Below are positions 1-25,374 of a DNA stretch of 25,374 bases, in pieces. The notes beneath the pieces are model-generated. The model saw nothing but the letters and a program-made list of their open reading frames with translations. It was not told the DNA's origin and made no database searches. The translations under genes were made by a program, and so were the position numbers. This DNA comes from a virus. Taxonomy: Duplodnaviria > Caudoviricetes. The stretch lies in IMG/VR virus record IMGVR_UViG_3300047557_000097, positions 1 to 25,374 of that record. One strand, written 5' to 3'. Positions within the stretch are counted from its first letter, which is position 1. The number at the start of each line of letters is the position of its first letter.

Positions 1-551
1 TAATCAATAAAGTCGGTAACCGTTCCGCTTACTGAAATTTTATCTACGTCATATCCATCTAGTAATAAAACTCCATCAGTGCTAGACCATCGTATGCTGC
101 GGACGGCTTGAGTTGCTCTGCCATTGCTGACGGTAGGGCTGGTTGTATAGTGAGCGTTGGCTGTGTTGTTTAATAAAGTTACTTCGCCTGCTTCCCAAAC
201 ATTAACACCACGACTATCTTTAAATTGATAGGTGCCTTCTCCAGCAATAAGTGCTGGGTCATAAAAAGTAATGCCAGTCCCGTCCTGAAACGAGGACTGG
301 CTTCTTATCCACCATCCAGTTAAGGATTGTTCACCAGGTTCAGTTTGGTTATCAAACTGTTCCTTACGATAGGGAGCTGTTTGTCTTAAATAAGGACGCT
401 GGTCAGAAATAGCATAGATAAATGGCATACCACCAACTGCTACATCATAAGCAATATCAGTATTTTGCCATACAGAAGTATCAGAAACTACACCTACATC
501 TACAGCAATAGCACGGGTAGACCGACCTTCGGTAATATCACGACCAGCCAC
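1..551 (-). CDS. Tail structural protein (tail tubular B / P22 gp10-like nozzle candidate), runs off the left edge
   Basis: Not in the ORF track. Hand translation from GTG at 551 (SD GGAG 5 nt upstream) stays open to the edge: MAGRDITEGRSTRAIAVDVGVVSDTSVWQNTDIAYDVAVGGMPFIYAISDQRPYLRQTAPYRKEQFDNQTEPGEQSLTGWWIRSQSSF... Function is inferred from its position after adaptor and fibre genes. Confidence 0.6.
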   Translation of the reverse strand, partial: MAGRDITEGRSTRAIAVDVGVVSDTSVWQNTDIAYDVAVGGMPFIYAISDQRPYLRQTAPYRKEQFDNQTEPGEQSLTGWWIRSQSSFQDGTGITFYDPALIAGEGTYQFKDSRGVNVWEAGEVTLLNNTANAHYTTSPTVSNGRATQAVRSIRWSSTDGVLLLDGYDVDKISVSGTVTDFID

Positions 552-559
552 TTATTCTC

Positions 560-1294
560 CTAGCCTTGTTGTTCCTCTTTAGCCTTATTGGTTCTTTCTT
601 TAATCTCTTGCATAGCCCAATACATTGCATAGTAATCATAATCAACGCTGAATCGCTTCATATGTTTGACTAATGCACCAGTGTGGGCGTGTAGTGGAAT
701 GCCTGCCTTCTGCATTCTTCTAAAGAAAATAATATCTTCACCGATGAAATGGTCATCATTACCATCACCAGTTTCCATAAACATACCCTTACCAGGATTA
801 GCCTCACGCATTTTAGGAACTATTGACTTGTGCATTAAGACAAAACCAAAGCCAGCACAGTCAACCTTAACTACTTGGTTCTCAGGTAGCGGATGCAAGT
901 ATCTAATTTCATACTCGCTAACATTGTCAAACAAGACTGGAAATGGACGCATCAGCGTGCCTTCATTCTCTTTAGATATAAAGTAGACACCGCTAACAAC
1001 AGGACGATTAATCTTGTCTGCTGTCTGCCATAGTAACTTCATAGCCTCTAGGTTTAATACAATGTCTGAGTCAACCCAAAGTAACCAGTCAGTTTTGACA
1101 TTATCTGCCCAATGGTCAAAAAGTACTTGGCGCTGTCTGCCAATCTGATTGCCTTGGACTCTGATGCTGGTATTAATCATCATACCGTTGGCTGGTCCAG
1201 CAATGATTGCTATTGTTAGTCCTTCAGTAAACTTACCATCGGTAGTGCCATTATCGCACCAGCCAATGGCTACAGTGTCATTCTTTCCTACCAT
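560..1294 (-). CDS. GT-A fold (GT2-like) glycosyltransferase
   Basis: DWLLWVDSD (DxD-type motif), CAGFGFVLMHK and GEDIIFF (ED catalytic motif), C-terminal H-x-K. SD AGGGGA. Confidence 0.8.
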   Translation of the reverse strand: MVGKNDTVAIGWCDNGTTDGKFTEGLTIAIIAGPANGMMINTSIRVQGNQIGRQRQVLFDHWADNVKTDWLLWVDSDIVLNLEAMKLLWQTADKINRPVVSGVYFISKENEGTLMRPFPVLFDNVSEYEIRYLHPLPENQVVKVDCAGFGFVLMHKSIVPKMREANPGKGMFMETGDGNDDHFIGEDIIFFRRMQKAGIPLHAHTGALVKHMKRFSVDYDYYAMYWAMQEIKERTNKAKEEQQG

Positions 1295-1312
1295 TATTGT
1301 CCCCTAGATTAG

Positions 1313-1525
1313 TTATTCTTCTACTGGTTCTTCTAATACTTGCTCATCAACAACTATTGGTTCAGGAGAAATAAAACTATTTCCATCCCAAGCATCTCCA
1401 ACTTTAGATGTTCCATTACAAAGAACACAAGTAGAACCAGTTGCTTCTTCAGCAATTTCTAAACTATCAGCAAAAATACGATTTATAACTATATTATTGC
1501 TATTTACTACAGCATAATTTGGCAT
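1313..1525 (-). CDS. Small acidic protein, possible tail-fibre assembly chaperone
   Basis: 70 aa, starts in a TAATG overlap with the upstream stop. YAVV...VIN.I.AD and GDAWDG.SF pattern typical of small genes that follow Gly-rich fibre genes. Confidence 0.5.
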   Translation of the reverse strand: MPNYAVVNSNNIVINRIFADSLEIAEEATGSTCVLCNGTSKVGDAWDGNSFISPEPIVVDEQVLEEPVEE

Positions 1526-2214
1526 TATTTATATTCCTTTCTGTGCCAAAATTGTCTTTTATATGAATTAAAAAATAAAGTTTTAAGTTTAGCAGTAACT
1601 AAACTTTGTTCTCTACGGTCAAAATCATCTCCTATTTTGTGTTTCCATATATCTCGTTTAATAGGAATTATTTGAACCATCGGAGTTCCTGCTGGAATTA
1701 AACCTTCCCACTTCACATCATTAAGAGTAAATGGAAAATTTACTGGCGCTTTATATGTATCTGTATCTACCAGTCCAGGCAAGACTGTAAATATGCCATT
1801 TGGATTGTGCATTGGCGGTATAAACAATGTTGAGTATCCTAATGAAGTTTTAATTGCATAAGGATTGGTCCATTTAGGATATGGCGCTCCGTTCATACTA
1901 GGATAAATAGGAGCCTGTTCTATTGGATGAAAAGATATAGCATCTTGACTTGACCAATGATAATAAGGTTGACCATCTTGTTGTGTAACTTGTACATCTA
2001 CTTGAGTATAAAGAATATATCCAGCAGTTATAGCATCAAATACAGGTATACATTTTTTAATTGTATGTGGAGTATTATTATTTTGAGTAATTAATTTACC
2101 TTGGTCGCCTATATATTCGGGTGTATTTTTATACCAATCTGGAACTTCTTTTACTGCTGGCTTGGGCGGAAAAAAATCCAACCCAAGCACATTAGTAAAT
2201 GTTATTTCTTTCAT
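1525..2214 (-). CDS. DUF6065-like (dUTPase-like beta fold) hypothetical protein
   Basis: 229 aa. Motifs KKCIP..DA..GY, W.NPY.IKT..GYS.LF.PP, LPGLVDTD, IPAGTP.VQIIP.KR resemble the DUF6065-type pattern as I recall it. SD AGGGGA. Confidence 0.5.
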   Translation of the reverse strand: MKEITFTNVLGLDFFPPKPAVKEVPDWYKNTPEYIGDQGKLITQNNNTPHTIKKCIPVFDAITAGYILYTQVDVQVTQQDGQPYYHWSSQDAISFHPIEQAPIYPSMNGAPYPKWTNPYAIKTSLGYSTLFIPPMHNPNGIFTVLPGLVDTDTYKAPVNFPFTLNDVKWEGLIPAGTPMVQIIPIKRDIWKHKIGDDFDRREQSLVTAKLKTLFFNSYKRQFWHRKEYK

Positions 2215-2231
2215 TTTATCCCCTTTTGTTT

Positions 2232-3170
2232 TTAGTAATAAATTAAAACAACACCAGCGCCGCCGCTGCCGCCAGAAATATTACTATTATTTGTATTAAC
2301 AGCCCCGCCACCACCGCCACCAGTACCACCAACACCGCCAGTATTATCGTTTCTAGATGCATTACCACCAGCGCCTGCTGCGCCAGCGCCACCACCAGCC
2401 CTTGATTGGTCATTATTGCCAGTTGACCAATCACTATTGCCACCATTATAAGAAGCAGTTGCACCACCATTACCTGCTCTTTGATTATTACCAGTACCAC
2501 TTGTGCCAGCACCACCACCACCAGCAGTTATTCCACTTCCACCACCCATTTGCCCATTTACGTTATTTAATAATCCACCAGCACCGCCACCGCCTGAATA
2601 TGTTCCAGCAGCACCACCTGTGCCGACAGTTCCAGAAGTAGCACCAGTTCCTGCACTTCCTGCAGTTGGTGTAGGTCTTGTGTAAAGTGTGCTTATAGAA
2701 CCAGTATAAACAAATGCTGAAAGAGTATCTGCGTTTCTTAAAGTTGTTGTATTACCACCAGCACCGCCAGCATTGCCAGCACCGCCAGCACCACCATTGC
2801 CTTGATAGGTGATACCATCATAAACTATAGTAGTAGCACCGCCTGTGCCTCCAGGAACAGAGTTATAAATTCCACCATTACCACCTGAACCAATTGTAAT
2901 ATTAAATGTAAATGGAGATGTATTAACTGGTATTTGAGCAAAATAAACACCACCACCTCCACCACCTCCACCACCTACGTTAGTAATACTTTGATTTCCA
3001 TAAGCCCCACCACCGCCACCACCAACAATAAGTGCCTCAATATAAGGTACTGATGCATTAATAGTGTAATTAGCAGAAGTAGATGTAACGGTATGTCTTA
3101 ATTTTGGTATATAGTAAGCATTTGCATTTGAAGGTAAACCACTAGTATTTGCTGTTTTATTTATAGCCAT
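2232..3170 (-). CDS. Glycine-rich tail fibre / receptor-binding protein
   Basis: 312 aa with IVGGGGGG, many GGxGG repeats and a terminal GGSGGAGVVLIYY, characteristic of phage glycine-rich fibre domains. Confidence 0.7.
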   Translation of the reverse strand: MAINKTANTSGLPSNANAYYIPKLRHTVTSTSANYTINASVPYIEALIVGGGGGGAYGNQSITNVGGGGGGGGGVYFAQIPVNTSPFTFNITIGSGGNGGIYNSVPGGTGGATTIVYDGITYQGNGGAGGAGNAGGAGGNTTTLRNADTLSAFVYTGSISTLYTRPTPTAGSAGTGATSGTVGTGGAAGTYSGGGGAGGLLNNVNGQMGGGSGITAGGGGAGTSGTGNNQRAGNGGATASYNGGNSDWSTGNNDQSRAGGGAGAAGAGGNASRNDNTGGVGGTGGGGGGAVNTNNSNISGGSGGAGVVLIYY

Positions 3171-3181
3171 TTATTTATCCT

Positions 3182-3502
3182 TTAGTTTTCTGAGCCAAAA
3201 GCGTTAAAAGAAGAAGTTCCATTATTGCTATACACAGTAATTACATCTGATGCATCTATTGTAATTCCTATAGTGTATGCAATAGATGAATTTCCTGGTA
3301 TAATTTCATTATATGCAATGTAGTGTTGTGTTGCTAAAGTATCTCCATTTGGTCTAATTGCTATGCGTATTGAATCACCTGCAGTAGACTGATTGCATAC
3401 ATTAATTGTTGATACCACAGACTCTTTGGCAGAAGGAACCGTGTAAAGGGTCGTTGCCGTAGCAGCAGTGGGATATGATTGTCCTAGTACTTTATATGCC
3501 AT
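3182..3502 (-). CDS. Small beta-rich tail-fibre-associated structural protein
   Basis: 106 aa (MAYKVLGQSYPTAATATTLYTVPS...SFNAFGSEN), lying between two fibre genes with short spacers. Confidence 0.55.
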   Translation of the reverse strand: MAYKVLGQSYPTAATATTLYTVPSAKESVVSTINVCNQSTAGDSIRIAIRPNGDTLATQHYIAYNEIIPGNSSIAYTIGITIDASDVITVYSNNGTSSFNAFGSEN

Positions 3503-3505
3503 TTC

Positions 3506-5677
3506 CTATGCTCCCATCAGCATAAATATTTGAGGATTAGAATCAGCAGAAACAGTTGCTGTAGATGCACTGGTAATTCTACCATATGCGTCAACTGTTA
3601 TAGTTGCTGGACTATAAGTGGCTGCGGTCACGCCCGAAGTCACTAAGTCTACCGTCGGAGCAGATGTTGTTCCGCCAATAGAAATTCTTGTTGTATCACC
3701 TGATGTAACTGATGTTACTGGGCTTGTTCCATTAGATGCTGCCGTTAATCTACCTTGAGCATCTACAGTCAAACTAGTATATGTATAGGAACCAGCAGTT
3801 ACTGCTGTATCAGCCAAGTTAAGAGTCACATCGCCAGATGTTCCTCCGCCAGATAAACCAGTACCAGCAGTTACTCCAGTAATGTCGCCTGGATTAGGTG
3901 CAATCCATTTTAATCCTGTTGACTCAGCACTATCAGCGCTAAGAATCCAACCGTTGGTTGAGGCTACAGTTAAAGCAGTAGGTGTAGAAGCAGATGTTGC
4001 TGAAACAATTACACCTTTAGCGGACCAAGTAGATTTATCTACGAAGTTAGATGTATCAGGTGCTACTACTTGCCAAGCGCTTCCTGTATAAGCCTTCATA
4101 CCTGGAAGGGCTGTGTTGTAATACAAAGTACCAGCAACTAATGGATTGCCGTCATTATCTACGGTTGGGTCAGATGACTTAGGTCCTAGATATTCATCAT
4201 CAAAGGCATCAAAAGATGCTGCTGCGCTAGCAGCGCTTGTCGCTGCAGAATTAGCAGAAGTCAATGCACTAGAGGCGCTAGTTGATGCAGATGAAGCAGA
4301 TGTCGCTGCGCTAGTAGCACTAGTCAAAGCAGATGAAGCCGAAGTGCTAGCACTAGATGCTGATGTAGCAGCATTAGTTTCAGATGTAGCAGCACTGCTT
4401 GCTGAAGTAGAAGCAGAATTGGCTGATGTCAAAGCACTTGATGCTGAAGTACTTGCTGATGAAGCAGAAGTAGCAGCAGCCGTTGCACTTGCTGCAGCAG
4501 ATGTTGCTGAAGTTGCAGCAGCAGTAGCGCTAGCAGCAGCACTAGATGCACTAGTTGCAGCCGATGTGGCTGATGTGGCAGCAGCACTTGCAGATGATGC
4601 AGATGCAGTTGCAGATGTGCTTGCCGAGTTAGCCGAGGTTAGTGCTGAGGATGCGCTAGTAGAAGCAGACGAGGCTGAGGTAGCAGCCGAAGTTGCTGAT
4701 GTTAGAGCCGATGAAGCAGATGTACTAGCAGAAGATGCTGAGGTAGATGCTGCGCTGGCAGAAGTCGCTGCAGAGGATGCAGAGGTGCTTGCTGCTGTGG
4801 CTGAGGTTGCTGCACTGTTGGCGCTAGTAAGGGCGCTAGAAGCGCTTGTAGAGGCGCTAGAGGCACTTGTAGCGGCACTGCTAGCACTTGTAGCAGCAGA
4901 TGCTGCTGAGGTGGCTGCAGCCGTTGCAGAGCCCAGAATGCTATCTACATAATTCTTAGGGGTAGCAGAAGTATCAGACATACCTGCTGAGGATAGACCA
5001 GTTATGACTGGGCTACCGCCAATGATAGGGCTAGTTAAAGTCTTGTTGGTTAGAGTCTGAGTTGCGTCATTAATAGTAACAGTACCTGAGGTATTTGGAA
5101 TTGTTACTGTATTATCTTGAGTAGGGTCAACTACTGTAAGGGTAGTCTCATAAGCGTCAGCAGTTGTACCTTCAAATACTAATACAGCACCAGCAGAAGC
5201 GGTACCTGTAATTGTTGGGTCAGAGATTGTTGGAGAAGTAAGAGTCTTGTTAGTAAGTGTCTGTGTCTTGGCTGTACCTACTACATCACCCTCACCAGTA
5301 GCAATACCGTGAAGTGTATGGTTATTACCACCACCATCTGTATAAGCAGCCGTTGCTTCAGCGTGACGATTGGCATCTCTGTAATCCCGTCCGATTGCCA
5401 TATGCCGAACAACTGCACCTGCTGAATGGTCTTGAGCGGTAGAACCATCAATTGCCCTTGTTATGGTAAAGGTATTAGTAGATACCGCCGTAGCATCTAC
5501 AATTTCTTCAATAGCAGTATCAACATCAATTACTAAAGTAAAGGTAGTACCAGCAGTAATGCTGACACCGCCAAGTAATTGCGTACCTGAAACCACTGTC
5601 ATAGATGTGGCTCCAGATGTAATAGCACCTGTTAATGTGCTTTGTTGGGAGCGAGATGAGTATTGCCGTGTTGTCAT
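3506..5677 (-). CDS. Long tail fibre with Ala/Ser/Thr heptad stalk
   Basis: 723 aa: N-terminal ITRAIDG..AQDH.AGA.V attachment-type domain, two TQTLTNKTLTSP motifs, ~240-aa A/S/T heptad tract (lambda Stf-like), two TVDAxGRxTxAS repeats at the C-terminus. Confidence 0.8.
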   Translation of the reverse strand: MTTRQYSSRSQQSTLTGAITSGATSMTVVSGTQLLGGVSITAGTTFTLVIDVDTAIEEIVDATAVSTNTFTITRAIDGSTAQDHSAGAVVRHMAIGRDYRDANRHAEATAAYTDGGGNNHTLHGIATGEGDVVGTAKTQTLTNKTLTSPTISDPTITGTASAGAVLVFEGTTADAYETTLTVVDPTQDNTVTIPNTSGTVTINDATQTLTNKTLTSPIIGGSPVITGLSSAGMSDTSATPKNYVDSILGSATAAATSAASAATSASSAATSASSASTSASSALTSANSAATSATAASTSASSAATSASAASTSASSASTSASSALTSATSAATSASSASTSASSALTSANSASTSATASASSASAAATSATSAATSASSAAASATAAATSATSAAASATAAATSASSASTSASSALTSANSASTSASSAATSETNAATSASSASTSASSALTSATSAATSASSASTSASSALTSANSAATSAASAAASFDAFDDEYLGPKSSDPTVDNDGNPLVAGTLYYNTALPGMKAYTGSAWQVVAPDTSNFVDKSTWSAKGVIVSATSASTPTALTVASTNGWILSADSAESTGLKWIAPNPGDITGVTAGTGLSGGGTSGDVTLNLADTAVTAGSYTYTSLTVDAQGRLTAASNGTSPVTSVTSGDTTRISIGGTTSAPTVDLVTSGVTAATYSPATITVDAYGRITSASTATVSADSNPQIFMLMGA
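4213..4930 (-). repeat. Coding low-complexity repeat (7-aa / 21-nt period)
   Basis: Heptads such as SASSAST and SATAAAT; six copies of SSALTSA; DNA copies differ at synonymous positions. Confidence 0.9.
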
Positions 5678-5685
5678 TTAGGTTC

Positions 5686-6609
5686 CTATCGGGCGCTGTA
5701 GTGAACTCGTGGTGGATATTGTGCTTGTTGTTTAGAGCGTTCTTCATTAAGACGCTGGGTATATAAACCAAATAGTTGTCGCACTGCAGTATTGCTTGCA
5801 CCAAATGGGCGCTTAGCATCAATCTCATCAGCCTGCGGACTGTACTGAGCAGCACGGGCTGGGTCTAGATATTGTAGTAATCTGTATGCAGCACCAAGAA
5901 CTACTACATCTTTACAAGATTCTGGCAAACCTGTCTGTGTAGTAAAGTCTTCTGAGTTAGCAGTAAAGATACTTGGTTCAGTTGTATACATAACCTTGAC
6001 AGTTCTACCTGCAATAATTACATCACCGATTGTTATAGTCTGACTACCGCTGCCCCAAGTAGTTACATCTGCAAATGGGTCAAAGTCCCAACGCTTAACA
6101 CGTATCCATTCTTTAGTAGGACCTATGTCTTGCCAAGATACAGACAAGATGTTTTCAATATTTAAATTTTCAAATTCATATGTTGTTACTGCGGCATTGT
6201 ATGTAAATGTAGTTTGTTTAACGGAAAAGACAGCACTACCAATAGCCTGAATAGTGTCATTAACAGCCTTCTTAATACTATATCTAGGAAAGATTGGGCT
6301 AACAGTTACCTTTGTATCTACAGCGTGGGTACTAGCAGTGGTACCTAAATAGCCACGACCATAAGGAGCAACTGTTGCAGTATTAGCAACACGGTCTACA
6401 CTATCTACCCATAACAATTCCTCATCAATTTCTACTACGCCTTTGCCTAAATCTTGAGTAGAACCAAGACTTAGTGTTAATGGTGAGGAACTAGGAGAAG
6501 TTGTTGTGGTCACTGCAGAAACCAAATAAGTAGAACGGTCTTGCTGATAGGTGTATCCAGATAAATTAATCTGAACTTCATCCATTATCTGCGACAAGGT
6601 ATATGTCAT
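5686..6609 (-). CDS. Head-tail adaptor / tail tubular protein A-like
   Basis: 307 aa. C-terminal TGLPESCKDVVVLGAAYRLL resembles adaptor proteins; RGY.GT.A..H motif is related to the fibre N-terminus. Sits between capsid and fibre genes. Confidence 0.55.
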   Translation of the reverse strand: MTYTLSQIMDEVQINLSGYTYQQDRSTYLVSAVTTTTSPSSSPLTLSLGSTQDLGKGVVEIDEELLWVDSVDRVANTATVAPYGRGYLGTTASTHAVDTKVTVSPIFPRYSIKKAVNDTIQAIGSAVFSVKQTTFTYNAAVTTYEFENLNIENILSVSWQDIGPTKEWIRVKRWDFDPFADVTTWGSGSQTITIGDVIIAGRTVKVMYTTEPSIFTANSEDFTTQTGLPESCKDVVVLGAAYRLLQYLDPARAAQYSPQADEIDAKRPFGASNTAVRQLFGLYTQRLNEERSKQQAQYPPRVHYSAR

Positions 6610-6881
6610 AAGTTAATGCTCCTTAGAGCGTCAGTAGGTGATAGGTCTGTAGTGCCAGCAAGTTCATTACAAATACCACCTAGTGCTTTGTAATCATCTG
6701 GTTGACGGTTAGCATCTGCTGCTTTATTAAGCGCTGCTATAAGTGCTAGTCCTGTAGTACCTGCATAATCATTGGCAGCAGCAGTTGGTGCTTGATATGC
6801 AGTAATTGCTGGATATGTCCCGCCATTAGCCAAGCGATTTAGTTCGCTAGTAAAAGAACTACCTGCTGTACCTGTAGCCAT
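6606..6881 (-). CDS. Hypothetical (probable virion) protein
   Basis: 91 aa, coupled by overlaps on both sides (TAATG and ATGA). Confidence 0.6.
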   Translation of the reverse strand: MATGTAGSSFTSELNRLANGGTYPAITAYQAPTAAANDYAGTTGLALIAALNKAADANRQPDDYKALGGICNELAGTTDLSPTDALRSINL

Positions 6882-7117
6882 TATCTGTACCTTGCCGTTT
6901 TCTTTGCTATAGATTTTGGTTGTTTGACAAACTGTTTACCTTTTTTATTACCTTCAGCCTTAGCCTTATTAGTAGCAGCCTTTTCTGCTGCACTTAAATT
7001 AGCCCAGGCTTTCTTAGGTAAATATCTTTTTTTACCTTTAGATGGTTTACCATCAGAAGTTGTCCACTTCTGTTTAGTCCAATCCTTTAAAGACTTCTGA
7101 GATTTAGCCAGTGCCAT
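6881..7117 (-). CDS. Basic protein, C-terminal half of a DUF5872-like family
   Basis: QKSLKDWTKQKWTT...RYLPKKAW..LS..EK.ATN..K motif; Lys-rich. Confidence 0.6.
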   Translation of the reverse strand: MALAKSQKSLKDWTKQKWTTSDGKPSKGKKRYLPKKAWANLSAAEKAATNKAKAEGNKKGKQFVKQPKSIAKKTARYR

Positions 7118-7317
7118 TACTTGTAGCCACCGCCTCGCTTTTTATATTCAACAGCAAGTAGTTGAGCCTTACGGGCTGACCATTCTCCTGGGTCTCCACC
7201 TTTAGAACCTGCTTTAATCTTTTCAAATAATGCTTTACGCATACCAGGCTTAGTGTAATTACCAGCCTCATTTACTTTAGATTTAGTTTTAGGCTTAGAT
7301 TTTTTTTTCTTTACCAT
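7117..7317 (-). CDS. Basic protein, N-terminal half of a DUF5872-like family
   Basis: YTKPGMRK...KGGDPGEWSARKAQLLAVEYKKRGGGY motif. Confidence 0.6.
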   Translation of the reverse strand: MVKKKKSKPKTKSKVNEAGNYTKPGMRKALFEKIKAGSKGGDPGEWSARKAQLLAVEYKKRGGGYK

Positions 7318-7598
7318 TTTACTTTATCTGCCCAGTATGCTGCAGACATTTTACCTTTGGCTATATTTTTACTATGTCTAGCCTTAAAAGATTCTCTGCG
7401 CTTACGATATAAAGCAGACTCTCCTTGTTTTTTAGGACTACCAGATACGCCTTGTTGTCCAAAACGAATAGTCTTAACTTGACTACCTTCTTTAGCCACA
7501 ACAACGTGTGATTTAGTAGGATGATTAGGAGTGCGTTTAGGTTTATTAAATCCAGACACGCCCGCTCTAGCGAGTCTTGGGTCTTTCTTGTTTGCCAT
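7311..7598 (-). CDS. Basic protein, DUF6321-like
   Basis: NKPKRTP.HP.KSHVV...KTIRFGQQG...RR.SFKARH...SAAYWA.KVKW. Start moved to ATG 7598 (MANKKDPR) behind GGGGA; ATG 7607 remains possible. Confidence 0.6.
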   Translation of the reverse strand: MANKKDPRLARAGVSGFNKPKRTPNHPTKSHVVVAKEGSQVKTIRFGQQGVSGSPKKQGESALYRKRRESFKARHSKNIAKGKMSAAYWADKVKW

Positions 7599-7719
7599 AT
7601 TCCCCATACTTTCCTAGAACTTCTTTTACAGTTCCATCTTTACGAAGTCTTACAACTAGTCCGTTTTTAATTTGTGTGTTATTAAAACCATCGTGTCTTT
7701 TAAGTTGACCTGATGACAT
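7567..7719 (-). CDS. Small basic hypothetical protein (50 aa)
   Basis: Not in the ORF track. Hand translation MSSGQLKRHDGFNNTQIKNGLVVRLRKDGTVKEVLGKYGEYGKQERPKTR; ATG overlaps the upstream TAA (TAATG). Confidence 0.7.
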   Translation of the reverse strand: MSSGQLKRHDGFNNTQIKNGLVVRLRKDGTVKEVLGKYGEYGKQERPKTR

Positions 7720-7898
7720 TATTTTTTCTTTGCTTTACCTTTAACCTTTTTCAGGTTAGGATTTTTTTTCTTTGCAGCAGCAGAGGCTTTACGTGCACCA
7801 CTGGCTAGAATTGCACCAGCAGATTCCATACTAATACCTTGCTTTTTAGCAATAGACTTCTGGGCTGCTTTAAAACCCATACCTTTTTTAGCCTTCAT
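7719..7898 (-). CDS. Small Lys/Ala-rich protein (59 aa)
   Basis: Not in the ORF track. MKAKKGMGFKAAQKSIAKKQGISMESAGAILASGARKASAAAKKKNPNLKKVKGKAKKK (18 Lys); ATGA overlap with the upstream stop. Confidence 0.75.
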   Translation of the reverse strand: MKAKKGMGFKAAQKSIAKKQGISMESAGAILASGARKASAAAKKKNPNLKKVKGKAKKK

Positions 7899-8074
7899 TT
7901 TTGACGACCTTTTTGGTCATAACGGCGTCCTTGTAGAACAGCACCCCAAAATTGTCCAGCCTCAGAATCTGTTCTGCCACGTTCATTCCATTCAGCATAT
8001 TCTTTGGCTGCATTTTCAATATAGCGAGCAATAGTTGATTTGCTTTCGCCTATACGAGTTTTGCCAGGCTTCAC
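7895..8074 (-). CDS. Small hypothetical protein (59 aa)
   Basis: Not in the ORF track. GTG start in a GTGA overlap: MKPGKTRIGESKSTIARYIENAAKEYAEWNERGRTDSEAGQFWGAVLQGRRYDQKGRQK; exactly fills the gap between its neighbours. Confidence 0.7.
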   Translation of the reverse strand: MKPGKTRIGESKSTIARYIENAAKEYAEWNERGRTDSEAGQFWGAVLQGRRYDQKGRQK

Positions 8075-8247
8075 TTCTTTTTGCCCATTTTCTTCATAGA
8101 CTTCTTAGGGGCTGATTTCTTCATACCCTTTTTCATTTCCATTCTTTTTTCAGCCTTAGATTCCATCTTTTCGCCCATTGCATAAGCCTTTGCTGCTTTC
8201 TTTCCTTTGGCTGTATATGGGAATTTCTTTCCGTTTACCATTGGCAT
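8071..8247 (-). CDS. Small Lys/Met-rich protein (58 aa)
   Basis: Not in the ORF track. MPMVNGKKFPYTAKGKKAAKAYAMGEKMESKAEKRMEMKKGMKKSAPKKSMKKMGKKK (20 Lys, 9 Met); SD AGGAG upstream. Confidence 0.75.
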   Translation of the reverse strand: MPMVNGKKFPYTAKGKKAAKAYAMGEKMESKAEKRMEMKKGMKKSAPKKSMKKMGKKK

Positions 8248-8248
8248 T

Positions 8249-8560
8249 TTATGCTCCTATTTCTTTTATTACTGTCGCTGTTTGTTTATTGATATTTTTT
8301 GCTGGTGGCATTTTATTGCCATCATAAGGTTTGCCTAGTACTTCGCTAGCCTTAATTGCCTCTTGAATCTTCGCCATAGAAGTTCCATTTGGCTGAATAC
8401 CTTGAGCCCTAGCGGCTTGATAGGCATTCAATTCTTGGTTAAATGCTTTATTAGGCATAGTCCTACGACTATCTGCATCACCTGTATTCATCTGTAAAGA
8501 AAGTGCTTTACATCCAAAACAATCATCTACTGGTTCTGGATGATATTCCCAATGTTTCAT
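8249..8560 (-). CDS. Hypothetical protein with an N-terminal HxxxH-x6-CxxC putative Zn site
   Basis: 103 aa, MKHWEYHPEPVDDCFGCK; ATGA overlap with the upstream gene. Confidence 0.6.
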   Translation of the reverse strand: MKHWEYHPEPVDDCFGCKALSLQMNTGDADSRRTMPNKAFNQELNAYQAARAQGIQPNGTSMAKIQEAIKASEVLGKPYDGNKMPPAKNINKQTATVIKEIGA

Positions 8561-8829
8561 ATAGCAGTAAAGTTGCTTTCTGTTATACCTACATCGCCAG
8601 CAATCAATGATGCTTTAGTAGCATCATCTACTGTGTAGTTATATCCACCACGATATACAACTGGATAGTTTAATAAATCACTATCTTGTGGATATCTAAT
8701 TTGTGCATATTGACCATTGTCATTTCTGACAATAGTTATACCACGGTCTATTTTATAAAAGTAAAATAACCTATGACCACCAGCAGGACCTTCTTCTACT
8801 GTTGGTGTTTTAAATAACCATTCGGTCAT
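8557..8829 (-). CDS. Hypothetical virion-associated protein (90 aa)
   Basis: True start is ATG 8829 (MTEWLFKTP) behind a perfect AGGAGG, rather than 8865. Confidence 0.65.
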   Translation of the reverse strand: MTEWLFKTPTVEEGPAGGHRLFYFYKIDRGITIVRNDNGQYAQIRYPQDSDLLNYPVVYRGGYNYTVDDATKASLIAGDVGITESNFTAI

Positions 8830-8851
8830 AATTCCTCCTAGTGAATTTACT

Positions 8852-8893
8852 GTAAGACACTGCAACGTATTCGCCGTATAAACAGTGTCTTAC
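8852..8893 (-). terminator. Stem-loop after the capsid gene (attenuator, terminator or processing site)
   Basis: Perfect 11-bp inverted repeat GTAAGACACTG (8852-8862) / CAGTGTCTTAC (8883-8893), 20-nt loop, no U tract. Confidence 0.55.
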
Positions 8894-8903
8894 CGTCAAT
8901 CAA

Positions 8904-10106
8904 CTATTTAGCAGCGATTGATGAACCAGTCTCAATGCGATACAAAGCCTCGTCACGATAAATTGCAAAGCCGAGTACGCCGTACCAGCCCATTGGGCGG
9001 AAGCGCATCAACTTATCAGTTACGTTACCGATAACAATGTGTGGTTCCTCTGCAACGGCTTCTGCCATTGCTTGTGAACCGCAAAGGATTGTGTCAAATA
9101 CACGGGTTACTGGGGTTACAGTTACAGTTGTTGTAGCAGTAACTGGAGCAGTATGTGCAACAGTTACAGTAATTGTAGTTGTATCTCCAGTGGTTGAAAT
9201 TGCACCAATTTTTGCAGTTGATGCAATACCTGTTCCAGAAATCTTATCGCCAACTTCTGCACGAGAAGCAATAACGGAAGATGAAGCAACACCAAGGGTG
9301 AAGCCTGCTGAAGCACCAGCAACAGTTACTGCTGTTGTGGTTAGAGCAGTCTGGTCAGCACCTGACTTAGAGTTAGCAAGACGTGAAGACTCTACGAAGA
9401 ATGCTCCTTCGTAATCTCCAATTTCTCCTGCCCAAATCTTGTCAACGTTGCCAGGTGTTTGTGCGTGAACAAAGTTCCAGCCCAAGTTACCTGACTCGGC
9501 ACGAAGGTCGTGTGAAACTTCTGGGTGGATACCACACCAGTAGTAAGAACCACGGCGAGCCTTAGCCTTGTTGGCACGTAACTTAGCAACAGCCTTGCGG
9601 ATGTCTGCTGAGTCAATTGTGTCAGAAGCAGTAAGAGTTGCTGTTGAAGTACGGCTTCCACCGTATAGAACATTTGAACCTGCGCCAAGAGTATTCATTG
9701 CAACAGTGTCAATAGAATCAGCAAGGTTGTATGCAATAATATTTGCAATTGCTGGGTCTACGTCTGCCAATGAGAATAACTCAAGAGCACGGGTTACTAG
9801 TACTGCGTTACCATACTCATTAAGAGTAATTGTTACAGATGTTGGTGTTGAAAGAGATACTGCATCTGGGTCAGTTGTCTCAGTTAGTGCGGTAGTTGCT
9901 TGGTCTAAATCTACATACTTTTGTAGTACGACTGTTGCTCCTGGGAAAGCCTGCTTAGCAGGACGCTTATCTGCGACTGAACGAATTAATGGTTCAGAGC
10001 GAAGCGCAAATTCCAGAAGGCGGTCATACGCCTTTTGTACTAGACCAGCACCACCAACGGAACCTCCAAGAGAGGTACTTGCGGTTGATGTATAGGCATT
10101 AGCCAT
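8904..10106 (-). CDS. Major capsid protein (HK97 fold, N4-gp56-family-like)
   Basis: 400 aa after the scaffold gene; strongest SD in the window (GGAGGTGA); TLNEYGNA, IHP.V..DLR, GEIG.YEG..FVES and DKLMRFRPMGWYG motifs. Confidence 0.9.
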   Translation of the reverse strand: MANAYTSTASTSLGGSVGGAGLVQKAYDRLLEFALRSEPLIRSVADKRPAKQAFPGATVVLQKYVDLDQATTALTETTDPDAVSLSTPTSVTITLNEYGNAVLVTRALELFSLADVDPAIANIIAYNLADSIDTVAMNTLGAGSNVLYGGSRTSTATLTASDTIDSADIRKAVAKLRANKAKARRGSYYWCGIHPEVSHDLRAESGNLGWNFVHAQTPGNVDKIWAGEIGDYEGAFFVESSRLANSKSGADQTALTTTAVTVAGASAGFTLGVASSSVIASRAEVGDKISGTGIASTAKIGAISTTGDTTTITVTVAHTAPVTATTTVTVTPVTRVFDTILCGSQAMAEAVAEEPHIVIGNVTDKLMRFRPMGWYGVLGFAIYRDEALYRIETGSSIAAK

Positions 10107-10135
10107 TTTGCGTCACCTCCAGTGACTATGAACTG

Positions 10136-10606
10136 TTAGGAATTGCGTAGAAGATTTAATAAATCATCCATTGAATCCACAGAATCAATCTGTCTTTCAA
10201 TGTCTACGGCTTTGTCTGGAGCAATTCCGCCTTGAGTTACAATATCTTGCTGACGTAATGCAGCAAGGTCTTTCTGCTTTTCTTCAACCTCTGATTGTGG
10301 ATTGTAGCCAATTAAATCTCCGTTATCACGAAGCCAAGAATCAATAGATTCTTCAGTAGCATCATTCACATCTTTAAGTATTAGACGAGCAGCCTTAGCG
10401 TTTACTCCCTTTTTTGCTAGGACTTCCGTGACGGTTCTTTCCTTACGTTCCTTGAGGAATCCTTCAAGTTGTTCGGATAGTTCTTTGATACGCTTTTCGT
10501 CAGCACGTTTGGCTTTTCTTAGTTTCTTAACTAAATCATCGCCAGTTAATTGCTGCTCTTGTGTATCTTGTTCGTCTTCGTCTTCATCCCAGTAGTTGTT
10601 GCTCAT
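10136..10606 (-). CDS. Capsid scaffolding protein
   Basis: Acidic N-terminus then a charged coiled coil (DLVKKLRKAKRADEKRIKEL), directly upstream of the capsid gene. Start ATG 10606 behind AAAGGGTGG. Confidence 0.75.
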   Translation of the reverse strand: MSNNYWDEDEDEQDTQEQQLTGDDLVKKLRKAKRADEKRIKELSEQLEGFLKERKERTVTEVLAKKGVNAKAARLILKDVNDATEESIDSWLRDNGDLIGYNPQSEVEEKQKDLAALRQQDIVTQGGIAPDKAVDIERQIDSVDSMDDLLNLLRNS

Positions 10607-10727
10607 AGCAACCACCCTTTCTATTCGTTGTTAGTCGCAAGCCTCAGTTCTATCCAGGGGTAGATAGGCTGGCTCTTGCTACCAGTCTTATACACCGTGT
10701 GGGGCTGGTCGGTCCACATCGGGATTC
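10607..10727 (-). promoter_or_regulatory. Candidate structured cis-regulatory RNA (pseudoknot plus long hairpin) upstream of the scaffold gene
   Basis: Largest intergenic gap inside the operon and GC-richer than its flanks; four helices plus a pseudoknot can be drawn by eye (see findings). Confidence 0.6.
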
Positions 10728-12182
10728 TTATATTGCTCCGCCTATATTTCTTGTAAGCGAAGTTCTACCTAGTCCTGAAGACCCGCTAAATGCAGCGGTC
10801 TCAAGTTGAGATAGTTGATTACGGGCACGTTTTGCAGATGCAAGCCCTTTAAATTCTTCTTGCTCGGCTGTTGTTTGATTGTAATTAATACCAGCCTGCT
10901 TATATATATTGCTTAGTAATTCAGTTCTAGGCAATATGTTTGCTATGTTTTCATAACCTTGACGGGCTCTTGCTAAATCTACGCCGTATCTTTGTAGTTC
11001 AGAAATTCTAGAAAGGTCAGATTGTAAACCATATTGTGCAGCAGTTGCACCAATTTCTGCAGTTGCTACTTTAGTTTCTAGTTCTGGTAATGTTTCTGTT
11101 GGAGATAAGAAATAAGCAACAATATCTGAATTAGTAATTGTTGGATAATATGTTCTTAATTGACCTAAAACTGCTGGATTAGTATTAGATAAACGATTAA
11201 CGGCTATACCAACACGACTACCTAATTCAGTATTAGATATGTCATTACCAATCAATGTAGCAAACTGTGCACGATTAGCCAGTCTTTGCTGACCATATCT
11301 TCTTAAAGTTTCTGAATAATCTTTTTCTTGTGCTAGATATTCTGCTTCAGATAAAACATTTAAACCTGCTTTTCTACGGGTTTCATTACCAGCAAATCTT
11401 GCTTTATATGATGGTAGATTGCGTAATTCAATTACTAATTGATTAGCACCCATTCTTGGGTTAACTAAACCAGTTTTAATATAGTTTAATATTTCAGTTA
11501 ATTCTGCTTCACTAAAACCATAACTACGCATTGTTTGCTCAACAAGAGAATACGCATCACGTTTTTCCTGAGATACATTATCTGTACCAGCACCAGGGCT
11601 AGAGCCAGGAGCAGAAGTACCTACAAATTTACCAGTGGCATCATATTGTCCACCTTCAACTTTATTACCTTGTGCATCAAATCCACCAACTGCAGGTGTA
11701 TAAGAAATACCATATTGACCATATTGACTTGTTATTTTTTTATAAGCATCTGCTTCTGAAATGCCTTGTGCAACAAGTTCAGCAATTTGTTTTTTCTGTA
11801 AAATTTCTGCCATAGCAGCAGTATTAACACTGCCATCTGGTTTAGTAACTTGTTTTTGTTCAGCAGCAGATAATTGCCCAGACAAAGGTGTGTCATTAAA
11901 ATAACCTTGTGCATTAATGCCACCACGAGAAGCAATATATTCTGGAGTCATACCTATTGCTCTAGCCTCTGCTTCTTTAGCAGCATTGCGTTCTGTACCA
12001 GTAATAGTTAATCCAGAAGATGGAGATACCATACCAATGCTAGTTGCAGCAGGTGGTCTACCTGTTGTTGGGTCTACACCAGTATAAGTTTTTCCATCAA
12101 TAGTTACTGTTTTAGTTTGCGCTCCGTATTGATTGGCTGCATTGTAGTTTCTTTCCCAGTTTTGATTATCTAAATAACCCAT
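10728..12182 (-). CDS. Putative internal virion / ejection protein (484 aa)
   Basis: Gly/Thr-rich N-terminus and helical C-terminal domain (YKARFAGNETR.K.GL..LSEAEYL); function inferred from context. Confidence 0.5.
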   Translation of the reverse strand: MGYLDNQNWERNYNAANQYGAQTKTVTIDGKTYTGVDPTTGRPPAATSIGMVSPSSGLTITGTERNAAKEAEARAIGMTPEYIASRGGINAQGYFNDTPLSGQLSAAEQKQVTKPDGSVNTAAMAEILQKKQIAELVAQGISEADAYKKITSQYGQYGISYTPAVGGFDAQGNKVEGGQYDATGKFVGTSAPGSSPGAGTDNVSQEKRDAYSLVEQTMRSYGFSEAELTEILNYIKTGLVNPRMGANQLVIELRNLPSYKARFAGNETRRKAGLNVLSEAEYLAQEKDYSETLRRYGQQRLANRAQFATLIGNDISNTELGSRVGIAVNRLSNTNPAVLGQLRTYYPTITNSDIVAYFLSPTETLPELETKVATAEIGATAAQYGLQSDLSRISELQRYGVDLARARQGYENIANILPRTELLSNIYKQAGINYNQTTAEQEEFKGLASAKRARNQLSQLETAAFSGSSGLGRTSLTRNIGGAI

Positions 12183-13757
12183 TTAAGCAGCCCCCCAAGT
12201 TTTAAGAATTGTATCTACAAGACCAGCCGCTGACTCATTGGCTTTCTTTGTAAACTTCCAATTTGGATTTTGTCTTAACATACCAGTATAAGTAATTGGG
12301 TCTATTAATTTATCAGCAGTCAAAGCAGATTGAACATCTGCATCAAATATATCTACAGCACCTTCTGCTAGTTCTAGTTCGCTAGTTTTAAGTTTTCTAT
12401 ATTGGTCTGCAATATCAGATACCTTTAAACCACCCTGAATATAAGAATCTAAACCTTTATATAAAGCCCTAGAAGCCATTTGAATACTTCTCTTTTGCTC
12501 ATCTATAGAACCACCTGGCAATAAAGCCTCGGCTGCTTTTTCTTTTATTTGAGCATCTGATAACTTAACACCATAATCATAGGCATAACTTTTTAACTTA
12601 GTATAGTTATCACCAATAGTACCGCCAGCATCTTGTAGTTCTAGCGGTTCTGCTTCTCTAATACCAGTGCTTATTACTTTACCCTTTTTGTCCATAGCAC
12701 CTTTGGTAATAAAATTAATACGCATTTCTAATCTATCTTGTTCAGATAATTGATTATAAGATGTTCCTCTAGTAGTTCTATTACCAGTAATAGGGTCAGT
12801 AACACTTGTACTTTGACTCATTCTGGCTAGTTCTTCTTTGTGAAGTTTTTGCCAGTATGCTTCAGCCAAGGCATCATAGTTATTTACTAAATCAAAATCA
12901 CCAACATACTGTTGAACCGTACGTCTAAATTCTGCTAAAGCATCAGCCCTAGTAGTTAGTCCACTACTCCGCATACTTTCTGTATACGGTTCTGGTGTCA
13001 TTACACGACTACGTACCCAAGAATCAAAACTATAAAAACCTTGAGAGTTAGCAGCACCAGGTTGGACAACTTTATCTTGTACCGCTTGACCTACTTGTGC
13101 TCCAGAATAAAAGTTATTTACAGTAATTTGCTGTAATGCTTTTTTAATTGCTTTAGCAAAATCTTCATCTTTATCTGTTATTGGACCACTACCAATAGAT
13201 TTTCTAAAAGCATCATTAGTTGCATAGTAATCTTTTAATTGTGTTTTATAATATTTAGCATCACCAGCAGGTATACGACTAAGATAATCTGCTACATATT
13301 TATCTAAATCACCAACTAAAAAGCGCTTACCATCAGCCGTTGGAAGAATAACTATAGGCTTTGGATTAGGTTGTTCAGGGGTTGAACGACCAGAAATGAA
13401 TGGTTCATTACTAATAGAGCCAGGACCACCAGCATTATAAGCAAGTGTTCCATCAACAAACTCTACGAAGTTTGTTCTTTCGCCAGTTGCTATAGGTTGA
13501 AATTGTGGTTGATTAATAGGTTCTTTTACAGTAGAACCTTTCGTTCCTCCACCAGTAGTAGGTGTTGAAGGAGCAGGGGCAGTCTTTAGATTAGCCTTAA
13601 ATAGTTTAAATGCTGGGTCTTGTTTAGGTCTTTTACCTGTAAAGTCAGACTGAGGGTCCATTTTATAAATCTTGTTAGCAATGTTTTTAACATCAGCATC
13701 TGACATACCAGGATTCTGGCGTTTTACCTCATCAATATAATACTGGAGATTATTCAC
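12183..13757 (-). CDS. Putative internal virion protein (524 aa)
   Basis: GTG start overlapping the upstream TAG; no catalytic motif recognised. Confidence 0.45.
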   Translation of the reverse strand: MNNLQYYIDEVKRQNPGMSDADVKNIANKIYKMDPQSDFTGKRPKQDPAFKLFKANLKTAPAPSTPTTGGGTKGSTVKEPINQPQFQPIATGERTNFVEFVDGTLAYNAGGPGSISNEPFISGRSTPEQPNPKPIVILPTADGKRFLVGDLDKYVADYLSRIPAGDAKYYKTQLKDYYATNDAFRKSIGSGPITDKDEDFAKAIKKALQQITVNNFYSGAQVGQAVQDKVVQPGAANSQGFYSFDSWVRSRVMTPEPYTESMRSSGLTTRADALAEFRRTVQQYVGDFDLVNNYDALAEAYWQKLHKEELARMSQSTSVTDPITGNRTTRGTSYNQLSEQDRLEMRINFITKGAMDKKGKVISTGIREAEPLELQDAGGTIGDNYTKLKSYAYDYGVKLSDAQIKEKAAEALLPGGSIDEQKRSIQMASRALYKGLDSYIQGGLKVSDIADQYRKLKTSELELAEGAVDIFDADVQSALTADKLIDPITYTGMLRQNPNWKFTKKANESAAGLVDTILKTWGAA

Positions 13758-16700
13758 TATGGTCTCGCTATCGCTACTGTAGGTGTGCTATAAACATCAT
13801 CTAGCAAAGGTCTAATAATGTTAGAGTATGCGTGTCCTAGTGTTGGATTAGCACCTGCTACATTTTCCAAATTAGTAATCCCATCTCTATAGACTTTCTC
13901 TAATGCTTCTTCTGAACCAAATTGTCCACGGATTTTTGTATCCTCAAAAACAACTAGCATTCGGTTAGCCAATGCTGTCATCTTTTGTAAGTTAGATAGA
14001 ACAACATCATTCTTTTGTTTTTCCATTAACTTCATAACCTCTGGGTCATTAGACATTGAATTAAGGTTATTAAATCTACCTAGTAAAGATTGTCTATTTT
14101 CCCAATTGCTATTAAGTAATACTTCTCTTAGGGCTGCGTTACCAGCAAGGATTACTTGCTTAGTATTTTTACCCTTTTCCATAAGGTCTTTCCGATACAT
14201 ATAGTTGTTTCGGTCAGGATTCTCTGGGTCATTAAGTAAACGTTGAACTTCTCTGTCTACATCAAAATACATTTGACGGTCTTTTACAGCAGCCAACTCT
14301 GTTAAATATCTTTTTAGTACTTGATTGTTATTATCAAATACATTATCTTTTTCATCTATTAAATCAGCAGCCTGTAAGAAATACATTACAGATGGGTCGT
14401 ATTCGCCAATATGTGGAGCAAATACCCAGCCTACTGTTGGATAATCTTTTAATAACTTAACGTTATCAATAGCCCATTTTTTAGTTTCTTGAGTGTAATT
14501 AATCGCAGTTCTTGCTTGTTGGCTATTCTTACTTACAGTATAAATTAATTTATCTGGATTTTCTGATGCAAAAATAGATACTGCTGTACCTATTGGGTCT
14601 TGTAAGTTATAACCATACTCAGCATTAACACTAAGTACACCACGAAGAATGTCACTGAACTCTTGACGGAAACTTACTATGCCAACCTCACGAAGTTCAG
14701 GCAAAATTCCTGGCTCTGTACTTCCTAGTGGAACTGGAGAAAGAATATTAAATCCAAGTTTACCAGCAACAACACTATGGGCTTGAAGTCTTAATCGGTT
14801 ATAGTATTGACCAAGTTTCTTTTCATCACCATAATCTTCTGGTTTTAATCTTGTCTTTTCATTTATCTGCATATAAGCACCTGCTTGATAAATTGCAGTA
14901 GCCATTGCACCAGTCTTATCAGCAAGTGGTAATGTATTCCAAGCATTTAATAAGTTAGTTGGTATTAAACCACGAAGCCAGGTTGTATTATCGCTCTGAG
15001 GACCAAGCAACCAGTTGTCTAATTCTTCGCCAATCTCAAGGGCTAACGGAGAACCAAATCTTGTACCTACTGTATTTAACAATTGTCTAGCACCTAATAC
15101 TGGAATTGCAATTGTAGGACCAGTAAGTGTTGGCAAACCTGAACCTTCAGCATAACCTGGATTTAACATAGATATTTTTAATGTGTATTGATTCCAGGCT
15201 GGTTGTTTAAAGAAGTCCCAGTTTTGACCTAAAACTGCTTGTGCTGTTCCAAGTGGATTCATTAACGCAGCAAAGGCTGGGGCTACGGTTCTCCAGAAAA
15301 GACCATCATTAGGTATAAGAACATACTCAGTACCATTGTCATCTGTGTATGTCATACCGCTACCGTCCATAGCCTGACTAAAATGACCTAAACGATATAG
15401 AACTCTTTCTGGATGACGAGTACTAAATCTAACTAAACGTCTTGTATAATCTTCTACTGCTCTGTAAAAACGTCCAGCAACACGAAGATTAAACGCTAAT
15501 TGTGTTTTAACTTCTGGATTATCAACATACTTTAATATGTCATTGGCTGCATTTCTGCTAGCCATATTAGTAAAGTAAATACTTGCTTGAATTGAAGCAT
15601 TTTCAGCAGGAACACCTTGCTTAATAAGCGAAGCCTCATAGGCTGCTTCTTCTGTTTTCATATTCTTACGTTGGTCAATATACTTTATGTTAAAAGCATC
15701 CACTGAAAATAGGTCATTTATCTGCCTATCCATCATTTCCCAACCAATGTTGCCGTGTTTCTTATACCAAGAAACTGGGTCTACCATAAGAGGAAAATCA
15801 ATATCAGTTCTTACTGCACCTTGAAGACCAAATCCTTTGCTTAGTTCTTCAAATTCTTGAAATGACATATTACGTACATATCCAGATGCTAAACCGCGTT
15901 CTAATTCATATTTTTGTCGTCTTGCAATTTCTTTAGGAGTTAAACTAACTAGTTCTTCTCCAACTGCAGTACGGCGCATAGCGTCTTTACCGCGGAATGC
16001 ACGAGACTTGGCTACTTTTTCTAGTCCACTTTGAATTTTACCCGTAATTGCTGAGTATAAAGCCTCATTAAACCTATCAGAACTACCGTGAAATACAGTA
16101 TACATTTCAGCAGCAGAGTAACGAATTATAGATTCAGTAATTTCTGAGTCTTTTAAACCCACTGCTTTGAGACTAGAGGTTTTACCAAACTCACTATTAA
16201 ATTCTTTTACTCTTGCAACGTTTTTATCAGGTACTGTCCACTTACCTTCAGCAGATTTTTCATATCCAATCCGCTTCATTGCATCATCTACATATGCAGA
16301 TACATCATCTGCTGTTTTTAATGCACCATATCTAACAAACAAAGAACCAAAGTCTACATTTTTCCAGATATTCTTTCCAAAATATTTATAGAAAGAAGAA
16401 AAATGAACAAGGTTTTTATCTGCATTTGTTAAGTCATTGTAAACATCATTCTTATAAACGCCAGTTGCTTTACGTCCAGCAGCCTCAAGGGCTTCTGAAA
16501 GCGTAGACTTGCCATAAATTTCAGCAGCAACAGTGCCATCTACCAATGTATTAGCAAAATTAGCAGCAACTGTAGATTGAATCATAGCCTCAACTGATTG
16601 ATTGTTATACATTAACAATTCAGCCATATAACCATTAGACTCAGAATCTAATTTACTACCATACTTAGCCATAATTGTAGAAGCCAAGCGTTCTTCAAAC

Positions 16701-19207
16701 GTTGCACCAAATAATTCATCAGCAGAAACTAATTCAGAAGTTTTAATAGTTTTACCATTTGGTAATGTATAACTAGTATCTATTTTCTGAACAGCCTGCA
16801 TTTCTTTACGTGTTTGTGGAGAAACATATTTAGCAGGGTTTCTATCAAAAACATCTAATATTCTAGATTTAATTAAACCTTGAGTTTTTTCAGAACCAGT
16901 CCAAGCAGCAATTGCTTTACTCATTGCTCTGCCCTTACCAGTAAAGTAAGAAACTATTTGTTTTGGCTGGGCTGTCATAGTATAAACTAAAGCGTTATCT
17001 GCAGCAGACTTCCAACCTAAATCAGGAATTAACAATAAAAATGCCCAGGCTTTGTTAGCAGCCCTAGAAATAGCATTGTTTGTTAATCCACCAGTACCTT
17101 TATAACGAAGAAGTTGATTTACATTTCCTTCATTTACGTTATAAACTTCTCTAAACAACTCATCAAAGTTAAGCATAGATATGCCTGGAGTTGTGTGAAG
17201 AATCTGGCTAGGTCCACCAAAACGATTAGCAAGCAAAGGAGAATCCATTTGCGCTGGAATCTTAAACTCTGGTATTGGACCAAAACCTTGTCCACCAAAT
17301 ATTCCGTCTAGTATTGCACGTTTACGGTCAATACCACTTGCTGTATTAGAAAAACCAATTTTATCTAGATACAAGTTGTATAGGCTGTGAAGCATATTTA
17401 AACGCTCATCTGGCTCTATAGCAAGATATCTTTCAGTTAAACTATTAGCAATAATTTTGTCGCCAACAAGTAAGCGAGCAAAGTTTCTAAAATCATTTAA
17501 AGAACGCTCTACATAACCATCTTTATAAAATATTTGTTTTTGTGCTGGTTGAATAGCAAAAGCATTTCCAACAGCCTTTTTAAAATTCTTTTCTGAACTT
17601 GTAAGAGTTCTAATAATATCATCTTTATTAGGGTCTATTTTTCTTGCTTCAAATCCAGAACCAGACTGTCTAATTTTTAATTGGTCAGCAAAATATTTTT
17701 CAAACTCTAACCAGTTATCATAAACTTTTTCTGGTATTGGTGCTTGACCTTCAAGAACTCTACGGTCAATACCATTAAATACTTGGTCATACATTGAACG
17801 TAGACCATCAGTAATACTTCTAGTACGGCGCTCTAGTGCAACATTGTTCTCACGATAGAACATACCACCATTAACTTTTGCGTTAATTAAGTAGTTTGCA
17901 TATTCTCCGCGTTGGAAGAATTTTTGCATTGTTGGTAAATCTGTTATGTAGACAAGATTTTCAGAATCATCTAGTACTTTAGTATTAGTAAATAAATTAA
18001 TAATACCGTCATCATTATAATCTGGAAAGTTATTAGCAATTCTATTTCTAATAACGCCAGCCTCAACATAATTTTTAGCACGGCGTGCTTCTCTTAGTTG
18101 GACAATATCTTCTGCAAGTCTTGCGTGATAAGAAGCAAATTCAGGTACTTGAAATAACTCATCTACTTTTTGAATTGTAGACTTAGAAGAATTAACAAAC
18201 TTTTCTGCTAACTTTCCGCTTTGTGTTAAAGCCAATGAGGTGCCGCCAGTTACATAAGTTAATGGGTCAAAGGCTATTGCTGCGCTAAAGTTAATAGAAC
18301 CTGAAGGGCTTGTATATTTTTCATCAGAAAAAATATTAGGATTACTTACTAACCATTTTTCACCATCTTTAGAAGCAACAACTTCATTAAAACCTGGAAC
18401 TGGAAATAGTCCTAATGTGGTTGGAATAATGTACGACCAAGCACCACCATCTTTTGGTGGGTGATTATTGTTAGCCCAGTTAGTATAGTCATTACCAATA
18501 TTTACTTGGTAAGCCTTGTGCTCTGCAAAAGCATTCTTCCAGTCTTTTGTAGCACCACTTAGTTGAGATATAGCATTTGCCATATCAGCATCTAGTTGAC
18601 CATACTCACGTAAAATTTCACTAGGTTTTTTGCCATCGGCAATACCTCTAGCAAGATAAGACATAGCCTTGCCATATTTTTCTTCTAGTTTTTTAGTGGC
18701 TACGCCGTCCCATTGATTGACACCATTCCAAGCATCAGACCAAGTTTTTTTAGTAAGTACCTTTTCAAAAAAATTCTTATCATCGCCAGTGTCAAAGGCA
18801 CTTCTAATTGCTCGGTATGGCGCAGCAGGTGGTGTTAAATTAACATATGTTTCTGCTTGTTCTATAATTCCTCTAAGTGGAGTTTTAACAAAATCTGCTA
18901 CTCCACCAATAAATTTTTGAAAAAGATTTTTATCTTTTAATTGATAGTCAGCATTAGGATTAAGGAATACTAATGCACCTTGTACTTCAGGGTCTAGTCC
19001 GTTAAATTTTTTTCTAGCCTTATCTAGGTCTGAAGTTCTAGCAAGTGATTTATCTAAGTCAAGAAGATTTTGTATATTGTTAATTACAAAACGTTCTTCA
19101 GGACTCCATTGTCCAGCAACGGCAGCGCCGTATATTTCTGGATTTCTGTTTGCTAAATTACTATTAACGCCTAAAGGTGTAGGTCCGACAGGATTTGTGA
19201 AAGACAT
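13757..19207 (-). CDS. Large putative internal virion / DNA-ejection protein (1816 aa)
   Basis: Very long, mostly helical-looking ORF in the head module; FNLRVAGRFYRAVEDYTRR-type segment; size comparable to podovirus ejection proteins; no polymerase or hydrolase motif recognised. Confidence 0.55.
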   Translation of the reverse strand: MSFTNPVGPTPLGVNSNLANRNPEIYGAAVAGQWSPEERFVINNIQNLLDLDKSLARTSDLDKARKKFNGLDPEVQGALVFLNPNADYQLKDKNLFQKFIGGVADFVKTPLRGIIEQAETYVNLTPPAAPYRAIRSAFDTGDDKNFFEKVLTKKTWSDAWNGVNQWDGVATKKLEEKYGKAMSYLARGIADGKKPSEILREYGQLDADMANAISQLSGATKDWKNAFAEHKAYQVNIGNDYTNWANNNHPPKDGGAWSYIIPTTLGLFPVPGFNEVVASKDGEKWLVSNPNIFSDEKYTSPSGSINFSAAIAFDPLTYVTGGTSLALTQSGKLAEKFVNSSKSTIQKVDELFQVPEFASYHARLAEDIVQLREARRAKNYVEAGVIRNRIANNFPDYNDDGIINLFTNTKVLDDSENLVYITDLPTMQKFFQRGEYANYLINAKVNGGMFYRENNVALERRTRSITDGLRSMYDQVFNGIDRRVLEGQAPIPEKVYDNWLEFEKYFADQLKIRQSGSGFEARKIDPNKDDIIRTLTSSEKNFKKAVGNAFAIQPAQKQIFYKDGYVERSLNDFRNFARLLVGDKIIANSLTERYLAIEPDERLNMLHSLYNLYLDKIGFSNTASGIDRKRAILDGIFGGQGFGPIPEFKIPAQMDSPLLANRFGGPSQILHTTPGISMLNFDELFREVYNVNEGNVNQLLRYKGTGGLTNNAISRAANKAWAFLLLIPDLGWKSAADNALVYTMTAQPKQIVSYFTGKGRAMSKAIAAWTGSEKTQGLIKSRILDVFDRNPAKYVSPQTRKEMQAVQKIDTSYTLPNGKTIKTSELVSADELFGATFEERLASTIMAKYGSKLDSESNGYMAELLMYNNQSVEAMIQSTVAANFANTLVDGTVAAEIYGKSTLSEALEAAGRKATGVYKNDVYNDLTNADKNLVHFSSFYKYFGKNIWKNVDFGSLFVRYGALKTADDVSAYVDDAMKRIGYEKSAEGKWTVPDKNVARVKEFNSEFGKTSSLKAVGLKDSEITESIIRYSAAEMYTVFHGSSDRFNEALYSAITGKIQSGLEKVAKSRAFRGKDAMRRTAVGEELVSLTPKEIARRQKYELERGLASGYVRNMSFQEFEELSKGFGLQGAVRTDIDFPLMVDPVSWYKKHGNIGWEMMDRQINDLFSVDAFNIKYIDQRKNMKTEEAAYEASLIKQGVPAENASIQASIYFTNMASRNAANDILKYVDNPEVKTQLAFNLRVAGRFYRAVEDYTRRLVRFSTRHPERVLYRLGHFSQAMDGSGMTYTDDNGTEYVLIPNDGLFWRTVAPAFAALMNPLGTAQAVLGQNWDFFKQPAWNQYTLKISMLNPGYAEGSGLPTLTGPTIAIPVLGARQLLNTVGTRFGSPLALEIGEELDNWLLGPQSDNTTWLRGLIPTNLLNAWNTLPLADKTGAMATAIYQAGAYMQINEKTRLKPEDYGDEKKLGQYYNRLRLQAHSVVAGKLGFNILSPVPLGSTEPGILPELREVGIVSFRQEFSDILRGVLSVNAEYGYNLQDPIGTAVSIFASENPDKLIYTVSKNSQQARTAINYTQETKKWAIDNVKLLKDYPTVGWVFAPHIGEYDPSVMYFLQAADLIDEKDNVFDNNNQVLKRYLTELAAVKDRQMYFDVDREVQRLLNDPENPDRNNYMYRKDLMEKGKNTKQVILAGNAALREVLLNSNWENRQSLLGRFNNLNSMSNDPEVMKLMEKQKNDVVLSNLQKMTALANRMLVVFEDTKIRGQFGSEEALEKVYRDGITNLENVAGANPTLGHAYSNIIRPLLDDVYSTPTVAIARP

Positions 19208-19599
19208 TACGCCTCATTTAATTTATTATAGATAGCCTCTAATGCTCCACTTGTATCATATTGCATCATTCGGTAAACAACATTTGCAGGGTTAACTTGG
19301 TCTAGTCCAGGCATAGCACCAATATTTGGTCCAGGTCCTTCACCCCAACTAGAACCATAAGAAATTGGTTGATTAGGTAATTGTGTTGGCTCAGTCAATG
19401 GAACAATTGCTGGTAATTTTGTTTCAGCCATTTCTGGTGTACCAGCCATAGGTGCTGCAGTTTGTTGAGTATAAGTTGCTTCACCTTCACCATAAGGAAG
19501 TCCAGAGATATATCTAGCAGGTTGGTTAGAAACATTTAGGTCGGTTCTTTCCGACATTGGACCTACCCCAGATACTTTTTCTCTAATTAACTCTGCCAT
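19207..19599 (-). CDS. Pro/Gly-rich hypothetical protein
   Basis: 130 aa; SD AGGAG; its stop overlaps the next ATG (TAATG). Confidence 0.6.
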   Translation of the reverse strand: MAELIREKVSGVGPMSERTDLNVSNQPARYISGLPYGEGEATYTQQTAAPMAGTPEMAETKLPAIVPLTEPTQLPNQPISYGSSWGEGPGPNIGAMPGLDQVNPANVVYRMMQYDTSGALEAIYNKLNEA

Positions 19600-19607
19600 T
19601 TTTTCTC

Positions 19608-20177
19608 CTACTTAGTAAATTGCGTTTTAACATTTGCAGTTCCACCACACCATACGTTGTATTGAATAGCAAGATTAATTGCTTTCTTTGCTGCACTGGC
19701 TGCTTTTGTGTGAGTTTTTAAACTATCTTCCATTGCTGCTACTGCACCTAATGCAATAGTTCCGCCACTACCAATTGCGTAAATACCTTTATCATCTCGC
19801 ATAAAACCGTAGTCATCGCTAATCTGATATATCTTTCCGTTAAAACAAAGTAGCGCATCCCATCCAGCATCATCATCTTTTTTGTTTGCTGGATTAGGGT
19901 CATACCCTTGCTCTGTAAGAATTTGTCTTATAGACGGAAGAACTCTTACTATCATAAATCTATCTGGGTCTTGCGTCTTAATTAATTTTGGTGGTTGCCA
20001 TAAATAATTAAGGATATCGCCAGCAGTTGCATCACCTGCAACGGCTAACATATATTCGCCAATTTTATTTATCTTGTCATATCCCTTAGCAACGTAAGGT
20101 CTATCTGTATATGTAGTTACAGAATCGGCTGCTAACACAGCCCATCCTTTTCCTTGTATGCCAACTATTGCTGTCAT
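19608..20177 (-). CDS. Ntn-hydrolase peptidase, HslV / proteasome-beta family
   Basis: Thr directly after the initiator Met (MTAIVGI), LAADS, Lys in YDKI, VAGD, YAIGSGG..ALG, CGG: the HslV/proteasome-beta signature set. Confidence 0.8.
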   Translation of the reverse strand: MTAIVGIQGKGWAVLAADSVTTYTDRPYVAKGYDKINKIGEYMLAVAGDATAGDILNYLWQPPKLIKTQDPDRFMIVRVLPSIRQILTEQGYDPNPANKKDDDAGWDALLCFNGKIYQISDDYGFMRDDKGIYAIGSGGTIALGAVAAMEDSLKTHTKAASAAKKAINLAIQYNVWCGGTANVKTQFTK

Positions 20178-20191
20178 TGTCCCCTCACAGA

Positions 20192-21943
20192 TTATCTACG
20201 TATTGCTGTCCTTGCGCTTGCTGTTCCTTCTCCACTAGCATTTAAACTAGCAAGTAAAGTCTGTAGTGAAGGAGCAGGGGAAGAAGGAGCGCCTCCTACT
20301 GAGGCACCAGCGGGAGCAGGGGACGGTTGCTCAACCATAGAAGGGGCTGCCTCAGCAGGAGGTAATTCTTCGGGAGTAAATACTTCTTCAACAGCATCTT
20401 CAATTGCTACGCCTTTCTGGCGTGCCTTAATTACATCAGCAACTTTCTTAATAACAGCAGATGGGTCAGCACCTTGCACTGCCATTTGTGGAATTGCTTG
20501 AGTATAGGCTTGTAGAGACTGAACCAAAGATTTACGCATTTGCTCAATCTCAATTTTTTCTTGCTCTTGAGTTACGTTAATACCAAATGGTAACTCACGC
20601 ATAGCAAGGTCTGTTGAAATTAATCCACCACCAAGGGCTTGTAACATAAAAATTAAACCTTGTGCTGGGTTTAAACCAGCCAACATACCATAGCGGACAT
20701 CAGCAGAATAATCTTTCTTGATGTCTTTGCTTGGTCTATATGTAATTTCATATGGACTACCAGCATCTACGCCACGGATAGTCTTTTCATAATCAAAGAA
20801 TTTTTCATCTACTTCAAAACAAACAGAAATAACATCTCTTAATGCAGAAGCAAAAATAGCCTGAGCAGATTTGACTTGTGTATCAAAACCACCCATAAGG
20901 GCTTGAACGCCTTGTCCCGTAATAATGCTTGCATCAATGTTTCCAGTACGTCCCTCTGGATAACGAGTTCCAGTTCTAAGTTCTTGTTGTAGCAACGCCT
21001 GTTCAGTAAATGCTCCAGGTGGAATATTTAAATCAACACGGCGTACGCCAGCAGGGTTAGCAGTACGGATAACTGCATCGCCACCCATTTCAAGTTCATT
21101 AACATCGGCAGGTAAAACAATTGGTGACTGAACGGACTTCTCTGCTGCTTCCATCGCAAGTAATGCGAACCTGTTGCGAAGCAACTGAATACCGAGTACA
21201 TCATCAAACTGTCCACGCATTTCGCCATCAATAGATGGACGGCGTGCTACTACAACCATCATTCTACCAATAGGATTTTTAGCCTGTGATAGAACTAAGT
21301 TATTGCGCTCTGGTACATACAGAAGTGATTGTTGGTCATCATAATAACGAACAACCTCTAACTGGTAATTCATATCTGACTTGTACATTTCTTTACCAAG
21401 CAAGATATGTGCATACTCAGGGAACTGTGATGCTAGTTCACCTGCTGCCATATAGTAGCGTTTTGCGAAGGCAATACAGCGTCCATAGCGGTCAAACTCT
21501 GGGTAAGCGCCCACTGGGTTTTCTATACGGATACGCGGTAGCCCTGCTTCTTCGTCTAATTCAATAATGAAAGGGACGAAACCAAAAGTGATGTATATGT
21601 CTGCACCTGTATACATCTGAACTTGTAAATCTGAATGAGCAAAATAATTTGTTGCAATGCGAGTACGTGTGTCAGCAAACTTACGAGCACGGTCATTAGC
21701 CTGATTTGCAGCAGAACAATTTACTGAAGGCAATGGTGCCATAACCTCAGATAGGTCACGGGCAACAATGTCAATAAAGTTTGCTACTACGTTAGCGTCT
21801 ACGCCTTCTGGAAAAAACTCTGGGTATACACTTGAAATCTGTCCTTTACGAACAGCAAGTACATCTTGTTGGCGTGAGTCACGCTCTGCAGCACGTTCAC
21901 GTAGATTTTCTACACGTGCTGAAATTTGTTCTATAGAGAGCAT
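20192..21943 (-). CDS. Portal protein
   Basis: 583 aa immediately after terL; VVANFID..ARD, IITGQGVQAL, and a Pro/Ala-rich C-terminal tail. Confidence 0.8.
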   Translation of the reverse strand: MLSIEQISARVENLRERAAERDSRQQDVLAVRKGQISSVYPEFFPEGVDANVVANFIDIVARDLSEVMAPLPSVNCSAANQANDRARKFADTRTRIATNYFAHSDLQVQMYTGADIYITFGFVPFIIELDEEAGLPRIRIENPVGAYPEFDRYGRCIAFAKRYYMAAGELASQFPEYAHILLGKEMYKSDMNYQLEVVRYYDDQQSLLYVPERNNLVLSQAKNPIGRMMVVVARRPSIDGEMRGQFDDVLGIQLLRNRFALLAMEAAEKSVQSPIVLPADVNELEMGGDAVIRTANPAGVRRVDLNIPPGAFTEQALLQQELRTGTRYPEGRTGNIDASIITGQGVQALMGGFDTQVKSAQAIFASALRDVISVCFEVDEKFFDYEKTIRGVDAGSPYEITYRPSKDIKKDYSADVRYGMLAGLNPAQGLIFMLQALGGGLISTDLAMRELPFGINVTQEQEKIEIEQMRKSLVQSLQAYTQAIPQMAVQGADPSAVIKKVADVIKARQKGVAIEDAVEEVFTPEELPPAEAAPSMVEQPSPAPAGASVGGAPSSPAPSLQTLLASLNASGEGTASARTAIRR

Positions 21944-21950
21944 TTACTTC

Positions 21951-23840
21951 CTATCCATAGGTCTGTTGCCATTGCTCTGCAATTGCATCGTCTAAGTTAA
22001 CTGAGTATCTTTTTGCTACCTGAGCCCTGGTTGCCCACCGATTGTGTGCGTACTTCTGGACATAGGAATTTTGTTGCATAAATTCACGACATCTTAAAAC
22101 ACCAAACCACAGTGCCATAACGCAGTCAGTCTTACCTCTGCCATTAGGACGCCAGGTTAATAATTGTTGAACCAAAGCCTTAAGTCCTTCAGAACCTTCA
22201 GTGCTTGGTAACTCAATTATATTATTCTTTTGGTGCTTACCATTTGCTGTACTTCCAAATAGCGGAGACATACCAGCAACACCAAAGTTTGTATCCCATT
22301 TATTTTTGCCCGTGAAGTGTGAGTTTAACCTTACACCGTAACCTGCAAGCCACTGTTGTAAATCTGAGTCCAGTGCATAGGCTTTTTGGTGAGCGTTGAT
22401 TTCAACTCTTAGTTCTTGGGGTTTATACCTTTGAACAAATTCTTCAATTGCTTGTCGGATTTTTTGTGGCGTAGGTTCTGCCATATCCATACAATCTAAA
22501 ACATAAATCTTTCCATCGTGTCGGTTATAAGTCATAGCAACAAACGCTGCACGACCAGCACCCATAGCAGGGTCAAATCCCACAACGGTATAACCTTCAA
22601 CTTGACTTGGATGTCCAGCAGAACCTGGTCTCAAAGGACCACGCTTTCTCATCCCATTTATAGAACCCTGAACAAGTTCAGCGGGAAAAATGGAATCTTC
22701 TGTTACATCCTCTTGCTGATAAACCAATGCCCAAGTAGAGGGTGTTACCTCGCCTCGGCGCCGTGCTAGTGTCGGTCCATCCCACTTTGCGTAGAGTCCT
22801 TCTTCGTCAGGTGTCTCATCATCGCCATCCCACGGAGCGTCCGACTTTGCCCAAAGCGTAACCCAGTCCTTCGGCTTTTCTGCATACTCCAGAACAGCAG
22901 GCATACCCATATAAGTAAAAGGCGACCTACCACCAGACCAATGTTTCGGGTCACGTAGTTCTTTATAAAAATCATTTGGTGCAATTCTTGTCCCTACTAC
23001 TAACAACTTACCGTTTTTACCCAAACGGGTAATTACTTCTTTTTGTAACCAGTTAATCTGCTTGTCGTACTCGTGAGCGTTAGCAGTGGTTATACAGTCG
23101 TCCAAAATTATTAGGTCGGCACGGGCACCGTAAATTTGACCGCCCATACCGAGAGCCTGAATAGTCGGGTCTTTCTCAGATGAATTACGTGCATCGCTTC
23201 CCAAATAAACGGTGTCAACACGCCAGGTATCGGAATCTTCCTTCCATCCTCCCTCGGGTCCAAAAGTTGTTTGCAACTTCAACCAACGCGGGTGGCTTAA
23301 CCTTTGTTTAATTGCGTACACGAATTCCCGTGCTTTGACTAGCGTCTTAGAAACTACGATGATTCTGACATTAGGATTTAACGCGATGCGATATGTAGAG
23401 TAGTTTACCGTTATTACGGTGGACTTAGCGTGCTCAGGTGGCACATTTATAAGAAGACGGTTTGGGTCGCCCTTCTCATAAATCATATTTTGGTGAAGCC
23501 AAGTTGGCTCGCGTCCCTCTAGTAAGTCAATCCAATCCTGATGATGTGGAAAAACTCTTTGGTCCAAAAACATTTGTGAGAATTGTGGAAAGTCAATTTC
23601 GTCCCTTGCTATCCCCAAAGCGGTTAGGCTTCGTTCTTTAGAATCCTCTTTGGCTTGGGCTAGGTCAGTAGCAAACTTAGGGTCCCGCATACACCAGATT
23701 CGGATGGTGTCGGGTTGCTTACCCACCTCAGCCATCGCTTTGTGTGGCGTCCAACCCTCGGAGACAAGGGCTATTACTTTAGCCTTTGCCGATGCCATAG
23801 CCTCGGTCCTAGGGTTTTTACTACCCTTCTGAAAAGTCAC
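21951..23840 (-). CDS. terL: Terminase large subunit with N-terminal HTH-like extension
   Basis: Walker A variant INVPPEHAKST, GARAD-LIILDD Walker B, VVGTR coupling motif, RNase H acidic residues VGFDPA and KTDCVMAL. Start probably GTG 23840 (GGGA upstream) or the downstream ATG of MASAK. Confidence 0.92.
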   Translation of the reverse strand: MTFQKGSKNPRTEAMASAKAKVIALVSEGWTPHKAMAEVGKQPDTIRIWCMRDPKFATDLAQAKEDSKERSLTALGIARDEIDFPQFSQMFLDQRVFPHHQDWIDLLEGREPTWLHQNMIYEKGDPNRLLINVPPEHAKSTVITVNYSTYRIALNPNVRIIVVSKTLVKAREFVYAIKQRLSHPRWLKLQTTFGPEGGWKEDSDTWRVDTVYLGSDARNSSEKDPTIQALGMGGQIYGARADLIILDDCITTANAHEYDKQINWLQKEVITRLGKNGKLLVVGTRIAPNDFYKELRDPKHWSGGRSPFTYMGMPAVLEYAEKPKDWVTLWAKSDAPWDGDDETPDEEGLYAKWDGPTLARRRGEVTPSTWALVYQQEDVTEDSIFPAELVQGSINGMRKRGPLRPGSAGHPSQVEGYTVVGFDPAMGAGRAAFVAMTYNRHDGKIYVLDCMDMAEPTPQKIRQAIEEFVQRYKPQELRVEINAHQKAYALDSDLQQWLAGYGVRLNSHFTGKNKWDTNFGVAGMSPLFGSTANGKHQKNNIIELPSTEGSEGLKALVQQLLTWRPNGRGKTDCVMALWFGVLRCREFMQQNSYVQKYAHNRWATRAQVAKRYSVNLDDAIAEQWQQTYG

Positions 23841-24633
23841 AGAACTGTCCCATCTTAAAACTATATAGACAGTTAGTAACAGATAGTAGATACAGTCTGT
23901 ACGCAAAGTCCGAAAGACTTTGCTACTGTCTGTGGGCACTTTGTGCCCCTATATAGTATTAATCCGTTCAAACAGCCAAACCGAACGGTTTGTTACCAAA
24001 TTGTTATACAAATCACAGAATACAATATGACAAAATAGGACATATCAGTACAGAACAGGGGGCATAGGCTTTGTACTAGAAAATAGTTTTGGTAGTTACC
24101 TACAATACAGACCAGACAAATTAAACAGTCTGGGGTCTAAAGACCCCGCCTGCCTAATTTGATGTCACTGTCTGTCCTGTTACAGCAGGCGCTGGACAGG
24201 AGACAGTCTCCCTCGCCCATAATAATACAGATACTGGGGCTCGGCTTATTAAATACAAAAACTAAAAGCCAAAGCATCAGTGGCTGGCGGTCACTAATGC
24301 TGGACGCACCGCTTCACGCTAGCCTTTGCTAGGCTATCGTGTTCGCTTTATGCGTCGCACCGCAAGCGCCCGATGCGTTCCACGCATCTCGTATGTCAGC
24401 GTTACACGCAGCCATACTCTGGCGCCCTGCTCTCGCCACGTCGTCGGCGCGTCTACGCCGCGCTTCGCCGCCGTCTGGCTCGTGCTCCTACATCGCTTCC
24501 ATTGTATCGCTTCCTGTCAAATCGCTTAACGCGATTGTCGCCCTAGACGTCTGCCTATTCGGCAGACAGGGCAAGAGTGACAGGGCGATACTGCTGTCCG
24601 CGTTCTACCAAGTTGGTAGACAGAAAGGAAAGT
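23841..24633. promoter_or_regulatory. Divergent non-coding control region (promoters; possible packaging site, genome end or origin)
   Basis: Strand switch between terL (-) and the next genes (+); AT-rich core, many inverted repeats, iterated ACAG. Confidence 0.6.
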
Positions 24634-25044
24634 ATGTATACAGAAAGCAATGGCATCTCAATCACACAAATGTGCTATCAATGCCAAGCGTTAACCGAAC
24701 TATGTCCTGACTGTCAGGAACTACGAGACAGTCGTGACATTACGATTGCCCATCAAATTGTTGATGACGGCAATCTCCAGTATAAGTTCGTTTGGTCCAT
24801 CATTACTGATGAACCTTCAGGTCACGATTGGATTTCATCCCAAGTTGTGACCAGAGAATATGTTGATGATGAAACTGGCGAACTCGTCAAGGTAATACGG
24901 AACGAGTTCACCGAGCCAATTAGTCAATTGGCTGACCGTATCTATGACCTAGATACGAGTCTCATCATTACACCCGCTGAGACCATCTGTCAGGCTTGCC
25001 ACTTGGTCTATAACAAGGCTACACACTGTCCTAATTGTAACTAA
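24634..25044 (+). CDS. Hypothetical protein with two CxxC...CxxC zinc ribbons
   Basis: Start ATG 24634 behind GAAAGGA (136 aa); CYQC-x5-CPDC and CQAC-x9-CPNC. Confidence 0.7.
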   Translation: MYTESNGISITQMCYQCQALTELCPDCQELRDSRDITIAHQIVDDGNLQYKFVWSIITDEPSGHDWISSQVVTREYVDDETGELVKVIRNEFTEPISQLADRIYDLDTSLIITPAETICQACHLVYNKATHCPNCN

Positions 25045-25056
25045 CCATCTAACCAA

Positions 25057-25091
25057 GGGCTACCCCCGTCCGAGTGACGGGGGATACGCCC
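25057..25091 (+). promoter_or_regulatory. Strong intergenic GC hairpin
   Basis: GGGC-TA-CCCCCGTC (25063-70) / GACGGGGG (25076-83)-a-TA-c-GCCC; followed by an A run and the SD of the next gene, not by a U tract. Confidence 0.6.
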
Positions 25092-25110
25092 CCAAAAAAG
25101 GAGAAAGAAA

Positions 25111-25374
25111 GTGAATACAGTTAACTCATTTACCTTCAATAATGCGTTATTGAAGTCAGTCCGCGACTACGGCAATGTAGTCAAAGGTATCGTCCAATCC
25201 CGTCAGGTAGAATACCTACCAGATGGTTCAATCCGTTCACGCTTCATCGCTAGCCGTCAGGTTACGATTCAAGACCCTGCCATCATTGGTCAATTGCGTC
25301 CAATGATTGCCGACAACGCCGAGTTCGCCGTTAATCTTAGCGGTTACCTCACAACCACAGTTCGTGAGAATGCT
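25111..25374 (+). CDS. Hypothetical protein, possibly OB-fold / SSB-like (runs off the right edge)
   Basis: Not in the ORF track. GTG start behind AAGGAG; open to the edge: MNTVNSFTFNNALLKSVRDYGNVVKGIVQSRQVEYLPDGSIRSRFIASRQVTI...AVNLSGYLTT; the V.LSG.L.T strand pattern is SSB-like. Confidence 0.5.
   Translation, partial: MNTVNSFTFNNALLKSVRDYGNVVKGIVQSRQVEYLPDGSIRSRFIASRQVTIQDPAIIGQLRPMIADNAEFAVNLSGYLTTTVRENA

What the first reader, a model, noticed from the sequence alone, without database searches (positions are those of the whole stretch)
10607..10727. Pseudoknotted, riboswitch-like RNA leader upstream of the scaffold and capsid genes
Seen in sequence: the mRNA reads CCGAUGUGG-ACCGACCAGCC-CCACACGG-UGUAUAAGA-CUGGU-A-GCAAG-AGC-CAG-C-CUAUCUA-CCCC-UGGAUAG-AA-CUG-AGG-CUUGC-GACUAACAACGAAUAGAAAGGGUGGUUGCU-AUG. 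P1 is 8 bp with a bulged A (10722-10714 / 10702-10695). Its loop ACCAG (10709-10705) is complementary to CUGGU (10685-10681), giving an H-type pseudoknot. A three-segment hairpin follows (GCAAG/CUUGC, CAG/CUG, CUAUCUA/UGGAUAG with a U-G wobble that favours the coding strand). Its CCCC loop region (ACCC or CCCU) is complementary to the scaffold SD (AGGG / GGGU), so a second pseudoknot could hide the ribosome-binding site. Most other junctions in this operon are overlaps or short spacers, so a 121-nt folded gap is probably under selection. Established: P22 scaffolding protein represses its own synthesis post-transcriptionally. Inference: an RNA switch that tunes scaffold:capsid stoichiometry; I cannot match it to a named motif.
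Basis: partly seen in the sequence, partly recalled or inferred. Interest (0 to 1): 0.8.

Follow-up and report, generated by a model that had tools for sequence, protein, structure and literature searches.

The report
Double-pseudoknot leader before phage scaffold gene
The 121-base gap in front of this phage's likely head-scaffold gene holds a conserved knotted RNA fold, kept by matched mutations from lake phages to cultured Streptomyces phages and absent from the Rfam library, whose tip can pair with the gene's ribosome-binding site and likely controls how much scaffold protein is made.

Summary
The single sequence folds no better than shuffles, but homologs settle it.

An H-type pseudoknot and a roughly 20-step hairpin with an AGC/NGG internal loop and a CCCY tip are conserved with compensatory changes. 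They occur in freshwater actinophages (including cultured Planktophila phage E7) and Streptomyces cluster BF phages. A model trained only on Streptomyces-type leaders finds this one (43.8 bits, single copy). Complete copies sit before the same scaffold-like gene family; none was found in cellular genomes; Rfam has no match.

The tip/Shine-Dalgarno pairing has register CCCU/AGGG. It covaries (106 of 111 Watson-Crick at the variable pair) but rests on few independent changes.

Added here: where a tRNA lies upstream, it ends within 3 nt of the first helix (58 of 59 loci, 12 common tRNA types), so tRNA trimming would create the mRNA 5' end at the knot.

Best reading (0.45): a translational operator closed by unassembled scaffold protein. 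Binding, switching and expression are untested. This scan found what appears to be the same motif before on other DNA (e1-6097735 and similar notes).

The parts
10728..12182 (-). Upstream 484-aa ORF (phrog_8424, unknown function); its stop UAA ends just before the leader
10722..10727 (-). 5' flank GAAUCC; A(A/U)UCC is present in 139 of 139 distinct freshwater leaders; its last one or two C's begin P1. Candidate processing site (inferred). In Streptomyces-type phages a tRNA 3' end stands here
10693..10723 (-). P1 (stem 1 of the H-type pseudoknot): 10723-10714 with 10702-10693, 11-nt loop (10-11 nt in 106 of 111)
10681..10709 (-). S2 pseudoknot helix ACCAG 10709-10705 / CUGGU 10685-10681; possible extra C10704-G10687 pair with A10686 bulged; linker GUA-N-AG at 10693-10687
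10637..10679 (-). P3 long hairpin: GCAAG/CUUGC, 3x3 internal loop AGC/AGG (AGC/NGG in 99 of 111), CAG/CUG, CUAUCUA/UGGAUAG; strand length 18-21 nt in 80% of homologs
10656..10660 (-). Apical loop CCCC plus U; CCCU (10659-10656) is complementary to the SD bases AGGG (second pseudoknot, supported by covariation, not probed)
10613..10618 (-). Shine-Dalgarno-like AGGGUG of the scaffold-like gene
   Evidence: sequence
10604..10612 (-). GUUGCUAUG including the start codon; can form an alternative 7-bp helix with 10682-10676 in the freshwater clade only; no covariation support
10136..10606 (-). 156-aa putative head scaffolding protein (phrog_7813): acidic disordered N-terminus, predicted 45-residue helix, invariant Arg30 and Gly67
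8904..10106 (-). Major capsid protein (phrog_1357, E 2.5e-80), with its own SD-like site in a 29-nt spacer

Best explanation
The gap is a conserved two-domain mRNA leader that likely works as a feedback operator: unassembled scaffold protein would bind the long hairpin and lock its CCCY tip onto the scaffold gene's ribosome-binding site, and the 5' pseudoknot would cap a processed end of the scaffold-capsid mRNA. Shown by comparison: both domains, their covariation, the tie to one gene family, and the 5' boundary at tRNA ends in relatives. Supported but on few independent events: the tip/SD pairing. Inferred: the 3-5 bp tip/SD helix is too weak, and in many homologs the linker too short (6-12 nt against a rod of about 20 steps), to be closed without help, so a binding partner and a bend at the purine-rich internal loop are needed. 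Also inferred: that the partner is the scaffold, that binding to coat protein titrates it away, and that RNase cleavage or tRNA trimming makes the 5' end.
For: Covariation in P1, S2 and P3. On a quick scaffold-protein tree, S2 positions changed 6, 7 and 10 times with a matching count on the partner side; 5, 5 and 6 independent pairs all went the same way. G-U pairs outnumber A-C mismatches 234 to 7, which points to the coding strand as RNA (counted on folds of that strand, so partly built in). Tip/SD: loop position 4 vs SD base is C-G 88, U-A 18, U-G 2, C-A 3 of 111; next position U->A 26 of 30 and A->U 31 of 37; 0 of 5000 permutations reach the observed pairing. A protein-blind search for the first knot alone gave 81 viral loci; 73 passed the full test and 5 are clear chance hits by eye. 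All 82 downstream proteins aligned match phrog_7813. Scaffold identity: position before the capsid gene, DUF4355 in 15 of 82 members below cutoff (best E 8e-5), PHROG scaffold families in 12, 8 and 3 members, Atlas neighbours Phage_scaffold 0.91 and DUF4355 0.90. A tRNA ends within -2..+3 nt of P1 in 58 of 59 loci that have an upstream tRNA call, against 200 of 300 tRNA-tRNA spacers. Precedents: P22 scaffold N-terminus implicated in translational autoregulation (bioRxiv 10.1101/2022.12.13.520362, one passage); T4 gene 32 mRNA is cut by RNase E at -71, next to its operator pseudoknot at -67 (PMC3014915 section 24).
Against: No evidence here that the scaffold binds RNA. It is acidic overall, its model is modest (pLDDT 69, pTM 0.33) and has no PDB match. 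The tip/SD covariation is weak once relatedness is counted. Position 4 changed only 3 times, giving 2 independent pairs after dropping 6 rows with ambiguous register or SD pick; with all rows, 2 of 4 pairs agree and 2 show no change. Position 5 gave 4.8 same, 0.2 opposite and 4.0 unchanged of 9 pairs, median p 0.06. When position 5 is G it faces A in 31 of 43 cases. In M. smegmatis, 5' UTR structure did not confer or correlate with mRNA stability (PMC11728522, abstract and outline), which counts against the capping role. tRNA abutment may partly be genome compaction. Several homologs have lost the AGC/NGG loop (12 of 111) while Arg30 is invariant.
Confidence: 0.45

Rival explanations
1. A constitutive element with no switch: the knot protects the processed 5' end and the tip/SD contact sets a fixed, reduced initiation rate for the scaffold gene relative to the capsid gene.
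For: Fixed 5' boundary; constant P3 length; the capsid gene has its own SD-like site; no partner is needed.
Against: A fixed rate could be set by a weaker SD alone. It does not explain a conserved AGC/NGG loop (99 of 111). See also PMC11728522.
Confidence: 0.25
2. A switch closed by another ligand: coat protein, another phage or host protein, or a small molecule or ion bound at the junction of the first knot (C, GUA, AG).
For: H-type knots with SD-pairing loops are typical of several riboswitch classes (recalled). A few junction nucleotides are nearly invariant.
Against: Strict tie to one structural gene; no full motif among 120 cellular-genome pattern hits; no Rfam riboswitch hit. The invariant G's can be explained as C-G pairs; parser-missed loci vary at the U, A and first A of these elements.
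Confidence: 0.17
3. The first knot is a new small self-cleaving ribozyme that cuts at its 5' edge, releasing the last tRNA and the scaffold-capsid mRNA, as theta ribozymes are proposed to do.
For: It starts at tRNA 3' ends whatever the tRNA and after tmRNA-like ends in two loci; theta ribozymes give a precedent for the position (PMC10879173, passages).
Against: No nested HDV topology: P1 encloses only 10-11 nt. Few invariant unpaired bases. The freshwater clade has no tRNA there. It does not explain P3 or the SD contact.
Confidence: 0.07
4. The conservation acts at DNA level (late promoter or protein-binding site), or the RNA acts in trans, for example as a packaging RNA or small RNA.
For: UAGAAU-like hexamers precede P1 in many freshwater leaders.
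Against: About a third of those leaders lack the TANNNT pattern and a start 6-7 nt downstream would cut into covarying P1; no promoter match near the gap; G-U asymmetry; the fixed position against the SD and the loop/SD covariation point to cis action.
Confidence: 0.06

Closest known systems
GP20-a (RF02991) and GP20-b (RF03003) motifs, and six further candidate RNAs upstream of GP20 genes (PMC10690425, section 2.5 read)
   Same: Conserved structured RNAs directly upstream of a phage gene whose family (Phage_scaffold PF06810, recalled as the former Phage_GP20) the Atlas places near this protein; presumed cis-regulatory, untested.
   Different: No Rfam match in the window or in 20 diverse homolog loci. 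The hosts listed there are gut, soil and wastewater bacteria such as Veillonella, Lachnoclostridium and Lysinibacillus, not Actinomycetota. I did not see their structures.
T4/T2/RB69 gene 32 translational operator (PMC3014915, section 24 read)
   Same: Phage leader with an H-type pseudoknot just downstream of a processing site, upstream of an autogenously repressed gene.
   Different: There the knot is followed by unstructured A+U-rich RNA that a ssDNA-binding protein coats. Here a long conserved hairpin follows and its tip can pair with the SD; the gene is a scaffold-like protein; autoregulation is unproven.
P22 scaffolding protein autoregulation (one passage of bioRxiv 10.1101/2022.12.13.520362; Wyckoff and Casjens 1985 seen only as a reference entry)
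   Same: A scaffold protein limiting its own translation is the function proposed here.
   Different: No sequence relation was tested or found; that the P22 RNA target is undefined is recalled, not checked.
Theta (HDV-like) ribozymes (PMC10879173, passages)
   Same: Pseudoknotted phage RNA that begins at a tRNA 3' end.
   Different: Simple H-type knot instead of a nested double pseudoknot; no J4/2 cytosine position; tied to an SD and a scaffold gene.

Membership tests
GP20-a / GP20-b RNA motifs | Match to the Rfam covariance models | tested here: not met
   E up to 10; 20 homolog loci, E up to 1
GP20-a / GP20-b RNA motifs | Directly upstream of a GP20 / Phage_scaffold gene | tested here: inconclusive
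   No PF06810 hit among the 25 families shown by hmmscan; Atlas neighbour at 0.91 with 141 of 256 features
Fremin 2023 candidate viral RNAs | Sequence present in the published alignments | not testable with these tools
   Zip files with alignments not readable; 0 hits in the readable tables
T4 gene 32-type operator | H-type pseudoknot 5' of the start site | tested here: met
T4 gene 32-type operator | Unstructured A+U-rich tract from knot to RBS; downstream gene an Ssb | tested here: not met
   Conserved hairpin P3 instead; gene is phrog_7813
T4 gene 32-type operator / P22-type autoregulation | Gene product binds the leader and represses translation | not testable with these tools
   Needs binding and reporter assays
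HDV-like / theta ribozymes | Nested double pseudoknot with P2, P3 and L3 inside P1, and a catalytic C in J4/2 | tested here: not met
   P1 loop is 10-11 nt in 106 of 111; feature from PMC10879173 passages and recall of the topology
HDV-like / theta ribozymes | 5' end abuts a tRNA 3' end | tested here: met
   58 of 59 loci with an upstream tRNA; not in the window itself
Metabolite riboswitches (e.g. preQ1) | Match to a known aptamer family | tested here: not met
   Only a 12.3-bit PreQ1 chance hit inside the ORF, E 9.7
Metabolite riboswitches (e.g. preQ1) | Occurrence upstream of metabolic or transport genes in cells | tested here: not met
   One subtype pattern only; 0 of 120 genome hits with the full motif
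Head scaffolding proteins (DUF4355 / Gp46-like) | Profile match above curated cutoff | tested here: inconclusive
   Window protein 15.8 bits vs cutoff 25.4; 15 of 82 members match, best E 8e-5

The most novel reading that the evidence does not exclude
A phage-specific two-knot RNA switch, spanning Actinomycetota podophages, in which tRNA maturation or RNase cleavage defines the capsid mRNA's 5' end at the first knot and free scaffold protein bends a 20-step hairpin so that its tip captures the Shine-Dalgarno sequence: the first defined RNA target for scaffold autoregulation.
Probability: 0.3. Interest if true: 0.8.

Novelty: new variant of a known kind. Interest (0 to 1): 0.58.

Why it matters
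Scaffold autoregulation is reported for P22, and candidate RNAs upstream of scaffold-like GP20 genes exist, but none that I could find links a defined structure to the ribosome-binding site. This leader gives a concrete, covariation-backed operator with designed-in compensatory tests. It is present in cultured phages of a tractable host (Manuel on Streptomyces lividans) and in a cultured phage of 'Ca. Planktophila', so the question of how phages balance head proteins becomes directly testable. Even if it is not a switch, it is an uncatalogued RNA family in an abundant phage group (about 1200 IMG/VR stretches hold a close relative of the gene).

Tried and rejected
1. RNA 5' end from metatranscriptomes. 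Contigs of four RNA runs cover 8917-10701 or parts of it and none of the upstream gene, but two probable-DNA runs stop at the same place (10697, 10701). The hint is uncontrolled and not used. Contigs cannot show strand or level.
2. Stop-codon readthrough into the scaffold: the gap is out of frame, a second stop follows 26 codons on, and gap length varies.
3. Translational coupling through a hairpin over the capsid SD: present in the window, but SD pairing was above shuffles in only 38 of 75 homologs (of 111; 36 could not be parsed).
4. Alternative helix over the start codon: -6.0 vs -2.7 kcal/mol for letter shuffles in 32 freshwater leaders, absent in 79 others, no covariation (78 of 300 permutations as good). 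Inconclusive.
5. Promoter or terminator at the gap: none.
6. Distant capsid relatives (Bacillus phage Pony, Bacteroides phage BS162P1, ctQWt234): no motif.
7. Structure of the scaffold: no PDB match by profile or fold. The viral fold library could not be searched.
8. Literature: ten searches; none listed a description of this RNA. The library lacks most subscription papers. Supplements of PMC5737381 and the alignment files of PMC10690425 could not be read, so the motif may be among their unnamed candidates.
9. The careful tree did not finish; the quick tree of 106 rows was used (four short proteins and the misparsed L272 left out of 111).

Full report
Setting. The window is a head and tail operon on the - strand: terminase, portal, an HslV-like peptidase, large unknown proteins, the 121-nt gap, a 156-aa ORF and the major capsid protein. 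The nearest named relatives by capsid are OX376640/OX376641 (76% identity) and Streptomyces cluster BF phages, subfamily Beephvirinae (52-55%). OX376640 is titled LanE43-AprE7, which matches Planktophila phage LanE43AprE7, cultured on 'Ca. Planktophila' (PMC10202952, passages). It carries the leader at 82.5% identity. The host of the window's phage is therefore probably a freshwater actinobacterium (inference).

Observation. Alone, the sequence folds like its shuffles (z = -0.09), and Rfam has nothing at the locus.

Conservation. Eighty loci found by the protein gave 61 distinct leaders, 59 complete; all keep the knot, 8 of them as AUCGG/CCGA instead of ACCAG/CUGG. The BF phages have the same layout in the roughly 115-nt gap between their last tRNA and the gene before the capsid, with S2 as GCUGG/CCAGC or GUCAG/CUGAC. 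Counts on two MAFFT alignments show strong covariation: 99.0% paired and 43 two-sided cells in 22 freshwater rows; 94.6% and 86 cells in 45 Streptomyces-type rows; slid controls are at 24-41%. These rows had passed a parser that demands S2 pairing, but 12 parser-missed loci keep it as well. On a quick protein tree the three variable S2 pairs changed 6, 7 and 10 times, with matching counts on both sides (55 rows). A covariance model built only from Streptomyces-type rows, with five pairs specified, finds the window's leader at 43.8 bits (E about 2e-10, rough calibration), once in the window and once in Manuel, and not in three distant phages. Across 111 non-redundant motifs the P1 loop is 10-11 nt in 106, P3 is 18-21 nt per strand in 80%, and the internal loop is AGC/NGG in 99.

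Gene link. A search for the first knot alone, blind to proteins, gave 81 viral loci. 73 passed the test for P1, CCCY and SD; by eye three more are variants or truncated and five are chance. All 82 downstream proteins I aligned match phrog_7813. The same pattern gave 120 hits in cellular genomes: 45 passed a loose P1 test, 5 also the CCCY/SD test, and none of those 5 had the internal loop. The model scored at most 25.7 bits on 100 of the 120. This covers one subtype only. The protein is probably the scaffold: it precedes the capsid gene, has an acidic unstructured start and a long helix, and shows weak, repeated similarity to DUF4355 and PHROG scaffold families. No match reaches a curated cutoff.

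Second knot. With the loop register set without reference to the SD, loop position 4 faces the base before the SD's GG as C-G in 88, U-A in 18, U-G in 2 and C-A in 3 of 111. At the next position U faces A in 26 of 30 and A faces U in 31 of 37, but G faces A in 31 of 43. No permutation of 5000 reached the observed pairing. On the tree the support is thinner. Position 4 changed three times on each side (two independent pairs after dropping L017, L032, L261, L305, L321 and L348; 2 of 4 agree with all rows kept). Position 5 gave 4.8 same, 0.2 opposite and 4.0 unchanged, median p 0.06, against 2.3/1.2/4.5 for a control column. I put the contact at about 75% likely. It is only 3-5 bp, needs the weak closing pairs of the hairpin to open, and the linker is as short as 6-7 nt against a rod of about 20 steps. 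From this I infer that it closes only with help and with a bend at the internal loop.

5' boundary. Among 79 non-freshwater motifs, 59 have an upstream tRNA call and 58 of these end within -2..+3 nt of P1. The last tRNA is any of 12 common types, plus four odd calls, whereas 200 of 300 tRNA-tRNA spacers are that short. Two more loci have a short tmRNA-like match in that place. If the last tRNA is released by a cut at its 3' end, the scaffold-capsid mRNA starts at P1 (inference). Freshwater leaders have A(A/U)UCC there in 139 of 139; mycobacterial RNase E prefers to cut before C (PMC10641625, passages), which fits but proves nothing. T4 gene 32 offers the same geometry, a cut at -71 and a knot at -67. 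Against a stabilising role, 5' structure did not stabilise mRNA in M. smegmatis (PMC11728522, abstract). Read data could not test this.

Mechanism. I commit to a scaffold-closed translational operator (0.45), over a constitutive rate-setting and end-protecting element (0.25), another ligand (0.17), a ribozyme (0.07) and a DNA-level or trans role (0.06). The structure and its context are shown; every step involving a ligand is inferred from the gene link and from the P22 and T4 precedents.

Novelty. Not in Rfam 15 and not found in ten literature searches of an open-access library; key supplements were unreadable. It belongs to a known kind, structured leaders of phage genes, with an architecture I could not match to any family. 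After forming this reading I found that the scan had noted what appears to be the same motif on other genomes; those notes are unchecked and add no support.

Noticed in passing
L311:942-1023 (-) and L364:809-890 (+): An 82-nt match to tmRNA (RF00023, about 50 bits, above gathering) ends just before the motif; perhaps a lone tRNA-like domain or a piece of a two-piece tmRNA in these phages.
   Followed up: no
window 7607-8249 (-): The apparent 640-nt gap holds several short, very lysine-rich ORFs under 60 aa; basic small proteins of unknown role.
   Followed up: no
window 8904-10106 (-), about residues 249-328: The capsid protein has an insert of about 80 aa, rich in Thr/Val/Ala, that the Streptomyces BF capsids lack.
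   Followed up: no
L247/L341, L304, L355, L360; L293: Extra hairpins inserted between the two domains or in the linker to the SD, which suggests that these joints tolerate insertions; L293 has an insertion after the apical hairpin and no SD or ORF was parsed.
   Followed up: partly
111 non-redundant motifs: Two layouts: junction of at most 2 nt with a long linker (median 17 nt, 56 motifs) or a longer junction with a short linker (median 9 nt, 55 motifs); largely follows the tree.
   Followed up: partly
window 10107-10135 (-): Small hairpin GUCAC-UGGAG-GUGAC around the capsid SD, shared by close freshwater relatives; not enriched across all homologs.
   Followed up: yes
window 19608-20177 (-) and 560-1294 (-): An HslV/proteasome-like peptidase next to the portal gene and a glycosyltransferase among the tail genes.
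   Followed up: no
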